The position numbers were made by a program, and so were the translations under genes. The notes under the pieces were generated by a model. The model did not search any database. It saw only the letters and a list, made by a program, of their open reading frames with translations, and was not told where the DNA came from. Positions 1-64,000 of a stretch of DNA of 64,000 nt are shown one piece after another; within the stretch, counting starts at the first letter, position 1, and the number at the start of each line of letters is the position of its first letter. The stretch comes from Nitrospirota bacterium (GTDB taxonomy: Bacteria; Nitrospirota; UBA9217): positions 352,001-416,000 of the forward strand of contig CAVWHO010000020.1 of NCBI GenBank assembly GCA_963754875.1. The letters are read 5' to 3'.

Positions 1-207
1 GAGGGTTCCGCTTGTCGTATAGGCTGAAGAGGACAAAAAGTGTCATCTGTGCAATGAAGAGTTGCGAAGACCTTGAAGGAAAATCAGTACGGGAATCTCG
101 CTGTCCAACATCACCGCGTTCATCTTTCTGTAATCTTCATTTTATTATAATCTGTGCAAAACAACCTGCATAATAGCCTCTTGTATGACTGATGAGAGTG
201 GGGCGTC

Positions 208-1647
208 ATGCCTATGAAGCCGGATGATTTTGGCCTTCAAGAGGAGAAAGGGGAGCAATTAACCTTGTCAAAGCGTTCTTTATGCCTGGGCCTGCTTTTT
301 TTAATGTTGTCCTCCTGCGTCTCCTATCAGACCAGGCCGCTGAATACCAGGCCTACCTTGTTGAACGAAGTGCCCCATGTAATCATGAACGCTGGACAAA
401 TGCCTTTGCCGGAATTGGCGTCGCACCCGTTCAATCCCGACGACGGCCTTGATATGACCGAAGTGGCTATGTTGGCGGTGACGAACAATCCTGACCTGAA
501 AGTGGCGCGGGATGAAAGAGGCATAGCTCAGGCTGAGCTCATGGCAGCGGAGGTACTGCCAAATCCCCAGCTGACTGCCGGAATGGACTATCCGACAAAC
601 GGCGGACCGGGCACCGTGAACGCATTCAACGCTGGCTTGAGTTACGACATCGTTGCGCTCCTTACACGTAACGCTTTAATCAATTCCTCCCGTGCGAACA
701 GCCTGAAGCTTAACCTCGCTGTTCTCTGGCAGGAATGGCAGATCGTTCAGCAGGCGCGTCTATTGTTTGTCAGCAGCATAGAGGAGCAGAAGATGATCCG
801 GGAATTGACAGCTTATCGTGAGCTCGTTGCCGTCAAGTACCAGCGTGCGCGACAGGCCCTGCAGGAGGGTGATCTCACGATCGACGTGGTGAGCGCGGAC
901 TTGACCGCTTTGCAGGATGCAAACACGAGTATCAATGATCTCGAACGAGAGATGTGTAAAACGCGTCACGACCTCAATACGCTGCTGGATTTATCACCCG
1001 ACATCAGACTCAATCTTGCGGGGAAAGTCGATCTGCCCATGCCGGACCAGGCGATGGTCGAAGCGTTGCTGGAACAGTTGCCTGACCGACGCCCGGACCT
1101 GCTGGCGCTGCAGGCCGGTTATAAAAGCCAAGAAGAGCGCCTGCGAAAGGCGGTGCTGGAGCAATTCCCGGCGCTTTCAATCGGGGTGACCCGCGCCCGC
1201 GACACAAGCGGAATTTACACCTCAGGCATCGGCATTACCTTGAGCCTTCCGATATTCGATCGGAACCAGGGGCCCATCGCAATCGAAAAAGCCACCCGTA
1301 AACGCCTATATGACGAGTACCAGGCCCGTTTGAACTCGGCATACGGCGAGGCGAAAAGCCTGCTGTCGCAATCGAACCAGGTGAACCGTCAATACAAGGA
1401 CGTAATCGCTGTTCTACCCGGGATGGAGAGAACTGCGGCGAGCGCACAAGCCGCACTGGACGCAGGCAATCTGGACATCACCACCTACACCGATCTTCAG
1501 GCCGCCCTTCTGAAGAAGCGTCTTGAGGCCATCGCCCTTGAACGCACGCTGCTTGAACAACGAATAGCCCTCAGGACGCTGCTCGGCGCCGATCTGCCGG
1601 GACACATTGCATTGGCCGCGATCCAACGCGAGGAGCGAGGAAAATGA
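208..1647 (+). CDS. TolC-family outer membrane efflux protein
   Basis: Lipobox-like LSSC; two OEP-like repeats (NNPDLKVAR; RRPDLLALQA...LSLPIFDRNQG); first gene of MFP/RND operon; true start may be slightly downstream. Confidence 0.9.
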   Translation: MPMKPDDFGLQEEKGEQLTLSKRSLCLGLLFLMLSSCVSYQTRPLNTRPTLLNEVPHVIMNAGQMPLPELASHPFNPDDGLDMTEVAMLAVTNNPDLKVARDERGIAQAELMAAEVLPNPQLTAGMDYPTNGGPGTVNAFNAGLSYDIVALLTRNALINSSRANSLKLNLAVLWQEWQIVQQARLLFVSSIEEQKMIRELTAYRELVAVKYQRARQALQEGDLTIDVVSADLTALQDANTSINDLEREMCKTRHDLNTLLDLSPDIRLNLAGKVDLPMPDQAMVEALLEQLPDRRPDLLALQAGYKSQEERLRKAVLEQFPALSIGVTRARDTSGIYTSGIGITLSLPIFDRNQGPIAIEKATRKRLYDEYQARLNSAYGEAKSLLSQSNQVNRQYKDVIAVLPGMERTAASAQAALDAGNLDITTYTDLQAALLKKRLEAIALERTLLEQRIALRTLLGADLPGHIALAAIQREERGK

Positions 1648-1650
1648 TAT

Positions 1651-2688
1651 ATGAGAAAGAGCTTTTCCCTGTGCACGGTTTTGATAATGATGTTCGGCGC
1701 CGCAAATTATGCAGTATTAGCCGGCACCACGAGTACGCTGGTTCGAACACAGCCCCTTGTTGAACAGGTGCTTGCCGAAACAATCTCCGGATACGGAATC
1801 GTGAGCATCGATCCTCTTAACACCGAAAGCATAAATTTCCCCCGTGCAGGGCAGGTGACGCGGCTTCTGGTCGGACAAGGAGAGGTGGTAAAAAAGGACA
1901 CACCCCTCCTGCAATTGGAAACCAGCCCTCAGGAAAGCGTCGGTTACGAGCAGGCGCGGTCAGCTGTGGACTTGACAAGAGGCGAACTGGCCAGAGTGCA
2001 AAACCTGCTGGCGCAACAGCTTGCGACCAGGTCACAGGTGGCGAACGCTCAAAAGACTTTGCAGGACGCAGAAGCAGCATTCGCAGCCCAGCAGAAGCTG
2101 GGAACAGGGACCCCAAGCGAAATTATCCGGGCACCTTTTGACGGCATTGTGAGCGTAGTGCAGATCGCCCAGGGAGAGCGGATCCAGGCTGGCGCCCCGG
2201 CGTTGCAGTTGTCGCGGATCGACCGCCCGCGCATCGTGCTGGGAATTGAACCCGAAGACGCCCGCAGGGTGAAACGTGGCATGCCGGTGAAGCTGGTCCC
2301 GGTATTCGACAGTTCGCAGAGCGCAGCAGGCCTGGTCAGTACCGTCAACGGGATGATCAATCCGCTGACAGGGCTGGTTGACCTTCTTGTTGCGCTGAAA
2401 CCCGGACAGGCTGTCCGTTTGATGCCGGGAACACGAATAGGGGGACTCATCACGCTGAATAGCCGGCGGAAAATTGCCGTTCCACGACAGGCGGTCCTCA
2501 CCGATGATCAGGGAACCTATATTTTCGTCGTCAAAAACGGTCTCAGCCATCGCATCAATGTGAAGACCGGGATCGAAACACAGGGTCTCGTCGGCATCGT
2601 CGGGCCTTTTGAGAATAGCGACCGCGTTGTGGTCGTGGGCAATTATGAGCTCCAGGAAGGAATGGCCGTGAGGGAGGCTTTGAAATGA
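1651..2688 (+). CDS. RND efflux periplasmic adaptor (membrane fusion protein)
   Basis: Signal peptide, lipoyl half-motifs (AGQVTRLLVGQGEVV; IRAPFDGIV), coiled hairpin, between TolC and RND genes. Confidence 0.9.
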   Translation: MRKSFSLCTVLIMMFGAANYAVLAGTTSTLVRTQPLVEQVLAETISGYGIVSIDPLNTESINFPRAGQVTRLLVGQGEVVKKDTPLLQLETSPQESVGYEQARSAVDLTRGELARVQNLLAQQLATRSQVANAQKTLQDAEAAFAAQQKLGTGTPSEIIRAPFDGIVSVVQIAQGERIQAGAPALQLSRIDRPRIVLGIEPEDARRVKRGMPVKLVPVFDSSQSAAGLVSTVNGMINPLTGLVDLLVALKPGQAVRLMPGTRIGGLITLNSRRKIAVPRQAVLTDDQGTYIFVVKNGLSHRINVKTGIETQGLVGIVGPFENSDRVVVVGNYELQEGMAVREALK

Positions 2689-5600
2689 GCGCCTTCCCCC
2701 TCTGGGTACAGGCGCACCGCCGCTCGATCCTCTTTCTGGTGCTGATCCTGGCCCTTACAGGGGCTGTTATCGCCTTCAAACTGCCGGTGGCCCTTTTCCC
2801 GAATGTGGATTTTCCCCGTGTCGTGGTCTCCTTGGATGCGGGAGACCGCGCCGCGGAGTTGATGGAGCTGGAGGTGACGCGGCATGTCGAAGAGGCGGTC
2901 CGTTCGGTGCCCGGCGTCATCTCGGTGCGCGCTACAAGCAGCCGTGGCAGCGCCGATATTTCGATCAATTTCGGTTGGGGCGTGGATATGGTTTCCTCCC
3001 TGCTCCAGGTCGAGTCCGCCGTCAGCCGGGTGCTGCCCCAACTGCCGCAGGGAACGGTCTTCGAGGTCCAGCGCATGGACCCGACGGTGTTTCCCGTCTT
3101 GGCGTACAGTCTGACGTCGGACAACCGCTCCCTGGTGGAACTGCACGACATCGCGGAATATAAACTGGTTCCCCTGCTGTCAAGCGTCAACGGCACTTCG
3201 CGGGTGCAGGTCATCGGAGGCCAGGTGGAGGAGTATCGCGTTACCGTGGACCCGGCGCGTCTTCAAACCTACGGGCTGACCCTGAATGATGTGGCGCAGG
3301 CGCTTTCGGCAGCCAACGTGATCACCGCCGTGGGCCGCATGGAAGACCATTACAAACTGTATCTCGTCATGTCGGACACACGCTTTGCCGGCCTCAGCCA
3401 GATCCTACGGACCGTTCTGCGCAGCGGCCCGAACGGCCTCGTCCGCCTCGAGGAGGTTGCCAGGGTCCAGCGCGATATCGTTCCCCAATGGCAGCGCGTG
3501 ACCGCGGACGGGCACGACGCCGTATTGATCAATGTCTATCAGCAGCCCGGCGGCAATACCGTCCAAATTGCACGGGATATAAAAGCAAAACTTGCCGCGT
3601 TTCAACAACGCCTGCCGAATGGAGTACGGATCAGCAACTGGTACGATCAGAGCGAGCTGATCATCGCATCCGCAACCAGCGTGCGCGACGCGATCATCAT
3701 CGGGGTGATCCTCGGGGCGGTGGTTCTGTTCCTGTTCCTGCGCAACCTCAAGATCACCCTTATCGCCGTCATCATCGTGCCGATGGTGCTGGCAGCCACT
3801 ATCGTCCTTCTCTTTGTGCTGAAGATGAGTTTTAATATTATGACGCTCGGCGGCATGGCGGCTGCCGTGGGGCTGATCATCGACGACGTCATCGTGATGG
3901 TTGAGCACATCATGCGGCGTTTGCGCGGGAGCGGGGAACAACACCGCGGCCGCGTGATGGCCGCCGCGCGCGAGTTTGCGCAGCCCCTCGTCGGCTCCTC
4001 TTCTGCCACCATCATCATTTTCCTGCCGCTGGCTTTTTTAAGCGGTGTAACAGGCGCTTTTTTCAAGGCGCTGTCCTTCACCATGGCGGCGGCGCTTGTC
4101 ATTTCGTTTCTCATTACCTGGCTCGCCATCCCGATCCTCGCGGACCATCTGCTCGGGAGAAAAGAGGCGGAGGAGAACGAGAGCGGCCCGTTCAGGGAAC
4201 GCACGCACCGCGCGTATGAATGGATCATGGAGCGTTTGCTGAAACGGCCGGGGCTCCTCCTGGCGGGCATCACGCCGCTGCTGATACTCGGCTTCATAGG
4301 CTACCAACAGGTCGGTTCGGGGTTCATGCCGGTCATGGATGAAGGAGGCTTCATCCTCGATTACCGCACGCCGCCAGGGACTGCGCTCTCCGAAACTGAC
4401 CGCTTGCTGCGGCAGGTTGAAGCCATCATCAGGACGACGCCGGAAGTGCTCACCTATTCGCGCCGTACGGGCACGCAACTCGGCGGCGGTCTCACGGAGG
4501 CGAATGAGGGAGATTTCTTCATACGATTGAAACCGTTGCCCAGGCGGCCCATAGAAGAGGTCATGGACGAGATCCGCGAAAAAATCGAGCGAGACGTGCC
4601 CGGCATCGACATCGAACTGGCCCAGCTCATGGAAGACCTGATCGGAGATCTGACCGCCGTGCCGCAGCCCATCGAGATCAAACTGTACTCCGACAGCCAG
4701 CAACAGCTTGCTGCCGTGGGCCGGCGGGTAGCCGATGCCATCGGTGGAATACCCGGCGTGGTGGACGTCCGAAGCGGTATCGTGCTGGCAGGGGACGCCC
4801 TGGACATCTATGTAGATCGAACCAAGGCCGCACTGGAGGGCGTCGATCCCGATGCAATAACCCGCATGCTGAACGACTATCTGTCCGGGGCGGTGACGAC
4901 GCAGGTCCAGGAAGGCGTCAAAATGGTCGGTGTCCGCGTCTGGATCGACAGTGCTCTGCGCGCCACCGAAAGAGAGGTCGGGGAGCCTCATGATGCGCGC
5001 GCCGGACGGGCATATGTTCCCCCTCAAACGGGTTGCAAACGTCAAGGCGGTCGTCGGCCAGCCCCAGATAACAAGCGAAAACCTCAAGACCATGACGGCG
5101 GCAACCGGCCGCATCACCGGCCGCGATATGGGCTCGGTGATGCGGGATGTGCGCACGGCGCTTGCGCGTCCGGGTTTGATCCCGAAGGACGTCTACTTCG
5201 ATCTGGGTGGAATGTACGAGCAGCAGCAGATCGCCTTCAAGGGGCTCATCGCCGTGTTCATCGCCGCGCTTGCCCTGGTAAGCCTGCTGCTTCTCTTTCT
5301 CTATGAACGCTTCAGAATCGTGCTCGCCATCATGGCGCTTCCGGTGCTTTCCCTGTCAGCGGTGTTCATCGGCCTCTGGGTGACCGGCATAGAGCTCAAT
5401 ATCTCCGCCATGATGGGAATGACCATGATCGTCGGAATCGTCACCGAGGTCGCCATATTTTATTTTTCGGAATACAGCGATCTTGCTCAAACCATGGATA
5501 TGGGACCCGCCTTGATCGAGGCGGGAAAGAACCGCATGCGACCGATCATGATGACGACCTTTGTGGCCATTCTGACTCTTCTCCCCCTGGCGCTGGCCTT

Positions 5601-5754
5601 GGGCCAGGGGGCCGCAATGCAACAGCCGCTCGCCGTCGCGATTATTTCCGGCTTGCTGGTGCAGATCCCGCTTGCGCTTATTGTACTGCCGGCGCTATAT
5701 TATCTGTTAGCATCGGCGCAACGCAGAGGAAGCGGGCCGGACAAGGACGCGTAA
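2685..5754 (+). CDS. RND efflux permease (AcrB/CusA-like), split by one frameshift near 4980-4983
   Basis: ORFs 2685..5306 and 4930..5754 join into one RND protein if one G is removed from GGGG at 4980-4983; motifs GLIIDDVIVMVE and RMRPIMMTT. Confidence 0.9.
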
Positions 5755-5762
5755 GGAGCCCC

Positions 5763-6431
5763 ATGCGCATACTGATAGTGGAAGATGAAAAGCCCCTGGC
5801 CGACATTCTAAAAAAAGGCCTTGAGGAGGAAGGGTACGCCGTCGATGTCGCATACAATGGAGAAGACGGTCAGTATCTGGCTGAACATGAGCCATCGGAC
5901 CTCATGATCCTGGATATTATGCTGCCTGTGGTCGACGGCATGACTATCCTGAAATGGATTCGCCGGATCGGTATTAAGACCCCAGTTCTCCTGCTGACGG
6001 CGCGGGACGCCATAACGGACAAAGTGTCCGGCCTGGACAGCGGCGCTGATGATTATCTGACAAAACCTTTTTCCTTTGAAGAGCTGCTCGCCCGCATGAG
6101 AGTATTGCTGAGACGGAATTCAATGGTGAAAACGTCCTTGATCGTAATTAGAGACTTGACTCTTGACACAGCGACCCATGAAGTCAGGAGGGGGGAAAAG
6201 AGCATTTCCCTCTCGGCGAAAGAACTCTCGCTCCTTGAATATATGGCCCTCAACAGGAATATTGTCCTGAGCAGAACGGCCTTGACGGAACATCTTTATA
6301 ACCAGGACTTTGATCTTGACAGCAACGTGATAGATGTCTTTATTAACCGCCTCAGGAACAAGATAGACCGGGGATTTGAGGAGAAAATCATATTTACCGT
6401 GCGGGGCGCCGGTTATATGCTGAGGGGATAA
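5763..6431 (+). CDS. OmpR-family response regulator (CusR/CzcR-like)
   Basis: MRILIVEDE, LDIMLP, GADDYLTKPF, winged-helix end TVRGAGY. Confidence 0.95.
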   Translation: MRILIVEDEKPLADILKKGLEEEGYAVDVAYNGEDGQYLAEHEPSDLMILDIMLPVVDGMTILKWIRRIGIKTPVLLLTARDAITDKVSGLDSGADDYLTKPFSFEELLARMRVLLRRNSMVKTSLIVIRDLTLDTATHEVRRGEKSISLSAKELSLLEYMALNRNIVLSRTALTEHLYNQDFDLDSNVIDVFINRLRNKIDRGFEEKIIFTVRGAGYMLRG

Positions 6432-6432
6432 C

Positions 6433-7860
6433 ATGCTGTCTTCGATCAAGGTAAAAATCATTTTTTACTACATGGCTGTTTTGTTCGTCGTCCTCTCCTT
6501 CCTGGGGACCTTCCTGTATTTCAGCCTCGACAAGATCGTATATAAATCCCTTGATGCCGGTCTGCTTGCCAGGGCCAAGGCGATAGCATCGATTATTGAT
6601 ATCGACAGGAATGAAACCGAGTTCAATCTGTCCGATGAAATCATGTGGGAGTACCATTCGACGAGGTCAGGAAGTTTTTTTCAGGTGCGCCGCGCCGACG
6701 GGACGACCATGGCAAAATCGGCTTCGCTCGGGGGGATGGAACTCCCCGTGCCAGAGAACGATTCCCGCACGCGTATCACCACGATCCGTCTGAACGGAAG
6801 GAGTGTGCGACTCATTGCTTTCCCCTATGGTTCGACGGGAGAGGAGGGGGGCGCTGAGGAGAAAGACCTGCAGGGACTGGTGGTCCAGTGCGGTGAGGAT
6901 ATGGAAGACCAATTAGAGCTTCTGGAAGATTTTCGCGCCGTACTGGTCGGCGCGGTTCTTTCCGTCATGCTTCTGTCGGCATTAGGCGGCTTCGTCATCG
7001 CGAAGAAAGCACTTACTCCCGTCCTGGACATTTCACAGACCATCGACAGGATATCCGAGCTGGACCTCACGAGACGAGTCTCCCTGCAGGGCATTCCTCG
7101 CGAGTTGAAAATTCTTGCTGCTTCCTTCAACCGTATGTTCAGCAGAATGGAAGAGGCGTTAAACCGGCAGAAACGGTTTGCAGCGGACGCTTCCCATGAG
7201 CTCAGGACGCCGCTCTCGGTCATTCTGAGCCAGAGCGAGATCGTCCTTCGAAAGGAGAGGACCACGGAAGAATACAAAAGCAGTCTCGATGCCATCATGC
7301 GGGCGGCACGAACGATGTCGTCCACGGTCCGGAAACTGCTTACGCTGACCCGGTTCAGCGCCGATAAGGTTGAACTCAAGTTTGAATCCATTCAAATCAA
7401 AGAACTCATAAACGACGTGGCAAAACTGCTCGGTCCTCTTGCCGGACAGAAAGGGATCGTCCTGGAAACGTCGCAAATACCTGCTTCACTATCGGTTCAG
7501 GGAGACCGGGAAAATCTGCTGGATCTGTTTACCAATGTGCTGGACAATGCCATAAAATACAATATTCCCCGGGGTCTGGTGCGTATTTCCGCCAGGAAGG
7601 ATGTAGAATTCATCGTATGCGAAATCCTGGATGCGGGGATCGGCATACCTGCTGGCGCGCTGGATAAAGTGTTCGATCGCTTTTACCGGGTAGACCATTC
7701 CCGTTCGAACGAGATCGACGGCAGTGGATTGGGGCTCAGCATCTGCAGGGAGATAGCAGGGCTTCACGGAGGAAAAATCGAAATTAAAAGCAGGGAAGGT
7801 GAGGGAACGGTTGTATCGGTATATCTGAAAGAAGGGGAGAGGGAGCGGTCTTCCAGATAA
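6433..7860 (+). CDS. Membrane sensor histidine kinase (heavy-metal sensor-like)
   Basis: Two TM segments, HAMP, H-box ASHELRTPL, N/G boxes (NAIKYN, DAGIG, GSGLGL). Confidence 0.93.
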   Translation: MLSSIKVKIIFYYMAVLFVVLSFLGTFLYFSLDKIVYKSLDAGLLARAKAIASIIDIDRNETEFNLSDEIMWEYHSTRSGSFFQVRRADGTTMAKSASLGGMELPVPENDSRTRITTIRLNGRSVRLIAFPYGSTGEEGGAEEKDLQGLVVQCGEDMEDQLELLEDFRAVLVGAVLSVMLLSALGGFVIAKKALTPVLDISQTIDRISELDLTRRVSLQGIPRELKILAASFNRMFSRMEEALNRQKRFAADASHELRTPLSVILSQSEIVLRKERTTEEYKSSLDAIMRAARTMSSTVRKLLTLTRFSADKVELKFESIQIKELINDVAKLLGPLAGQKGIVLETSQIPASLSVQGDRENLLDLFTNVLDNAIKYNIPRGLVRISARKDVEFIVCEILDAGIGIPAGALDKVFDRFYRVDHSRSNEIDGSGLGLSICREIAGLHGGKIEIKSREGEGTVVSVYLKEGERERSSR

Positions 7861-7954
7861 TGAAACGCCTCATGCCGGCGTGAGCATGGGGTTGGTTTAA
7901 ATATTCAGAGGAGATTGAGACGGTATCCCGATTTCGCCGGGCGGTGCAGCGACT

Positions 7955-9208
7955 TTACTCACGACGCAGTGCTGCGATCGGGTCCAGCTGAGTGGCCCGC
8001 CACGCCGGATAAAAGCCGAAGAAGACGCCGACCCCGATTGCGAATAGTGGGGCGATGACGAGGGCTTCGAGGGGGATGGACATCGGCCATCCCAAAACGT
8101 ACCCCATTATAAAAGAGCCGATCACACCTACGCAGACCCCCGAGAGTCCTCCGAAGAGGCTCAATATGACTGCTTCGCCGAGAAACTGCACTTGTATGGC
8201 GGATGTCTTGGCCCCGATCGCCATGCGCAAGCCGATTTCCTTGGTCCTTTCAGTCACGGACACGAGCATGACGTTCATGATCCCGATCCCGCCGACCAGA
8301 AGAGAGATGGAAGCGACGCTGATGAGAAAGATTGCGAGTGTCCGGTTCGATTCGATTTGGGCCTTGATTACCTCTTCCGGACGACGGATGTTAAAATCAT
8401 CATCACTCGCAGTTCGGATATGGTGCCGCTCCCGCAGAAGCTCATTGATCCGGTCAACAGCGGGTTTCACAACGTCCATGGACTGGGCCGAGCACAAAAT
8501 GTCGTCCAGCCAGGAGTAGCCCTTGCCCCGAAGCCTCTTCTGCACCGTTGTATAGGGCATTATGATGGTGTCGTCCTGATCCTGGCCGGTACCAGACTGG
8601 CCTTTCGGCGCCAGTACGCCGACCACCCGGTATATCTGTTGATTAATTCGTGCTTTTCGTCCAATTGCTTGCTCGTCCCCGAAGAGCTGCTGACGCACGG
8701 TTTGGCCGAGAAGAACCACGTTGGCCACATGATCCACGTCTTCTCTTGTGAACGGTTCCCCCTCCGCCAGTTCCCAGCGTTTAATTCCGAAAAAATCAGG
8801 GGTGACACCACGATAATGAGTCGTCCAATTAAGCTTTCCCGAGGCGATGAGCACACTCCCGTCCACATTCGGAGAAACACTTTTAATGAACGGCACTTCA
8901 TGAAGGATTGCCTCGGCATCATCCATGGTGAGTGATGTCATACCGTGGCTGCCGGACCGCACCCCGTTCACGTTGCGGGAGCCGGCCTCGACCCACACGA
9001 GGTTGTCCCCCAGGTTGTGGAGCTGCTGCTCGGCGCGCTGCGTACCTGCCGTGCCGATGGCCACTACGCACACTACCGCGGCAATACCGATGGCGATTCC
9101 GAAAGACGAGAGCGCACTTCGCATCTTGTTCCGGGTAAGCGCACGGACTGCTTCACGGCCGAGGAGGCTGAGCGGGAGACCAATTAATTTATGTGAAATG
9201 CTTGACAT
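7955..9208 (-). CDS. MacB/FtsX-family ABC transporter permease
   Basis: GGIGIMNVMLVSVTERTKEIGLRMAIGA and YPAWRATQLDPIAALRRE; cognate ATPase not adjacent. Confidence 0.92.
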   Translation of the reverse strand: MSSISHKLIGLPLSLLGREAVRALTRNKMRSALSSFGIAIGIAAVVCVVAIGTAGTQRAEQQLHNLGDNLVWVEAGSRNVNGVRSGSHGMTSLTMDDAEAILHEVPFIKSVSPNVDGSVLIASGKLNWTTHYRGVTPDFFGIKRWELAEGEPFTREDVDHVANVVLLGQTVRQQLFGDEQAIGRKARINQQIYRVVGVLAPKGQSGTGQDQDDTIIMPYTTVQKRLRGKGYSWLDDILCSAQSMDVVKPAVDRINELLRERHHIRTASDDDFNIRRPEEVIKAQIESNRTLAIFLISVASISLLVGGIGIMNVMLVSVTERTKEIGLRMAIGAKTSAIQVQFLGEAVILSLFGGLSGVCVGVIGSFIMGYVLGWPMSIPLEALVIAPLFAIGVGVFFGFYPAWRATQLDPIAALRRE

Positions 9209-9444
9209 ATCGAAGAACTATCTGTTTTGACCTCCATAGTACACAGGGATGCAGGTTCTGTCAACTAAGCACTTCTTGAAATCAGACTGATAACGCAGCT
9301 GCGGATTATGTGGTAAGTTAAAAAAAAGGACGAAGCGCATCGTCTCTGTTTATAGTATTTTTGAACGGACCCGATACTTGCCCCCTGGCGCAATGCCGCG
9401 GCTTTTTACCTGCAAATCAGCCAAAGTGCATGTAGTGTATGCAA

Positions 9445-9462
9445 ATACCCTAAAAATACCCT
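9445..9462. promoter_or_regulatory. ATACCCT-N4-ATACCCT direct repeat, candidate regulator site (copy 1)
   Basis: 17/18 identical to 12531-12548; 11-bp period; both intergenic. Confidence 0.45.
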
Positions 9463-9582
9463 GAATCACTAATTTATTGATTTAAAGATAAAAATACTAG
9501 ATTTTTTTTGAAACCATGAAATATTGTTCGCTTTCGGTAAATCTTGTCTTGACAGAGGAGCAGTATTGTTATAGTTTTATAG

Positions 9583-9884
9583 TGAAAGCAGGAAGCGGAG
9601 CCTCTAGTTCCAGCCGGAGGGAGCTCCACGGGGAACCCGGAGTATTTATATTCAGCGCGTCGTTTAGCCGGTACATCGGCTTTACGCTCAATAAGCATTC
9701 AGCGTTCCGGCGGAGATCAATTATTCTCTGGATAAAAGGCGCTCTAAGCCGGCTCCCCGGCTTATTCGGCCTTACCGTTCGCAGCCTGTGCGCTTATGCT
9801 TATGTAAGTGTACAGGCGGAGCAATGTGCCGGTACATTTATAAATCGTTTACATAGCGATCATACCTGATTTTCTCGACTTCCC
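9583..9884 (+). ncRNA. Candidate structured non-coding RNA (~300 nt), family unknown
   Basis: TTGACA and TGtTATAGT just upstream; at least six hairpins whose non-canonical pairs are G-U on the + strand; ends can pair. Confidence 0.55.
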
Positions 9885-10097
9885 AAAAAATCGACCCACG
9901 ATGAAGTTTCTCATGAGCAAAAACGGGCATCTGTCTCATTAAATCTTTGTTTTGCAAAAAAAAATATGATTAATAAACTGATGAATAAGAATTACACGGC
10001 GGTACCCATTTTCCCGTGATTCAATAAAATCGATTGAACATAATGGAAGTTAAGGGCTTAATGGATCCAAACGTTCGTGCCAAGAGCTCTAATGGAT

Positions 10098-11303
<1,206 letters not shown>

Positions 11304-11579
11304 GACGGTAAAAAGAATCAGACGCGGATGGTGCTCCGCGACATCCGACCTCCTGCTCCCGACTCCCGGCCGATCGGATAAAATGCTTACCAGTGCGCTC
11401 AAAGCATGCTTCAAACCAGCGTTACGTGCCCTCATCATAAGAATGAAATGCCACACCCGTTGTTTTCGTTGACATTTGCGCGATTCAGTCATATATTATT
11501 TCATAATTTCTGTTCAATAAAGATACAATCCTTTTTAACCTTTGCTTTTCTGTTATAGCTTCTTGCGTGAGGATTAACT

Positions 11580-12101
11580 ATGAATAAGATTGCTCTGTTT
11601 TTTTGTTTTATGATATGTATAAATTCAGCTTATGCCGAGATGCCCTATGATTATCCAAACCAGCCACAGGGATTTAGGAACATATCGTGGGGGGAGAATT
11701 TGACAAAGGTAAAGGGCATGAGGAAGATGTATGTCAGCGATGAGGACAGTGATATCGTAACTTTTGCCCGGGATAAAGATGTATTGCAAATAGGAGCTGC
11801 AAAATTAGATTTCATTCGGTATGTTTCATGGAAAAATAGATTTTCCGGTGTGATTATTTCTTTTAAGGGATCTACCAATCATGAAGGATTAAAAGCGACA
11901 TTATTCGAAAAATTCGGGAAAGGACAACAACACGATGCCGGGAATAGTCTGGAATGGTTTGGAAAAGATACAAACATTATTTTAGAATATAATGCCGCGA
12001 CCAGAGAGGGTTCGTTGATGTTTTATGGCAACAAAATACGTGCTGAGGAAGATGCATACAGGAAGAAAAAAGCCAAGGAAGGGGCGGCAAAAGACTTTTA
12101 A
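11580..12101 (+). CDS. Hypothetical exported protein (AT-rich)
   Basis: GAGGA RBS, signal peptide ending AYA, 173 aa. Confidence 0.75.
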   Translation: MNKIALFFCFMICINSAYAEMPYDYPNQPQGFRNISWGENLTKVKGMRKMYVSDEDSDIVTFARDKDVLQIGAAKLDFIRYVSWKNRFSGVIISFKGSTNHEGLKATLFEKFGKGQQHDAGNSLEWFGKDTNIILEYNAATREGSLMFYGNKIRAEEDAYRKKKAKEGAAKDF

Positions 12102-12530
12102 GCGCACAAGTCACGAGGTGCGTCACGGCAATTGTCGATGCAAATACTGTTTTTAACCTTTTACCACACAGAGGACCACTGAATAGTTCACTTAGGCAAC
12201 TCGATAGATTTCCCCCCGGATATTCCTTGAACCTGGTTGCAAAGATACTTTATAGATGACATGACAATGTTTAATTGTTACGAAGGACGGGAACGGATTA
12301 CCGAAGCCGGCAAAGCCCTCGGATTCTATTGCCCAAGGTCAGGGAAACGCTTGAGCAAGAATAGAACGGGGGCAATGCTCGAGACTGCGGAGTGATCGCC
12401 CGCCCTTCTACTCATTGCCCACAGGCAACTTGCAATCCGAATTTGCTGCTTGTCCTAACCAACGAGACCTGCACGCTCATGTGCCGAATTTTCTTTTAAC
12501 CACTCCGCTGCCTCAAATCAGACCCGTGAT

Positions 12531-12548
12531 ATACCCTAAACATACCCT
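12531..12548. promoter_or_regulatory. ATACCCT-N4-ATACCCT direct repeat, candidate regulator site (copy 2)
   Basis: 17/18 identical to 9445-9462. Confidence 0.45.
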
Positions 12549-12703
12549 TATCGGAGTATGGCGTTATCCTTCGGTTGGTGATTGGTAAAAAAAATCGAGG
12601 CCGGGTGCGGATATTTTTATTCAAAAAGGCCAGTGAGTTCAAAATCTTGCTCTTTTAATGCAGAGCAAACCCACTCATTGAAGAGGGGGCTAGAGGAGGG
12701 TGT

Positions 12704-13069
12704 ATGAAATTACGAGGCAAGAGGTGGCAATGCAGTGCATGCGGAACGGAAAATGACACTGCATCAAAAACGTGTACGAATTGCGGCGCGCTAGTACATG
12801 AGGGACCCGTGTCCAAGTACAAAGGCTCCCGAAGGATAGCAAAAGCCGTTTCCATTAGTGGATGGTTCATTGTTGTATTAAGTGTTTACGGGCTATTACA
12901 TCTTGGGCTCACCATGATGAGCTTGTATTTGATTTTAGGGGGATTTTTCAGCGGGTTTCTATTGGTAGTTGCAGGTCAATTTGCACGTGCAATAATTGAT
13001 AATGCTGATAATACCGGCCAAATACTGGCGCTTATGAAAAGTAAAAAAAATGAACGGGTTGTTCAATAG
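12704..13069 (+). CDS. Zinc-ribbon membrane protein
   Basis: WQCSACG...CTNCG (RanBP2-like) then two TM helices; GGAGG RBS. Confidence 0.8.
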   Translation: MKLRGKRWQCSACGTENDTASKTCTNCGALVHEGPVSKYKGSRRIAKAVSISGWFIVVLSVYGLLHLGLTMMSLYLILGGFFSGFLLVVAGQFARAIIDNADNTGQILALMKSKKNERVVQ

Positions 13070-13077
13070 CCTTCCTG

Positions 13078-13800
13078 TCAGTCCTCGCTTCCCCGTTCAA
13101 TACCGGTATGTTGGTTACCTTCAACGCAGTCTATGAATCTCATAAGCAACGACTTGTCCAGGTCCGTCAGTTCCAGGAATTTCACCCCTATGTCGTAATC
13201 TGCATGCATCCTATGCTGGTGTTTGCGGCAGGAAACAACTTTGCCCATAAAGTTTACAGGAGCACAATCGTTGGGTGACAACTCCAGGAGGACCATGCTG
13301 TCTATGTTCAAGTGATGATTGGTTTGAATAATTACGCCGCTGAGGCTGATTTCTTTTATTCCGAACTGCGTCGGCAGATTCAGAACCTTTTCGTCGGGCG
13401 TGGTGATGCGAAACCGGATAAAGCAAGAGAACCAGTCAGCCTGCTCCGGTACCGGTGTTTTCCGGTGGTTTTCAATTGAAGCAAGAAAATCTTTGACCTT
13501 CCCCACCGATGCCTCGTTAAACAATATCCCCACCGAGTAGATCGTAACTTGGACCCCCTCAGCTCTTTCCTCAATTCCGCTTAATTCTGAACGAACCACT
13601 ACCCCCTTTACATTAATAGGCTTCCCTTCGTATCCCAGCATCATCAAACACTCTTTCCCTATGTTAAGTTTCCTGTCCGCCTTGAACGCAACCCCGCCCA
13701 AGCTGATATCAATGATTTCTACACTGCCGACCAAGCTTATCTTGCTGTTCAGATCGATTACATCCAATTTGAATCTCTTATGCTTCCTCATCTGCCGCAT
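13078..13800 (-). CDS. Tandem PilZ-domain protein
   Basis: RKHKRF and DISLGG motifs; second domain EISLSG...IGVKF; paralog of 20905..21639. Confidence 0.85.
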   Translation of the reverse strand: MRQMRKHKRFKLDVIDLNSKISLVGSVEIIDISLGGVAFKADRKLNIGKECLMMLGYEGKPINVKGVVVRSELSGIEERAEGVQVTIYSVGILFNEASVGKVKDFLASIENHRKTPVPEQADWFSCFIRFRITTPDEKVLNLPTQFGIKEISLSGVIIQTNHHLNIDSMVLLELSPNDCAPVNFMGKVVSCRKHQHRMHADYDIGVKFLELTDLDKSLLMRFIDCVEGNQHTGIERGSED

Positions 13801-14167
13801 TTTGTGACTCCAATTGCTACCTTCCCTGATTTCGTATGGATGGCACTGGCCTTTTCACCGTAGAGATAAGACCATAATGTATGTTTCCGGCGACCCTTGC
13901 CCGATCTGCTCTCTGCATCATCACTGCCTTTAATTTGGGTCGTTCAACTTCCTTCGCTCTTCGCCTGATCCTCGTCCTTACTCCGAAAATTTGTACCTCC
14001 CGCGACTCTGATTATGGTAACATAAAACCCGAAGAAGGGCAATCATGGGTGGAGAAAAAGGATTGCTCCCAAGCAAACCATCAGAAGTTCGTGCGATGCC
14101 GATGACTGACATCGAAAAGATATTTTAAGCGCAGACATCAGCGGATGAGGTTGATATTTTACATGCT

Positions 14168-14869
14168 TCAAAGCATGGCAACTTTATCGACAGAATGCCT
14201 TGCCAGCAAATTATCTCTGTAGAGGAGCAGTTTAAAATATTCGAATATCAGTTCGCTCAACGTAGCATGATAATTCGATGCATAAATGCTAAGAGCTATG
14301 CCTCGGCCGTTTACATACTTTGAAAAAGCCAACCATGTCCTCATGGTGTGGTAGGGAGAAGTCACGAGGACCAGATGTGTATACCCCCTCTGCGAGGCAG
14401 TATCGGCAATACTCTTTGCCTCTGTTAATGTTCCAAAGAAGCGACGCTTTAATGTTACTAATTCTATATCTTCTTTTTTCACGCCGCTGTTAGCCAATGT
14501 TTTTATAAACCATTCATCATTTGTTAAATTCCTGTGAAGATGATGGTCGTATTCTGTTATTCCCGGCCTGCTTAACGACAATATTCTTTTACACAGGCCG
14601 TGATGATACAACTCGGCGGCAGTTCCGATTTTTCGTATAAGTTCATTTTGAGATCCGCCCAGTACGTAGACGACATTATCCGACTGTGCAGGAGAAGAAA
14701 TAGAGGAAGTTTCCGGGAGAGGCTCGACTTTTGTCAGTTCACCGATGAGCAGACGATAGAGCTCCTTATGGCCGGGAAAAGTTTCAGCGCGGATAAATAA
14801 TACACAGAAGATGGCAAAAACACCGATACCGAGGATGAGGGGGCGTTTTTTCAGGAGATATGTATTCAT
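14168..14869 (-). CDS. YdcF/ElyC/SanA (DUF218) family protein
   Basis: N-terminal TM, VYVLGG, GTLTEA, LVTSPYHTMR. Confidence 0.8.
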   Translation of the reverse strand: MNTYLLKKRPLILGIGVFAIFCVLFIRAETFPGHKELYRLLIGELTKVEPLPETSSISSPAQSDNVVYVLGGSQNELIRKIGTAAELYHHGLCKRILSLSRPGITEYDHHLHRNLTNDEWFIKTLANSGVKKEDIELVTLKRRFFGTLTEAKSIADTASQRGYTHLVLVTSPYHTMRTWLAFSKYVNGRGIALSIYASNYHATLSELIFEYFKLLLYRDNLLARHSVDKVAML

Positions 14870-15288
14870 CGATATTATTGAGCATTGTCAAGTTTATATC
14901 GTGAAATAAACATGACCGCGTGTTGTATGCTGAAAAGGGAATTATTCTTTACAAGAATGGCGCTGCACCATAATTCATGGTTACAAAGTTCTTCGCCCTA
15001 TCAGAAATAGTTATACATCAATTTGTATCGAAAATCTACCTCTATGGCACAATCGATAAGTACAGCTTACAGAAAGAATATCGCCCTTCAGATTGTAGCC
15101 GATATTCAGCACCTCAATCACATCAGGTTCTCTGTGAGTGACTTAGCCATCGCATCACGCAATGGCAGAGATACATTGAACCCCATAGAATATAGCGGAT
15201 TATTAGAGCAAATTCTGTAGGTCCCTCACCTGCGTTTGATGAGTATATCAGTTTTCTGCACAGGCAAAATCGATAAAATTATCCTTTT

Positions 15289-15328
15289 GTGCCGTAAAAC
15301 CCCGCCTCTTGGTGGGGATGTAAGGCAC
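15289..15328. repeat. Isolated palindrome resembling an IS200/IS605 subterminal end
   Basis: GTGCCGTAAAACCCCGCC-TCTT-GGTGGGGATGTAAGGCAC nested hairpin; no transposase adjacent. Confidence 0.5.
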
Positions 15329-15421
15329 TGGTTGCAACGCAACCCGATAAGTTGCTAAGTATTGAAATCTTTACCTCTATGATATAATATGTGGAATGCT
15401 TGAAACCGCTGAGGAGATTCC

Positions 15422-18400
15422 ATGAATAACAAAACAACGACAAATGGGCCCGCTTTTAATTCGGAATTGGAGCTCAAATATCGAACGCTTTTCGAACAAT
15501 CAGCCGACGGCATCCTCATTCTCGACCCCGAGGGAAATATTCTGGAGTTCAATACCAACGCGCATTTGCAATTGGGGTACACAAGGGAAGAGTTTGAGAA
15601 ACTCCGTATTGCCGATCTCGACCCGGAGGAGACCCCGGCAGAAATAAGGGGAAAAATCCAGGAGATCTTGCGGCAGGGAAAAGCCGAACACGAGGTTAAA
15701 CACATAACCAAGCAGGGGGAGACTAGAGACGTCCACATCATTGTACAGAAGCTTGTTCTGTCAGGCAAACCGATTCTCCACGCTATTTGGCGCGACATCA
15801 CCGACCGTAAGCGGGCGGAGGAGATGCAAAGGAGAATTCAAGATCATGTCCAGGCTCTCTATAACAGTATTACCGATGCCCTGTTTGTTCATAGCGAACT
15901 GCCTGAAAGCGGCCAGCGCTTTTTGGAGGTCAATGACGTGGCCTGCCGGCGCCTCGGTTATACGCGTGATGAGTTGCTTTGCCTGTCGCCGAAAGACATC
16001 GATGCTCCGGATTCGGGCCTGGACATCGAATCTATCGTGGAACAAGTCGCGGCAGGGAAATCAGTGGTTTTCGAGCAGGTCCATGTTGCAAAGGACGGAA
16101 GACGTATACCGGTCGAGATCAGTGCAAAACTGCTCACGCTGGAAGGTAAACCGGCCGTTTTATCGATGGTTCGCGACATCACCGAACGAAAGCAAGCGGA
16201 GGAAAAGCTTCAGAAAAGCGAGGCCGAGCTTTCAGAATCACAACGTGTGGCGCACATCGGCAGTTGGGACTGGGACGTCCGGACGGATATAATATCGTGG
16301 TCCAACGAATTATACCATATTTTCAATATTGATCCGGATGCGATTCGGCGTAATTATCTCAAGCATTTGAAACTGTACACGCCTGAAAGCATCGAGAGGC
16401 TTGATGCGTCGGTGAAAAAAACCCTAGAAACAGGAGAACCGTACAAGCTCGACCTTGAAGTGGCTAATCCAAGCACCGAAATACAGTGGATTGCCGCGAG
16501 AGGCGAAGTCAAGCGGGATTTGGGTGGGAGCATTACCGGCCTTCATGGCACAGCTCAGGATATCACCGAACGCAAACTGGCTGAGGAGAAGCTCCGGCAA
16601 AGCGAGACTAAATACCGCTACCTGTTCGAGTCGTCGATGGACGGGATTTTCATCCTGGGTCTTGATGGACACTTTATCGACGTTAACCGGACCGCCTATG
16701 AACGCCTGGGATATACGCGGGAGGAGATGCTCGCCCTGAATGTAAGAAACTTCACCTCCCCCGAGTTTGCCCGCCAGGTCCCGGAACGGATGGCGCAGGT
16801 ACGCGAGCGCGGGATGGCGGTTTTCGAATCCAGCCACCTGCGCAAGGACGGTTCCGCGATGCCGGTGGAAGTAAATGCGCGACTGATCGAGTACGACGGG
16901 AAAATGGCTCACTTCAGCGTCGCCCGGGACATCACCGAACGCAAACAGGCCGAGGAGAGGATCCGCCAGAGCGAGCAGTTCATTCGGGGCATCCTCGACA
17001 CTGTCGATGAAGGATTCATTGTTGTCGACCGGGACTTCCGCATTCTGACAGTCAACAAGGCCTACTGCAGCCAGGTGGGTGGCTGCGATGAAAACATGAT
17101 CGGAAGTCATTGCTATGAGATGACACACAAGAGCAGCCTGCCCTGCTCCAAAAATGGCGAGGAGTGCGCACCATGCAGGGCATTTGAAACGGGCAAGCCC
17201 CATTCAACAATCCATCGCCACAAAGACCCCAACGGGAACATCCTCTACGTAGAGACCAAGGCCTTTCCCATCAAAGACGCATCCGGCGTTGTAACCTCCG
17301 TCATCGAAACGCTCAACAATATTACGGAACAACATCTTCTTGAAGAAGAACGACTCAAGACCCAGAAACTTGAATCCATAGGCACTCTTGCAGGCGGGAT
17401 CGCCCATGATTTCAACAATCTTTTGCAGGGTGTGTTCGGGTATATCTCCATGGCCAAGATGACCTTCGACCGGAAAGAGAAGTCGTTCGCTATGCTCGAA
17501 CAGGCCGAGAAAGCCCTTCACCAGTCTGTCAATCTTACGGCCCAGCTCCTGACCTTTTCCAAGGGCGGCAAGCCGCTCAAGAAGCTCATAGACCTTCGAA
17601 CGGTCGTCGAGAACTCGGCAAAATTTACGCTTAGTGGCTCGCGATCCGATATCCGTATGAATATTCCGAAAGACCTGTGGCAGGCGGAGGCGGATGAAGG
17701 TCAGCTGGGACAGGTGGTCCAGAACATCGTGCTGAATGCGGACCAGGCCATGCCGCTCGGAGGCACGGTCAGTATTACAGCGGCGAACCTTGCAGGGGGC
17801 GATGCATCACTGCCCCCCCGACTCGCAAAGGCGAACTATGTCGTAATAGCGATCCAGGATGCCGGCGTCGGCATCCCCGAACAGTATCTGAGCAAGATCT
17901 TCGACCCCTATTTCACGACCAAGGACAAGGGAAGCGGCCTGGGGCTGGCAACATCCTACTCGATCGTCAGGAATCATGGCGGCATGATCCATGTCAGGAC
18001 CAAATCCGGCGAAGGCAGCACGTTCATGATCTATCTTCCCGCGATTCCCGGAGAAGGCCGTCGAGACGCCGTAACCGGCCCTGCAAAGGATGCGAAGCCG
18101 CGAGCAGCAAAGATTCTGGTAATGGACGATGAGGAAATTATCAGAAATTTAAGCTGTGAAATTTTCAGGGCACTGGGACATACCGTTGAAGTGGCAATAG
18201 ACGGCCAGGAGGCACTGGAAAAGTATAAGGGTGCGATGGCCGGCAGACCCTTCGATATCGTCATCCTGGATCTGACAGTACGGGGCGGCATGGGAGGAAC
18301 GGAAACGATGCAAAAGCTTCTCGAACTTGATCCCCGGGTGAAGGCGATCGTATCAAGCGGGTATTCCGACGATTTCGCGACGACGAACTACGAAAAACAG

Positions 18401-18478
18401 GGGTTCAAAGCATTTTTGAAGAAACCCTATAATGTTGAGGCTCTCAGGGTGATGCTGAATAAGATGCTTGCTGGTTAA
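15422..18478 (+). CDS. Cytoplasmic multi-PAS hybrid histidine kinase/receiver
   Basis: Five PAS/PAC units (DITER-type ends), GGIAHDFNNLL, FDPYFTTK, GSGLGL, C-terminal receiver ILVMDDE. Confidence 0.95.
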   Translation: MNNKTTTNGPAFNSELELKYRTLFEQSADGILILDPEGNILEFNTNAHLQLGYTREEFEKLRIADLDPEETPAEIRGKIQEILRQGKAEHEVKHITKQGETRDVHIIVQKLVLSGKPILHAIWRDITDRKRAEEMQRRIQDHVQALYNSITDALFVHSELPESGQRFLEVNDVACRRLGYTRDELLCLSPKDIDAPDSGLDIESIVEQVAAGKSVVFEQVHVAKDGRRIPVEISAKLLTLEGKPAVLSMVRDITERKQAEEKLQKSEAELSESQRVAHIGSWDWDVRTDIISWSNELYHIFNIDPDAIRRNYLKHLKLYTPESIERLDASVKKTLETGEPYKLDLEVANPSTEIQWIAARGEVKRDLGGSITGLHGTAQDITERKLAEEKLRQSETKYRYLFESSMDGIFILGLDGHFIDVNRTAYERLGYTREEMLALNVRNFTSPEFARQVPERMAQVRERGMAVFESSHLRKDGSAMPVEVNARLIEYDGKMAHFSVARDITERKQAEERIRQSEQFIRGILDTVDEGFIVVDRDFRILTVNKAYCSQVGGCDENMIGSHCYEMTHKSSLPCSKNGEECAPCRAFETGKPHSTIHRHKDPNGNILYVETKAFPIKDASGVVTSVIETLNNITEQHLLEEERLKTQKLESIGTLAGGIAHDFNNLLQGVFGYISMAKMTFDRKEKSFAMLEQAEKALHQSVNLTAQLLTFSKGGKPLKKLIDLRTVVENSAKFTLSGSRSDIRMNIPKDLWQAEADEGQLGQVVQNIVLNADQAMPLGGTVSITAANLAGGDASLPPRLAKANYVVIAIQDAGVGIPEQYLSKIFDPYFTTKDKGSGLGLATSYSIVRNHGGMIHVRTKSGEGSTFMIYLPAIPGEGRRDAVTGPAKDAKPRAAKILVMDDEEIIRNLSCEIFRALGHTVEVAIDGQEALEKYKGAMAGRPFDIVILDLTVRGGMGGTETMQKLLELDPRVKAIVSSGYSDDFATTNYEKQGFKAFLKKPYNVEALRVMLNKMLAG

Positions 18479-18936
18479 TATTTTATATTTAACGTAAGGT
18501 AGGTGCGACATTTGAGACGCACCATGGCAATCGTTGGCATGCCTCACAAAAAACCTAACCGCGCTCAGACCTCGTCAACCTGTTCCGTTCCTCACCCAGT
18601 CCTGCAACGATATTCAACTGCATCTGATCCCTCAAACTTGTAATTACCCGTTCCTGCCGGAGGAGTCGCCACTAAAGTTGTTTCACCACAGTATTCTTCA
18701 AGAAACGACGACCTTAGTATTAGTTCTTATTCAAGGATGCAAATTTCAACACTTTATAAAAAAATCTTTTATTACCATATGAAGAAATCACCTTGACGAA
18801 ATTAACACTGTAATCGTATAATCATCAGGCGAAAAAAAGTGCACAATATTCACGTTTGGAAAATTTTAGATTTGACATTTCTTGCCATGAAAACCATCTT
18901 GGACTCCTCGACCATAGACTTCTCACTTCCCGCATA

Positions 18937-20073
18937 ATGACTGGAAGATTACTCGATAAATCCGATTTTCTCAAATACATTTTCGACACGATACCATCGT
19001 TCATGTTTGTAGTGGACGAGGATGTTCGAATCATTCACTTGAATGCTGCGGCCTTGACGCTCCTCGGCGGAGACTTGAAGCAGGCATTGCACAAACGGGG
19101 CGGCGAGGCATTGCACTGCATTCATTCGACCGAGACCCTGAATGGCTGCGGCCACGCGCCGTCCTGCAAAGACTGTGTGATCAGGAACTCTGTGAACGAG
19201 GCTTTTAAGGGCAGACGGAGACATCGTGAAGAATCGAAATTGGAGCTCGTACGTGATGGCACGGTATGCGGCATCAATGTGAAAATCACGGCCAACCCGC
19301 TCCGGTACAAAGGAAAAGATTTTGTCCTTCTCTTGATTGAGGACATTACTGACCTCAAGAAAAGCGAGGAGCAACTGAAGCAGCACGCAGCCCGGCTGGA
19401 AGACGCAAACAGAGAGCTTGAGGCGTTCAGTTATTCCGTATCTCACGATCTCAAAGCCCCGCTCCGGAGCATATGCGGTTTCAGCGACGTACTTTTGCAG
19501 GATTTTGGCTCGCGTCTGGACGAGGAGGGCAGGGATTTTCTTCAGCGTATCCGCTCATCGGGGCTGCGAATGACGCAGCTCGTCGATGACATGCTGAACC
19601 TTTCCCGTATCACGAAAGAGGAGCTTCGCCGCGAGGAAGCTGATCTCAGCGAACTAGCACTCACCGTTGCTGAAGAAATCATGACGAATAGCCCCGGCCG
19701 CAGTATCAATTTCATCGTCGCGCCCGGCATACGCGCAAGCGGCGATGTCCGACTCATGCGAATCGTCCTGGAAAACCTGCTTGGCAATGCGGCAAAATTC
19801 ACGTCGGACCGCGAGAGCGCACGGATCGAATTCGGTTCGGTCTTTCAAGGCGACAAATGTGCGTACTTTGTGCGGGACAACGGCGCCGGCTTCGACATGG
19901 CGCGAGCCCGTGATCTCTTCACTCCCTTCAAAAGGTTGCATGACGAGTCGAGGTTCCCGGGTAACGGCATTGGATTGACGACGGTACGCCGTATTATCCA
20001 TCGGCATGGCGGCACGATCTGGGCTGAAAGTGCTGTAGAAAAGGGAACAGCGTTTTACTTTACGTTACAGTAA
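18937..20073 (+). CDS. PAS sensor histidine kinase
   Basis: ELEAFSYSVSHDLKAPLR, NAAKFT, DNGAGF, GIGL; Cys-rich PAS insert (CIH...CG...CKDC); start 18937 or 18856. Confidence 0.92.
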   Translation: MTGRLLDKSDFLKYIFDTIPSFMFVVDEDVRIIHLNAAALTLLGGDLKQALHKRGGEALHCIHSTETLNGCGHAPSCKDCVIRNSVNEAFKGRRRHREESKLELVRDGTVCGINVKITANPLRYKGKDFVLLLIEDITDLKKSEEQLKQHAARLEDANRELEAFSYSVSHDLKAPLRSICGFSDVLLQDFGSRLDEEGRDFLQRIRSSGLRMTQLVDDMLNLSRITKEELRREEADLSELALTVAEEIMTNSPGRSINFIVAPGIRASGDVRLMRIVLENLLGNAAKFTSDRESARIEFGSVFQGDKCAYFVRDNGAGFDMARARDLFTPFKRLHDESRFPGNGIGLTTVRRIIHRHGGTIWAESAVEKGTAFYFTLQ

Positions 20074-20344
20074 ACACCGTTTGGTTATCGGTCATCGGTG
20101 CATGCCGGCAGGTGGTCGATGAATCCCGCGACTTGCAATCCCCCGGTTCCCGCCTGGGGTAATGTGTCGTAAACCGCTATTTCTCCCCGAACGATCTGAA
20201 AGATCCTGCTCGTACTGTGGGGTAACAAAACCTTCCTGAAATTTACAACAGCGGCAGGTTTCGGAACGTGCGGACGTCATGCGGAAATATTCGGCCCAAG
20301 GCGACGCTCCACGATGATATCGATGGAGATTATTTCAATATTGG

Positions 20345-20695
20345 ATGGTGTTGCTCATGAGTTCATACAACAATGAAAAAAGGATCAAACGAAGGATGAA
20401 GCAGGAGTTGGTGGTGGGCGTCAGGACCAAGATGGGACTAATCAATGTGGCCTACACAATTGATCTATCCCGTAGCGGTGTAAAGGTTGGAAGCCCGCTG
20501 CTTCTGCTTTCCCTTGGAGAACAGGTGGAGCTCGTAATTGATAAACAGGGAGAAAAATATCCGTTCTCAGGCCGGGTTGAAAGAGAGGACGGGAATTATT
20601 ACATCAACCGCATAAGCCGCAGCGTAAATACATTTTTTATCAGGATTGACGACGACCGGTTTCCAAAATTTGTTATCGACAATTATTTCTTATAA
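20345..20695 (+). CDS. Single PilZ-domain protein
   Basis: KRIKRR and DLSRSG motifs. Confidence 0.7.
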   Translation: MVLLMSSYNNEKRIKRRMKQELVVGVRTKMGLINVAYTIDLSRSGVKVGSPLLLLSLGEQVELVIDKQGEKYPFSGRVEREDGNYYINRISRSVNTFFIRIDDDRFPKFVIDNYFL

Positions 20696-20904
20696 TGTTT
20701 AGCATATACTTTTTACGCGTCTACTGCAATTAGTAGCCGGGGGTATCTGTTTCGGGCAGATCACGAAAAAATTTTCGTTTATCCTTTCCCTGACTGAATA
20801 TGATTTTTTCTGCCTGGCAGCAGCTGCTGCATTCCCCCTTTTTTGCGTAGACATCATTTCTCAGAAGGAGTATCCTGAGAACAGTCATTTGTGAGGGAAC
20901 TACC

Positions 20905-21639
20905 ATGCAACACCTGAGACGACATCAAAGATACGGCCTGGATTTAATGGACGTAAAGGGCAAGATGAGTTTATCCGAAAAAGTCGAGATCCTTGATATC
21001 AGTCTCGGCGGAGTTGCCTTAAAAGTGGACCGAAGACTGAATCCCGGCAGAGAATATATGATCAAGCTGCACGATAAAGAGAATACTCTTAATGTAATGG
21101 GCATGATAGTCCGTTCCGAGCTCAGCGGAATGGAGACGAGAGACAATGGAGAAAGTGTCTCCATATACGCGGCAAGCATGCAGTTTAAAGATGGTTCAAC
21201 GGACCGGGTCGCCGATTTTCTTAAATCAATAGTGCCGAACCAAAAAAAGCCAGCCCCAATACCAGGGGAGCGGAGACTCGCTGTCAGGTCGCAAACTCCC
21301 GAGCCGCAGGAGAATATTTTGTGCTATCCCGCCAACTTCAAGGTGAAAACAGTCAGCCTCAGCGGCATGCTCATTCAGACTGATCAGGCCCTGGCAATAG
21401 AAAGCAAAGTCCCCATGGGATTGCCTCTGAATGACGGCACCACGGTCAACTTTACCGGACGAGTTGTTTCATGCCAAATGAAGGAAGACAAGGGGCAACA
21501 AACACACTTCGATATAGGGTCGGAGTTTATCGATCTGACAGACAAGGATAAAGCGTTGCTCCAAATGTTCATAGACCAGTGGACAACAATGGAAAACAGC
21601 ATCGCAAGAGAAAAAGAACACTCAGAGGGTCGTACCTGA
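20905..21639 (+). CDS. Tandem PilZ-domain protein
   Basis: RRHQRY and DISLGG; second domain ERRLAVR...TVSLSG. Confidence 0.85.
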   Translation: MQHLRRHQRYGLDLMDVKGKMSLSEKVEILDISLGGVALKVDRRLNPGREYMIKLHDKENTLNVMGMIVRSELSGMETRDNGESVSIYAASMQFKDGSTDRVADFLKSIVPNQKKPAPIPGERRLAVRSQTPEPQENILCYPANFKVKTVSLSGMLIQTDQALAIESKVPMGLPLNDGTTVNFTGRVVSCQMKEDKGQQTHFDIGSEFIDLTDKDKALLQMFIDQWTTMENSIAREKEHSEGRT

Positions 21640-22119
21640 ACGTCGTTGCCGGGAGAACCAATCGGGACATCCTGTATTGATTAAGATAGCAATAAACCAG
21701 CTTGCTTTTTCAACATGATAACCATGCCGGCTTCTTTTGAACGCACTGATCCTGTACAACGAGCAATCCGGTCCCTTTTTTGACATTATCTAAAAATACC
21801 CCCCCTTTACTAAATATCTTGCAATAAATAAACGAATATGATGGTAAAGTATCATATCTTTGTGTCATAATGTTTAATTTCCATTATAAACCTCCTGCAT
21901 TGCGCTGGTTTCTTTCTGTTTTATCAAGCATGTAAAATCTATTTGCCGAGTAGTTCTTCGACCACACAGGCCCGTACCAGAGCGTACTGCAGTGGCTCGG
22001 GGGAACGTCGTTCGGGAGCACGGGTTTTCTGAGCCGCGAGATCCAGATGTTTGCTGACTCAGATGCAGATCTGACCGCGCTTCTGAACGAACTGCTTTCC
22101 GGCAGAAGCCGGGAACCTA

Positions 22120-22140
22120 TAGGGTCAGGTCTTTTAATTT
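22120..22140 (+). repeat. REP-like motif TAGGGTCAGGTCTTTTAATTT (left of Y1 transposase)
   Basis: Inverted copy at 23031-23046; third copy split by the IS110 element. Confidence 0.8.
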
Positions 22141-22167
22141 GACATTCTCCTTTTTCAGTGCTAATCT
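22139..22167 (+). promoter_or_regulatory. Promoter of Y1 transposase gene, probably leaderless
   Basis: TTGACA-17 bp-TAATCT with TGn extension; ATG 7 nt downstream; no SD. Confidence 0.65.
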
Positions 22168-22173
22168 CGCCGC

Positions 22174-23025
22174 ATGACCCGCCCCCTTCGCATAGAATAC
22201 GCCGGAGCCGTCTACCACATCACCTCCCGCGGCAATGAAAAGAAGGCTGTTTTCAAAGACGACCAGGACCGCATCAACTTCCTGAACACGCTCCAGCATG
22301 TCAACAAGCGGTATAACTGGCTCTGTCATGCCTACTGCATGATGGACAATCATTATCACCTTCTGATCGAGACACCTGACGGCAATCTGTCCCTGGGTAT
22401 GCGGCAGTTGAACGGAGTCTATACGCAGCTTTTCAATAAACGTCATCAACGGACGGGCCATCTATTCCAAGGACGATACAAATCAATCCTCATTCAGAAG
22501 GACAGCCATCTTCTCGAAGTATGCAGGTACGTAGTATTAAATCCTGTCCGGGCGCGGATGGTTGAACGACCGGAAGCCTGGAAATGGTCCAGCTACCGTG
22601 CTACAGTGGGAAAGGAATCGCCGGCACCATGCCTGACAACGGACTGGGTCCTTGGGCAATTCAGCCGAAAGAGAACTGCGGCAGAGCAGAAATACCGGCA
22701 ATTCGTCGAATGGGGTATCGGCAAGGAGACTATCTGGAGAGAGGTAAAAGGACAGTCCATCCTGGGTGAAGACGATTTTGTGGAGGGACTCATCTCCCAT
22801 ATCAAGAAACATCAGAACATTCCTGAAATACCGAAGAGTCATCGCTATGTGAACAGACCGTCTCTCGACAAGATATTTCCGAAAAATGTGATCCTGGATA
22901 AGAGAAAACGAGATAAGAAGATCATTGATGCCGTGCAGAAATATGGTTATACTCAGCAGCAGATAGCCGCTCATTTGAGTATGCATTATTCAACGATCAG
23001 CAATCTGGTGAGGGGTAAGGCGTAA
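22174..23025 (+). CDS. HUH Y1 transposase-like protein (RAYT-like) with C-terminal HTH
   Basis: RPLRIEYAGAVYHITSRGN, HUH motif NHYHLL, HLFQGRY, YVVLNPVRA, WSSY; HTH YTQQQIAAHLSMHYSTIS. Confidence 0.9.
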   Translation: MTRPLRIEYAGAVYHITSRGNEKKAVFKDDQDRINFLNTLQHVNKRYNWLCHAYCMMDNHYHLLIETPDGNLSLGMRQLNGVYTQLFNKRHQRTGHLFQGRYKSILIQKDSHLLEVCRYVVLNPVRARMVERPEAWKWSSYRATVGKESPAPCLTTDWVLGQFSRKRTAAEQKYRQFVEWGIGKETIWREVKGQSILGEDDFVEGLISHIKKHQNIPEIPKSHRYVNRPSLDKIFPKNVILDKRKRDKKIIDAVQKYGYTQQQIAAHLSMHYSTISNLVRGKA

Positions 23026-23030
23026 CACCA

Positions 23031-23046
23031 AAATAAAAGACCTGAC
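23031..23046 (-). repeat. REP-like motif, inverted copy (right of Y1 transposase)
   Basis: AAATAAAAGACCTGAC = reverse complement GTCAGGTCTTTTATTT. Confidence 0.8.
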
Positions 23047-23193
23047 GCTTGACGGGTTCTAGTGATGCAGTTTCAGTTATTTCCATTTTGGAAAGCACTG
23101 ACGACGAAGGTGAACCTTTAAACTCACTTCTTGTCTTTTGCGCTAGACCGTTTCACTCGGAATTGTTATCATGCTATGTAAGGGGACCATCTG

Positions 23194-23790
23194 ATGTCAG
23201 AAAAGAATCCGCATGTCATTGTCATAGCCGGGCCGAACGGGGCCGGAAAATCGACGACAGCGCCGATGCTTCTCAAGGGGACGCTGGGTGTGACGGAGTT
23301 CGTGAATGCCGACGTCATCGCTCAGGGGCTCTCCGCGTTCCAGCCGGAGAGCGCGGCGTTCCATGCAGGCCGGGTCATGCTGGAGCGGCTGCACTTCCTT
23401 GCGAATGAGCGCGTGGATTTCGCATTTGAGACTACGCTGGCGAGCAGATCCTTTGCGCCCTGGATTGCAAAACTGAAGCAAAGCGGGTATACTTTCCACC
23501 TGGTGTTCCTGTGGCTTCCGAGCGCTGATTTTGCCGTTGCCCGCGTGGCCGAGCGGGTCCGCATGGGCGGGCATGATGTGTCTGAGGAAACCATTCGGAG
23601 GCGGTATAATAAGGGTATCGAGAACTTCTTCCGGCTTTACCGGCCGCTGTCGGACACGTGGCGGATGTATAATAATTCGGCCCGTATAGGACCACGGATT
23701 CTGGCTGATGGCGGGACTGGGAGAAGAGAAGCAACTTACGATCCGGCAACCTGGAGCATGATCAGAGGTGAACACAATGAGCGTAGCTGA
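23194..23790 (+). CDS. Zeta-toxin-like P-loop ATPase/kinase
   Basis: IAGPNGAGKST, FVNADVIA, FAFETTL, RVRMGGHDV. Confidence 0.88.
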   Translation: MSEKNPHVIVIAGPNGAGKSTTAPMLLKGTLGVTEFVNADVIAQGLSAFQPESAAFHAGRVMLERLHFLANERVDFAFETTLASRSFAPWIAKLKQSGYTFHLVFLWLPSADFAVARVAERVRMGGHDVSEETIRRRYNKGIENFFRLYRPLSDTWRMYNNSARIGPRILADGGTGRREATYDPATWSMIRGEHNERS

Positions 23791-23971
23791 AAAGAAAACA
23801 ATTGACGAACTCTTTCGCGACGGAAAAGAAATTGATATCGCTTTACGGAATGCCGTCCAGCAGGCTCTCTTGCAGCACAAGAAGGCCGGAAATCCTGTGG
23901 CCGAGTGGCGTGATGGCAAGGTTGTCTTGATCAAACCGGAAGATATTGTTGTTGAAGAGAATCAAAAGTAA
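23777..23971 (+). CDS. Small partner protein of zeta-like ATPase (putative antitoxin)
   Basis: Overlaps ATPase stop, GAGGTG RBS, HKKAGNPVAEWRDGKVV. Confidence 0.7.
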   Translation: MSVAEKKTIDELFRDGKEIDIALRNAVQQALLQHKKAGNPVAEWRDGKVVLIKPEDIVVEENQK

Positions 23972-24030
23972 AAACCCTCTCCGGGTTCCTTCCCTCTCAC
24001 ACAGCCCGCTCACCTTTGGAAAGCATCAAT

Positions 24031-24111
24031 AAAAAAGCCCCAGTCTTAACGGCGACTGAGGCGCTGCCACGGTCCTGAACCATAGGTAATGGACCACCAG
24101 CCTTGCGGCTT
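24031..24111 (-). ncRNA. Candidate ~80-nt small RNA (possibly PtaRNA1-like antisense RNA)
   Basis: TTGAAC-17-TATATT promoter (24146-24118); AGCC-GCAA-GGCT hairpin; GGTCC/GGACC stem; 9-bp terminator stem plus U6. Confidence 0.65.
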
Positions 24112-24171
24112 GGCAATAATATACAGCAGTGAATAATAGAGTTCAAGCTAAAAGGAAAGGCATTATCAGTT

Positions 24172-24212
24172 ATGACATCTTCCGCAATCGTTCAAAAACT
24201 CTGGAACTACTG
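24172..24212 (+). pseudogene. hsdM: 5' stub of a type I methyltransferase gene
   Basis: Encodes MTSSAIVQKLWNY versus MTPAAIVSKLWNY at 26927; ends at a G run just before the REP-like motif. Confidence 0.8.
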
Positions 24213-24249
24213 GGGGGGGCGATAGGGTCACCCATTTAAAGGGCACCGT

Positions 24250-24625
24250 CAAGCGGAAAAAGCTATCTTGTGGCGAGAAACGAATGTTTCTCGCCGAGCC
24301 TTTTCGTTATCTTCATCATTACCATTGCCGCAGTTTCATTCGGTTTCGGTGTCAGTCTTCACTGCACCAGTCACCCATCGGGATTAAGGTCATTGGTGAA
24401 GCTCTTTATCCATGACCCTTTCCGCCTTATGGCGGACCAGAAAATCTTCGGTTCCATGCCGTGTCCAGGAGTTTGTACAGGTCTCATGGTTGTTAACCAG
24501 CCCCATGATGGCTCGCGGCATGGGCAGTAAAGATGCTGATAACGCTATAAAAGGGTGGGACGGATTACCAATCAGGTCTCGTGGTTTTTTGCCAACCCTA
24601 AGCCAGGTTCACCGTCCCAGCCAGC
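24250..24625 (-). ncRNA. Bridge/seek RNA region of the IS1111-type element
   Basis: ~375-bp non-coding region 3' of recombinase; stem-enclosed loops matching both strands of the target; ATGGGTG matches the donor junction. Confidence 0.8.
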
Positions 24626-25654
24626 CTATGAACTTTGTGTAAAGATTTTCTCCGGCATAAAGGGAACTCCATCTCGCATGATGTAGTACGCTGCCCGCGC
24701 CAGTTTGTGGGCCAGGGCTTGATGGGCTATCATGGCGTTGGTCTTTTGCATCTTGCGCTGGTAATATGCCCGGGCTTCCGGATAATAGCGCCGGGCGATC
24801 TCGGCAGCTTCGGAAAAGGCCCATGCCAGGTACTTGTTGCCGCTTTTCTTGTTCCCTTTGCCCTTTTTCTTGTCGTTGCTGATCCATTTGGTTGAAACTT
24901 TCCGGCAGTAGGAACAATAGTTGCCGACTTGCGCGAAGCGGCTGATCGGGCCGGTCTCCAGCATGATGGTAAGTCCCAACGTTTTACCCACTCCCGGCAA
25001 CGTGAGGAGATTTTTGTATGGTTCGCGCAGCTCCATTCTGTCTTCTATGATGCTCTCAACCGTTTTGATCTTGAGCGTCAGAAAATCTATGGACTCCTTG
25101 CTGATCTTGCCGGCCAAGGCCAGGTCCTCGTTCTGCTCAAGAAACGGCGCAACGCGATCCGTTTTCAATGCCTTGACGTCGTTCGTCTTGAGCCGGAACC
25201 CGTTGTTACGGCAAATGATGTTCTGCAAACTGATGATGAGCGAGGTCCTGAGCTTTACGAGATGACTTCGTTTGCGTAACAAGTCACGGACTGGTCGATC
25301 TTCTTTCGGGTAAATGTAGCCTTCGGGAAGGATCCCGAGCCGCAGCATCTCGGCCAGCCAGAAGGCATCATGCTGATCGTCTGAATACTTGAGCCCCTTA
25401 TATTGCTTTATCTCCGTAGGGTTTGCGAGATGCACCTTGTATCCTTCTGCCATGAGTGCATCCACCAACCAGTACCAGTTGTACGTGGACTCGATGACGA
25501 TGCCGATAATCGTATCCTTGTATGGTGCGAGAGCGGAAAGAATTTGTTCCGGATCATTGGGAAGCTTCTTTTTGAACACCCGTTTACCAGTTTCATCGAT
25601 GATCGCCAGATAACTGTTGCTTGAATGTAGATCAATTCCTGTGTACAATCTCAT
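24626..25654 (-). CDS. IS110-family DEDD recombinase/transposase
   Basis: GIDLH, IVIEST, KYSDDQHDA, TLPGVG, GNKYLAWAF, ALAHKLAR. Confidence 0.95.
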   Translation of the reverse strand: MRLYTGIDLHSSNSYLAIIDETGKRVFKKKLPNDPEQILSALAPYKDTIIGIVIESTYNWYWLVDALMAEGYKVHLANPTEIKQYKGLKYSDDQHDAFWLAEMLRLGILPEGYIYPKEDRPVRDLLRKRSHLVKLRTSLIISLQNIICRNNGFRLKTNDVKALKTDRVAPFLEQNEDLALAGKISKESIDFLTLKIKTVESIIEDRMELREPYKNLLTLPGVGKTLGLTIMLETGPISRFAQVGNYCSYCRKVSTKWISNDKKKGKGNKKSGNKYLAWAFSEAAEIARRYYPEARAYYQRKMQKTNAMIAHQALAHKLARAAYYIMRDGVPFMPEKIFTQSS

Positions 25655-25832
25655 AAAGCACCTCCTGGGATAAGATTGGTCTCTTCTCCCAAGAGCATAT
25701 CAGAGCTTAACCACTCTGGTATGCTCTGGAGGTGCCCTTTATATGGTTATACAGGTCTTTTCTTCTTGATATCGCTTCTTTATGATATGGTGATATGGCG
25801 GTTGGAGCGGTGAGCGCGAATCGTCATCATTC

Positions 25833-26240
25833 CTAGCCCCGCCCGGCCCGGAGGGTTTCCCAGAATTGCCTCGGTGTGATGATGGGGATGTTTTTGTATC
25901 GCTCTAAAACGAGCAGATCCTTGTCGCCGGTTATAAGGTAGTCCGCATGTCCTGCATCGGCAGCGCCGAGAACGGGAAGGTCCTCGTTGTCGCGGCACTG
26001 CACAGCAGTCACCGGCAGCGGTACCGCAAGAATGGAATATTCTCTGAGATACGCCATGATGTCGTCGGCAATGGATGCTGGAAGCGCGATTTTTTGAATC
26101 AGTTTTTTACGAACTTCGGAAAGGATGTGCTCGCTGGTTATGACGGTGTGACCGGAAAGACAGAGTTCAAGAACGTCGGCGCTCAGGCCGCGCGCGGCAA
26201 ATGCCGCGATAATGACGTTCGTGTCCAGAAGGACTTTCAT
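25833..26240 (-). CDS. PIN-domain toxin (VapC-like)
   Basis: VLLDTNVIIAA, CRDNED, LITGDKDLL. Confidence 0.92.
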   Translation of the reverse strand: MKVLLDTNVIIAAFAARGLSADVLELCLSGHTVITSEHILSEVRKKLIQKIALPASIADDIMAYLREYSILAVPLPVTAVQCRDNEDLPVLGAADAGHADYLITGDKDLLVLERYKNIPIITPRQFWETLRAGRG

Positions 26241-26455
26241 GAAATAGCTTTGAATACATCTTCATCGGTCAGCAGGCCTTGTGATTCGGCAAACGGCAGG
26301 ACCTTTTTCCGCAACAGCTGAAACTGTTTGACCGAAAGGTAGCGGATAAGGGCATCTTTAATGATCTTGTCCTTCGATGTCTTTTCCGCTTTCATGACGG
26401 CTTCCAATTCTTTTTCGAGCTTGTCAGGTAATTTTATGGTAATACTTGATGGCAT
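26237..26455 (-). CDS. Ribbon-helix-helix (CopG-like) antitoxin
   Basis: ITIKLPDKL beta-helix-helix pattern; 4-bp overlap with PIN gene. Confidence 0.85.
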   Translation of the reverse strand: MPSSITIKLPDKLEKELEAVMKAEKTSKDKIIKDALIRYLSVKQFQLLRKKVLPFAESQGLLTDEDVFKAIS

Positions 26456-26473
26456 TGTTATCTCCTTTTATGT

Positions 26474-26707
26474 TTAACGCTTCTCTTCCCGGACTTCCTG
26501 TATCGCGTGAGCAATGTCTGATTCTATCTCGTCAGATGAATACTGCGAAGAACGGGCGTGGATTTTTCGCAGGATGCTGTCAAACCGCTTCTGCCATTCG
26601 TCATGGGAGAGGATTTTCAGCTCAACCTGTTCATGCTCTTTGAGGTCCATTTTCTGCAGCGGCTTGAGAACGCCGTTTTCGAATATTGCATTGACTACTT
26701 TGGACAT
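26474..26707 (-). CDS. AF2212/DUF104-like antitoxin
   Basis: AIFENGVLKPL...LKEHEQV; GGAGG RBS. Confidence 0.8.
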   Translation of the reverse strand: MSKVVNAIFENGVLKPLQKMDLKEHEQVELKILSHDEWQKRFDSILRKIHARSSQYSSDEIESDIAHAIQEVREEKR

Positions 26708-26926
26708 GCGGACCTCCTTTGCGATGGTTTCCGGGTTTTAATGCCGGGCAGTTTTACGCCCTCAATTGCAGAAGAGGTCACAACGGCTGTATAAAGCATG
26801 GATTTCCGCCGGGTTGGATTTTTGAGGTATGGATTAGTATTGATTAGCGAGTCTTTCTTCATAGGAATATTATAGTCGATATTAGAATCAAGTCAATCGA
26901 TTCTTAAAAGGAATAAAAGGGATTAT

Positions 26927-28495
26927 ATGACACCAGCAGCAATCGTTTCAAAACTCTGGAACTACTGTAACGTCCTCCGGGACGACGGAATGAGCTACGG
27001 CGATTATGTGGAGCAGCTCACGTACCTGCTGTTCCTCAAGATGGCCGACGAGCGCACGAAGCCGCCGTACAACCAGCCGAGCGCCGTGCCCGCGAAGTAC
27101 AACTGGCCGACGCTGCTCAAAAAAGACGGCGACGACCTGTTCGACCACTACCGCCACATGCTCGAAAGCCTGGGCAATGAAAAAGGTCTGCTCGGCCTGA
27201 TCTTCAACAAATCCCAGAACAAGTTTCAGGACCCTTCGAAGCTGCGACGGCTTGTTGTCGATCTGATCGATAAGGAAAACTGGTCGGTCATGAGCGCTGA
27301 TGTGAAAGGGGACGCATACGAGGGCCTCCTGGAGAAGAACGCACAGGATACCAAGTCCGGCGCAGGCCAGTACTTCACTCCCCGTCCTTTGATCCAGGCC
27401 ATGGTCGACGTGATCCAGCCGAAGCCGAAAGAGACCCTCTGCGATCCTGCGTGCGGGACCGGGGGCTTTCTCTTAGCTGCGCACGATTACGTGGTAAAGC
27501 ATAACCCGAACATGAGCGCCGATGAGAAGCGCAAACTCAAAGGCTCGACCTTTAAGGGCTGGGAGCTGGTCCAGAGCATGGCCCGGCTCTGCGCCATGAA
27601 CCTGATGCTCCACAGCATCGGGACCGACAAGGACCTTCCTATCATCGTTTCGGATTCTCTTGCTGCCGACCCGGGAGACAGGTTCGATATCGTACTGACC
27701 AATCCTCCCTTCGGGAAAAAGAGCAGCACCACTATCGTTGCTGAGAACGGCAAGGTATCACGGGAGACCGATATCATCGAGCGCGAGGACTTCTGGGCCA
27801 CGACGTCCAACAAACAGCTCAACTTCATCCAGCATGTAAAGACCCTTTTAAAACAGAATGGCCGCGCGGCGGTTGTCGTGCCGGATAACGTCCTGTTCGA
27901 AGGCGGGGCAGGGGAGACGGTCAGGAGAAAGCTCCTGCACGAGTGCGACGTGCATACCCTCCTGCGCCTGCCTACGGGCCTGTTCTACGCCCAGGGTGTG
28001 AAGGCGAACGTGCTGTTCTTCGACAAAAAGCCGGCAAGCGAAACACCTTGGACAAAGAAGCTCTGGATCTACGACCTCCGCACGAACATGCACTTCACGC
28101 TCAAGACGAGCTCCCTCCAGCGCTCAGATCTCGACGAGTTTGTGAAGAACTACAACCCCGAGAACCGCCATCAGCGTAAGGCTACCTGGAAGACTTCCCC
28201 CTCACCCCAGCCCTCTCCCCGAAGGGGCGAGGGAGTAAAAAATAAGCGCAAAACAAGTGGAGAGGAAGGTAAAAATGAAGGGCGCTGGCGGTCGTATACC
28301 TATGACGAACTCGTAAGCCGCGACAAGGCGAGCCTCGACATCTTCTGGCTCAAGGACGAATCCCTCGAAGCATCCGACAACTTGCCCGATCCCGACGTTA
28401 TCGCCCAGGAGATCGTGGAAGACCTGGAAGCTGCGTTGGAACAGTTTAGGGAGATTGTGGCTGATCTTGGTAGCAATAAGAAAAGTGCCGATTAA
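26927..28495 (+). CDS. hsdM: Type I restriction-modification N6-adenine methyltransferase (no hsdS/hsdR nearby)
   Basis: GAGQYFTPR, DPACGTGGFL, TNPPFG. Confidence 0.93.
   Translation: MTPAAIVSKLWNYCNVLRDDGMSYGDYVEQLTYLLFLKMADERTKPPYNQPSAVPAKYNWPTLLKKDGDDLFDHYRHMLESLGNEKGLLGLIFNKSQNKFQDPSKLRRLVVDLIDKENWSVMSADVKGDAYEGLLEKNAQDTKSGAGQYFTPRPLIQAMVDVIQPKPKETLCDPACGTGGFLLAAHDYVVKHNPNMSADEKRKLKGSTFKGWELVQSMARLCAMNLMLHSIGTDKDLPIIVSDSLAADPGDRFDIVLTNPPFGKKSSTTIVAENGKVSRETDIIEREDFWATTSNKQLNFIQHVKTLLKQNGRAAVVVPDNVLFEGGAGETVRRKLLHECDVHTLLRLPTGLFYAQGVKANVLFFDKKPASETPWTKKLWIYDLRTNMHFTLKTSSLQRSDLDEFVKNYNPENRHQRKATWKTSPSPQPSPRRGEGVKNKRKTSGEEGKNEGRWRSYTYDELVSRDKASLDIFWLKDESLEASDNLPDPDVIAQEIVEDLEAALEQFREIVADLGSNKKSAD
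28199..28234. repeat. 36-bp palindromic element inside hsdM (PSPQPSPRRGEG)
   Basis: CCCTCACCCCAGCCCTCTCCCCGAAGGGGCGAGGGA; 29/36 identical to 55110-55145. Confidence 0.75.
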
Positions 28496-28507
28496 GGAGG
28501 TTACCAC

Positions 28508-28960
28508 GTGAAGTCAGGCAAACTTTTAAATAGAATACATAAACGTATTTTTTTGCAGTTCGTTCTAGCTCTTATTATTATCGGCGGATGTAGCCTTCAG
28601 CTCATTTCACCCTACGATGCGGACACTCAGCGCTCGACATTTGAATGCGCCAAGATGGTAGATCAGTTCTACGGCAAGATCCTTGAAACGGATGCACAGA
28701 ACCGCCAGTATACAAAATTTGCCGATCAGTACACGACAATTGAATCAGAACTTAGATCCCTTGTCCTTCGCAACAAGGTGCGAAAGCTTAACGAAGACTC
28801 TGTTAATATTTCTCAGCAAATATTAGCGCTCTGGCAGAAATACAAGGCTCGGCATAAGACGGACGACACCTACAGCACCGGCAATGCGGAATTAGACCGT
28901 GACCGCTTTGCGCGACTCTTCGCATATGCCGTGCGGGCCGAAGATGCGAAGAAACCGTAG
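28508..28960 (+). CDS. Hypothetical lipoprotein
   Basis: AAGGAGG RBS, lipobox IGGC. Confidence 0.75.
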   Translation: MKSGKLLNRIHKRIFLQFVLALIIIGGCSLQLISPYDADTQRSTFECAKMVDQFYGKILETDAQNRQYTKFADQYTTIESELRSLVLRNKVRKLNEDSVNISQQILALWQKYKARHKTDDTYSTGNAELDRDRFARLFAYAVRAEDAKKP

Positions 28961-28969
28961 TGCGAACAA

Positions 28970-29452
28970 TTGCCTGAGGAGACTGGTATGTCATTTAACC
29001 CGGAACAGACAGAGAAGGATATGCTGGCATCAGCTCAAGCGGTCATGGGCACAGAATGGCTCAAGATAAAGGACGCGCTGCAGCAGGTGATAGATGGTGA
29101 GCGCGAAGCTCTCAAAAAGATTGCTGAGGCATATGCTCTTGGTAAAGTGAAAGTACCCCGCAGCAGAGCTGCGGGGCATCTGGCCTTGGAACCTAAAGAT
29201 ACATCGAAACAAGAGGCTAATCCTGACTACGTCAGGATGTCCTTTTCATCCCAGCAGCAGAGCTGCTGGGTATTTCAGGACGCTTTTATAAATGAAGATG
29301 ATCTCAAGAGCCAACTAGAGGACGAGAAAAAAACATTTAATGCTGGTCTTTCCATGGTGCATGCGGTGAAAAGGGCATCTGTACAAAACGCTGTCAATGC
29401 GGCCTTGGGAACATTCTGGAAGGCGGTTTCTGCTGCTGTTAAACCAGGCTGA
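28970..29452 (+). CDS. Hypothetical protein carrying a 47-codon in-frame MITE insertion
   Basis: Removing 29147-29287 restores AYALGK-INEDDL; likely start ATG 28988. Confidence 0.7.
   Translation: MPEETGMSFNPEQTEKDMLASAQAVMGTEWLKIKDALQQVIDGEREALKKIAEAYALGKVKVPRSRAAGHLALEPKDTSKQEANPDYVRMSFSSQQQSCWVFQDAFINEDDLKSQLEDEKKTFNAGLSMVHAVKRASVQNAVNAALGTFWKAVSAAVKPG
29147..29287 (-). mobile_element. 141-bp non-autonomous IS200/IS605-type element (PATE/MITE)
   Basis: Subterminal hairpins CCCCGCAGC-AGA-GCTGCGGGG and CCCAGCAGC-AGA-GCTGCTGGG; on - strand follows TTTAT and ends TTCAC; no duplication. Confidence 0.85.
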
Positions 29453-29624
29453 TTATCATACAAACTTGCTATTTTGATTTCAACGCCATCTCCTTTCATT
29501 CTGTTATCCTGTCGGGTCCAAACAAGCCCTTGCCGATTTTATCAATTTCCTGCAGACTTCATACCGAGGGTGCTTTGAGTATGCCTAAGACGATGACCCG
29601 CCTGTCGGAGGAGGAACACCTGTA

Positions 29625-30065
29625 ACCGTTAAAAACGGCATAACCCTGACCTCGGGAGCATACCGGGTAAGCTCGATCAATCTCAGCGGGAGCGGTAAAG
29701 GCACCATTAACGGCAATGTAACACTCTACAAAACGGGCAGCGTAAATCTTTCCGGCAGCTCACAGATCGTGATTTTTCCGGGTAGTTCGCTGACCATCTA
29801 TATTAACGGCAGCCTCAATGTTAGCGGAGGATCAATAGTAAACCAGACGCTCAGTCCGCACAATCTGACGATTTATGGGACCCCGACCTGTACTTCTGCA
29901 AGTTATTCAGGAAGCAGCCTCCTCTATGGGGTCATTTACGCACCTGCTGCTAGGACGGCGCTTTCCGGAGGAGTCAATGTCTACGGGTCTATAATCGGGA
30001 AATCGGTAGCTATGTCCGGCGGCGGCTGTTCACTATGACTACAGCCTGGGGAATACCGCAAATTG
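29625..30065 (+). pseudogene. C-terminal fragment of a G/S/N-rich beta-helical surface protein (PilX/TadG C-terminus-like)
   Basis: INLSGSG...LYGVIYAPAARTALSGGVNVYGSIIG, then frameshift to VHYD; no N-terminus. Confidence 0.6.
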
Positions 30066-30464
30066 AGGAATTCGATGACTCGCTAAGGCAGCTCTAATCA
30101 TACGAGAAGCCGATGCCCTTAAGTCCTGGTGATCATCATACACGTGGGCGGTATATGTGTTACGACCGGAATTCGTCTGCTACGGGCATAACAAAACCTT
30201 CCCTAACCCTTCTTCTCATTCCCTCGGTGTTGTCACCGCCTAAATCGAGCTATATTTTCTATAGATAATTGCTTTTTAAAGCAGCCAAAAGAAGCCGAAA
30301 AATATTTGTCTGATAATTAAATATGTCATATTATCAGCAACTATACAACGCAATTAGTGCTAGAATTGATGAAAGAGCAGTGAATGAGGTGAAAATAACG
30401 ACGGCAATCTGACCCATAACAATCACCAAGCCAAACAGATTTTCAAACTCTGAGGGAGGTAATT

Positions 30465-30995
30465 ATGGACGATCTAAAATTGCCTGAATCCAAGAGCGAA
30501 TTTCTTGACCGTGTAACATCCCTCTCTAAGGAAGGGCATGGTGTACACTATCAGGATTTTGAGCGTGTATTTAGAGAGTCGGCAAAAGAAGATATTCCGG
30601 TCGATGGTTGGCGCAAAATTACCAGTTTCACGTCCGATCAACGTGGTTTTTGGGAAGCCGAGTGGTTATTTTCCCAGGCATATTCTCCAAATATGATGGC
30701 AAAATCAGAAATGAATGGCTGGAAGATCATCTGTGAAGCTTGTTTGGATGAATTAAAAAATAAAATTTCTGAAGCAGCGTATATGATTGAAGAACAGCGC
30801 AATCTAGCAGTGTTGAAGTATTCTCTAAAAAGAGCGGTTGCTTATAATGAGTCAAAACTCTCCCGAAAAATTAGAGCAAATGTGCGATCGTCACTCCTTA
30901 TTAAATTAGATGAAATCGGATTGCGCCGTGTTGCTGCACGCCTTTATGCACGAACTTTATATCCCAAGGGAACTGTAGGTCGTGCAAGCAATTAA
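30465..30995 (+). CDS. Hypothetical protein (AT-rich)
   Basis: GGAGG RBS, 176 aa ORF. Confidence 0.7.
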   Translation: MDDLKLPESKSEFLDRVTSLSKEGHGVHYQDFERVFRESAKEDIPVDGWRKITSFTSDQRGFWEAEWLFSQAYSPNMMAKSEMNGWKIICEACLDELKNKISEAAYMIEEQRNLAVLKYSLKRAVAYNESKLSRKIRANVRSSLLIKLDEIGLRRVAARLYARTLYPKGTVGRASN

Positions 30996-31166
30996 CTTAA
31001 ACTAGTTCAACCAGTCCTTAAGCACATACTGGGAATTTGGCCCAGACCTCATTCTCCTTGCTGTGAAAGTTATACTGCACGTTTCAATCTAATAATCTCA
31101 AGGATCGAGAAGTGACCCCTAATGGTTGTGTTTCCAATCTCCCTCTCATCTACGCATTTATGGGCA

Positions 31167-31195
31167 TTGACATAGCTTATCAATAATCATATAGT
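31167..31195 (+). promoter_or_regulatory. Sigma70-like promoter
   Basis: TTGACA-17 bp-TATAGT upstream of 31320. Confidence 0.55.
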
Positions 31196-31319
31196 TCCAG
31201 TGGATAATTTCACAGCAACGGGCGGGCATTTTATTTGCTAAATCCGCTAACATCGTATCTCGGATATTAGTTTTGAACACTCTGTTTTATCCGTTCGAGG
31301 GGGACAGGAGGGTGATTCT

Positions 31320-32096
31320 ATGCACAAGAGCGATGGCAGTGAAATGGATCCCGTCCGGGAATCCGGGCCTGAAAACCTTCCCGCACGTCGAAGGACGGTG
31401 CGATCGATCGTCGGTAGGATTCTTCTCCATTGCGGGTTTCTCCTGATCGCCGTCGTTGCCCTCGGGGCGTATGAGCATTTCAAGCTTCATGGGGAATCAA
31501 CGCAATCGCTGGTGAGCCTGCTGCTTGCGGCTGGCTTCGGGTTTGCACCGGTACGCGCCCTGGTGCGCGAGCTGTTCGTGATCGAAGGCAAGCTGCTGCA
31601 CCTGGTGCACGGTGTCGGCGGGCTGGCGTTGGGCGGGTTGGTGCTGGGGGGTGTGGTTTCAGGTGGGCCGCTGCTGGCGCACGCGGCGCTTGCGCCGTTC
31701 GCGATTATGGGCGCGGCGCAGGCGGTGATGCATCAGGATCACCCGCGCAGCCCGCAGCAGGCCGAGGCGCTGAGGCGTTTCGTGACGAGCCTGCCGGAGG
31801 TCGAGCAGTTCACGAAACCGGGAAATCTTACATCTCCTGAAAACGTGCGCCGGGCAGTCGCGGTTCTTACCGATCTGGTGACGAAGGCGCAGGTGCTCGG
31901 TGAGACCGAGCTGCGATCCGATCCCGGTTTTCAAGGCGCGCTCAGGCGGGTCACGACACGCTTCGGGCTTTCGCTCGGGCTAGACGCGGTTGACCGGGCG
32001 ATCGGAAAGCTGTCAGCGAACCCGGCGGCGGCGAGTGCGGTCCCCGAATTGCGCAATCGGCTCGCCAAGGTGCGTAAGGCGGTCGGAGATGAATAG
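31320..32096 (+). CDS. Hypothetical membrane protein (GC-rich)
   Basis: GGAGG RBS; about four hydrophobic segments then soluble tail. Confidence 0.75.
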   Translation: MHKSDGSEMDPVRESGPENLPARRRTVRSIVGRILLHCGFLLIAVVALGAYEHFKLHGESTQSLVSLLLAAGFGFAPVRALVRELFVIEGKLLHLVHGVGGLALGGLVLGGVVSGGPLLAHAALAPFAIMGAAQAVMHQDHPRSPQQAEALRRFVTSLPEVEQFTKPGNLTSPENVRRAVAVLTDLVTKAQVLGETELRSDPGFQGALRRVTTRFGLSLGLDAVDRAIGKLSANPAAASAVPELRNRLAKVRKAVGDE

Positions 32097-32135
32097 GTCG
32101 CGGCGAATAAATATCTGAAGTGGAGAATAAAGAAA

Positions 32136-32819
32136 ATGAAACACATTTCAATAAGTATAGTATTAGTCCTGACAATGGCAGGCCACGTGTTTGCATTTGA
32201 CTGGTCAACTTATTTTACAAGTAGCCCAAACGAACAAGAGGTTGTAAGCTTACTTGGAAAACCATCGAAAGCAGGCACACTGTACGGTCAAATTGATTAT
32301 GAAACATTTACCAGAATAAATAAACCTGACATTTATATGCTTGAATACGACAGATCTCTTCGCAACCATAATAAAATATTTCAGAGTCCGTTAGGCATAG
32401 AAGCTTCATTTATCGAGATCTGGTTTGCTAAACCAGGGAGTTTGCCCAACATGCAGGGAAAGGTTACACGTATATTTTCAATTGATTTTTTCTTTTCAGG
32501 AAAAGACAGAGATAAAGCTTTTACGGCTTTCAAATCCGACAAGAAATGTGACAATGAGGATCTTGCTTGTTTTTTTTCGCAAAAATGTTGGCAAGTGACA
32601 ATGTATCCATCAAAAGAATACAAAAAATATGCTGATATCTTTGCTAGAAAATATGAAGATGGCTTTGATTATCTGTTCACCTGTTTTAAGGCTGCACCTA
32701 CGGGAGCATATTGTCTTGATAACTTAGAAAGACTGTCATTAAAATATCATACTGATACTCTTGATAAGCAAAAAATGAAAAAAGAATGTGAAGAAAATAA
32801 AGAGGGATTTAAACATTGA
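32136..32819 (+). CDS. Hypothetical exported Cys-containing protein (AT-rich)
   Basis: Signal peptide ending VFA; 227 aa. Confidence 0.7.
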   Translation: MKHISISIVLVLTMAGHVFAFDWSTYFTSSPNEQEVVSLLGKPSKAGTLYGQIDYETFTRINKPDIYMLEYDRSLRNHNKIFQSPLGIEASFIEIWFAKPGSLPNMQGKVTRIFSIDFFFSGKDRDKAFTAFKSDKKCDNEDLACFFSQKCWQVTMYPSKEYKKYADIFARKYEDGFDYLFTCFKAAPTGAYCLDNLERLSLKYHTDTLDKQKMKKECEENKEGFKH

Positions 32820-33053
32820 AAAAGGCTCATTAGCGCCCCAACGTTTTTTTTATAAATATCGTTTCGACTCGTGTAGCGGTCCGCGAGACTGCCTGCTGGC
32901 TCTAGCGGTGGCGCCACTTGCTTTTATTGGAACTTCTGAAGGAGCCCCTCGCAGCATTTAGTAACCCCGTCCAGAACGAAGACTCCAATTCACATCCCTT
33001 AGCCAAATACCACAATATGAAGCCCGCACGCCGCTTGCCTTTGGCCGGCATTT

Positions 33054-33617
33054 TTGTTAGTATCCTTCATGTTTTCCGTATTAATGCTTTTCCTCATCCC
33101 TGTAGGGGGCGGAATCCCGGCAGGCGTATTGCTCGCCCAGACCAAGGGTCTGGCCTGGCCCGTGACCGCCGGGCTCTACATGGTTTCCGATGTGATGCTG
33201 GCCCTCGCATTCGAACCGGTCCTTCAACTTCTCGCATGGTTGGGGCGAGGAGTTCCGTTTCTCGCCCGCTTCAGCGCGAGGATGAAGGCTGCAATGGCCC
33301 GCAGCACGGCCCATTTCAGCGGCACCGGTGCAGGCCCCATTACGCTCGTTTTGATCTCCTTTGGCGCGGACCCGATGACCGGGCGTGCCTCGGCGCTGGC
33401 TGCGGGCCATGGCTTCCTGATGGGCTGGGCCTTCGCGATCGCGGGCGACATGCTGTATTACGCCGTCATTGCAGTCACGACCCTGCGCCTGAACAGGTAT
33501 TTTCGCGATCCCGACACGACGATGTGGATAGTTCTTGGCGCGATGATCATCGTTCCCCTGATCGTCCGCGCTTTCCGGGCGCCCCAGGGGATAAAGGGTC
33601 GCCCGGAGATCCGATGA
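33054..33617 (+). CDS. Hypothetical multi-pass membrane protein
   Basis: LFLIPVGGGIPAGVLLA and several TM segments; start uncertain. Confidence 0.7.
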   Translation: MLVSFMFSVLMLFLIPVGGGIPAGVLLAQTKGLAWPVTAGLYMVSDVMLALAFEPVLQLLAWLGRGVPFLARFSARMKAAMARSTAHFSGTGAGPITLVLISFGADPMTGRASALAAGHGFLMGWAFAIAGDMLYYAVIAVTTLRLNRYFRDPDTTMWIVLGAMIIVPLIVRAFRAPQGIKGRPEIR

Positions 33618-33625
33618 GGTCAGCC

Positions 33626-34080
33626 ATGATAAATCAAATCGATCACCTTGCTATCGTCGTTACTGATCTTGAAAGAAGCAGGAAGTTTTTTGAGATCCTC
33701 GGATTCGAGGAGGCGATCCGATCGACACTCGACGCTGCGTTCCTCGAGTTCGTCACCGGTATCAAGGGGGCGGCCGGTTCGTTCGTGGGGATGAAGCATC
33801 AGACGAGCCAACTCGTCATAGAACTTCTGCACTTCAGCAGTCCGAACCCAGTGCCCGACCCGAATTGCGGTTATCCGAATCGTATCGGTTTCCGTCATTT
33901 GGCTTTTTCTGTTAAAGACATTGCACATACGGTTGCACGGCTCAGGGAGTTCGGCGTTGAGTTCTTAAGCCGATTCGGACCTGGGAAAAAACAGGAAAGC
34001 GCCTCGTTTATTTCCATGGTCCCGATGGAATCCTTATGGAACTCGCACAGTATCCGGAAGAAGAAAAATGGAATAGCTGA
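33626..34080 (+). CDS. VOC/glyoxalase family protein, frameshift near 33970
   Basis: IDHLAIVVTDLERSRKFF, IELL, GFRHLAFSV; continues in another frame as LVYFHGPDGILMELAQY. Confidence 0.85.
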
Positions 34081-34138
34081 AAAAAATAGCGGAAGGCCGG
34101 AGAATACGAAGGGAAGATCATTGAGAGAAGGTAGTCGC

Positions 34139-35543
34139 ATGAAAACATTCGACCTTATCATTATCGGAGGCGGAGCCGGTGCATTCGGGGCCGCCATTCG
34201 TGCAGACGAACTCAAGGCGAATACGGCCATGATCAACTCAGGCCTGCCTCTGGGCGGTACCTGCGTGAACGTCGGCTGTGTACCGTCAAAGACGCTTCTC
34301 TACGCGGGAGAAATCCTGCATCTTGCCCGGAGTCACGGCATCCCCGGCATTGAACTTGCGGTGAAGAACTTCGATTTTAAAAAGGTTGTTCAGTATGATC
34401 TCGCCATCGTCGAAAAGCTTCGCACTAAAAAAATACAGCAAGGTGTTGAAAGACCTCGAACACGTCACCTTTCTTGAAGGACGTACGAAGTTTATTTCTC
34501 CGCATGAAGTCGCGGTAAACGGCGAGACGATCCGCGCTCAAAAGTTCATCATTGCCACTGGTTCAACTGCCACGGTGCCGCCTATCGAAGGCATCCGGGA
34601 CGCGGGATTCCTGACCCATATCGAAGCGCTCGCGCTCGAGAAGCATCCGAAAGAACTTACTATCATCGGCGGCGGACCTCTCGGGCTTGAATTCAGTCAG
34701 ATGTACTCGCGCTTCGGAACAAAGGTCACTCTCCTGAAACGTTCCCCGTCGATCTATCCCATATCCGAAAGCGAGCTGACGGAACGACTCGCGCAGATCC
34801 TTGCTCAGGAAGGGATCACCATCAAAAGAGGCGTTCAGATCAGGAAGGCTTGGGTGGAAGGGCGCAGGAAGAACGTATCATTCACGTTGGACGGGATAGA
34901 GGAGCGGGTATCGGCTGATGAAATACTACTTGCCTCAGGAAAGACGCCGAACACTTCCGGTCTCGGGCTTGAAACCGCGAAAGTCAATCTCGACAAAAGA
35001 CGGGCAATCGTGGTCAATGAATTCCTTCAGACCTCCAGTCCCGAAGTGTTTGCGGCCGGCGATGTGGCCAACCTTCCGTTGCGCCTTGAAAACACGGCAG
35101 GCCATGAAGGAACGCTCGCGGCGGAGAACGCTTTAACCGGCTCGCGAAAAACCATCGACTATGACACCGTTCCTTACACGATATTCACCGATCCTCAGCT
35201 TGCCGGAGTCGGTCTTACGGAAGAAGAGCAGATGAAGAGATTCGGCACATGCATGTGCCATACCGTATCGTTTACGGATGTTCCGAAAGCAATTATTACG
35301 AAGCGCACTGAAGGGCTGATCAAGATGGCAATCCACCCGAAGACAAAGCAGATAACCGGGGTTCATATCCTTGCGCCTCACGCCGGTGAGATTATTGCCC
35401 AGGCGATGATGTTAGTTAAGAACAAGAACACCATCGACGAAGTGGTGGATTCTTTGCCTATATTCCCGACGTTTTCTGAGTCAATTAAACTAGCGGCACT
35501 GTCGTTCACCAAGGATATATCAAAGCTGAGTTGCTGCATTTAA
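34139..35543 (+). CDS. merA: Mercuric reductase lacking N-terminal metal-binding domain; frameshift in A7 run 34427-34433
   Basis: GGGAGA FAD motif, GGTCVNVGCVPSK, C-terminal KLSCCI vicinal Cys pair. Confidence 0.88.
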
Positions 35544-35568
35544 GACAAGTCTGAAAGGAGAGATAAAA

Positions 35569-35886
35569 ATGAAAACAACATCGTGGATACCTTCTCTTGC
35601 AGGTTTTTTCTCTTTTGCCGCTGTTGCCGAGGCTCAGGCACAGACCCAAGGCTACGGCCCATGGCCGGGAATGATGGGCTGGGGGTGCGGCATGGGGTGG
35701 CCTTGGCCCATGATGTTTATATTCTGGATTGTTGTTATCGCCGGGATCGTTTATTTTGTGCGGTCGGCGCATAAGGGTCGCGGTGGCGCTCCGGAAGAAT
35801 CGGCCCTCGAGATCCTTAAAAAACGATATGCCAAGGGCGAGATCAGCAAGGATGAATACGAGAAAATAAAAAAGGATATTTCATAA
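35569..35886 (+). CDS. SHOCT-domain membrane protein
   Basis: Met/Gly/Trp-rich stretch, TM helix, ALEILKKRYAKGEISKDEYE. Confidence 0.88.
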   Translation: MKTTSWIPSLAGFFSFAAVAEAQAQTQGYGPWPGMMGWGCGMGWPWPMMFIFWIVVIAGIVYFVRSAHKGRGGAPEESALEILKKRYAKGEISKDEYEKIKKDIS

Positions 35887-35910
35887 CCTGTACGTGCAAG
35901 GGGGAAGAGC

Positions 35911-36897
35911 TTGAAAATCGACTGCTATATATCACAAGGATGCGGTTCCGAGGAAGCGTTAAAAGAGAACATCGCCCGTGCTTTGGAAAATGAAAAGATT
36001 CAGGCGGAAGTAGGTATGCACCGGATTAGCGATGAAAAAGCGGCAGAATTGAAACTCAGCGGATCACCGTCCGTATTCATAAACGGCAAGGAACTGCAGC
36101 CATCGGGCACCATCGGGTTTTCCTGAAGGATGTTCAAGGACGAGTCCGGCAGACTCGGGAATGTGCCGTCAGTGGATACGCTGCGCAAGGCTATGAAGGA
36201 GCCGAATTGCGGGGCAGGGTGCACGCCTGCTATCGGCAAGACTAATATGAAGAGCCTCATGGATCAGATCGGGGCAACGGTACGAGGGAGACTGGCTGAA
36301 GCCAATCTGAGTCAATCTGAAAACGAGACGCGAAAGTTTATTCTGAAAGAGTTCGCCAGAACAGGCAATCCACCTGACGAGAAAACAATAGTCGAGGCAA
36401 TGAAACTGCCGTCCATCGAGTCGGTTCGCAGGTTCATCGAAAGACTGCACAAGGCGGACATCCTGACGATGGAAGGCGGGGAGATCATATCCGCCTACCC
36501 CTTTTCCGCAAAACAGACCCGTCACAAAGTGGTGTTCCCTGACGGTCACGAGATATACTCGCTTTGCGCGACAGACGCTCTGGGCATTCATTTCATGCTC
36601 AGAGAGAACATCGTTGTCCGGTCACGCTGCCCGGAGTGCGACGGAGAAATAAAGATCGAAGTGAAGGACGGTAAGATCGTCTCTTCCGTTCCGGATGGAG
36701 TGGTTGAATTTGTCAGCAGCGGGGACCACTGTGGATGCACCGCAAAGACCTTTTGCCCGTTCATGAACTTCTTCTGCTCGAAGGACCATCTTGAGAAGTG
36801 GCGGGAAAAGAACCCCGCCTCCGCTAACGGCGAAATGTACCAGCTTCAGCAGGTCCTGGAGCATGGGAAAAACATCTTCGGAGATTTTCTGAAATAA
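35911..36897 (+). CDS. merB: Probable selenoprotein: thioredoxin-like domain (UGA at codon 72) fused to MerB-like organomercurial lyase
   Basis: ORFs 35911..36126 and 36130..36897 are in frame across TGA (GFS-U-RMF); MerB motifs AYPFS, CATDAL, FCPFMNFF. Confidence 0.8.
36141..36157 (+). promoter_or_regulatory. Candidate bacterial SECIS hairpin
   Basis: CGAGTC-CGGCA-GACTCG, 14 nt after the in-frame TGA, G-containing loop. Confidence 0.72.
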
Positions 36898-36922
36898 ACA
36901 GACTGCAATACCTGGAGGGCAA

Positions 36923-37282
36923 GTGGTGAGCAGAATAACAAAATCGGCTATTTTCATTGTGTTTTGCGCTCTGACGGTGATCTCGCTCTGTAAATCTGCG
37001 TCAGCATGCCAGGTGGACGAGTTTTACATGACGAAGGAAGGAGCTTTAGCCGCTTCTACTTCTGAGACATTAAATCTGGCGATCAAGCTCGAAGAATAAG
37101 GTAACAAAGAAAAGCTTGCAGACCTCATAAAGAGCGGGACTGTTCTGCGGCTGACAGACAACGCCAAGGTTCAGGTTCTGGAAAGATCCGTTGAATTCAA
37201 AACGCTCAAAATAAAGTTCCCGGATGGAAGTGATCCATATTGGGTAAAGGACGGCTCGTTGAAACAAATCAACTGTAATTAA
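36923..37282 (+). pseudogene. Exported protein gene with internal TAA (37097-37099)
   Basis: GGAGG RBS, signal peptide ending ASA, frame continues 60 codons past the stop. Confidence 0.65.
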
Positions 37283-37512
37283 CTGACAATCTTGCTGCTT
37301 AGAGAGCGAGGACTATCCGAACCGAAATCGGGGGCCTTGTCTTTGTAAATCAGGGGGATCATGGCGGTTCCGAAATAAAGATGTAGTATTTTTCTGACGA
37401 TTTAGACCGAATTCGATATCAAAGTCGCCGGCAAGTGTATGGACCGCGTGCAGCACGATCATGAGGAAAGCAATGATCGTCCGGTTGAAACGTTTTTATC
37501 ATCCATTCCTCA

Positions 37513-37983
37513 TTATTTCTCTTTCCACATTCTTGCGTCAAAGACAAAGGGCATTGGGTCGCTAATGCGGATTTTCTTGAAATCGCGGTGAGCGGGATTG
37601 AGCAGATAGTTCCAACTTTTGGGAACCAGCACGGAGGGGACCCGGAAAACCGCTGTGTCCGCCTTCTTTGCCCAGGTAGAACCGATCTCTTTGGTTGAAT
37701 CCCTCGGCGGTTCGGCGGTCCAGTCATCGGGGAGATCGGCGCTCTTCAGCTTTTCAATAGGGACGCTGTCCGGAATCTCGATTTTATAGTACACGAACTT
37801 GATGTGAGAAGCGTCGAACCCCAGGTGAACGAACTTCTCCAGAACGGACAGGGCGATGGACTCGCTTACGTAAATGACGGGTATACCCTGGTGATGCCAT
37901 CGGCCGCTTACGCGGCGCGCTCCTTCGCCGGTAAACGCTTCCTTGGCACGCTTCGCTTTATCCAGGCGCCAGGCAGTGATCAC
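37513..37983 (-). CDS. RES-domain toxin
   Basis: AWRL, GEGARRVSGRWH, YVSES...LE, VPSVLVP...NYLLNPAH. Confidence 0.93.
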   Translation of the reverse strand: MITAWRLDKAKRAKEAFTGEGARRVSGRWHHQGIPVIYVSESIALSVLEKFVHLGFDASHIKFVYYKIEIPDSVPIEKLKSADLPDDWTAEPPRDSTKEIGSTWAKKADTAVFRVPSVLVPKSWNYLLNPAHRDFKKIRISDPMPFVFDARMWKEK

Positions 37984-38420
37984 GAGATAACCCCGTATTC
38001 AATGCGCCAGAGAAGGTCTTCAACCTCCTTTGCACCGGCTTCGGTATGCAGCAGATCAAGGGGTGTTTTACCGCCTAATCCCACCTGTTGACGACGAAGC
38101 CACTCCTTGGCTTTTTCCTCGTTCTCCAAGACCTCACAGGCGATCGAAAAGATCCTTGCCAGCCGGTAAAGCCGGTCGCTGGCGATGGCCGACAGGCGCT
38201 GACTCGGCGAGTTGCGGACTCGGGCCAGGGTTCGTTCGCTTACCTCGATTATGCCGGCAAAAATGGGAAGGGGAAGGTCCAGCAGGCCCCGGACGTGGTT
38301 GCCCGCTTTATAAGGGAACCCCTCGCGGATGAGCTTGTCCAAGTCCAGGGTGCTTTTAATTTTGCGTCCAAGAGATGTCTGTCCGCCAAGGACTGATACT
38401 ATATTCTGTTCGGTAAACAT
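37980..38420 (-). CDS. Xre/MbcA/ParS-family antitoxin
   Basis: HTH with VSERTLAR, SDRLYRLARI, LGGKTPLDLL; 4-bp overlap with RES gene. Confidence 0.92.
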   Translation of the reverse strand: MFTEQNIVSVLGGQTSLGRKIKSTLDLDKLIREGFPYKAGNHVRGLLDLPLPIFAGIIEVSERTLARVRNSPSQRLSAIASDRLYRLARIFSIACEVLENEEKAKEWLRRQQVGLGGKTPLDLLHTEAGAKEVEDLLWRIEYGVIS

Positions 38421-38434
38421 GGAAGTAACCTCCT

Positions 38435-38476
38435 GTCATATGGCATTATAGTATCAGACAAATGGCATGCTGTCAA
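38435..38476 (-). promoter_or_regulatory. xre-res promoter with overlapping operator-like repeats
   Basis: TTGACA-17-TACTAT; repeats TGCCATTTGTC and TGCCATATGAC. Confidence 0.65.
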
Positions 38477-38877
38477 TGGCGATGTAGTTCGAGAATATCA
38501 TGTTTCCGATGAATTAAAGGGAACCGAACGCTCAGGCAGGCCACAAGAGTTCCCCAAAAGTGATCAGACGATTTAAGCGAAATTGTGAAGTGCAGAAAAA
38601 ATACGCTTTTGCATCTCTTGAATATTCCAAAGAAAATTCGAAGGGATTTTATCGCGGGATACTGACCTTTATGCACGAGCGAAATGAACTGCTACAGTAA
38701 CTGACATGACATAGAAAAAGGATTGGCTTTTGTAAGCCAACCCTTTGAAAACTTCGTAGAGCTGAGGGGGAGTCTCTCGTGCTTCGCTTCACGAAAGGGC
38801 TCGCCCTCTCGTGTGCTCTCCGAAAGCATGAGGGAAATCCTTTCCCTCAAACTCCCTTTGGTTCGATCCTCCTCATC

Positions 38878-38921
38878 AAAATAAAAAAAGCCGGTCAATA
38901 ATGACCAGCTTTGTTTTATTT
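38878..38921. terminator. Long A/T-flanked hairpin, probable bidirectional terminator
   Basis: AAAATAAAAAAAGCCGGTCA-ATAA-TGACCAGCTTTGTTTTATTT downstream of the ABC operon. Confidence 0.55.
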
Positions 38922-39039
38922 ATAACTGTGGAATCTCAATAGTATGAAACTATTATCGAATATAGGTAGTACTTTGCACAAAAAACGCAAGTTCACAGAC
39001 CGCGTAGGAGGTCGGCAGCGCATCGCTTTAACAGCTTTT

Positions 39040-40161
39040 TTATGCCATCGTTCCAATAGCCTTTCGAAAGCGCACCAGGGAGACAGAGAAAAAAACCGTC
39101 CCAATTAGCAAGAGAGCAACGAAATGCTGCCACACCACCGACAGCCCCGCGCCGCGATACAGGATGGCCTGGGCAAGGGCCACGAAATGGGTGGTTGGCA
39201 TCGTCAGCATGAGGTACTGAACAACCTCCGGCATACTTTCCCGCGGTGTCATGCTGCCCGACAGGATCTGAAGCGGCATCATCACCAGCATGAGCAGGAG
39301 GGCGAACTGCGGCATCGTGCGCGTGTTCGTGGCCAGGAATATGCCCATCGACGTGGTGGCGAACAGGTGAAGCGCGGCACCGGTCAGGAACAGGGCGACC
39401 GAGCCCTCGATCGGCACCTTGAGTAGCCCCTGGACCACGAAGGTAAGCGACAAGCTGGCGGCGACGAGCACCACGAGCGCCATTGCCAAGACCTTGCTGC
39501 TCATGATCTCGAAGGGCGTCACCGGCATCACCAGCAGATGCTCCACCGTGCCGTGCTCCCGTTCGCGGATCAGCGCGGCGCCGGTGAGGACGAGGGACAG
39601 CATGGTGATGCTGTTGATGACTTCCATCACGGCCCCGAACCAGGACTTGTTCAGCTCGGGGTTGAACCGCGCCCTGAGCGCCAGATCGACCACAGGCGTA
39701 TCCAATGCCCGATATCGTTGGACGAAAGCATTCACCTCCCCGGTCACAATGGACTGGATATAGCCGCTGCCGGTGAATGCCTGGTTCATCCGGGTGGCAT
39801 CGACATTGAGCTGCAGCGCGGGGCTGCGCCCGGCGAGCACGTCGCGCTGAAAGCCGGAGGGAATATCGAGGGCGAAGGTGTCCAGACCGTTGTCCATCCG
39901 GGTGTCCATCTCCTTCGCGGAGATGAACTCCGGCGGAAGAAAGTAGGGCGGGTAAAAGGCGTCGGCGATGCGCACGGACAGCGGCGACCGGTCCTCGTCC
40001 ACGATGGCGATGGGCGCCTTGTGCAGCGTTTCCGGCTGCGCTGTCGCCGATGTATAGACGGAGAAGGTGAAGGAGAAGATGATCAGCACGACCAGTATCG
40101 GATCGCGCACGAGACTGCGCAATTCTTTGACGCCGAGATGGAGGACGTTGGCTATGCGCAT
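39040..40161 (-). CDS. yhhJ: ABC-2 type permease (YhhJ-like)
   Basis: [36 protein letters not shown]. Confidence 0.88.
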
Positions 40162-40162
40162 G

Positions 40163-42953
40163 TCAGTGCTCCTGTTTTTTGAGTAAGGCCGCAGCTATGC
40201 CGATGAACAGGGGCGCGGCGATCAGCGAGGGGCACGAACGAGCCCCGGAGATTGGCGAAGACGAGCCCCTTGGAGAAGGTGCCGCGCGCGATGGTCAGGA
40301 AATGGGTGGTCGGGTAGATCCGCCCGATCACTGCGCCGGCGCCCTCCAGCGACGAAACCGGGTCCATCATCCCGGAGAACTGGACAGCCGGCAGGATGGT
40401 CAGCACGGCAGTGCCGAACAGTGCGGCGACCTGGCTTCGCATGAAGGTCGAGATCACCAGCCCCATGGCGGTCGCCGTGATCACGTACAGGAATGCCGCG
40501 ATTGCCAGCGTCGGAAAGCTGCCCTTGAGCGGCACGCGGAACAGAAAGACTGCCATCGCGGTGAGCAGCAGAAAATTGGTCAAGGCAAGGGCGACGTAGG
40601 GGATCTGTTTGCCGATCAGGAATTCCAGGCGGGTGACCGGCGTGACGTAGAGATTGACGATGGAGCCGAGTTCCTTTTCCCGCACCACGGACAGGGCCGT
40701 GAGCATGGCGGGAATCATGAGCAGCAGCAGCGGGATCACCGCAGGCACCATAGCGGGCAGGCTTTTCACGTCAGGGTTATAGCGGAAGCGCGTCTCGATG
40801 TCGAACAATCCCGCGGTGGCGGCTGTGCCGTAGGCTTCTCGCGCCTTGGTGGTCAGCCAATGGTAGTGCATGCCCTGCACGTAGCCGCGCACGGTTTCGG
40901 CGCGCATGGGCATGGCGCCGTCGATCCAGGCGCCGATCTGAACCGCCGTGCCCCGCGAAATGTCTCGGCCGAAACCCGGCGGGATTTCGATTGCAAGACT
41001 GATGGCGCCCCGGCGCATGCGCTCGTCCAGATCGGCATAGTCGCGGAGCGGCGTGCGCTCGGTGAAGTAGCGTGAACCGGCAAGATTGAGCGTGTATTCG
41101 CGGCTCAGCGTCGTCTGATCGCGGTCGAGCACTGCAAAGGGGAGGTTCTCAATATCTGTATTGATGCCGTAGCCGAGCACCAGCATCAGGATGATGCTGC
41201 CGAGCCCGGCAAGGGTCAGGCGGATCGGGTCGCGCCACAGCTCAAGCGACTCGCGCCGGGTATAACTGAGCAGGCGGCGCAGGTTGAGGAACCCGCGGCC
41301 GGAGGCAAGCGCTCCAGCCTGTTCGGGATTGTGCGGTATCGAAGAAACCTCCCTGGCAGCGGCAATCGGCTCCGGCATTGCCTCTGTGGTCGCCTCTTCG
41401 AGAAAGGCGATGAAGGCCTCCTCGAGCGTGTGCTTCCCGCGCTGCTCGATAATGGCTCCCGGCGTGTCGCTCGCCAGCACCTTGCCGTCATGCATGAGCG
41501 AGATCCGGTCGCAGCGCTCTGCCTCGTTCATGAAGTGGGTGGAGATGAAGATGGTGACATGGTCCTTGCGCGCCAGGTCGATAATGACGTTCCAGAAACG
41601 GTCGCGTGCCACCGGGTCCACGCCCGACGTCGGCTCGTCCAGGATCAGCATCTCCGGCCCGTGGATCATGGCAACGGCGAGCGAGAGGCGCTGGCGCTCC
41701 CCCAGGGGCAACGAGTCGGGCAGGGCATCCATTATCTCGGTGAGACCGAAACGCCGGGCCATCTCCTGCACCCTCGCAATGATTCGTTCCGGCGCGATGC
41801 CGAAGAGCCGCGCATGGAGAACGAGATTCTGGCGCACGGTCAGCTCCCCGTAGAGCGAGAAGGACTGGGTCATGTACCCCACGCGGCGGCGTGTGTCGAT
41901 ATCGTGCGGGTCTACTGGATGGCCGAAGAGCCACGCCTCCCCTCCGGTCGCGGGCAGAAGACCGGTGAGCATCTTCATGGTGGTGGTCTTTCCGCAGCCG
42001 TTGGGGCCGAGGAACCCGAAGATCTCGCCCCGGCGGATGCGGAAGCTCACGTGATCGACCGCCGTAAAGTCTCCGAAGCGCATCGTGAGATCATGTGCCT
42101 CAATCGCCGCATCCCCTTCCGAGCCCGCCTCATGGGGCGGGATCACTACGGGACGATACCCTTCCCGCTGCGAGGCGGGCAGGAGCGCGATGAAGGCCTC
42201 CTCCAATGTGCGGGTTTTGCTCCGTTCCAGGATCTCAGCCGGCGTGCCAGCCGCCAGCACCTTGCCGTTATTCATCGCCACAAGCCAGTCGAACCGGGCA
42301 GCTTCTTCCATGTACGCGGTCGCGACCAGCACGCTCATGCCGGGCCTGCCGGATCGGATGCGGTCGATGAGCTCCCAGAACAGCCTCCGCGACAGGGGGT
42401 CCACGCCGGTGGTGGGTTCGTCGAGGATCAAGAGGTCCGGGTCGTGGATCAGCGCGCAGCACAGACCGAGCTTCTGTTTCATGCCACCGGAAAGTTTTTC
42501 CACAGGGCGGTCCGCGAAAGGTGCAAGGCCGGTGGCGTGGAGCAGGTCGCTGATGCGCCTTTCGCGCTCCTGTTGGTTATGACCGAAGAGGCGGCCGAAG
42601 AAGTCCACGTTTTCGAACACGGAGAGTGTGGGATAGAGGTTCTTCCCGAGTCCCTGGGGCATATATGCAATCCGCGGACAGATCTCGTTCCGATGGCGCA
42701 CACTGGCCATGTCCCCGCCGAGCACAGTGATCCGTCCGGACTGGATTGCCCGAGCGCCCGCGATGAGCGAGAAGAGGCTTGATTTCCCCACGCCGTCAGG
42801 GCCGATAAAACCAACCATGCGGCCAGAGGGGATCTCAAGATTAATCTCATGAAGGGCGATCACTTTTTTGAAACGTAGACCGACGCCCTGCAGTCTGGCA
42901 ACTGGCTGGGACGTTGGCGAAAGGGAGGATGGTGTGGAAGGAGGCTCGTTCAT
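40163..42953 (-). CDS. rbbA: Dual-ATPase ABC transporter/permease fusion (RbbA/YhiH-like), frameshift near 40227
   Basis: GPDGVGKS and GPNGCGKT Walker A, two LDEPT motifs, C-terminal permease; corrected end ALLKKQEH. Confidence 0.88.
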
Positions 42954-42997
42954 CTTTTTTATGCTCTTGAGTAAACGAACAAACCTAAGACCAATTT

Positions 42998-43080
42998 TCA
43001 CACGAAGGCACAAAGGCACAGAGAAACTGATAAAATACGGATCGAGCCTTTCTACTTCGTGCCTTCGTGGCTTCGTGTGA
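42998..43080. repeat. Inverted repeat built of 8-bp units (CACGAAGG)
   Basis: TCACACGAAGGCACAAAGGCAC...GTGCCTTCGTGGCTTCGTGTGA. Confidence 0.8.
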
Positions 43081-43180
43081 GATCGTCGTCGATTATATTT
43101 CTTTTTCCACCTGCCTAAATTTCCACATAGGACTGACTACTTCTCCACGTGAGACAAACGTATTTGAATTTACCTATCAA

Positions 43181-43265
43181 CTACCTACTGCTTTATATTC
43201 CTGTCTACTGCCTACTGCCTACTGCATTCCCACCTACCTACTCCATACTACTTGCTGCCTCACTG
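43181..43265. repeat. Degenerate heptamer tandem repeat (CTACTGC)
   Basis: CTACTGCCTACTGCCTACTGC core with decayed flanking units. Confidence 0.75.
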
Positions 43266-44333
43266 CGGCAACTTCACCTGCAGGTGTGCAGGCCATTCTG
43301 CCCTGGGATCGAGCCACACATAGGCCACGCCGGGAAGTCCGGTCTTGACCTGGGTGATATGTTTTTTGAGAAGTTCCATGGGGATTTGCGCCCGAATGCG
43401 AAACATCAGCTTCTCCCGTTCACTGGCCGTCTCCACGGTTTTCGGGGTGAACTGGGCCACGTCGGCAATGAATGACACTTTCGAGGGGATCACGTACTGG
43501 GGTGCGGCGTCAAGCACCAGCCGTACCTCGGTGCCGAGTGCGACCCGTCCCGCCGCGGCCGTGGGCAGGAAAAAGGTCATGTAGACATCGCTCAGGTCAA
43601 CCAGGCACAGCACGCGGCCGCCTGCGCCGACCACCTCGCCGAGCTGGGCAACCTGGTACTGCACCCGTCCGTCGCGGGGTGACTTGAGGGCGCTGTCCCG
43701 TATATCCGCCTGGATGCGCGCGATGGTGGCCCGTGCCGCATCGACCCCCGATTGCGCGCCGATGATCTGCTTGCGTGCCGTGGTAATGGTCGCTTCGGCG
43801 GCGGCCACCTGGGCGCGGGCTGAACTGAGGGCGGCAGTCGCGCTTTGAAGCCGTGTCGTATCGTCGTCGACATCTTGTTGCGCTATCATCTCCTCTGAGA
43901 GAAGCTGTGTTGAACGGGCTAAATGCTTCCGTGCGTTGTCGAGCTCGGCCTCGCGCTGACCGACTAGTGCCAAGGCCGCCTCCTTTTCGCTTTCGCGCTG
44001 AAGGAGCTGGCTCCGCGCCGTCGCAACGGAGCTTTGTGCCTGCCGCAGTTGCGCCTCTGCCTCGTGAAGCTGAGCTTCCAGGACCTCGGTATCCATGAGC
44101 GCAACCACTTGCCCGGCGGAAACGAACTCGCCTTCGCGGACCAGAATATCCTTTATCCGCCCGGGAGACTTTGCCGCGACGTCGATCTCAACAGCCTCGA
44201 TGCGGCCGTTCCCGCTGACAAGACCGTTGGTTCTGTTATTCCGGTCGAATTTTTGCCAGGCAACTCCCCCCAAAACGCCTAGGATCAGCAGAATAACGCC
44301 TCTGATCAACCATTTTTTCTGATGTGCAGTCAT
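43260..44333 (-). CDS. yhiI: HlyD-family periplasmic adaptor (YhiI-like)
   Basis: SGNGRIEA, LKSPRDGRV, AQFTPKTVET, GLPGVAYV. Confidence 0.88.
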   Translation of the reverse strand: MTAHQKKWLIRGVILLILGVLGGVAWQKFDRNNRTNGLVSGNGRIEAVEIDVAAKSPGRIKDILVREGEFVSAGQVVALMDTEVLEAQLHEAEAQLRQAQSSVATARSQLLQRESEKEAALALVGQREAELDNARKHLARSTQLLSEEMIAQQDVDDDTTRLQSATAALSSARAQVAAAEATITTARKQIIGAQSGVDAARATIARIQADIRDSALKSPRDGRVQYQVAQLGEVVGAGGRVLCLVDLSDVYMTFFLPTAAAGRVALGTEVRLVLDAAPQYVIPSKVSFIADVAQFTPKTVETASEREKLMFRIRAQIPMELLKKHITQVKTGLPGVAYVWLDPRAEWPAHLQVKLPQ

Positions 44334-44726
44334 AGTATTCTTCTATCTGTTGCGGCCTGCATGCTTGGACATCATAAGGTTTCGCTAAATATCCATTTAA
44401 AACAATTCCACAGCGAATGTACGAATCACGTAGCACTGGTTCATTTATATGATATTATCACAACATTTTGTACTTTGAGGGAGTATTCATCGTTATGAGA
44501 GCGTTGTTTTTCGTCATGAATTTCGATTGGTTATTTTGGGGTATTTCAGCAATCACGGAATGAATCATGATATGTTTCGAGGATTCACAACTTCAAGTGA
44601 TTCAGACCTTATGATTAAAGTGGCAAGTCTGACTTAAGGTATATTTACGTCAGGACGACTCACGCGTAACGTTTCGATCAGGATCTTTCACGATAAATTT
44701 CAACTCTGGCAGCAACATGTCAGCGT

Positions 44727-45731
44727 TCAAATCGATGTTGACAGGCAAAGCGCTCCGAAATTGTCGGCCCCGTTCTGGCCTTTGAACTCTCGCGAGCGCT
44801 GGACATGCGTATACGTCAGACGATAGGCCCGCCACGTGAAGGCTATCCCCCACTGCACATCGTCCACAAGCGGCTCTTTCTTCACTCTTCTGCTGTCTTG
44901 GTAAGTGTTGCCGTCGAGAAATATGTCTCTCGCCACTGCCCGCCCATCGAATCCTGCGAAAAAATACCACTCAAAATAATGTGTAGGTTCGAGAAAGCCC
45001 GAGCCGGGCAGGCTGGGCTGGATGCGCGGAGGGCCGTAGTCAAGCGGGAGTTTATTCCCGTACCGCAGCATGAGGCCCATGTTGGCATAGGTATAAACGT
45101 TCGCTAGGGCGCCTCCGACGTGCGGCGTTACGTCGAAATCATTACCGATCAGCGTTTTAGCCACGAGGCCGCGCCAACTCTTCTCATAGGTCAGCACGAG
45201 GCCTGGTTCGTCGTGAAGTTGCGTGTCCCAACCTTGGGCCCGTTTTGCATCGACGACGGTATGGACCATTTTTTGGGTTTGTTCTCCGCCGGCAGCTGGA
45301 CCGACAACACCCAGCGTTAGCACGAGGGCGTCCAGTTCTCGCCCCGTCACCACGCCGACCCCTACTGAACCGTACAGCCATCCCGCATAGGGACGTTCGT
45401 TGGAGGGCGGATTCGCCAGGGTCACATTGCTGGGGGTATATAAATTCTGGCCGAACGCGTAGCCATGACGGACTTCGCCGTCCTCAGGGAACCAAGGAAT
45501 CCAATGACCAACCCGCAGGATCCAGTCCGGTGCCGGCTTGTCATTCGGCACCCGGATAACCTCGGTGCCGTTCGTATAATCCCGGTCGGTATGATAAAAG
45601 AGGTTATTTTCTTCAACGATGCTCAGTACGCCAGACGTTGCTTCCTCTGCATAAGCACGATTTCCAGCAATGAAGGCAGAGAGGACGAAGAATGCTAGGG
45701 CCGCTCTTTTAAAGGCTCTTGAATTCTTCAT
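44727..45731 (-). CDS. LpxR-family lipid A deacylase
   Basis: Signal peptide, ENN...DRDYTNG, GQNLYTP, RPYAGWLY, GWDTQL, FLDGNT. Confidence 0.85.
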   Translation of the reverse strand: MKNSRAFKRAALAFFVLSAFIAGNRAYAEEATSGVLSIVEENNLFYHTDRDYTNGTEVIRVPNDKPAPDWILRVGHWIPWFPEDGEVRHGYAFGQNLYTPSNVTLANPPSNERPYAGWLYGSVGVGVVTGRELDALVLTLGVVGPAAGGEQTQKMVHTVVDAKRAQGWDTQLHDEPGLVLTYEKSWRGLVAKTLIGNDFDVTPHVGGALANVYTYANMGLMLRYGNKLPLDYGPPRIQPSLPGSGFLEPTHYFEWYFFAGFDGRAVARDIFLDGNTYQDSRRVKKEPLVDDVQWGIAFTWRAYRLTYTHVQRSREFKGQNGADNFGALCLSTSI

Positions 45732-45998
45732 GCTCGTATGGTCAAAAAACTCATGCGGTCATCTGGTAGTAATATTGAAGCAGTAAAGACCCTGAGAAAT
45801 TGTCTTTTAGCGTCCCTGGAACAGATGGCGGATCTGTACCGTACCTTTTGTAACAATAAAGAGCATATCGCTGGTTGAGACTCTCGAGTATCCCGTCGTC
45901 GTAGAAGCAGAAGGGCCCCCTGAGACGTTGCGGCCACATCTTGACATTGCCGACAATCTGGATACACTTGAGATATATGTTTTGGACGGGGAGGGGGG

Positions 45999-46997
45999 AT
46001 GTCGCAAGAGGGGGCAGGACGGGTACTGGTTACGGGCGGAACCGGTTTTGTAGGAAGTCATCTTGTTGAACGGCTTCTCCGAAGCGGTTATGCAGTAACC
46101 TGCCTCGTGAGGGATCCTCTTCATTTGCGCTGGCTTGAGGGCCTGGACGTGCGGCTCGCGCACGGTGACTGCACGCGGCCCGAATCGCTTGCCTCCGCCG
46201 TGCAGGGTATCTCAGTCATATTCCATTGCGCCGGACTTACCAAAGCAAGAGATGCTCACGATTATTATCTCGTGAACCACCTCGGCACGAAGAATCTTCT
46301 GGAAGCATGCGTACGATATAATCCCGACATTGAGAAATTTGTACTGGTTTCGAGCCAGGCGGCGGCAGGTCCGAGTTTGGACGGCCGACCGGTCAAAGAT
46401 GGCGACACACCTCATCCGGTGTCTGATTACGGCCGGAGCAAGCTGCTTGCCGAAAACGAAGTGCGCAGTTACAAAGACCGCCTTCCTATTGTGATTCTCC
46501 GGCCGTCGAGCGTCTATGGACCGAGAGATGTGGATATTTACGAACTGTTCCGCTGGGCCAGTCGAGGCCTGACTCTCGAGATGACAGGGGGAAATCGATA
46601 TCTCAACCTGTGCTATGTCGAAGACCTGACCGCGGCGCTTCTTCTGTCAGCCGAACACAGGACGCAGAGCGGCATCGTATATTTTGTCGCGGAGAACAGG
46701 CCCTATTCGCGGTCGGAATTCAGGAATCTGCTGCTCGCCACGGGTGGTGTGAAGTCGCGCATGATAAAAATTCCCTACGGGGCGGCTTACTTGATCGGCC
46801 TCGCTTCCGAAATCGGAAGCCTGTTCACAAAAAGGCCGGCGCTTGCGAACAGACAAAAAATCCGGGAAGCCGCACAGAGATATTGGCTTTGCGACGTCGG
46901 CAAGATCGAGAATGACCTCCGCTTTCGGGCGGAGTATCCCCTGCAGAAAGGGCTGGAACTCACATGGCAATGGTACAGAAAAAACAAATGGCTGTAG
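45999..46997 (+). CDS. Extended SDR NAD(P)-dependent reductase (candidate ceramide/3-keto-sphinganine reductase)
   Basis: [15 protein letters not shown]; overlaps SPT start. Confidence 0.8.
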
Positions 46998-48220
46998 TGC
47001 CGGAACCGGTACCGCTGAGGGATCTTGAGGCGAGAACGCCGGATTTGTTCGAAAAATGTCGGAAGTTTACAACTGCGAAAGAGGTTATGGCCGCCGGGCT
47101 GTATCCCTATTTTCACGTCGTGGAATCGGAGCAGAGCCCAGAGGTGATCGTCGAGGGTAAGAAGATGATCATGCTCGGCTCGAACAATTATCTCGGGCTT
47201 ACGAGCCATCCGAAGGTGAAGGAAGCTGCCATCGAAGCCGTGAAGAGATACGGCAGCGGCTGCGCGGGTTCACGCTTCCTGAACGGAACCCTCGACATCC
47301 ATGTGAAACTTGAGGAAAATCTCGCTTCGTTCTTTCACAAGGACGCGGCGCTCACCTTTTCTACGGGATATCAAACCAACCTCGGGATCATATCCGCCCT
47401 CGCCGGCAAGGACGACGTAGTCGTGATCGACAAACTCGACCACGCAAGCATAGTAGACGCGTGCAGGTTGTCTTTCGCCGAGGTAAAAAAGTTCAAGCAC
47501 AACGATATGGACAGCCTCGAATATATCCTTAAGGAAAGCGGGAACCGCGGCAAACTCGTGGTCGTGGATGGCGTGTACAGCATGGAGGGGGACATCGCAC
47601 CTCTCCCTGACATCATCAAGGTCTGCAGGAAATACGGGGCGCGGCTCATGGTGGACGACGCCCACGGCATCGGCGTTCTGGGTGGGACCGGCAGAGGGAC
47701 CGCCGAACACTTCGGTGTCGAGAAGGAAGTGGACGTGATCATGGGCACGTACAGCAAATCCTTGGCGTCCATCGGCGGATTCGTCGCAGCCGACGAGGAC
47801 GTGATCCATTACGTGAAGCACACCTCCCGTCCGCTCATTTTCTCCGCAAGCCCTCCGCCTGCCTCGGTGGCGGCGGTTATCGCAGCGCTGGATATCATTG
47901 ACCGGGAACCGGAACGAAGGGAGCGGCTATGGCACAATACGCGCAAGATGATGGAGGCGTTCAAACAGATGGGCTACGACACGGGCGTCGCCGAGACGCC
48001 GATCATCCCGCTTGTCATAGGTGAGATGGAGCGGACGTTCCTGATGTGGAAGACCCTGTACGATGACGGGGTATTCGTGAATCCCGTGGTCCCACCGGCC
48101 ACGCCGCCGGGCCGCTGCCTCATCCGCACAAGCTATATGGCAACCCATACCGATGAAATGCTTGACCGGGTGCTCGGCGTGATCGAGAAAGCCGGAAGAA
48201 AAATCGGCGTGATCTCGTAG
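46988..48220 (+). CDS. spt: PLP-dependent alpha-oxoamine synthase, probably serine palmitoyltransferase
   Basis: [36 protein letters not shown]. Confidence 0.8.
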
Positions 48221-48240
48221 TCGATTAGGGGGGGGAGATC

Positions 48241-49353
48241 ATGAACATCGAACAGGTCAACGATGCGGGCGGCAAGAATGAATTCATCCAGTTCCCGTGG
48301 AAAGTGTACCAGGGAAACCCCAACTGGGTCCCGCCGCTCGTAAGCGAAGTAAAATTCGTCCTGAGCGAAAAGAACCCCTTTTTTCAACACGCCGAAGCCG
48401 CATATTTCCTTGCGCGCAAAAACGAAGAAACGGTCGGCAGGATTGCGGCGATCATCGATCGCAATCATATCAACATCCACAACGAGCAGGCTGGATTTTT
48501 CGGCTTCTTCGAATGCCTGCCCGACATCGCAGTCGCCCAAGGGCTTTTAGATACGGCATCGGGATGGCTCAAGAAGCGGAACATCTCGATCATGCGCGGA
48601 CCCATGAACCCGTCGACGAACGATGAGTGTGGGTTTCTTCTTGAGGGGTTCGATTCGCCCCCCATGATCATGATGACGTACACGCCGCCGTATTACCTTG
48701 ATTACATGGCACAGTGCGGCCTCGTCAAGGCCAAGGACCTCTTTGCCTATATATCCGTCATCAAAAACGTCTCCGCGGCGCCGAGGCTTGAAAAGCTGGC
48801 ATCAGCCGTCAAAGCGCGCGTCCCCGGGCTCGTCGTGCGTCCGGCCGATATGAAGCATTTTCGTAAAGAGCTGGAAGCGGTAAAGGACATCTATAATTGC
48901 GCGTGGAGCCGCAACTGGGGTTTCGTTCCCATGACGGATGAGGAAATAGATTCCATGGCGAAAAGATTGAAGCCGCTCATCGTGCCGGAACTGCTCATCA
49001 TGGCCGAGGTAGACGGCAGTCCCGCTGGATTCTTCATGGCTGTGCCCGACTATAACCAAGTCCTGAGCAGGATCAACGGCAGGCTCGGCCCTCTCGAACT
49101 CGTCAAATTCCTCTGGTATTCGAGAAGGATATCGGATATACGCGTGTTGACCATGGGCGTCAAGGAAGAGTTTCGAAAAAAAGGCATCGAGGGACTGCTC
49201 TATCTTGAGTCGTTCAAAGCGGCCATGTGCAGGGGCTACGAGCGGGCCGAGATGTCCTGGGTACTGGAGGACAACGCCCCGATGCGCAATGGGTGTGAGC
49301 TGATGGGCGGGAGGCTGTACAAGAAATACCGGATCTACGAGAAGGGGATTTGA
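48241..49353 (+). CDS. GNAT-fold protein resembling bacterial ceramide synthase (bCerS)
   Basis: PNWVPPL, GRIAA, GFFGFFEC, RGPMNPS, NWGFVP, EMSWVLEDN; directly after spt. Confidence 0.78.
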   Translation: MNIEQVNDAGGKNEFIQFPWKVYQGNPNWVPPLVSEVKFVLSEKNPFFQHAEAAYFLARKNEETVGRIAAIIDRNHINIHNEQAGFFGFFECLPDIAVAQGLLDTASGWLKKRNISIMRGPMNPSTNDECGFLLEGFDSPPMIMMTYTPPYYLDYMAQCGLVKAKDLFAYISVIKNVSAAPRLEKLASAVKARVPGLVVRPADMKHFRKELEAVKDIYNCAWSRNWGFVPMTDEEIDSMAKRLKPLIVPELLIMAEVDGSPAGFFMAVPDYNQVLSRINGRLGPLELVKFLWYSRRISDIRVLTMGVKEEFRKKGIEGLLYLESFKAAMCRGYERAEMSWVLEDNAPMRNGCELMGGRLYKKYRIYEKGI

Positions 49354-49420
49354 CGTTTATCCGCCTCCTTGGAGACGCGCGTGCGTCTCTCGCGTGCGTT
49401 TATCATTTTTGCCGAATGCA

Positions 49421-50323
49421 TCAGCTGACCTGCTGGACCCCGCCGCCCGTTTTCCGGGCTACGCGTGAGAGCGCCGCGAACAGTATCGGCGCCAGATAAA
49501 CGGTCAGGATCGTCAGGGCGATTCCCGCGATGACATCGATAACGTAATGATACCGGAGATACACGGTCGAGATGAGCAGTCCCGTTACCACCGGGATCAA
49601 GCCAGCAAAAAGTCTTTTCTCCTTTTTACTCCATGCATAATAGAGGCTCATAAGCGAGACGGCTGTATGGCCGCTCGGGAAGGCATCGGTCTTATTTTTT
49701 TCGAGACTGTTCAGGACATCCTGAATCTTTTCGATGAACGGGGAAACCTGCAGTCCTTCGGTCTGGAGATGGCCGAGCGTAAAACGCGGCCCGATTGCGG
49801 GAACGAGCAGGTAGCCGACGTAGGAGAGATAGAAGCAGAGCAGGATGCCGAACAGGGCCTCTTCGAATTCCTCGAACCTGCCCCTGGCAATGAGTGCGAC
49901 GCCGAGCGAGAGGGGGATGAAATAATAACTGATGTAGGCGAACTGGAGGAGGGCCGAAAGAGTCGGGCTGATCAGCCGTTCGAGCCATACCGTGGGGTGA
50001 ACGCCGAAGAGCGCATGATCGACGGAGATGAGGCTGGCGTCGAATGTCGTCGTGTGAATGCCGGCGATGAGGGCCCCCAGGCTGTTAAATATAGAGAGAA
50101 CCGTGATCACCGTAACGACAACCGAAAGGTAGAAACCCTTCTTTGCCGAGTCTACCCTCGTTCGGTACGCGGCAACCGCCAAGATCGCAATTGCCAGCAC
50201 TGTGTACGTAGCGAGAAGTCCGGCCCACGACGGGTTCATACGCGCGGAAAATACCGTAAGGCCGGAGAGAAGGACAAGAAAAGAAAGCGTTAGCAGATCA
50301 GAGGGTCTCAAGACAGGGCGCAT
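49421..50323 (-). CDS. PAP2-superfamily membrane phosphatase/phosphotransferase (Aur1/IPC synthase-like)
   Basis: PAIGPR, AFPSGHT, LRYHYVIDV; many TM helices. Confidence 0.82.
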   Translation of the reverse strand: MRPVLRPSDLLTLSFLVLLSGLTVFSARMNPSWAGLLATYTVLAIAILAVAAYRTRVDSAKKGFYLSVVVTVITVLSIFNSLGALIAGIHTTTFDASLISVDHALFGVHPTVWLERLISPTLSALLQFAYISYYFIPLSLGVALIARGRFEEFEEALFGILLCFYLSYVGYLLVPAIGPRFTLGHLQTEGLQVSPFIEKIQDVLNSLEKNKTDAFPSGHTAVSLMSLYYAWSKKEKRLFAGLIPVVTGLLISTVYLRYHYVIDVIAGIALTILTVYLAPILFAALSRVARKTGGGVQQVS

Positions 50324-50692
50324 AGCGATATATACACTACCTGAGGCGAAATTGCAATCTCAACATCGATCCCTGCCGAATGGGTTATATATGGGTAGAA
50401 GCTAACGAATACATGTGAAACATTATGTGTTGCTAAGAATGGCGACGACAAGAACTACAGGATGCACAGTTAACTGTAAACTTCAAATGGCATTCGCCAC
50501 TTCATCTATGATCGACTGCTCCGCGATGACACCTACAAGCTTTGGAGTTTCGCTATATGGAAACTTCAACGAATACCGGTAGAAGCTTGCATATGCAGCC
50601 CTGCCCCGGCAGACCGGATTTACGGTCACCGTTTCTGCCGGGGCAAGGCGTGACAAAGCTCAATCAGTCAACATTTCGTTATTTACAGCCTT

Positions 50693-51354
50693 CTAATGCC
50701 CTTCCGATATAACCCGTATAACATCCACTCCCTCAAACGGCGTTGACCCTATCATGCCGCTTACATGGACCGGGACGTGGTCTCCTGTCGGCAGCACCGC
50801 AATAACATCGCTCCGTTTAAATTTCACCGTAAGCTGAGAGTGATTGTGACCGGCGTGGTCGCGGTCACAGCCGTGCTCGAGGTAATGGTCTTTTATTTCG
50901 TACGGCCACAGGCTTGGAGGGCGAGGGCGGTGTCGAGGATGTAGCTATTGGGGCAATCATCAGCGCCTCCGAACCCACCGTCTGAATTGCGGTAGAGGAG
51001 CAAACTCGCTACATAACCTGAGGTATCCTGCCCTGCGCGTTTGAGCGCAATGATCTGACGTGAAATATAATCCGTTGGAGAAACGATCTGGCTGCTCAGC
51101 CACTGGAAGGCCGGCCCGTAAGCCGGGTTTGAGGGATCAACTGAATAGATAGCGTCCAGCGCCGCCGCAGTAGAATAATAATCTGTGGTCACAACTTCCG
51201 GCCAGTTGCTGGATGTGGTTTGAGCGGAGTAGAGCCATGAGAGTCCATTGGAAATTTGCGGAGATTGCGCGAAGACGGATGAATTCAACGCCAACAAAAG
51301 AATAACAACAAAGCCATATACTCTTTTCCGCATGGTCCCTCCCGAAAGGCACAT
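50693..51354 (-). pseudogene. Remnant of large secreted protein(s): N-terminal alpha-barrel repeat part joined out of frame to a C-terminal domain
   Basis: Signal peptide, GLSWLYSAQ, RNSDGGFG, DTALALQA; another frame from ~50910 reads LTVKFKRSDV...FEGVDVIRVI to TAG at 50693. Confidence 0.65.
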
Positions 51355-51475
51355 GTAACCACAGATTGATTCAGGAACTACGAATACAAATGATCATCTC
51401 ATCGTCAATTCGATACTTTGAAGGATGAAAGAAAGTATTTTTGTACCATCACAAAACTCCGCTATCACGTCATGA

Positions 51476-52459
51476 TTATTTACGAAGCATAAAACTTCGA
51501 TTAAAAAAACGAACAAACCGTTTTGCAATTTTAATTGAATCTGTTTCGTATAACTCCATTGTCATTTCAATATCTGGATTTATTTTTTTTATTATTTCGG
51601 CGATTTCTGTTATCTGAGCAATATAATCATCTAAGGTTGAAAACACTATTTCGTAAATATCGTTATTACCAGTTTTAATGATTAGAAAAGGGCGTATACT
51701 TTTCATGAATTCTTTCATCTTGCCTTCAACCGCCTTAATTTCTGAGAGAGGGATAACATCTCTTTCCCGCCAGCTTTTGGGGAAACGAATATGAAATATT
51801 AAATAATCAAGAATAATTACATTCGAAGTGGTAATTACGAAATGCTTTCTTGCAACTCTTTCACCATTCTTTAATTTTTGGAAAGATGACGTTAGCTTCT
51901 TATGAAAGAGTATTTCTTCATCAATTGCTAAACTCAATAAAGGCATTAACTGGTCTGGTATCTTGTCTCCTCTTACAATTGCTGAGGCATGATTTGTTGA
52001 TGGACCAAGAAGATCGCCTTTCTTGTATGAGCAATTTGAGCAGGTTTCAACCAGTTGAATATTGTAAAAATGACAAGACGGACACTCAATAAAATATTGG
52101 CCTTTTGCCAGACCAATTACCATTTTCTCAAACAGAATATGTATCAGTAGGTCTACAACCACAAACGTTGCCAAAACTATGAAATAATAATATGGCTTTG
52201 CAGTTTGCATAAATATCGGACCGTTAGTGGCGTCCAAATACATAGAAACAATAAAGGCCGGTAGAAAAATAAAAATATATTTTTTTTCTACTCCCAAAGC
52301 CTTTAGGAAACAGTAGCTCATATATATCAGGAAAAACCTGTAACTGCCGACGCCTGAAATAAGAAAGAGAATCCCAGTTACAACACCAGACATGTTTACA
52401 ACAAAATCACGATACTGACTTGAAAACCGTTTAATCTTCACCTTTATAACTTCCTCCAA
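51476..52459 (-). CDS. AT-rich membrane protein with zinc ribbon (candidate immunity protein)
   Basis: About four TM helices, CPSC...CSNC, soluble C-terminal domain. Confidence 0.75.
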   Translation of the reverse strand: MEEVIKVKIKRFSSQYRDFVVNMSGVVTGILFLISGVGSYRFFLIYMSYCFLKALGVEKKYIFIFLPAFIVSMYLDATNGPIFMQTAKPYYYFIVLATFVVVDLLIHILFEKMVIGLAKGQYFIECPSCHFYNIQLVETCSNCSYKKGDLLGPSTNHASAIVRGDKIPDQLMPLLSLAIDEEILFHKKLTSSFQKLKNGERVARKHFVITTSNVIILDYLIFHIRFPKSWRERDVIPLSEIKAVEGKMKEFMKSIRPFLIIKTGNNDIYEIVFSTLDDYIAQITEIAEIIKKINPDIEMTMELYETDSIKIAKRFVRFFNRSFMLRK

Positions 52460-52557
52460 TCAGGCCTTCACATTCCCGCATGAAACTTCTCCAAGTTTGC
52501 AGCGACTGGAAATCGGTAGCAATAAAGAGACGTGGATCAGAATAAAATGCTTATAGT

Positions 52558-55500
52558 TTAAGCACAACAATGTAATTCTTTTCCCAAAATTAAACTCGGC
52601 TGGACATTCATTGTCTTTATATACTCGTCATAAAACCCACTGAGGATTATTTCTGCATTCTGAGCAAGTCTCCAATAATTAGTTAAATGCTCCGATTGTT
52701 TTATGTACTTTAAATATATGAAACACATGTAAACCATAATATAATATGCTCCACCAGTAGGATCTGTCGGTATTGGCCATGGCGGTGGCGAGTGTTGTGC
52801 ATAAAACACTGAAGCATCATAAAAGGCAGCGCTCCACTTGACTTTTTGGAATAAATCAGCTAATTGTAAAGAATAATCTAAATATTTATCACTTACATTG
52901 CTATATAATGAGGCAAACAATACACCAATTGCTGAAATAAAGCTCGTGACAGCATCATCAAATGCTGCCGTAGTGGCAGCGATTTCGGGAGCAAATGCTC
53001 CCACAAGCATTCCGATCGCTATGGTCAGAGCGATAATGGCAAGAATCCACATAACAGTCCAGAAATAATACCAGAAGCAAGATCCATTTAATCCATTGCT
53101 GATCATATAAGCGCCTGCCCCGGTATTTGGGTCTATGATAATGTAACCACACCCGGTCCAGCCATTATAAGTGATGTTTGACTGTTGAACTGTAACAATT
53201 TTCCCGGTATTTACGGCATTTTGAATATCGGACTTTACATCTTCATTTACGCCCAGTAGCGGGAATATTGAATTTATATTCGACTGATTGATAACGTAAA
53301 TAGGAATACCCTGATCATTCGCAAGCCTAAGAGCTGTAACAGCTGAAACGCCTTGCACATCATTTGTGGGCGTGGAAAATAGCTGCTCCGGTACGTCATG
53401 CTCCAGCGCAGATGAGTTGGATCCTGATGAAAGCATATATTGTTTGACTTTATCGAGACCCCCATCTTTACTGAAAACCGCTTGCATAATTCTGTCTACA
53501 TCCATCACCATACCTTTAGGGCCGGCACTTATAGGGATACCGAAAGCGTCAGTCACATTGAGTGCCATAGAGAACATGCCAACAGAGGGTATGCGATACC
53601 GAACGATATTCGAGGTCCGGGCAGCAATCTCATCGGCCACATCTAGTTCGGCAAAATAACAGGCAATAACGGTGGAGAGGATGTCACCCATCAGATCGTC
53701 TTTAGTGATCCCGTCAAATGTTTGTGCCTCTAATTTAGTCTTTGTTGTTTCTAGTTTTGCTTTAAGAGCATTGAGTCGATCAGCACTAATCCGCCCTGTA
53801 TCCACACCAATTCCGTAATATTCTCCGGCTTTGATCACGTTGTTTATATTGCTTACACCAATGCCTGGTTCATTTAGCGATATCGTGAATGCTTGATCAC
53901 TACCCATTGTTCCAGGAACGCCAGTTGCCACAATCTGTCCTTCGATCCGGAGTTCGGGCTTAAAATTAATAAGATACGCGGGAAGGGATAATGGTAATTG
54001 GCTCGGGTCTATGGGCGTTCCATTAGGATTGGGGACAGGAAGAAGCGATTCTAGCACCGCCTCATCATTGTCCGTAGCTGGTGAGAATGAGAGTGTTATC
54101 TTCTTCCCTGCGATCTGTGCCATACTCGTTGTGTAGGACAGTCCTGCAGTTGCTCCAGTCGGATCGGGGATGGTGAATCTAATAGTCTCACGGAGATTAT
54201 CTGAAACTGCAGTAAATTCCGAACCAACTTGGACAGTTTTATAAGGAAGTGTTCCGAGGAGGATCGGGAAGTTCTGCTGAATAATCTGCTTCGTGCCGAT
54301 CACATCTCCAACAGTGGCGCTCGGATAGTTCTGCTGAATGTAGTCGTTAACACGGGTCTGGTAATCTTGCATGGTTTGCTGGACATACGCCGAGTTCAGA
54401 TTTGTGATCGAGCCGAATGTCGTATCAGTCGTTGCCGTAGACAAGAACTGATTCATAAAGGTTTGACCGTCGAAACTCACAGCTGATGCTATGTCGATTC
54501 CCTGCGTGTAATTGTACTGCTTGTAGCTCGCATCAAGCGGTATCCAGGCATTTCCCTGCCTCTGTACTGCGCCCCGGCTTGGGATGTAGTCGATATACGC
54601 CTTGACCCAGACGTGTTCGATCTGTTCGTATTGGATCGTACTGCCTGAAACGAGGGCTGTTGCTGGGACCCCGTTGGTGGCGAGAACAGTGCCTGCCATA
54701 TTCGGGTCTGTCACGCCTCCCACCCAGTTCATGGCTTTATCTATCGGCATTTGTATGGTTCCGTAGACGTAATGAGCGTATATCCCCGATACTCTGAGGA
54801 GAGCGATGAGCAGACTGGCTGTGTCCATGTCGTTGCATATCTTTGACTGGAGGCACTGGTCCGCGCCCTGGATTGAACCGTAGGTTGGCGCGTATTCTAT
54901 GTTGTTGCGGACCCAGTTGTAGATTTGTACGGGATTATTATTAAGCTGCGTCGCAAGATTAATAATATCTTGGGTGAACTGGATATCCGGAGTTTCAGCC
55001 AAGTCATCAGCGGAAGGTTGGCCCGTCATTTGTGCGAGAATGAATGGTGTTGAATCGACTAAGGCAAGTTGTGAAAGATCGTTGATTTCAGATTTCGGGA
55101 TGATACCACCCCTCATCTCACTCCTTTCCCCTGAGGGGCGAGGGATTGTAAAGGAAATGTCGCTTGCAGTTTGATTGAATGCCAGAAGAACAGGTTTATG
55201 CTGAGGTGTGGAGTCTATTGAGCGTGAAATCTGCATGTATCTGCGTAAATCTGCGGATAAAAAGTCTTGCGGGTTTGAAGCAGTCCTTAATGACTTCTGC
55301 TGCGGAAAATCCTTTTCAAAATCTTCTTTCTTCAGCCTCGGCGATCGTTTTTTCCCTTTTACCATCCTGTTCGGGAGGTTATTCGGATCAAGTGTCTTAT
55401 GCATCTTTGGCGGCTTTACTTTTTCGAGATGCAGCCTAACTTTTTCAATTTTGGCCTTGAGGTCTGATTTTGTCTTTGCCTGCTCGACATCGTCGAGGTT

Positions 55501-55935
55501 CGTCCTCAGCTCTTTCAGATTATCTTCATAGTGCTTTACGAATTTATAGTGCCGGGCGAGGATTTCATTCGGCAGATGCGCGTCTTTAAGCTTCTTTTCC
55601 GTTGCAGGAAATTCTTTTTTAAAATCGGTATCTAATGAATCTATCTCGGCTCTTTTAGCTCTTATCGCTACTATTTCCGCTGAAGCGTCTTCACCTTTAT
55701 TGGTTTTATCTCCTGCTTTTGCTGCTGTCTGACGGATATCTTCCAGCGCCTTCTCGAACCGCGCCTCTGGTCGCTCTTGACTTTTATCGGATGCCGCTGG
55801 ACTCTGCTTTATCGTCCCTTTGCCCTGCGGTGTCGCTGCATATGCGACCGCTGCATACAAAGGCAAGTACGTCCAACAGAAAAAGAAGAGCGTGATACCA
55901 GAAAATATTCTTAATGCCCGATAGAAAGCCCGCAT
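52558..55935 (-). CDS. Large exported transglutaminase-like protein with hydrophobic C-terminal region
   Basis: IYNWVRNNI, DTASLLIALLRVSGI, HVWVKAY, WIPLDAS; GYIIIDPNTGAGAYMISNGLNG before hydrophobic tail. Confidence 0.85.
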   Translation of the reverse strand: MRAFYRALRIFSGITLFFFCWTYLPLYAAVAYAATPQGKGTIKQSPAASDKSQERPEARFEKALEDIRQTAAKAGDKTNKGEDASAEIVAIRAKRAEIDSLDTDFKKEFPATEKKLKDAHLPNEILARHYKFVKHYEDNLKELRTNLDDVEQAKTKSDLKAKIEKVRLHLEKVKPPKMHKTLDPNNLPNRMVKGKKRSPRLKKEDFEKDFPQQKSLRTASNPQDFLSADLRRYMQISRSIDSTPQHKPVLLAFNQTASDISFTIPRPSGERSEMRGGIIPKSEINDLSQLALVDSTPFILAQMTGQPSADDLAETPDIQFTQDIINLATQLNNNPVQIYNWVRNNIEYAPTYGSIQGADQCLQSKICNDMDTASLLIALLRVSGIYAHYVYGTIQMPIDKAMNWVGGVTDPNMAGTVLATNGVPATALVSGSTIQYEQIEHVWVKAYIDYIPSRGAVQRQGNAWIPLDASYKQYNYTQGIDIASAVSFDGQTFMNQFLSTATTDTTFGSITNLNSAYVQQTMQDYQTRVNDYIQQNYPSATVGDVIGTKQIIQQNFPILLGTLPYKTVQVGSEFTAVSDNLRETIRFTIPDPTGATAGLSYTTSMAQIAGKKITLSFSPATDNDEAVLESLLPVPNPNGTPIDPSQLPLSLPAYLINFKPELRIEGQIVATGVPGTMGSDQAFTISLNEPGIGVSNINNVIKAGEYYGIGVDTGRISADRLNALKAKLETTKTKLEAQTFDGITKDDLMGDILSTVIACYFAELDVADEIAARTSNIVRYRIPSVGMFSMALNVTDAFGIPISAGPKGMVMDVDRIMQAVFSKDGGLDKVKQYMLSSGSNSSALEHDVPEQLFSTPTNDVQGVSAVTALRLANDQGIPIYVINQSNINSIFPLLGVNEDVKSDIQNAVNTGKIVTVQQSNITYNGWTGCGYIIIDPNTGAGAYMISNGLNGSCFWYYFWTVMWILAIIALTIAIGMLVGAFAPEIAATTAAFDDAVTSFISAIGVLFASLYSNVSDKYLDYSLQLADLFQKVKWSAAFYDASVFYAQHSPPPWPIPTDPTGGAYYIMVYMCFIYLKYIKQSEHLTNYWRLAQNAEIILSGFYDEYIKTMNVQPSLILGKELHCCA
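55110..55145. repeat. 36-bp palindromic element inside transglutaminase-like gene
   Basis: CCCTCATCTCACTCCTTTCCCCTGAGGGGCGAGGGA; 29/36 identical to 28199-28234. Confidence 0.7.
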
Positions 55936-56253
55936 AGATCGATCTCCCGTACGTATTCAGATTTTCAAGCTAATAATAAGAAGTGAGTTAAGGCAAGATA
56001 ATTCGGAAATACATGCTACTTTTGTAGCATAAATTTGCAGATCAAGTCAATGACCCAAATAGGGTATTTTCGGGCGATGTAATTTGAAACAACGATCTTC
56101 TAAAGCAGAAACTTTGCCTTCATGTGTATTCTGGTGAATTCAGGCAGGCATTCGGTTTCGTTTCGGGCACGCATTCCGATTCAATTCGGGCACTCTCCAA
56201 CGGGATAACCGATTGCTGGGTTAAAGCTACTATCTCATAGGGATTTTGACTTG

Positions 56254-56994
56254 TCAACGATTGATCTTTGATTTGCTCTTTCTCATTGATTCTCCTTTCA
56301 GGTCTATTTTGTAGGCGTTATGCACCAGACGGTCCATGATAGCGTCAGCCAAGGTCGGGTCGGCCAGGATATCATGCCAGTGCTTAACCGGCATTTGGGT
56401 AGTTATGAGGGTCGACCGGCGATCATAACGGTCCTCGATGATTTCCAGAAGATCTCTTTGCTGTTCCGTCGTGAGCGGAGCAAGTCCGAAGTCGTCGAGG
56501 ACAAGCAGGTCTGCCTTGAGAAGTGACTTCATCAGTTTCCGATACCGTCCGTCGTGATGCGATAGGGCCAGATCTTCAAGAAGCCTCGGCAGCCTCTGAT
56601 ACACGACGGCATGACCATCACGGCAGGCTTTGTGGGACAGGGCGCAGGCAAGATAGCTCTTTCCCACGCCGGTCGGGCCGATGATAAGCAGATTGTGATG
56701 CTCGATAATCCACTGGTTCGACGCAAGCGACAGAATGAGCGATTTGTCCAGCCCTCGGGGCTGACGGAAGTCGATGTCTTCGATAGATGCTGAGATTCTC
56801 AGTTTTGCAGCTCGTAAGCGCGTAACAAGCCGTCTGTTCTCTCGTTCTGTCAGTTCTCGGTCAATAAGGAGCCCAAGCCGCTCCTCAAAGCTTAGTGAAG
56901 TCGCTTTTTGATTCTGCAGTTGTTCACGCAGGGCTTTTGCCATGCCAAAAAGACGGAGTTGTTCGATCTTGTCGAGTGTGGGATGCGCTAACAT
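56254..56994 (-). CDS. istB: IS21 helper ATPase
   Basis: GPTGVGKS, LLVLDDFG, AIMDRLVHNA, GESMR. Confidence 0.96.
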   Translation of the reverse strand: MLAHPTLDKIEQLRLFGMAKALREQLQNQKATSLSFEERLGLLIDRELTERENRRLVTRLRAAKLRISASIEDIDFRQPRGLDKSLILSLASNQWIIEHHNLLIIGPTGVGKSYLACALSHKACRDGHAVVYQRLPRLLEDLALSHHDGRYRKLMKSLLKADLLVLDDFGLAPLTTEQQRDLLEIIEDRYDRRSTLITTQMPVKHWHDILADPTLADAIMDRLVHNAYKIDLKGESMRKSKSKINR

Positions 56995-57012
56995 AATAGT
57001 CTCCTTTTGCAG

Positions 57013-58554
57013 TTAGTTATAGTATTCGCTGCCACGGATGTTGCTGTGAGTGATCGCCTGTGATGCGGCTTTTGGCTCTGGTAACGGTTTTTTGTCTAAA
57101 TTTGTTTCAAGGATGGACTTGACGCTTCCGAAACTGATGCCCCCGATGGCGAGTGCTCGCTTGCAGGCAGCCTCGACGCGTTCTTTGCCAAACTTCTTGG
57201 AAAGAGTGATGATCCCCATACAGGAACGAAAGCCTTGTTGTGGGTGAAGCTTCTTTGCGAGAATGGCCGTAACCAGCTCTGCCGTTGATTTGCCGGTTTC
57301 CGATGCCCAGCGTATCAGGCGCTCTGGGGTCCAGTCAGCATAGTCCCGATGGGACTTCGGCATGTGCTCGGCAAGTGTCGTATGTCTTCCCTTGGCATAG
57401 GACCGGATATGTGAGGCGATGCGTTTGTTGTGAAAGAAGACTTCTACAATCGATTCCGTTAGCCGTACGTCCAGGTATTCATTGCGGAGTTGGTAGGGTA
57501 CGCTGTAATAGTGGTCATTGACTTCGACGTGGTAATCGATGCCGGAACGTTTTTTTATCTTCCATTCTGCGTACTCGAAGGCCACAGCAGGCAGCGGTTG
57601 TAATGCAGGCTTATCGATCTCCAGAAAACGGCTCATACGGCTGCCGGAGAGCTTCTTGAAGGGCCGGTTATTGAGTCTATCCAGCAGTTCCCGGATAGCG
57701 GCATTGAGTTCTGCGAGGCTGAAGAAGGTACGGTTCCTGAGGGCTGCCAGGATCCAACGCTGCACCAGAAGGACTCCGGCTTCAACTTTCGCTTTGTCTT
57801 TAGGCTTCCTGACGCGGGCAGGAATGACCGCAGCACCGTAATGAACTGCAAGCTCTTGATAGGTGCGATTGACGCCTGGCTCATAGCGACAGACCTTGGT
57901 GATGCCGGAGAGAAGATTATCAGGGATCAGGATCTCGGGCACACCGTCGATGAACTTAAGGGTCCGGACATGGGAACCGATCCAGTCTGGCAGACCCTGC
58001 GTAAACGTTGCTTCGGCATATGTAAAGTTGCTGGCGCCTAGGACGGCGACGAAGATCTGACAGTTGTGTACCTCTCCGGTGGATTTGTCGATTACCGAGA
58101 CTGTTTGGCCACAGTAATCAACAAACAGCTTTTCTCCTGCAAGATGAACCTGTCGCATGGAGATATCGAGCTTTTTTGCATAGGCGCGATAGAGGTCACA
58201 AAAATGTGCGTACTGATATCCTTCAGGATATTGCGCTTTGTACTCGTCCCACAGGAGCATCAGGGTAACACTTTTACGCGCAAGCTCGCGGTGAACATCC
58301 TCCCATACAGGGAGCGGACGTGGAGATGTGGAGACAATGACCGGCGGGTAGAGAAGATGCTCGAGGGCGGTATCGTCCAGGTCTGCCGGCAGGGGCCATG
58401 ATAGCCCGGCCTGTCTGGCTCGTTTCGTATACTCGTCAACGGTGCTTCTGGCTATTCCACAGCTTTTGGATATAGCGCGGCGGTCTAGGCCGCAGGACCA
58501 TTTGAGGCGTAAAACTTCTTTAATTGTTCGCACGGGTATTCTTTCTCTCGTCAT
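57013..58554 (-). CDS. istA: IS21 DDE transposase
   Basis: N-terminal HTH, FVDYCG, PDNL, KPKDKAKVE, YYSVPY. Confidence 0.96.
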   Translation of the reverse strand: MTRERIPVRTIKEVLRLKWSCGLDRRAISKSCGIARSTVDEYTKRARQAGLSWPLPADLDDTALEHLLYPPVIVSTSPRPLPVWEDVHRELARKSVTLMLLWDEYKAQYPEGYQYAHFCDLYRAYAKKLDISMRQVHLAGEKLFVDYCGQTVSVIDKSTGEVHNCQIFVAVLGASNFTYAEATFTQGLPDWIGSHVRTLKFIDGVPEILIPDNLLSGITKVCRYEPGVNRTYQELAVHYGAAVIPARVRKPKDKAKVEAGVLLVQRWILAALRNRTFFSLAELNAAIRELLDRLNNRPFKKLSGSRMSRFLEIDKPALQPLPAVAFEYAEWKIKKRSGIDYHVEVNDHYYSVPYQLRNEYLDVRLTESIVEVFFHNKRIASHIRSYAKGRHTTLAEHMPKSHRDYADWTPERLIRWASETGKSTAELVTAILAKKLHPQQGFRSCMGIITLSKKFGKERVEAACKRALAIGGISFGSVKSILETNLDKKPLPEPKAASQAITHSNIRGSEYYN

Positions 58555-59269
58555 CCAGCTCTCCTTAGAAGCGAATTTTAAGGAGCAGGATATACGAATT
58601 TGTAGAATTTACCCAGCGTCGTTTAATGCGTTAGAGGGTGCCTGAATTGGAGCGGAACACCGGCCCGAATTGCAGTGGAATGGGTGCCTGAATTGGAGCA
58701 GAACAGGTGCCTGAATTGCAGTGGAATGGCTGCCTGAATTGGAGCAGAATACTCAGCCTTCAGTCTCATTCTTATAGACTGTAATTTCACCCAACATGAT
58801 GGTCGCGGCACCATAGCATTGTCGGATGAGGTCGTCAATCAGGGAAACCCTATTTTTGGCTTCGATTTTCCTGATGTTATAAAATGGAAACGCGACAAGG
58901 GGAGAACAACGCAGTCAATCTGAAAAAAATGGAGATGCCTGTATCTGTATGTAGAAGTAGTGGACGTTATGATGTTCTCAAGCCTCAAAATAAGAGATTT
59001 CGAGTAGCAAATTCGACATGAAGTAGTGAAAAATTGACTGGCGACAAAATCACACCTTCAGGAAGATATTTGGACTGTAATTTTCAATCAGAATATTTCA
59101 GCTTTCTCTTCTCAGGCCGGCGTCGAAGCCACCTATTATTGTGCAATTTTAGCAAAGAAAATTATCATCAACTACCGCATGTAACTTACACATGAACGCT
59201 GCCTAAAGGTACGGCGTGGTTGGGATCAGCGGAAGGTCATCGTGCCGGCAATTCTGTGGATGAAAATTG

Positions 59270-60670
59270 CTACTTGTAATATTCCGGATATATCATTTTC
59301 GCGCATTGCGGGCAGATACTGTGGCTGAATTCTGCCAGTGAATGCCTGCTCAGATATGCTTCGATCTGGTTCCAATATCCGTTGTCGTCGCGTATTTTCT
59401 TGCAGGACGCGCAAATCGGGATGAACCCGCGCAACGTCTTTATGTTGTCAAGAGCTTCCTGAAGTTCAGAAACGAGCTTTATCCGCTCTTCCTCCATCTT
59501 CTTTCGCTCCGTGATCTCGCCGGTCAGCTTATCATTCGCCATCATCAGCGCCGCAGTGCGTTCCTGGACCCGCAACTCCAGTTCGTCCCTCGACCTTCTG
59601 AGCTCGATCTCCGCCTGTCTGAGAGCGGTTATATCCCGCACGATGTACACATTGGCGAGCAGCCGGCCGTTTGCATCCTTCATAACGGATGCTGACAGGT
59701 TGAGAACCTGCTTGCGGCCGTCCGGATGGTCATAGGAAAGATCGAGCTGTTGCGCCTGCTTTCTGCCGGCCGCTACAGCGGTCTGATCTAAGGATACAAC
59801 GTCGTTAAAAAACGCAGAAATATGCTTCCCCACGAGATCCGGGGTCGAATGACCGAGCACCTGGGTCGTGGGATTGTTCACAAGCCGGATAATGCCTTCC
59901 GCATCGAGAACCAGTAACGCATCGTTCATGGTGTCGATGATGTTCTGAGCGGCGAATCGCGGAGAGATGTCCACTAATCGGTAACGGCTGATGGTCGTCT
60001 CAAGTATCCAAAGGGCGATAAAGATCGCAAAAAAGCCGAAGGGAAAGATTGGAACGCCAAGTCCTGGAAGATAGTCGACAAGACCTAAAGAGCCGATGCC
60101 GAACGCGATAAAGTACGCTTTGATGCGATGGTATTGGACGCTGTTCGGTGCAGCCTGTTTCTGGCCGAGCCAGAAGTGACGCAGGCCGAGGCCATAGAAC
60201 GTCAGCATATATATGATGAGCAGCGTGTTCTGTGGCGCCATTGCTCCCTGGTAACCCCAGGTGTAGTGAATGACGCCTTTCACGATAAGGTCCGTATTGA
60301 TCGCGATGATCGAGAAAAGCGTCGACAGGATCCACCCCGTCCAAATGGTGGTTCGGTGCTTTTTGTCGACCCTGAGTGCCACGACAGCAAAATGGTAGAT
60401 CCCCGCTGGGATGAACGAGATGCCGATATTGGACGTTTTTGCCCACCATATCGACACTGCTTCTTGGTTAGAACTATAGGTAAAAAAATTAGAAACAAGC
60501 CAAATAGTAATGACGATGCCGAGGAAGGCCAGTGCGTCGGCGGCGAGGCTGAACTTTTCCAGGATCAGATGCCGTAGAGAAATGATCAGCGCCGTGACCG
60601 CGATGAGGAGCGTGGGTATGGCGTAGGGATTGAAAAAGTAGTTTGTGGACTCAAAAATCTGGTTTGACAT
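59270..60670 (-). CDS. 7TM-PAS sensor with C-terminal Cys/His zinc-binding tail, no kinase domain
   Basis: Seven TM segments, PAS ending RDIT, coiled coil, IPICASCKKIRDD...SHSICPQC. Confidence 0.85.
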   Translation of the reverse strand: MSNQIFESTNYFFNPYAIPTLLIAVTALIISLRHLILEKFSLAADALAFLGIVITIWLVSNFFTYSSNQEAVSIWWAKTSNIGISFIPAGIYHFAVVALRVDKKHRTTIWTGWILSTLFSIIAINTDLIVKGVIHYTWGYQGAMAPQNTLLIIYMLTFYGLGLRHFWLGQKQAAPNSVQYHRIKAYFIAFGIGSLGLVDYLPGLGVPIFPFGFFAIFIALWILETTISRYRLVDISPRFAAQNIIDTMNDALLVLDAEGIIRLVNNPTTQVLGHSTPDLVGKHISAFFNDVVSLDQTAVAAGRKQAQQLDLSYDHPDGRKQVLNLSASVMKDANGRLLANVYIVRDITALRQAEIELRRSRDELELRVQERTAALMMANDKLTGEITERKKMEEERIKLVSELQEALDNIKTLRGFIPICASCKKIRDDNGYWNQIEAYLSRHSLAEFSHSICPQCAKMIYPEYYK

Positions 60671-61007
60671 GGGCTGTAACCCTGCCGTTTGAATAGTTTT
60701 GAATGAATTCTATGCTTATCCTAAATGTTTGTCAACATGATGAGAGTTTTTTGATGAGAGTTTTTTATGAAAGGAGCTGGCGGAACATAGTGTTTAAAGC
60801 ACGGTGCAATATTACGATAGTAATCGATCACAACGCTTTCCTTTTCATGACCTCTGCACGCAAGCCTGCTGGGATAGGACGGCAGCCACATTTCTTATCA
60901 TGCGCCACGTGCCAGCTTATTCTTTCGTTGGATGTAAATCGATACTCGATTTGCCAAACGCTTGAGTCGTATCGGTCATTTCCCCTCCGTTAGTTAGACA
61001 ATTTTCG

Positions 61008-61808
61008 TCACTTGCCTTTATGGTGGAATGCATTCAGTCTTGCTCTTACTTCGCCGAAATCGCCCACGTTCGAATAAGCATTGATCGTTTCGAGCTTCAA
61101 AGCATCATCCAGGGTGCGGCCCACCACCTCAAGGATGGTCTCTTTTGCTGAACGAACAGCCTGCTGGCTGTTCTTCAATATCATGTTTGCATATGCTTCA
61201 GCCGTCGTAATAAGTTCATTCTGGGGGACAACTCGATTTACCAAGCCGAGCTGGTGCGCCTCGGTTGCCGTTATTGCACGTCCCGTCATTGCCAAATCCA
61301 AAGCCACGGCAAGTCCCGCGATGGCGACAAGGCGTACGATGCCTCCGTCGCCTGAATGCAACCCCTGGCGCACTTCAAAGGAGCCGAATTGAGCGGTTTC
61401 GGAGGCTATGCGGATATCGCACGCGAGCGCCAGTTCAAAACCGCCGCCAATTGCGTGGCCGTTTATCGCCGCTATAATCGGTTTGTAAATCCGATACTGA
61501 CCCCTGGTTATGCCGCCTCCAATGCCTTTTTTTACATTCTTGCGAATATCGAGCATGGTCGCGTGTTCCCACTTCGGTATCCATGTCTTAAGGTCTGCCC
61601 CTGCGCAAAATGTCCTACCGGCCCCAGTGAGTATCGCTATGTCGACAGAATCGTCTGCGCTGAAGTCCGACCACACTTGCCAGAGGGCATTGTTAAGGTC
61701 GTCGTCCAGTGCATTCAAGACGTCGGGACGGTTCAGGGTAACATAGCCGATCCGGTTCTTCTTCTCATACATGACCTTGTTCATTGCATCCTCCCTGTTT
61801 CCATACAT
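61008..61808 (-). CDS. Enoyl-CoA hydratase/isomerase family protein
   Basis: TLNRPDVLNAL, FCAGADL, KPIIAAINGHAIGGGFELALACD; likely start at MNKV. Confidence 0.93.
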   Translation of the reverse strand: MYGNREDAMNKVMYEKKNRIGYVTLNRPDVLNALDDDLNNALWQVWSDFSADDSVDIAILTGAGRTFCAGADLKTWIPKWEHATMLDIRKNVKKGIGGGITRGQYRIYKPIIAAINGHAIGGGFELALACDIRIASETAQFGSFEVRQGLHSGDGGIVRLVAIAGLAVALDLAMTGRAITATEAHQLGLVNRVVPQNELITTAEAYANMILKNSQQAVRSAKETILEVVGRTLDDALKLETINAYSNVGDFGEVRARLNAFHHKGK

Positions 61809-62040
61809 GTCAGCGTGATGCTATCCGCCTGGATGTTCACCATGAATTCTCGACACGTAGCAGGTCTGGTTGAACACAGGGATATCCAATCTATTTCGGA
61901 ATAAAGTGACCGGCTTCGCTCGAACGAAGGATTACCCCAACTGCGGCCCTTTGCCGACCACCATCCTGCCGTTGTAATATCTTTGTTTGATTTCTTGTTC
62001 TTTTTCCAGATATTAGGCAATCCCGTGCTGTTTGAGGGTA

Positions 62041-63247
62041 GTGTAGTGTCTCTCAATTAACTGGTGTTATGTCATGATTTGTGATAGGATGCTGTTCATG
62101 GCACGACACGCTTTAACCATAAACCTTACTGAGTCTGATCGACAAGAACTAGAGCAATGGGTGCGGGCTCATCGCACCCCGCAACAAGTTGCTCAACGGT
62201 GTCGAATTATTCTAGCCGCTGCGAATGGCCAACAAGACAAGGCCATCGCAAAGCAAATGCAAATCAATTATAAAACGGCTGCATTATGGAGGCAGCGGTT
62301 CTGTAGTGAAGGTCCGGACTGCCTTTGGGAAGTTGCGGCAGGTCGCGGACGTAAACCAGAGTTAACGGCAACCAAAATTAATAAAATAATTAATGCCACA
62401 CTGCAAACGAAGCCTGCTGGAGCCACCCATTGGAGTTGCCGAACGATGGCTGAACAGCAGGGCGTGAGCAAAGCAACGATCAATAGGATCTGGCAAAGTC
62501 ATCATATTCAGCCGCACAGAACCACGGGATTTAAGTTGTCACGCGATCCACGGTTCTTGGAAAAGCTTACCGATGTCGTCGGGCTCTATCTCAATCCTCC
62601 AGAAAAAGCATTAGTGCTGTGTGTGGATGAGAAAAGCCAGATTCAAGCGTTAGATCGTACACAACCGGGACTTCCTTTAAAAAAAGGGCGTTGCGGTACC
62701 ATGACTCATGACTATAAGCGTAACGGCACGACAACCCTTTTTGCTGCGCTCGAATTGGCGCAAGGTAAAGTGATCGGTCAATGTTATGCTCGGCATCGCC
62801 ATCAGGAATTTCTCAAGTTTTTAAAGCAACTGGATGCTGAATTCCCGGTCGAAAAGCAGCTGCACATAGTGATGGATAACTATGGCACGCATAAGCACCC
62901 CAAAGTCCAGAGATGGTTAACACGGCATCCACGTTTTGTTTCCCACTTCGTCCCGACCAGTTCAAGCTGGTTGAACCTTGTTGAGCGTTGGTTCGGAGAA
63001 CTGACGGGAAAACGAATACGTCGCGGAGTCTTTGTCAGCGTGGACGCGCTCAAGAGCGCTATCGAAGAGTATTTGGCTGCTTGGAACAAAGACCCAAAAC
63101 CGTTTGTATGGACCGCAACCGTTGAATCGATCGTTAAGAAACTTGGACGCTGCAAACAAACATTGGAGAAAATTCAGCCAGGCTGCACATTACCTCGCTC
63201 TCGCAAGAAAAAGGCTGATAACACCAGTCGTTTGTGAGACACTACAG
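62041..63247 (+). mobile_element. Complete IS630-family element
   Basis: IRs GTGTAGTGTCTC / CTGTAGTGTCTC, TA duplicated at 62039-62040 and 63248-63249. Confidence 0.92.
62098..63237 (+). CDS. IS630 transposase
   Basis: THWSCR, VDEKSQIQAL, DNYGTHK, SWLNLVERWF. Confidence 0.96.
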   Translation: MARHALTINLTESDRQELEQWVRAHRTPQQVAQRCRIILAAANGQQDKAIAKQMQINYKTAALWRQRFCSEGPDCLWEVAAGRGRKPELTATKINKIINATLQTKPAGATHWSCRTMAEQQGVSKATINRIWQSHHIQPHRTTGFKLSRDPRFLEKLTDVVGLYLNPPEKALVLCVDEKSQIQALDRTQPGLPLKKGRCGTMTHDYKRNGTTTLFAALELAQGKVIGQCYARHRHQEFLKFLKQLDAEFPVEKQLHIVMDNYGTHKHPKVQRWLTRHPRFVSHFVPTSSSWLNLVERWFGELTGKRIRRGVFVSVDALKSAIEEYLAAWNKDPKPFVWTATVESIVKKLGRCKQTLEKIQPGCTLPRSRKKKADNTSRL

Positions 63248-63620
63248 TAGCACAGGTTGAATATTTTAAGGTTGTGCGGCAGGACGTCCGCCGTGGGATT
63301 GAATTTAACGCAGCGGAATTCCAAACACTCAAAACAGAAGTCGAGCCCTCGTTCTGTCGCGCATGCGTAGGTTACGCATGTGCCTTCGACGAACTGGTTC
63401 TTCCCCTTAGCCGGCCTGCATCCCGGACAAGGGGCCCCGTTCCATTTCGTCTTCTTAATCAGTACCTGCCGCAGAGACGGATCGTCCTTGACCTTGTAAG
63501 CCGGGCAGGTCCCGCAATGCATCCCTCATGGCGAACTAGAGTAATGTCGTCTTTTGTCTTCATGGAAGAAGCCTCCTTTTTGTTTTCTTCTATCCGTTAG
63601 ACCGGCTCGGAGGCGATAGG

Positions 63621-64000
63621 TTACAAAAGATCAGGAAAAATAAACCACTCTTTGTTTCGAATACCTTCACGGATTCTTTGAGCAAAAGATTCGTCAGCCC
63701 TGTCCCGGTAAAGGTCGTGGTAAAAATCACGCAACGTTTTCATTTTCCTGAAATCTTCCCTTGCTTGGATGGTAATAGGAGGAAGGGGATTGACTGAAGC
63801 CTCTTTTGAAATCCAGCCCTGCGACAGGCCGAAACGAACGAACTGCCTACAATTACAGGGATTGGATTTCTTGATAAATTGACATCTGTTTTCCATGTAG
63901 CCGAACCATCTTTTCTTGGCACGATGAAGCGTAGTTTTGACCGAGCTTACTGAGCAGTCGAGAATTTCGGCAACGAGTTTCTGAGGCAGACCTACAGTGA
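63621..64000 (-). CDS. ECF sigma factor, C-terminal part (cut by window edge) with Cys-rich extension
   Basis: Region-4-like GLPQKLVAEILDCSVSSVKTTLHRAK then RCQFI...NPCNC. Confidence 0.75.
   Translation of the reverse strand, partial: TVGLPQKLVAEILDCSVSSVKTTLHRAKKRWFGYMENRCQFIKKSNPCNCRQFVRFGLSQGWISKEASVNPLPPITIQAREDFRKMKTLRDFYHDLYRDRADESFAQRIREGIRNKEWFIFPDLL

Follow-up and report, generated by a model that had tools for sequence, protein, structure and literature searches.

An IS1111-type insertion sequence probably guided by RNA into the terminal inverted repeats of TIRtron-like Y1 units

IS621 targets REPs, and IS110-family elements inserting into REPs were reportedly described by Tobes and Pareja in 2006; an IS1111-type element is also said to use the terminal inverted repeat of a Tn3-family transposon as its specific target. 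ISPpu9 is described, in the part of the literature covered here, as a further IS110-family element inserting into REPs. Elements of the IS1111 type are site-specific, have subterminal inverted repeats and encode an RNA downstream of the recombinase gene; the targets of some of them are repeats, the attC sites of integrons, or terminal repeats in transposons of the Tn21 family (PMC11187229, PMC11208160; these and the other publications given by accession are drawn on in part). The group is characterized by recombinases of 330–350 aa and a longer non-coding region downstream of the gene (PMC11187229), and a range of 7–17 bp is quoted for its subterminal inverted repeats (PMC11208160). In IS1111 seekRNAs, the match to the top strand of the target is located 5' of the match to the bottom strand (Siddiquee et al. 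2024, PMC11187229). TIRtrons are units encoding TIRYT, a RAYT-like protein, and are bounded by terminal inverted repeats, many of which carry the motif GGGGWSAS (Di Nocera et al. 2013, PMC3733652). Such proteins constitute subclass 2.1 and possess HTH_23, HTH_28 or Bac_DnaA_C extensions (Quentin et al. 2018, PMC6006769).

Here we analyzed a stretch of 64,000 nucleotides (the window) on contig C20 of genome G000, which comprises 4.3 Mb in 22 contigs and is 90% complete, so that repeats may be under-assembled. The window harbors an element that is similar to ISEc11, ISPa11 and ISKpn4, which share a recombinase of 330–350 aa with DEDD_Tnp_IS110 and Transposase_20 domains, subterminal inverted repeats and a short left end (LE) (PMC11187229, PMC11208160). 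A further likeness is the long non-coding end behind the gene, predicted in our case to encode an RNA with one guide per target strand. In contrast to these elements, it belongs to a distant lineage present in Nitrospirota and deltaproteobacterial metagenome genomes, uses another target and is known here from its sequence. A scan of species-representative genomes yielded 70 related loci, mostly in Nitrospirota and deltaproteobacterial metagenome genomes. For 29 elements, three of them the G000 copies, we could map both ends and align the non-coding ends. The ends of the window copy were set by this alignment and by the three copies, which are 99% identical and have differing flanks. The following features define the element and its borders:

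24231..25753, minus strand: IS1111-type insertion sequence, 1523 bp with the CA/TG core counted once; read in the direction of the recombinase gene, it runs from LE at 25753 to the right end (RE) at 24231
24626..25654, minus strand: recombinase gene, 342 aa, assigned through Pfam, NCBIfam and PDB relatives
25731..25746: LE arm of the subterminal inverted repeat, partner of the RE arm, kept in relatives
24232..24247: RE arm of the subterminal inverted repeat, CCATTTAAAGGGCACC, matching the LE arm at 15 of 16 positions, kept in relatives
24247..24252, minus strand: TTGACG, -35 half of the predicted circle-junction promoter, with the -10 half TATAAC at 25746–25751
24223..24230, plus strand: left half of the interrupted target, TAGGGTCA, whose last bases are the CA core
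25754..25785, plus strand: right half of the interrupted target, GGTCTTTT...TTGATAT

The initial annotation had claimed an IS110-family recombinase of the RNA-guided type. Profile searches agree with this and specify the IS1111 type: the protein matches DEDD_Tnp_IS110 (PF01548; 8.9e-20) and, in its C-terminal domain, Transposase_20 (PF02371; 8.9e-12), and it scores 178.1 bits against NCBIfam model NF033542, ‘IS110 family RNA-guided transposase’, which has a cut-off of 140. Its relatives in the PDB are the transposases of ISCro4 and IS621 (E = 4.7e-10 and 2.1e-9, respectively). Candidate DEDD residues reside in the motifs GIDLH (from residue 6), VIEST (from residue 53) and SDDQHDA (from residue 91), and the serine within WISND (motif from residue 257) aligns with the serine of the SG pair in ISCro4, where it precedes a glycine, whereas an asparagine follows here. 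Further features of the IS1111 group are the length of 342 aa, the 16-bp subterminal repeats and the unequal non-coding ends, which comprise 395 nt downstream of the recombinase gene (RE, 24231–24625) versus 99 nt upstream (LE). Insertion is site- and orientation-specific and leaves no target duplication, as seen for all five copies and relics in this genome and for eight relatives elsewhere, each with a single shared CA. At the level of sequence, the element thus appears to possess all testable features of the IS1111 group, the asparagine next to the aligned catalytic serine being the exception.

The left flank terminates with ...CGATAGGGTCA at position 24230 and the right flank opens with GGTCTTTTCTTC at 25754, the right end of the element reading ...TTATACA. 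Earlier coordinates of 24221–25765 had located the element properly but included approximately 10 nt of flank on each side; the proper extent is 24231–25753. The offsets of the inverted repeats from the ends, given earlier as 3 and 7 nt, are correct when the CA core is counted at both ends. Joining of the flanks at the CA core, counted once, creates a 16-mer that is found without mismatch at 22120–22135, as had been proposed, and a copy with two mismatches is present on the minus strand at 23035–23050. For a given 16-mer, approximately 3e-5 occurrences are expected by chance on both strands of 64 kb, assuming uniform base composition. The two positions delimit a neighboring unit:

22120..23050, plus strand: intact TIRtron 2 kb away, with the left repeat starting at 22120 and the right repeat ending at 23050; an unoccupied perfect target
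22174-23025, plus strand: Y1 (TIRYT) gene, encoding a 283-aa protein

The Y1 protein matches Pfam Y1_Tnp (PF01797) with 2.8e-14 and NCBIfam REP_Tyr_transpos (NF047646) with 90.9 bits, the cut-off being 80. Its C-terminus has a weak match to HTH_23 (E = 3.8e-4; 20.6 bits, below the cut-off of 24.6 bits). The translation contains HYH and the stretch RYVVLNP, which we take to be the HUH and catalytic tyrosine motifs, respectively. G000 carries four full paralogues of the gene with 72–100% identity, a distant fifth copy on contig C8 with 36% identity, and fragments. Each full unit is bounded by the inverted motif TAGGGTCAGGTC(T/C), followed by 8–12 variable bases. All four full units have the motif at both ends, and in one of them the far end is a copy interrupted by the element. 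Five full-length homologue loci in other genomes carry it at both ends (three cases) or at the upstream end only (two cases). The target motif flanks the neighboring HUH/Y1 transposase gene on both sides, which supports the earlier claim on this point. The repeat contains AGGGTCAG, which agrees with the GGGGWSAS consensus at seven of eight positions; variants on contig C7 read GGGGTCAG, and the second family on C8 has GGGGTCAA. The CA exchange point falls within the published GGGGWSAS motif. The stretch at 25754..25785 resembles the inner part of a left-type repeat, and no Y1 gene follows it.

The target had earlier been considered a REP-like motif, i.e. a high-copy extragenic palindrome spread by the RAYT-like protein, and the element was thought to live on that family. 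The NCBIfam label of the Y1 protein (REP-associated tyrosine transposase), the inverted arrangement of the motif around the Y1 gene, reminiscent of REPs around RAYT genes, and the existence of a few solo and doublet repeat-like copies (e.g. C14:188539 and C14:195374/195416) would fit this idea, as would the fact that solo motifs hold two of the three intact element copies. However, none of five repeat ends, when folded as DNA, formed a hairpin better than those of shuffled sequences (-0.9 to -2.7 kcal/mol; z = +0.5 to +1.1). The motif is also not a high-copy repeat: the 11-mer core GTCAGGTCTTT occurs only 12 times in 4.3 Mb, only six of these being judged repeat-type sites, and a 13-mer search allowing up to two mismatches returned 58 matches in the genome versus 72 in the reversed-genome control. 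Exact matches to TAGGGTCAGGTCT number three, a count to be read with the possibility of under-assembled repeats. Moreover, the Y1 gene is multi-copy, with four full paralogues and fragments, unlike the typical single-copy RAYTs of the literature covered in part, and the unit fits the description of TIRtron and TIRYT instead (PMC3733652, PMC6006769). We therefore consider a REP target unlikely. The target forms the outermost stretch of the inverted repeat that bounds a multi-copy Y1 unit, and this unit is of the TIRtron/TIRYT kind. With published TIRtrons it shares a RAYT-like Y1 protein and terminal inverted repeats that form no hairpin, and it may share a C-terminal HTH region (PMC3733652, PMC6006769); it differs in being multi-copy in G000, and the published examples are not reported as targets of IS110-family elements in the parts of these sources covered here.

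According to the initial annotation, its proposal would fail if other copies of the element were located in unrelated sequence. Three intact copies and two relics in G000 share the motif instead. The intact copies, which are 99–100% identical, are on contigs C20 (the window), C15 and C5, and all three have ...GTCA at the RE side and GGTCTTT at the LE side, while sequence farther out is unrelated. The C5 copy occupies the right terminal repeat belonging to a Y1 transposase gene. This gene is the copy on C6, since C5 and C6 share a 324-nt overlap with 100% identity. The other two intact copies do not adjoin a Y1 gene and their targets are solo repeat-like stretches. The two relics are diverged fragments. 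On C18, LE plus 34 codons (85% identity) abut ...AAAAGACC followed by the start of a degenerate Y1 gene, the site being the left repeat of that gene. On C7, 330 nt of RE (76% identity) abut CTTAGGGTCA. Outside G000, eight relatives (L006, L007, L008, L059, L061, L044, L058 and L063) from five genomes have the same flanks, and all five genomes encode homologues of the Y1 protein. When up to 1.5 kb of flank at these eight loci was searched by tblastn, the only trace of Y1 was a 19-aa N-terminal fragment at L058.

The recurrence of TAGGGTCA and GGTCT beside most copies could also mean that the shared flanks are part of the element, its ends having been set 8–10 nt too far in, and that there is no separate target. 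We give this reading hardly any credence: the bases just outside vary among the copies (TAGGGTCA, CTCAGGTCA and AAGTGTCA), the uninterrupted motif is present at both ends of Y1 units that have no element nearby, in G000 as well as in other genomes, and relatives sharing these ends are flanked by quite different sequences. In contigs of four public metagenome runs, the match of relatives to the window stops at 24222–24224 and 25759–25772, within the target motif. These runs (X1, X2, X3 and X18; Logan contigs, the top run sharing 0.28 of the sampled words) contain relatives of 90–99% likeness with loose ends at the element borders. X18 is an RNA library, the cover of which is no evidence of transcription.

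Selection of the TIRtron repeat is very probably brought about by an RNA. The non-coding RE contains the following features:

24339..24628, minus strand: bridge/seekRNA candidate within the 395-nt non-coding region of RE
24555..24621, minus strand: target-binding stem-loop; the outer stem pairs 24612–24621 with 24555–24563 and both guides are inside
24595..24602, minus strand: 5' target guide CUUAGGGU, complement of the RE-side flank (ACCCTAAG in recombinase orientation)
24573..24580, minus strand: 3' target guide with core, GAGACCUG, the same sequence as the LE-side flank and TG core
24473..24487, minus strand: 3' strand of a second loop, AUGAGACCUGUACAA, resembling LE-side flank, core and LE start; candidate donor or handshake guide
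24367..24379, minus strand: GAUGGGUGACUGG, corresponding to RE end, core and the first two flank bases; candidate donor guide for the RE end

The fold of the non-coding end, calculated from the single sequence, beats 100 of 100 shuffles (z = -3.9). A consensus structure obtained with RNAalifold from 20 relatives comprises 59 pairs, 14 of which show compensatory changes, including five in the stem enclosing the guides (alignment columns 10/74, 12/72, 13/71, 14/70 and 15/69). Across the 29 aligned elements, representing at least eight target classes, the guides differ in step with the flanks, while the enclosing stems are conserved. For instance, L010 and L011 carry guides AUUCUAUGC and AUAUUCUG and are flanked by ...GTATTC|TG and TG|CATAGAA, whereas L014–L018 have guides CAAUAGGAC and GAGAAAUG and flanks ...TAGAAA|TG and TG|TCCTATT. 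L012, L013 and L019 possess variant guides relative to the latter, and L043 is another relative with different flanks and correspondingly different guides. In L032, guides AUUUGGGGU and GAGAUUUG occur together with flanks ...AAGATT|TG and TG|ACCCC. Among 11 representatives, guides match their own flanks over 10.7 nt on average as compared to 6.2 nt for flanks of other elements, and the observed sum was reached in none of 100,000 permutations. Because two of the 11 have a common target, the test is conservative in this respect. The guides are arranged in the order reported for IS1111 seekRNAs.

In view of the covariation between the flanks and the guide loops of the 3' non-coding end among relatives, the element is very probably RNA-guided, and the earlier claim to this effect gains support. 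Alternatively, the recombinase protein itself could read the target DNA, the matches between non-coding end and flanks being incidental; part of the flank, GGTC-A-GGTC, forms a short direct repeat and could be recognized by a protein. This is very improbable, given that the guides change with the flanks over at least eight target classes within conserved stems, and that RNA guidance has been demonstrated experimentally for this protein family (PMC11187229, PMC11208160). An irregularity under RNA-guided targeting of the TIRtron repeat is that the match of the 5' guide to the RE-side flank comprises only the first 3 bases past the core in the C15 copy and the first 2 in the C5 copy. Hence, either the 5' guide is tolerant or these flanks have since changed. 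An Rfam scan of positions 21500–26500 with E values up to 1 found no bridge RNA family, the only hits being two chance snoRNA-like matches.

The donor-binding part of the RNA may reside further downstream, in the second loop and in a third segment. We rejected the idea that the second loop simply guides the LE start of the donor, as the match fails in five relatives (L023, L024, L026, L061 and L063). The third segment, GAUGGGUGAC, which corresponds to RE end, core and two flank bases, tracks the RE end in relatives: all eight aligned relatives whose RE reads ...TGGA carry GAUGGAUG, and 20 of the 21 with ...TGGG carry GAUGGGUG, the remaining one, L035, having GAUGGCUG.

A promoter facing the recombinase gene had been predicted to arise upon circularization. 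Joining of the right end to the left end in silico reproduces the predicted TTGACG-18-TATAAC; alternatively, the -10 hexamer may be read as GTATAA, at a distance of 17 nt from TTGACG. The TTGAC sequence is kept in 28 of the 29 aligned relatives, L023 having TTTAC. A scan of the integrated element detected no sigma-70-like site on the minus (coding) strand and no terminator-like site.

Taken together, we regard it as highly likely that the window harbors an active or recently active IS1111-group element that is directed into the terminal repeat of a TIRtron by a bridge/seekRNA. This explanation builds on the family assignment, the mapped ends, the repeated use of the target and the covariation both of guides with flanks and within the RNA structure. 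The DEDD/serine recombinase would be guided by a bridge (seek) RNA expressed from the 395-nt end behind its gene. The 5' guide is predicted to pair with one strand of the RE-side flank, and the 3' guide with the opposite strand across the LE-side flank and the 2-nt core. Both guides together would specify 5'-TTAGGGT-CA-GGTCT(C)-3' on the plus strand of the window, the outermost part of the terminal inverted repeat of the RAYT-like Y1 unit (TIRtron). If the element behaves like IS621, ISEc11 and their relatives, it would be excised in circular form. The joined ends of this circle would form the TTGACG-18-TATAAC promoter facing the recombinase gene, and the junction would be brought together with the target by the RNA. 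Strand exchange at the CA would then lead to insertion in one fixed orientation without target duplication.

A sister lineage appears to be aimed at a second TIRtron variant. L032, whose recombinase is 69% identical, derives from a deltaproteobacterial genome and is aimed at GGGGT-CA-AATCTT. The distant Y1 unit on C8 of G000 has exactly this sequence as its terminal repeat, perfect at both ends, and a 51%-identical homologue of the C8 unit in the genome of L032 itself carries this repeat as well. As the target of L032 is the C8-type repeat, two guide variants match two TIRtron repeat variants, with the same CA exchange. These observations allow the tentative suggestion that a clade of IS1111-type elements has long been specialized on TIRtrons, acting as a hyperparasite that disables or rides the transposon, and has retuned its guides to repeat variants. 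The exchange would then always occur at the CA within GGGGWSAS, so that each insertion would split an end that the Y1 transposase presumably needs. The variants in this doubtful picture would be GGGT-CA-GGTCT for the lineage in the window and GGGGT-CA-AATCT for that of L032. If so, solo repeats left by TIRtrons would provide extra landing pads for the element. Should the relationship be specific, one transposon would parasitize another by means of a programmable RNA, and the GGGGWSAS end would be functionally important.

In the class of its target, the element is similar to the IS1111-type element on the terminal repeat of a Tn3-family transposon, whereas its host here is a small Y1 (HUH) unit. 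It is likewise comparable to the REP-inserting IS110 elements, as it is probably RNA-guided and lands in a repeat linked to a tyrosine transposase. In contrast to REPs, however, the repeat is non-palindromic, has a low copy number and is the end of the transposase-carrying unit itself. We found no report of an IS110-family element aimed at TIRtron repeats and none of a pairing of two guide variants with two repeat variants in the open-access literature searched. The TIRtron paper (PMC3733652) mentions neither IS110 nor IS1111. The locus would connect two poorly studied mobile elements, in that an RNA-guided insertion sequence lands in TIRtron/TIRYT units of several Nitrospirota genomes. It also offers a natural example of bridge/seekRNA programming, comprising 29 related elements and approximately ten target classes with guides readable from the alignment. 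Such a data set may help to decipher the guide code of IS1111-type recombinases, in which the donor loop is understood less well than in IS621.

Finally, we considered the age of the insertions. No empty orthologous site was found among 40 relatives, and no joint skipping 24231–25753 and no circle junction was present in the contigs of X1, X2, X3 and X18, a type of data that cannot show rare forms. For the C15 copy, relatives match the flank only up to approximately 100 nt from the element, and a paralogue within G000 diverges at a distance of 34 nt; for the C5 copy, synteny is lost approximately 30 nt before the element in five relatives. The sites of both copies thus appear rearranged in relatives. 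The right flank of the window copy is shared by a single congeneric relative, G008, in which the element is likewise present; element and flank together are 90.5% identical across 2552 nt. G008 is apparently the assembly holding L006 and L007. The presence of the element at the same right flank in G008 suggests that the window copy is old or has moved as part of a block, whereas the three G000 copies, being 99% identical, suggest that movement has also occurred more recently.

The element, an IS1111-type insertion sequence of the IS110 family, lies between two toxin-antitoxin-like pairs, which occupy positions 23194-23971 and 25833-26455 of the window and comprise the following genes:

Zeta-toxin/AAA-like gene (198 aa) with a 67-aa partner, on one side of the element
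PIN-domain gene with a ribbon-helix-helix partner, on the other side of the element

Directly left of the element (24172-24213), a short ATG-initial stretch, MTSSAIVQKLWNYW as read by eye, is similar to the start (MTPAAIVSKLWNYC) of a complete HsdM-like gene for a type I methylase, located at 26927-28495. In the same-genus relative G008, which carries the element at the same right flank, a longer fragment of the methylase gene is found left of the element. The methylase-like start and the longer fragment in the relative suggest that the restriction-modification locus was rearranged or interrupted by insertion, with the repeat, i.e. the terminal inverted repeat of Y1 transposase units targeted by the element, as a boundary.

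Insertion may go both ways between elements of this kind and the Y1 units. On contig C7 of the genome harboring the window (59918-60460), the right-end (RE) relic of a related element is truncated by a repeat of a different subtype (TGGGGTCAGGTCCATACTGTT). A duplicated GGGAACTTCCTGGGGTC stands before this repeat, and a right-type repeat comes 150 nt after it. On C14 (188539-188620 and 195374-195428), repeat-like sequence forms two short inverted doublets (TAGGGGCAAGTCTTT... and TAGGGACAGGTCTAT...) with the appearance of small non-autonomous derivatives of Y1 units. At locus L112 in another genome (G018), approximately 120 nt beyond the break in synteny, a variant of the repeat has GGTCAGGTC shortened to GGTC; its other strand reads ...GATAGGGTCTTTATCCTTGACATTC.

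The end of contig C5 and the start of C6 overlap by 324 nt with 100% identity. The first base of C6 lies only a few nucleotides into the repeat adjoining the element, and the assembly break is at the border between element and repeat. A mixed population could be the cause of this break.

Eight related elements (L012-L019), all from one Nitrospirota metagenome genome, reside in the motif ...GCAAAGTAGAAA|TG|TCCTATT..., which is repeated in the flanks at a spacing of ~24 nt and gives the target the look of a tandem array. At the RE side of the relatives L035 and L039, the terminus ...AAATGGGTG is partially repeated directly after its first occurrence, as CCCTTTAAATGGGTA..., and in L035 it is the sequence beyond this second copy that the 5' guide matches. 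The doubled terminus may be the footprint of a nested or tandem insertion.

The genome of the window also has two copies (C11:42069-43067 and C16:429549-430547) of another IS110-family recombinase gene, which is only distantly related to that of the element (~25% identity). An unrelated repeat (...TCCGTCGTGATGCGATAGGGCCAGATCTTCAAGAAGCC...) at about 56563-56575 of the window has at least six identical copies in this genome, with others located at:

C5:14737
C7:58943
C16:176433
C20:168648
C22:53094

Follow-up and report, generated by a model that had tools for sequence, protein, structure and literature searches.

The closest described systems are the seekRNAs of IS1111 elements and the guide RNA of IS621. 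The text of the seekRNA study reports that excision of IS1111 elements needs matching flanks, describes junction promoters for these elements, and distinguishes a short seekRNA from a long form of 145 to 172 nt to which it assigns no role (PMC11187229). For ISEc11, a mini-IS could be mobilized with only the short seekRNA, which outperformed the long form (PMC11187229). The same text presents recognition of the element's own ends, flank-dependent excision, and the role of the longer RNA as open in the IS1111 field. Many IS1111 elements are stated to carry their donor-binding bases in a multiloop (PMC11208160), and handshake guides and their effect have been described for IS621 (PMC11208158). 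Compact RNA-guided recombinases are under development as genome insertion tools, so an extra programmable loop that affected efficiency or direction would matter for design.

The element described here lies in the window, i.e., the whole 64,000-nucleotide stretch of DNA from a Nitrospirota bacterium that was analyzed. An initial annotation of the window had proposed an IS1111-type guide RNA, and the recombinase domains, the element ends, and the covariation of the target-binding loop with the flanks all agree with that assignment.

The element, its ends, and its target sites

The whole element spans 24229..25753 on the minus strand (~1.52 kb with the TG core counted at both ends). A genome search with the element returned three full copies, which were 100, 99, and 99% identical, and two fragments. 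The ends were fixed by aligning the three copies with their flanks, and the copies diverge exactly beyond these ends; RNA library contigs from relatives diverge at 24222-24224 into differing flanks. The recombinase gene (24626..25654, minus strand; 342 amino acids) encodes the domain set of the IS110 family, an N-terminal RuvC-like domain (PF01548, DEDD_Tnp_IS110; E value of 8.9e-20, 71.5 bits against a cutoff of 29) and a C-terminal Transposase_20 domain (PF02371; E value of 8.9e-12, 45.7 bits against a cutoff of 21.3). Subterminal inverted repeats of 11 bp, within the 7 to 17 bp with short extensions that mark the IS1111 group, lie on the minus strand 10 nt inside the left end (25731..25741; also present in most relatives) and 8 nt inside the right end (24237..24247), the latter distance being made up of 6 IS bases and the TG core. 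Noncoding sequence amounts to ~400 nt downstream of the recombinase gene versus ~100 nt upstream, again as in the IS1111 group. In gene orientation, the left side runs from the flank (...AAAGACC) through TG into the element start TATAACCATA and the 11-bp repeat, and the right side runs from the inverted copy of the repeat through AAATGGG and TG into the right flank. Because it combines subterminal repeats, a long 3′ noncoding region, and site-specific insertion, features given for the group in the texts of PMC11208160 and PMC11187229, the element is a member of the IS1111 group of the IS110 family.

The left target half (25754..25760, minus strand) is identical across the three genome copies, and the junction string at 25747-25758 reads as it had been quoted initially. 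For the right target half (24223..24228, minus strand), the window copy has ACCCTA, the second copy ACCTGA, and the third ACACTT, such that the second and third copies have only the first two right-half bases in common with the window copy; the left half, the core, and AC are common to all three. Joined, the flanks of the window copy form a 13-mer that has three further, uninterrupted (empty) occurrences in the genome, each embedded in a longer repeated motif. The three copies and three exact empty sites indicate insertion that is specific for site and orientation and adds no bases. The target repeat, which recurs on several contigs of the genome, is ~30 bp long and consists of a TGTCAA box, 5 to 7 nt, the left half, TG, and the right half (window copy flank, 25754-25790), and it often ends with a partial inverted repeat of the left half. 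An unoccupied target-like site made up of the left half, the core, and AC (23036..23046, plus strand) lies 11 nt past the stop codon of a Y1 (IS200-like) transposase-like gene with a C-terminal helix-turn-helix (22174-23046, site included), and the third genome copy of the IS occupies the same position behind a paralogue of that gene. The window copy itself sits between a zeta-toxin-like kinase gene with a small downstream open reading frame and a PIN-domain/ribbon-helix-helix pair (23194-23971 and 25833-26455); both pairs are probably toxin-antitoxin modules.

Relatives were collected in a protein-guided scan of one genome per species, which gave 70 loci (39 to 96% identity, mostly in Nitrospirota assemblies; designated below by L numbers), and three further relatives were added from plasmids. 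The protein search of the plasmid collection retrieved only IS110 family relatives at ≤51% identity and no named IS1111 member. A −35-like hexamer, TTGACG, in the right end (24247..24252, minus strand) is kept in 16 of 17 aligned relatives. If the ends were circularized, this hexamer would face a −10-like TATAAC (25751..25746) across 18 nt, as judged by eye, and the pair looks like the junction promoter of the IS1111 group; no circle junction was seen in any of the data examined. At five loci (L035 and L037-L040), TG at the left junction contrasts with ...GGG-TA-... at the right junction. Here the target seems to supply the second core base on the right side, which suggests that exchange takes place after the T.

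Anatomy and conservation of the 3′ guide RNA

The anatomy, conservation, and covariation of the RNA parts were read directly from the element and its relatives. Two stem-closed modules with the same inner layout had been placed initially at 24556-24619 and 24454-24523, and both are found there. Module 1, the equivalent of the short seekRNA, occupies 24553..24622 on the minus strand and starts directly after the recombinase stop codon. Its closing stem is formed by 24556-24563 and 24612-24619 (plus-strand coordinates). On the RNA, this stem is followed by UGAACC, a 12-nt arm ending in UAGGGU (24600..24595), a UGG-loop-CCA hairpin, an 8-nt arm ending in AGACC, UG, AU, UGG, and the second side of the stem; AGACCUGA lies at 24579..24572. 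The right target half is read on its top strand by the 5′ arm (24605..24594), with a perfect match in the window copy only; after the hairpin (24593..24583) the 3′ arm (24582..24575), which equals the left target half, leads into UG (24574..24573). The proposal that module 1 reads the empty target is thus upheld, with arms that match both halves of the 13-mer found empty at three sites.

Module 1 was present in all parsed 3′ regions of relatives, with constant framing bases and hypervariable arms. Compared with each element's own flanks, the 5′ arm matched at 122/152 positions, versus 91.2 ± 5.4 when flanks were permuted among 19 classes (0/20,000 permutations), and the 3′ arm matched at 69/84, versus 52.7 ± 3.2 among 14 classes (0/20,000); since the classes are related by descent, these counts, like the permutation figures below, overstate independence and are not to be read as probabilities. 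A fit of this kind across relatives is the pattern of a target loop, with the arm order given in the text of PMC11187229, and by that pattern module 1 is the canonical IS1111 target-binding loop with arms ordered as in IS1111 seekRNAs. After the core, AU-UGG follows in all relatives; in the majority clade, the left IS end begins with this AU, and in the clade of the window copy that end begins with UA instead.

Module 2 (24454..24523, minus strand) is a second loop of the same design, closed by 24454-24461 and 24516-24523 (plus-strand coordinates). On the RNA, the order is closing stem, GAGCCA, an arm ending in UGGGGC (24505..24500), a UGG-loop-CCA hairpin (24498..24488), an arm ending in AGACC (24487..24480), UG (24479..24478), the ten bases UACAAACUCC (24477..24468), which loosely resemble the left IS end, UGG (24467..24465), and closing stem; AGACCUGUA lies at 24484..24476. 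Arm, UGG-7 nt-CCA hairpin, arm, and UG recur in both modules, and their 28-nt cores are identical at 22 of 28 positions. Global alignment of the whole modules gave a score of 0, compared with −11.6 ± 4.05 for shuffled sequences, of which 6 in 2,000 reached 0. The hairpin loop of module 2 is nearly invariant in the Nitrospirota clade and unlike the module 1 loop; distant clades have a longer hairpin that contains its own inner helix. RNAalifold paired the four conserved inner CCA/UGG triplets of module 2 differently from the initial annotation, and neither pairing is preferred, because both use invariant bases.

In every relative with a parsed or read 3′ region (39 to 96% protein identity), module 2 was found. 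These comprise 26 distinct parsed 3′ regions and six distant relatives from Alpha-, Beta-, and Gammaproteobacteria that were read by eye (L045, L046, L053, L062, L076, and L077; 39 to 51% protein identity). In a 17-sequence alignment analyzed with RNAalifold, four pairs of its closing stem showed two-sided changes, and when six module 2 segments were folded singly, all of them formed the closing stem at their outer ends, with differing sequences. Compensatory pairs in the closing stems of both modules mark a conserved structure. A duplication special to this element is not supported: retained down to 39% protein identity, module 2 is an old, conserved RNA part and no recent duplicate.

The donor guide that had been expected further downstream corresponds to module 3 (24370..24379, minus strand), which consists of the right IS end, the core UG, and the first two right-flank bases, followed by UGG, and which covaries with both end and flank. 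The motif AUGGGUG, reported earlier at 24362-24368, is real and lies at 24378..24372, 10 bases from that position. With its next two bases it is, as suggested, a junction guide, matching the right junction (9/9) better than the circle junction that had been named as its partner (7/9). Every clade has kept the segment GAUGGGUG-NN-UGG, which opens with the right IS end plus core; in the L012 clade, this opening part shifts together with the right end. NN equaled the first two right-flank bases in 35 of the 41 loci in which both could be read (of 54 table rows), with six kinds of dinucleotide among the matches (AC, CA, TC, TA, GC, and CC), and it did so by eye in 5/5 distant relatives. The mismatches were L023, L035, and the four loci L037-L040; at L035, a 15-bp right-end unit is duplicated, and reading past the duplicate gives a match. 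Module 3 therefore has both a guide for the right IS end and core and handshake bases beside the core, as a donor loop would, and resembles a donor guide with a handshake dinucleotide of the kind described for IS621 (PMC11208158). For the left IS end, no convincing segment complementary to the top strand was seen by eye in aligned or distant relatives, and only a same-sense, left-end-like stretch in module 2 was found. The conserved GAAGAUUUUC-UGG is an equivocal candidate for a left-IS-end guide, with a partial fit (~7/10) in several clades that the end of any clade gives equally.

The RNAalifold consensus of the 17 sequences places module 2, two small hairpins, and module 3 in one multiloop domain (24306..24543, minus strand), closed by a long-range helix (24543..24526/24323..24306), and leaves module 1 standing alone. 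Two-sided changes occur in 3 of the 15 pairs of this predicted helix, and we regard its support as moderate because most changes are one-sided. The joint placement of modules 2 and 3 fits the statement in the text of PMC11208160 about donor bases in the multiloop of IS1111 RNAs. A conserved hairpin past module 3 (24272..24295, minus strand) has 11 pairs, 3 of them with compensatory changes, and is followed after ~10 nt by a U run (24261..24257); together these probably form the 3′ end of the primary transcript. A terminator scan called none, this hairpin included. A promoter scan gave two promoter-like hits, both on the other strand inside the recombinase gene, and Rfam yielded no family in 23500-26500 at an E value of ≤1 beyond two chance snoRNA hits. 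Four RNA library runs contained contigs 90 to 99% like parts of the element, as assembled contigs without strand or ends; one 317-nt contig from a relative spans modules 1 to 3, which is compatible with transcription.

Some related loci carry rearranged parts of this RNA. At L021 (L021:1400-1760), the element is directly followed by a second module 2-to-right-end segment. The module 1 arms of L021 match the module 1/module 2 boundary of sibling elements, and this IS thus appears to have been aimed at, and inserted into, the guide RNA gene of a related IS. The 15-bp right-end unit is tandemly duplicated in L021, L035 (L035:2922-2950), and L039 (L039:1514-1545). In the genome of the window itself, the fragment L004 (contig C7, ~59918-60258; 76% identical) is a solitary module 2, module 3, and right end, without a recombinase gene or module 1, with a consensus right target half on its right and with a variant target-like repeat and a 17-nt direct repeat upstream. 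Two further solitary right-end-like pieces are present in the genome.

What module 2 follows and what it may do

Within each element, the arms of module 2 go with those of module 1. Identity was 103/147 for the 5′ arms (77.3 ± 4.4 when shuffled among 21 classes; 0/20,000) and 70/126 for the 3′ arms (49.9 ± 4.0, 21 classes; 0/20,000). The module 2 arms also track each element's flanks, less tightly than the module 1 arms do. With G-U pairs allowed, the 5′ arm matched the real flanks at 107/152 (versus 93.1 ± 3.6; 0/20,000) and the 3′ arm at 62/84 (versus 54.6 ± 2.5; 80/20,000); without wobble, the counts were 91 (versus 70.8; 0/20,000) and 51 (versus 44.6; 510/20,000). The fit is best beside the core, over 4 to 6 bases in the 5′ arm and 2 to 4 bases in the 3′ arm. 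In L010, the L012 clade, L035, L045, L076, and L031, the 5′ arm has changed to fit right flanks other than ACCC; L043 and L027 show no such change, and within the L012 clade the arm lags. The folding and covariation analysis of homologues that had been suggested initially gave covariation of module 1 with the flanks and looser covariation of module 2.

This looseness could mean that module 2 is a protein-binding or folding element whose arms owe their likeness to an old duplication of module 1 and do not guide, an explanation we consider unlikely. It would account for the cases in which module 2 trails module 1 (L043, L027, and some of the L012 clade), for the clustering of module 2 arms by clade (e.g., 5′ arms of the GGGGC type and the AUGC type), and for the sufficiency of the short seekRNA in ISEc11 as reported in the text of PMC11187229. 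It would also accommodate the finding that 3 of the 14 differences among the 99% identical genome copies fall in the module 2 3′ arm (24485, 24480, and 24473), with an unchanged left flank, which may reflect weak constraint. However, an unconstrained duplicate would not be expected to shift with module 1 to six unrelated right flanks in separate clades. Moreover, many of the differences between module 2 and flank are C-to-U or A-to-G changes in which pairing is retained; allowing wobble raised the 5′ match from 91 to 107 of 152, but it raised the shuffled mean equally, from 70.8 to 93.1.

At the position of the AU of module 1, module 2 has 7 to 12 extra bases after the core. This stretch matched the left IS end at 122/200, compared with 102.1 ± 4.3 for its own shuffles (0/5,000). 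The likeness was best in L046 (8/8 with wobble), L045 (7/8), and L044 and L063 (7/8) and was 5/8 in the window copy. An element's own left end was strictly the best of seven end types in 3 of 25 elements and tied in 1 more, and the offset of the match from the core varied from 0 to 3 nt; on these figures, support for the resemblance to the left IS end is moderate. Two other assignments of module 2 were rejected. A plain donor loop does not fit, in that the arms have no right IS end match and the 5′ arm varies while donor ends are constant, and the AUGGG within the 5′ arm of the window copy, considered as a right-end guide, is absent from relatives with other flanks.

We hypothesize, and give it about an even chance of being correct, that the 3′ guide RNA has three guide-bearing parts in which module 2 is a donor-side loop written in the junction register. 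Module 1 would be written in the empty-site register, its 5′ arm pairing with the top strand of the right half and its 3′ arm with the bottom strand of the left half plus core, and the donor-side domain (modules 2 and 3) in the junction register. The 3′ arm of module 2 would spell the left junction (a few left-flank bases, the core, and the left-end-like stretch), as had been proposed initially and as holds for the window copy at 11 of 12 positions. Its 5′ arm would pair with the right flank as a short, wobble-tolerant copy of the target guide that fits best beside the core, and module 3 would complement the junction on the right side of the integrated element. What we infer from this arrangement concerns protein binding, the sequence of steps, and the direction of action. 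A shared motif, UGA(A/G)CC ... UUGG, borders the arms in both modules 1 and 2 and is absent at module 3, which suggests that these two loops carry the two recombinase dimers, with the second held by module 2 as a donor-side loop with extended handshake-type arms. During insertion, the pairings of modules 2 and 3 would form only after strand exchange and would drive the reaction forward, like the handshake guides of IS621; during excision, the same pairings would bind the substrate. Since the pairing used for excision (left flank, core, and left IS end) would be the one that captures the product of insertion, the direction is not readable from the sequence.

The junction-register reading fits the flank-dependent excision of IS1111 elements and the long RNA to which the text of PMC11187229 assigns no role. 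Counting against it are the loose flank-following and weak left-end likeness of module 2, the sufficiency of the short RNA in ISEc11, and the lack of module 2 in IS4321 (described below). In addition, the donor side as predicted is not fully accounted for, given that no left-end top-strand guide was found.

A more restricted version would have module 2 act only on the integrated copy, in excision or direct transfer, and lie idle when a circle inserts. The collinearity of its 3′ arm with the left junction in the window copy would suit such a role, as would the need of IS1111 excision for matching flanks (text of PMC11187229), the direct transfer from left junction to new target reported for an IS110 element (bioRxiv 10.1101/2025.10.25.684509), and the statement that the geometry of excision in IS621 is less favorable than that of insertion (PMC13626964). 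The pairing is, however, identical to that of product capture, from which sequence cannot separate it; the left-end likeness is weak and its offset variable; and the direct-transfer work concerns elements of the IS110 group, not IS1111. We assign this version a low probability.

It is very improbable that module 2 works as a second target loop in its own right, widening the range to GGGGC-type variants, i.e., to repeats with a GCCCCA or ACCCCA right half, as had been proposed initially: the genome does contain two variant repeats with an ACCCCA right half, one adjoining the solitary module 2-to-right-end fragment, but 0 of the 3 genome copies have such a right flank, module 1 gives the better fit for the two off-consensus copies, all loci with the module 1 arms of the window copy and a tabulated right flank sit at AC... 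and none at a right half of the module 2 type, the module 2 arms match core-proximal bases only, and right flanks in 19 classes were fitted better by module 1 in 13 and by module 2 in 4 (L021, L023, L025, and L042), with 2 ties, the L021 flank in this comparison being the duplicated right-end unit.

Beyond the reading of module 2 as a donor-side loop in the junction register, a broader proposal is that this branch of IS1111 elements uses a tripartite guide RNA in which an empty-site loop is joined by a programmable loop and a third guide for both junctions; we advance this tentatively and lean against it. If it were true, the RNA would encode both states of the reaction and would thereby set its direction, by product capture on insertion and substrate recognition on excision or by direct transfer from a resident copy. 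It would explain the unexplained long seekRNA, and retargeting would need changes at three places rather than at one or two.

Comparison with described guide RNAs

A second loop that follows the flanks, together with a right-end guide that carries a flank dinucleotide, amounts to a concrete, testable model for end recognition in IS1111 elements, and the relatives supply a natural series of retargeted variants. Module 2 may also explain the “long” form of IS1111 RNA.

IS4321, an IS1111 family element of plasmid R751, targets the inverted repeats of Tn21-type transposons. Read by eye, it has a target loop of the design seen here (GAACC, arm, hairpin, arm, and UGG) and a downstream guide made of the right IS end and junction bases. 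Unlike the element described here, IS4321 has no module 2-like loop between the two, and its target loop lies ~75 nt past the stop codon. Module 2 is thus a feature of this branch and not of all IS1111 elements.

The direct transfer described for CazIS110-1 (bioRxiv 10.1101/2025.10.25.684509) joins a left junction and a new target and, as module 2 would allow here, employs two target-type recognitions at once. In CazIS110-1, an element of the IS110 group, these recognitions come from two RNAs, a target-loop-only RNA and a bridge RNA, whereas here two loops lie on one RNA. By analogy, we hypothesize that module 2 could serve a direct transfer of this kind.

With IS621 (Durrant et al. 2024, PMC11208160; Hiraizumi et al. 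2024, PMC11208158), the element shares a bottom-strand guide for the left half plus core on each side. As reported for IS621 in the text of PMC11208158, short bases beside a guide match the noncognate partner, and there are two loops for two recombinase dimers, the latter by prediction in our case. The RNA here lies at the other end of the element and has the reverse arm order (PMC11208160), and the handshake-like bases follow the core on the bottom-strand guides and are not, as in IS621, on the top-strand guides (PMC11208158). Three guide-bearing parts, a multiloop donor side, and the lack of a detected left-end top-strand guide further set the predicted RNA apart from that of IS621 (PMC11208160).

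The text portions of the sources examined on IS1111 bridge RNAs and seekRNAs, including passages of a 2026 review (PMC13604230), describe no second flank-matching loop. Likeness is greatest to the seekRNAs of ISEc11, ISPa11, ISKpn4, and ISPst6 as set out in the text of Siddiquee et al. 2024 (PMC11187229). In those elements, too, the recombinase gene precedes the RNA, the target loop comes right after the stop codon, the top-strand match stands 5′ of the bottom-strand match, and subterminal repeats and a junction promoter (here predicted) are present. The predicted lengths of ~75 to 80 nt for module 1 and ~175 nt for modules 1 and 2 are near the 82 to 96 nt and 145 to 172 nt reported for the short and long forms (PMC11187229). 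The two accounts differ in that the text of PMC11187229 assigns target matches to the short RNA only, whereas here the second half of the RNA is a loop whose arms follow the flanks, with a third guide further downstream.

Follow-up and report, generated by a model that had tools for sequence, protein, structure and literature searches.

Positions 35911–36897 of the window, by which we mean the whole 64,000-nucleotide stretch of Nitrospirota DNA analysed here, very probably constitute a single gene for a 328-residue selenocysteine (Sec)-containing protein in which a thioredoxin-fold domain is fused to a MerB-like lyase, and which stands in a mercury-resistance (mer) context. This reading comes from sequence comparison. 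The gene, like all features described below, lies on the plus strand and comprises 328 codons, from a TTG start codon at 35911 to a TAA stop codon at 36895–36897, with one in-frame TGA. A preliminary description of this DNA had reported a 71-codon open reading frame that begins at TTG 35911, is interrupted by the TGA at 36124–36126 and runs on in frame as S-U-R-M-F; all of these elements are present, and the extended frame ends at the TAA. As also predicted there, gene callers split the gene into two pieces, 35911–36126 (71 residues) and 36130–36897 (255 residues, starting with ATG). Twelve distinct full-length relatives from 11 genomes each contain a single TGA, the codon position being identical to that in the window gene, and relatives start with GTG or ATG at the position of TTG 35911. 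A purine-rich, Shine-Dalgarno-like stretch (AAGGGGGAAGAG region, 35896–35905) located 5' of the TTG is the putative ribosome-binding site. The encoded protein can be divided into a DF-family-like thioredoxin-fold domain (residues 1–97, 35911–36201), a linker (residues 98–112, 36202–36246) and a MerB-like organomercurial lyase domain (residues 113–328, 36247–36894) that begins with a helical N-terminal part followed by the catalytic core. The linker varies among the fused relatives and is probably disordered, with pLDDT values below 50 at residues 99–112. Two cysteines within it, Cys100 and Cys104, are not conserved.

The assignment of TGA 36124–36126 as the codon of Sec72 is based on the conservation of this codon and on its replacement by Cys in counterparts. 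The pairing of TGA and Cys at codon 72, which the preliminary description had suggested, was recovered in the alignment: 33 of 35 relatives have TGA at this codon and two have Cys (L034 and L035, both S-C-R-T-Y). The 33 Sec-type relatives are 35–100% identical and stem from a search of 61 related genomes. In species-representative genomes, TGA occupies the aligned codon in 68 of 70 loci, within the signature U-R-x-[F/Y]-x-D-E-S-G. That scan was built from 22 Sec-type rows with the pattern DESGRLxNVP and, because the hairpin discussed below itself codes for this peptide, it is biased towards Sec forms and uninformative on the frequency of Cys forms. All 16 uninterrupted fused homologues (317–343 residues, both domains present) carry Cys at the Sec72 site in the form [S/K]-C-R, and Cys-type homologues overall show S/K/G-C-R there; the exception is a representative of 105 residues (P0149) with Arg at the Sec/Cys site. 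Over the 21 codons analysed after the TGA in 33 sequences, the pairwise difference was 0.23 at the first, 0.23 at the second and 0.50 at the third codon position, so that the frame 3' of the TGA appears to be under coding constraint.

A SECIS-like hairpin is located at 36141–36157. Its 6-bp stem, which had been proposed to start 14 nt after the TGA, was found exactly there: CGAGUC (36141–36146) pairs with GACUCG (36152–36157) around the 5-nt loop CGGCA (36147–36151), in which GG is conserved. The case for this hairpin rests on comparison across relatives, because the single sequence is indistinguishable from shuffled versions of itself (z = 0.09; 113 of 200 shuffles fold equally well or better). 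RNAalifold applied to 33 relatives returned this very helix, with 95.5% of cells paired compared to 10.6–38.9% in slid controls. Two stem pairs show compensatory changes: 15 sequences have CG and nine have UA as the closing pair, and the other pair is AU in 29, GU in three and GC in one. The stem codons are GAG in 29 of 33 sequences (GGG in the other four) and CTC in 32 of 33 (CCC in the other), with invariant third positions, unlike the third codon positions in the loop, which are variable. The loop follows the form NGGNN with invariant GG and begins 20 nt past the UGA; in bacterial SECIS elements the distance from UGA to loop is 16–37 nt. By comparison of sequences, the hairpin thus appears to have the form of a bacterial SECIS element, lying just 3' of the UGA and presenting a G in its apical loop. 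A scan of positions 35500–37200 against Rfam at E ≤ 1 gave no match. The genome also contains all four genes of the Sec machinery that the preliminary description had named. The genes selA, selB and selC (tRNA-Sec) are clustered on the window's own contig, and selD, which contains a TGA of its own, is found on another contig; the protein matches for SelA, SelB and SelD all exceed the family cut-offs.

The thioredoxin fold of residues 1–97 is indicated by matches to the NCBIfam model NF049942 ("DF family (seleno)protein"), by profile matches to solved structures and by an AF2 model. The predicted topology is beta-alpha-beta-alpha-beta with an inserted hairpin bearing Sec72 and a last helix at residues 88–96, and the block reaches pLDDT values of 79–97. 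The alignment to NF049942 spans the model from end to end (positions 2–96 of 96) and includes both conserved Cys/Sec positions; the scores of 49.0 bits for the whole protein and 52.9 bits for the domain lie under the cut-off of 70, as do those of all 23 Sec-type relatives tested (41–66 bits). The profile matches to MJ0307 (1fo5, E 8.8e-5) and MTH895 (1ilo, E 5.1e-4) cover residues 1–60 only. Cys11 (35941–35943) is invariant in a 34-sequence alignment and aligns with the first Cys of the CxxC motif of MJ0307 and MTH895. From the motif CYISQGC that had been highlighted in the preliminary description, this second Cys therefore holds as a conserved residue; Cys5, the first one, is replaced in many relatives by Val, Ile or Leu. 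Its term "thioredoxin" is right for the fold, and we consider "DF-family/DUF2703-like thioredoxin-fold domain" the better name. A plain CxxC thioredoxin was rejected, given the motif C-G-S-E and sub-threshold scores for Thioredoxin_3 (PF13192; 18.6–21.9 bits, threshold 24.8). The protein also falls under the cut-offs of TIGR00411 and TIGR00412, and a Pfam search at E ≤ 0.01 returned no hit of the window protein to DUF2703 (PF10865, cut-off 23.6).

The C-terminal domain is predicted to be a MerB-type organomercurial lyase, an assignment supported by sequence and modelled structure alike. It matches the Pfam family MerB (PF03243) with 103.4 bits over residues 198–324, covering the entire profile (1–126 of 126) and far exceeding the gathering threshold of 27. 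With phmmer, MerB2 (5c17) was found at E 1.1e-12 and MerB (3f2g/1s6l) at about 1e-5, and a Foldseek search with the predicted structure returned 5c17 at E 1.6e-13 with a target-normalised TM score of 0.81 and 3f0o with a TM score of 0.72. Cys219-Ala-Thr-Asp222 (36565–36576) aligns with "wCAlD" of solved MerB and Cys282 within F-C-P (36754–36756) with the Cys of "sFC". The triad proposed earlier from CATD and FCP thereby finds its counterparts: Cys219, Asp222 and Cys282 align with the catalytic residues of solved MerB (3f2g), which we take to be Cys96, Asp99 and Cys159. Just 5' of the Cys282 codon, a loop contains Cys274-Gly-Cys276 (36730–36738). It is modelled with pLDDT below 50 at residues 273–281 and kept in all fused Sec forms; Cys274 and Cys276 are possibly an extra pair for the handling of mercury. 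The scores for the NCBIfam MerB equivalogs NF033555 (55.7 bits, cut-off 200) and NF009710 (65 bits, cut-off 193) are below the cut-offs and the substrate of the lyase is uncertain for this reason.

The fusion gene belongs to a mercury-resistance cluster. It is preceded in the window by merA (34139–35543) and by a gene for a small membrane protein that ends in a SHOCT domain (35569–35886; Pfam SHOCT 38.5 bits); this gene is found at the corresponding position in L003, in L051 and, partly, in L036. The MerA is of the core type with a C-terminal Cys-Cys and, since its sequence starts directly at the FAD-binding motif, without the N-terminal metal-binding domain. In L051 the complete order merR-merT-merP-merA-SHOCT-fusion is found, and the intact merA orthologue of this locus scores 494.9 bits, above the equivalog cut-off of 454.45. 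The window merA contains a frame change inside an A7 run at about 34428–34434, and its 3' part scores 402.5 bits with TIGR02053; this could mean that the cluster has lost some of its function in the window, or that a base in the A-run was miscalled. Among 14 loci with the fusion, examined over flanks of 0.6–3 kb, four had MerA within reach. A small open reading frame with a signal-peptide-like N-terminus and no Pfam family (36923–37099) lies 3' of the fusion gene, and a similar but longer gene (118–123 residues) follows the fusion in seven of 14 related loci as judged by tblastn. Other neighbours in the window are a VOC-family gene and toxin-antitoxin genes. Among public sequencing runs, two DNA runs showed small shares (0.08 and 0.05), and no RNA run is listed.

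The relatives of the N-terminal domain give some indication of how the two domains came together. In a tree of this domain, inferred from a short alignment by a quick method and with unknown root, the Sec fusions group in a single clade that is nested within the stand-alone Sec forms, and the Cys fusions are placed elsewhere, at two or more positions. This separation suggests that Cys-type and Sec-type fusions are separate fusion events. Fusion to MerB hence looks recurrent, which would support a functional coupling of the two domains. The stand-alone group comprises at least 60 species and its members are mostly annotated as 71-residue fragments. Among the neighbours of stand-alone relatives at 57 loci we found ArsR (12), ArsP permeases (11), ACR3-type carriers (6) and Thioredoxin_3 proteins (6). 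Because the stand-alone relatives mostly adjoin such ars-type genes, the chemistry of the domain need not be specific for mercury. The two largest neighbour clusters (15 and 12 loci) were taken as spurious open reading frames, being antisense to or overlapping the gene and belonging to no Pfam family.

We propose the following mechanism. UGA 36124–36126 would be read as Sec72, directed by the hairpin at 36141–36157 and the genome's own SelA, SelB, SelD and tRNA-Sec. The MerB domain would cleave the Hg–C bond and retain Hg(II), and the tethered thiol-selenol pair of Cys11 and Sec72 would strip the MerB site of Hg(II) and then deliver it to the two C-terminal cysteines of MerA. Mercury binds more tightly to selenium than to sulphur. 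MerB is known to give up its Hg(II) to NmerA, the N-terminal domain of MerA, which transfers it to the MerA core. The Sec domain would thus do the job that in other systems falls to the N-terminal domain of MerA or to small thiols. We regard a relay of Hg(II) by Cys11/Sec72 from the MerB site to a MerA without N-terminal domain as a genuine possibility that falls somewhat short of an even chance; the placement of the domains relative to each other is uncertain in the predicted structure (pTM 0.65). The wider proposal, namely that Cys11/Sec72 represents a selenol-based Hg(II) relay which is built into MerB, replaces the missing N-terminal domain of MerA and is of a kind that has been joined to MerB repeatedly, is put forward tentatively.

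The alternative that deserves most weight, even if we find it rather doubtful, is that the domain is a redox partner instead of a metal relay. Cys11 and Sec72 could form a selenenylsulfide and act as a dedicated reductant that either keeps the cysteines of MerB reduced or serves thiol-dependent metal(loid) enzymes in general. The thioredoxin fold, the location of Cys11 at the nucleophilic position of CxxC and the ars-type neighbours of the stand-alone relatives listed above would agree with such a function. Moreover, the Cys homologue L035 from the same phylum passes the Pfam threshold for DUF2703 (24.9 versus 23.6 bits), and a DUF2703 protein of Rhodococcus has been proposed as the thioredoxin of an arsenate-reductase pathway (PMC6514093). 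However, the CxxC motif lacks its second Cys here and the partner of Cys11 lies 61 residues away in an insert, an arrangement that equally resembles a metal-binding pair. The repeated fusion specifically to MerB and the lack of an N-terminal metal-binding domain in the MerA of the operon also fit a hand-off of mercury. Redox and relay roles are not mutually exclusive.

We consider it improbable that organomercury is not the substrate and that the lyase instead acts on another organometal(loid), for instance on other carbon–metal bonds as proposed for SaoL. The SaoL model (NF040728) is the best NCBIfam match to the lyase part and, with 90.1 bits, outscores the MerB equivalogs, all of these scores being under the cut-offs (140 for SaoL). 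In addition, the domain has its closest relatives in proteins where it is joined to a DNA-binding domain of the MerR or ArsR type (P0123, P0124). Against this stand the intact Cys-Asp-Cys triad of MerB and the neighbouring genes, which are merA here and merR, merT, merP and merA in L051 rather than SAO transporter genes. The protein also lacks a C-U dipeptide and a second TGA, both of which are described as marks of SaoL (10.1101/2022.07.06.499078). Membership in SaoL itself was rejected on the score, the missing C-U dipeptide, the missing TGA in the lyase domain and the missing SAO neighbourhood.

A selenium-dependent dual output appears similarly improbable. In this scenario, translation without selenium would stop at the UGA and restart at AUG 36130, 4 nt downstream, to give a truncated 71-residue piece and free MerB. 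The ATG lies two codons past the TGA, Met74 is present in 15 of 15 fused rows (U-R-M-F) and gene callers give precisely this product of 254/255 residues (P0122). Yet Met74 is frequent in stand-alone forms as well, where there is no MerB to be restarted, and the ribosome-binding site of ATG 36130 would be poor because the AGGA abuts the ATG without a spacer. Free MerB would furthermore keep 24 residues of the severed thioredoxin-fold helix. Separate translation from this ATG, which the preliminary description had held against its own reading, is unlikely to give the main product because residues 73–97 encode the conserved last helix of the thioredoxin fold; these residues are also in frame in stand-alone relatives of about 100 residues and are predicted with high confidence. 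That the TGA is a true stop between two genes, a sequencing error or a pseudogene lesion is most improbable, even though standard gene calling splits the gene, all 120 database homologues listed end at the TGA (query coverage 70–71%, mostly 71 residues) and the merA nearby contains at least one probable homopolymer frame error: the TGA recurs at this very codon in over 70 genomes of several phyla together with a conserved downstream frame and hairpin, on which grounds error and pseudogene were rejected, a 71-residue product would lack the final helix of the fold, and Cys homologues run uninterrupted through the site.

A Sec-bearing MerB fusion in merR-merT-merP-merA clusters would bring selenium into the enzymatic part of the mercury detoxification pathway. 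In 2022, the curators of the NCBI selenoprotein references reported having found no selenoprotein in mercury resistance (10.1101/2022.07.06.499078). A 2026 review and NCBIfam do list predicted selenoproteins from metal-binding families of the MerT-like and HMA-like kinds. A search of the literature outside subscription journals returned no description of a fusion between a Sec-containing thioredoxin-like domain and MerB. If the proposed relay is true, it would be the first case of Sec in the enzymatic core of the canonical mer pathway, and the stand-alone relatives of about 100 residues could be general hand-off proteins for soft metal(loid)s in anaerobes. The natural Cys/Sec pair moreover offers a test case for the release of Hg(II) by MerB. 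Since the subfamily scores under the curated family cut-off and the listed database entries stop at the TGA, these genes are missed or mis-sized when merB or selenoproteomes are surveyed in Nitrospirota, Desulfobacterota and other anaerobes.

Among known systems, MerB (1S6L, 3F0O, 3F0P) and MerB2 (5C17) share the fold of the lyase domain (Foldseek E 1.6e-13 to 5e-11, target-normalised TM scores 0.71–0.81) at only 19–22% sequence identity. Like MerB genes, the window gene adjoins merA. Its product differs from MerB in the extra N-terminal domain with Sec and from the aligned MerB sequences in the C-G-C loop and an additional C-P-E-C pair. SaoL resembles the window gene as a selenoprotein homologue of MerB that is truncated at the TGA in databases. 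As described by Haft and Gwadz, SaoL has its Sec within the MerB-like part of the protein, as part of a C-U dipeptide some 50 residues before the C-terminus, and its gene belongs to a nine-gene SAO transporter locus (10.1101/2022.07.06.499078). In the window protein, by contrast, Sec resides in a domain of its own that is fused to the lyase; the lyase part is free of TGA and the neighbours are mer genes. The Cys-type DF-MerB fusions (P0140, P0141, P0155, P0217 and 12 others; 317–343 residues) have the same domain order and share both conserved Cys positions and the MerB triad, but they are only 23–29% identical to the window protein, with Cys in place of Sec and an N-terminal motif C-P-N instead of C-G-S.

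For the N-terminal domain, the nearest solved structures are those of the MJ0307/MTH895 ("ArsE") thioredoxins, which we group with DUF2703. These proteins and the domain group of the window protein are both associated with ars genes, but MJ0307 and MTH895 carry CxxC whereas the window protein pairs Cys11 with Sec72 in an insert. The DF family has the same thioredoxin-fold domain of about 96 residues, with two Cys/Sec positions in common with the window domain. Members above the cut-off, as found in 401 Desulfobacterota genomes, occur in Cys/Cys, Cys/Sec and Sec/Sec forms. All five single-TGA members looked at have the TGA at the same U-R-x-Y site as the window gene, and all four two-TGA members have it at both sites. 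Two Cys-type MerB fusions also exceed the DF cut-off (108.5 and 104.2 bits), whereas the window domain and its Sec-type relatives remain below it and form a clade of their own (98% SH-aLRT). In the deep-Sep study, the record of "hypothetical protein DF" from Desulfosediminicola flagellatus has Sec only at the N-terminal position and ends "...FGIS", one residue short of the Sec site of the window protein (PMC12013277, supplement file 4); TGA-containing DF homologues from other organisms are not reported in the portion of that paper available (PMC12013277). With NmerA and MerP, finally, the proposed Sec domain would have a functional analogy only. Each is a small domain with a soft-ligand pair, tethered or adjacent to a mer enzyme, but NmerA and MerP have the ferredoxin-like HMA fold and are unrelated to the thioredoxin fold found here, and where NmerA is attached to MerA and carries Cys/Cys, the window domain is attached to MerB and would carry Cys/Sec.

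The stretch from 35911 to 36897 on the forward strand very probably constitutes one genuine selenoprotein gene that encodes a thioredoxin-fold domain fused to a MerB-like lyase. The frame opens at TTG 35911, reaches TGA 36124-36126 after 71 codons and runs on as S-U-R-M-F with no further stop until TAA 36895-36897, giving 328 residues in total. As the preliminary description had noted and predicted for gene callers, mechanical ORF listing splits this frame into 35911..36126 (71 aa) and 36130..36897 (255 aa). The 120 database homologues listed for the N-terminal domain all end at the TGA, covering 70-71% of the query and mostly measuring 71 aa; their names are 'hypothetical protein' or, erroneously, NusG. 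The proposal of a hidden selenoprotein is supported by TGA/Cys pairing, the adjacent hairpin, the Sec machinery of the genome and coding constraint.

Relatives were sought by a six-frame search of 61 related genomes, 36 of which gave a match. Full-length matches (328 residues) occurred at eight places with exactly one TGA each, two of them in the window's own genome; at 25 further places only the first ~100 residues matched, each with a TGA, and two places were free of stops. These 35 places were cut out and aligned. The TGA occupies a single column in all 33 Sec-type sequences, which are 35-100% identical to that of the window and share the flanks G-[F/I/L/V]-[S/T/A/L]-U-R-x-[F/Y]-x-D-E-S-G-R-L-x-N-V-P-S. 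Both stop-free relatives, from the same phylum, have Cys in this column (S-C-R-T-Y). Over the 21 codons after the TGA, the mean pairwise differences among the 33 sequences at codon positions 1/2/3 are 0.23/0.23/0.50, the signature of a translated frame. Further Cys counterparts came from an exhaustive profile-free search of 1.84 billion representatives (E <= 0.001), which returned 1539 proteins. The 150 matches listed include uninterrupted 317-343-aa proteins that align from N-terminus to C-terminus, and in each of the 16 fetched Cys stands at the position of Sec72 ([S/K]-C-R-[L/V/R]-[Y/F]). The window thus encodes the Sec version of a two-domain polypeptide that also occurs as an ordinary protein. 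A 105-aa representative, P0149, has Arg at this site. A scan of one genome per species was searched with DESGRLxNVP, the peptide encoded by the hairpin, and is therefore skewed towards Sec forms; in it, 68 of 70 loci carry U-R-x-[F/Y]-x-D-E-S-G near codon 72, the exceptions being one locus that matches residues 73-96 only (L117) and one without the motif in the frame read (L111). Record titles assign the 70 loci to Nitrospirota/Thermodesulfovibrionales, Deltaproteobacteria (Syntrophaceae, Smithella, Desulfomonilaceae), Thermoleophilia, Chloroflexia and others. At loci L009/L060 and L054 the linker characteristic of fused forms is present but the frame breaks off ahead of any MerB domain, so these may be decayed fusions.

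The 6-bp hairpin described as beginning 14 nt after the TGA is present at 36141-36157, where CGAGUC (36141-36146) pairs with GACUCG (36152-36157) around the loop CGGCA. By itself it is no evidence, because single-sequence folding of the region is no stabler than shuffled sequence (z = 0.09). In the RNAalifold consensus of the relatives, the sole helix is exactly this hairpin, its cells being paired in 95.5% versus 10.6-38.9% with the 3' arm slid. At the closing pair, 15 sequences have C-G, nine have U-A and nine have a broken pair, and one further stem pair is A-U in 29, G-U in three and G-C in one. Across the 33 Sec-type sequences the third positions of the stem Glu and Leu codons are invariant (GAG 29/33, GGG 4; CTC 32/33, CCC 1); third positions within the loop, which reads NGGNN with invariant GG, vary freely. 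The D-E-S-G-R-L peptide is not kept in Cys homologues, which fits an RNA-level constraint confined to Sec forms. All components of the Sec machinery sought in the genome were found: selA, selB and tRNA-Sec lie on the window's contig within 8 kb of one another, and selD, on another contig (C13:53826-54737), has an in-frame TGA and is a Sec-type selenophosphate synthetase.

The N-terminal domain matches Thioredoxin_3 of Pfam below threshold (18.6-21.9 bits, cut-off 24.8), and a Cys homologue of it passes the Pfam threshold of DUF2703. Profile comparison relates its first 60 residues to the small thioredoxins MJ0307 and MTH895, with the invariant Cys11 aligned to the first Cys of their CxxC; unlike these proteins, the domain lacks the second CxxC Cys. 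The NCBIfam model NF049942, 'DF family (seleno)protein', aligns with it end to end (model positions 2-96 of 96) at 49.0-52.9 bits against a cut-off of 70; 23 Sec-type relatives tested score 41-66 bits, and two of four Cys-type fusions tested pass (108.5 and 104.2 bits). The family is named after a deep-Sep-detected protein of Desulfosediminicola flagellatus, for which the accessible part of the publication reports Cys homologues and no TGA-containing homologues elsewhere (PMC12013277). Its supplementary file 4 (row 14) gives 'hypothetical protein DF' with Sec at the Cys11-equivalent position, and the record terminates '...FGIS', one residue short of the site that is Sec in the window. NF049942 matched in 76 of 401 Desulfobacterota genomes and exceeded the cut-off in 22, at 24 places: 11 without stop, nine with one TGA and four with two. 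Among the 15 DF places read, a single TGA lies at the U-R-x-Y site in 5/5, and both positions are TGA in 4/4 two-TGA members; Sec72 in the window thus occupies a regular Sec site of the wider DF family. Judging from such family members, the published founder record probably breaks off at a second Sec. Desulfobacterota loci L130-L133, close to the founder, have TGA at both conserved sites. The window's own genome holds a third family member, a stand-alone protein of ~100 aa (L037, C13:84637-84936) that shares 39-41% identity with the window's domain and whose gene has this TGA and hairpin as well.

The C-terminal part contains a full MerB domain (Pfam PF03243, 103.4 bits, residues 198-324), and phmmer retrieved MerB2 5c17 (E 1.1e-12) as well as MerB 3f2g and 1s6l (~1e-5). 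The Cys-x-x-Asp and distal Cys noted earlier (CATD, FCP) bear out against these solved structures: Cys219-x-x-Asp222 aligns with 'CAlD' and Cys282 (F-C-P) with 'sFC', sites that we take to be the catalytic Cys96/Asp99/Cys159 of MerB. The NCBIfam cut-offs are missed both for MerB (55.7 vs 200 and 65 vs 193 bits) and for SaoL (90.1 vs 140 bits). An AlphaFold2 model from an 85-row alignment (mean pLDDT 90.2) has a beta-alpha-beta-alpha-beta unit, an inserted hairpin and a final helix in residues 1-97, followed by a linker, predicted to be disordered at 99-112, and the MerB-like body, for which Foldseek returned 5c17 (TM 0.81, target-normalised) and MerB entries (0.70-0.73). With a pTM of 0.65, the relative placement of the two domains is not fixed by the model, and a conserved C-G-C loop (274-276) just ahead of Cys282 has low confidence. 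The nearest relatives of the MerB-like domain among the matches listed (P0123, 357 aa; P0124, 361 aa; 49-56% identical) are fused to a MerR-type or ArsR-type DNA-binding domain, not to a thioredoxin-like domain, and may be organomercurial-sensing regulators.

In the window, the gene follows a VOC/glyoxalase-family gene, merA (34139-35543; core type, from the FAD-binding motif to a terminal Cys-Cys) and a 105-aa SHOCT membrane protein (35569-35886; Trp/Gly/Met-rich segment, C-terminal SHOCT); a 58-aa ORF with a signal-peptide-like start (36923-37099), a RES/Xre pair and, on the opposite strand, ABC transporter genes come after it. Farther upstream are genes for an IS110 transposase and a DNA methylase. 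The merA frame shifts within an A7 run (~34428-34434; ...EKLRTKK upstream, KYSKVLKD... in another frame downstream), so that either the homopolymer was miscalled or this copy carries a genuine inactivating mutation; its orthologues in loci L036, L051 and L052 are in single frame. Locus L051 has the order merR, merT, HMA/MerP-like gene, merA, SHOCT and fusion (MerA TIGR02053 494.9 bits, cut-off 454.45), and L052 has merR, merA and fusion. merA lies upstream in four of 14 fused loci (flanks 0.6-3 kb), and the neighbours of the rest are unrelated. A search with the L051 proteins found no close merR, merT or merP in the window's own genome. The SHOCT protein is kept between merA and the fusion in several relatives. 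A signal-peptide-like small gene without Pfam family follows the fusion in 7/14 related loci, encoding 118-123 aa (L049:3995-4363, L055:4012-4365, L052:4013-4366) versus 58 aa in the window. L036 is a paralogous merA-SHOCT-fusion-small ORF-RES/Xre segment 72 kb downstream (C20:458364-462987), 86% identical to 34139-38771 over 4.66 kb, with merA in one frame and a fusion gene that likewise contains the TGA and whose protein is 85% identical; its RES and Xre proteins are 100% identical to the window's, which makes the segment a mosaic. The genes that surround the cluster (24626-28495 and 37513-38420) encode an IS110-family transposase, a PIN-domain protein, a type I methylase subunit and the RES/Xre toxin-antitoxin pair, and suggest a mobile or island-like setting.

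Comparison among the relatives shows, at the level of predicted proteins, one ORF, situated in mer clusters and with Sec at codon 72, in which a thioredoxin-fold domain is linked to a MerB whose triad is intact. After protonolysis MerB keeps Hg(II) on its two cysteines, from which thiols or the N-terminal domain of MerA must unload it. The MerA encoded here lacks this domain, and MerB would carry its own soft-ligand pair on a flexible linker, selenols being both better and faster ligands than thiols. In the most economical reading, Cys11 and Sec72 would accept Hg(II) and hand it to MerA, a relay that we put forward tentatively, as somewhat short of an even chance. The main rival is a redox role: the domain would act as a selenenylsulfide reductant that maintains metal(loid) enzymes in their reduced state. 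It is favored by the ars context of the stand-alone forms, whose 57 loci adjoin ArsR-type regulators (12), ArsP_1 permeases (11), Thioredoxin_3 proteins (6), ACR3-type carriers (6) and CMD-family proteins (6). A quick-search tree built on the N-terminal domain (73 rows and 101 columns; short and unrooted) places the 15 Sec fusions in one clade (84% SH-aLRT) nested among stand-alone Sec forms (98%), and Cys fusions in two or more other positions. The domain thus seems to have been joined to MerB on more than one occasion, which would argue, suggestively only, for a functional link of the domains.

In the literature searched, we found no description of the Sec form of the DF-MerB fusion, of its placement in canonical mer clusters or of the size of the Sec-type subfamily under the curated DF cut-off. 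The DF family, MerB and, in databases, Cys-type DF-MerB fusions are already known. The accessible text of a mer gene survey notes MerB in Nitrospirae and leaves fusions unmentioned, and that of a 2026 review covers SaoL, 'hypothetical protein DF' and predicted selenoproteins of MerT-like and HMA-like type, with the MerB fusion absent. According to section 30 of a 2022 preprint, its authors then knew of no selenoprotein of mercury resistance (10.1101/2022.07.06.499078). The SaoL described there is likewise a MerB-related selenoprotein, but it has Sec inside the lyase domain and belongs to a transporter locus.
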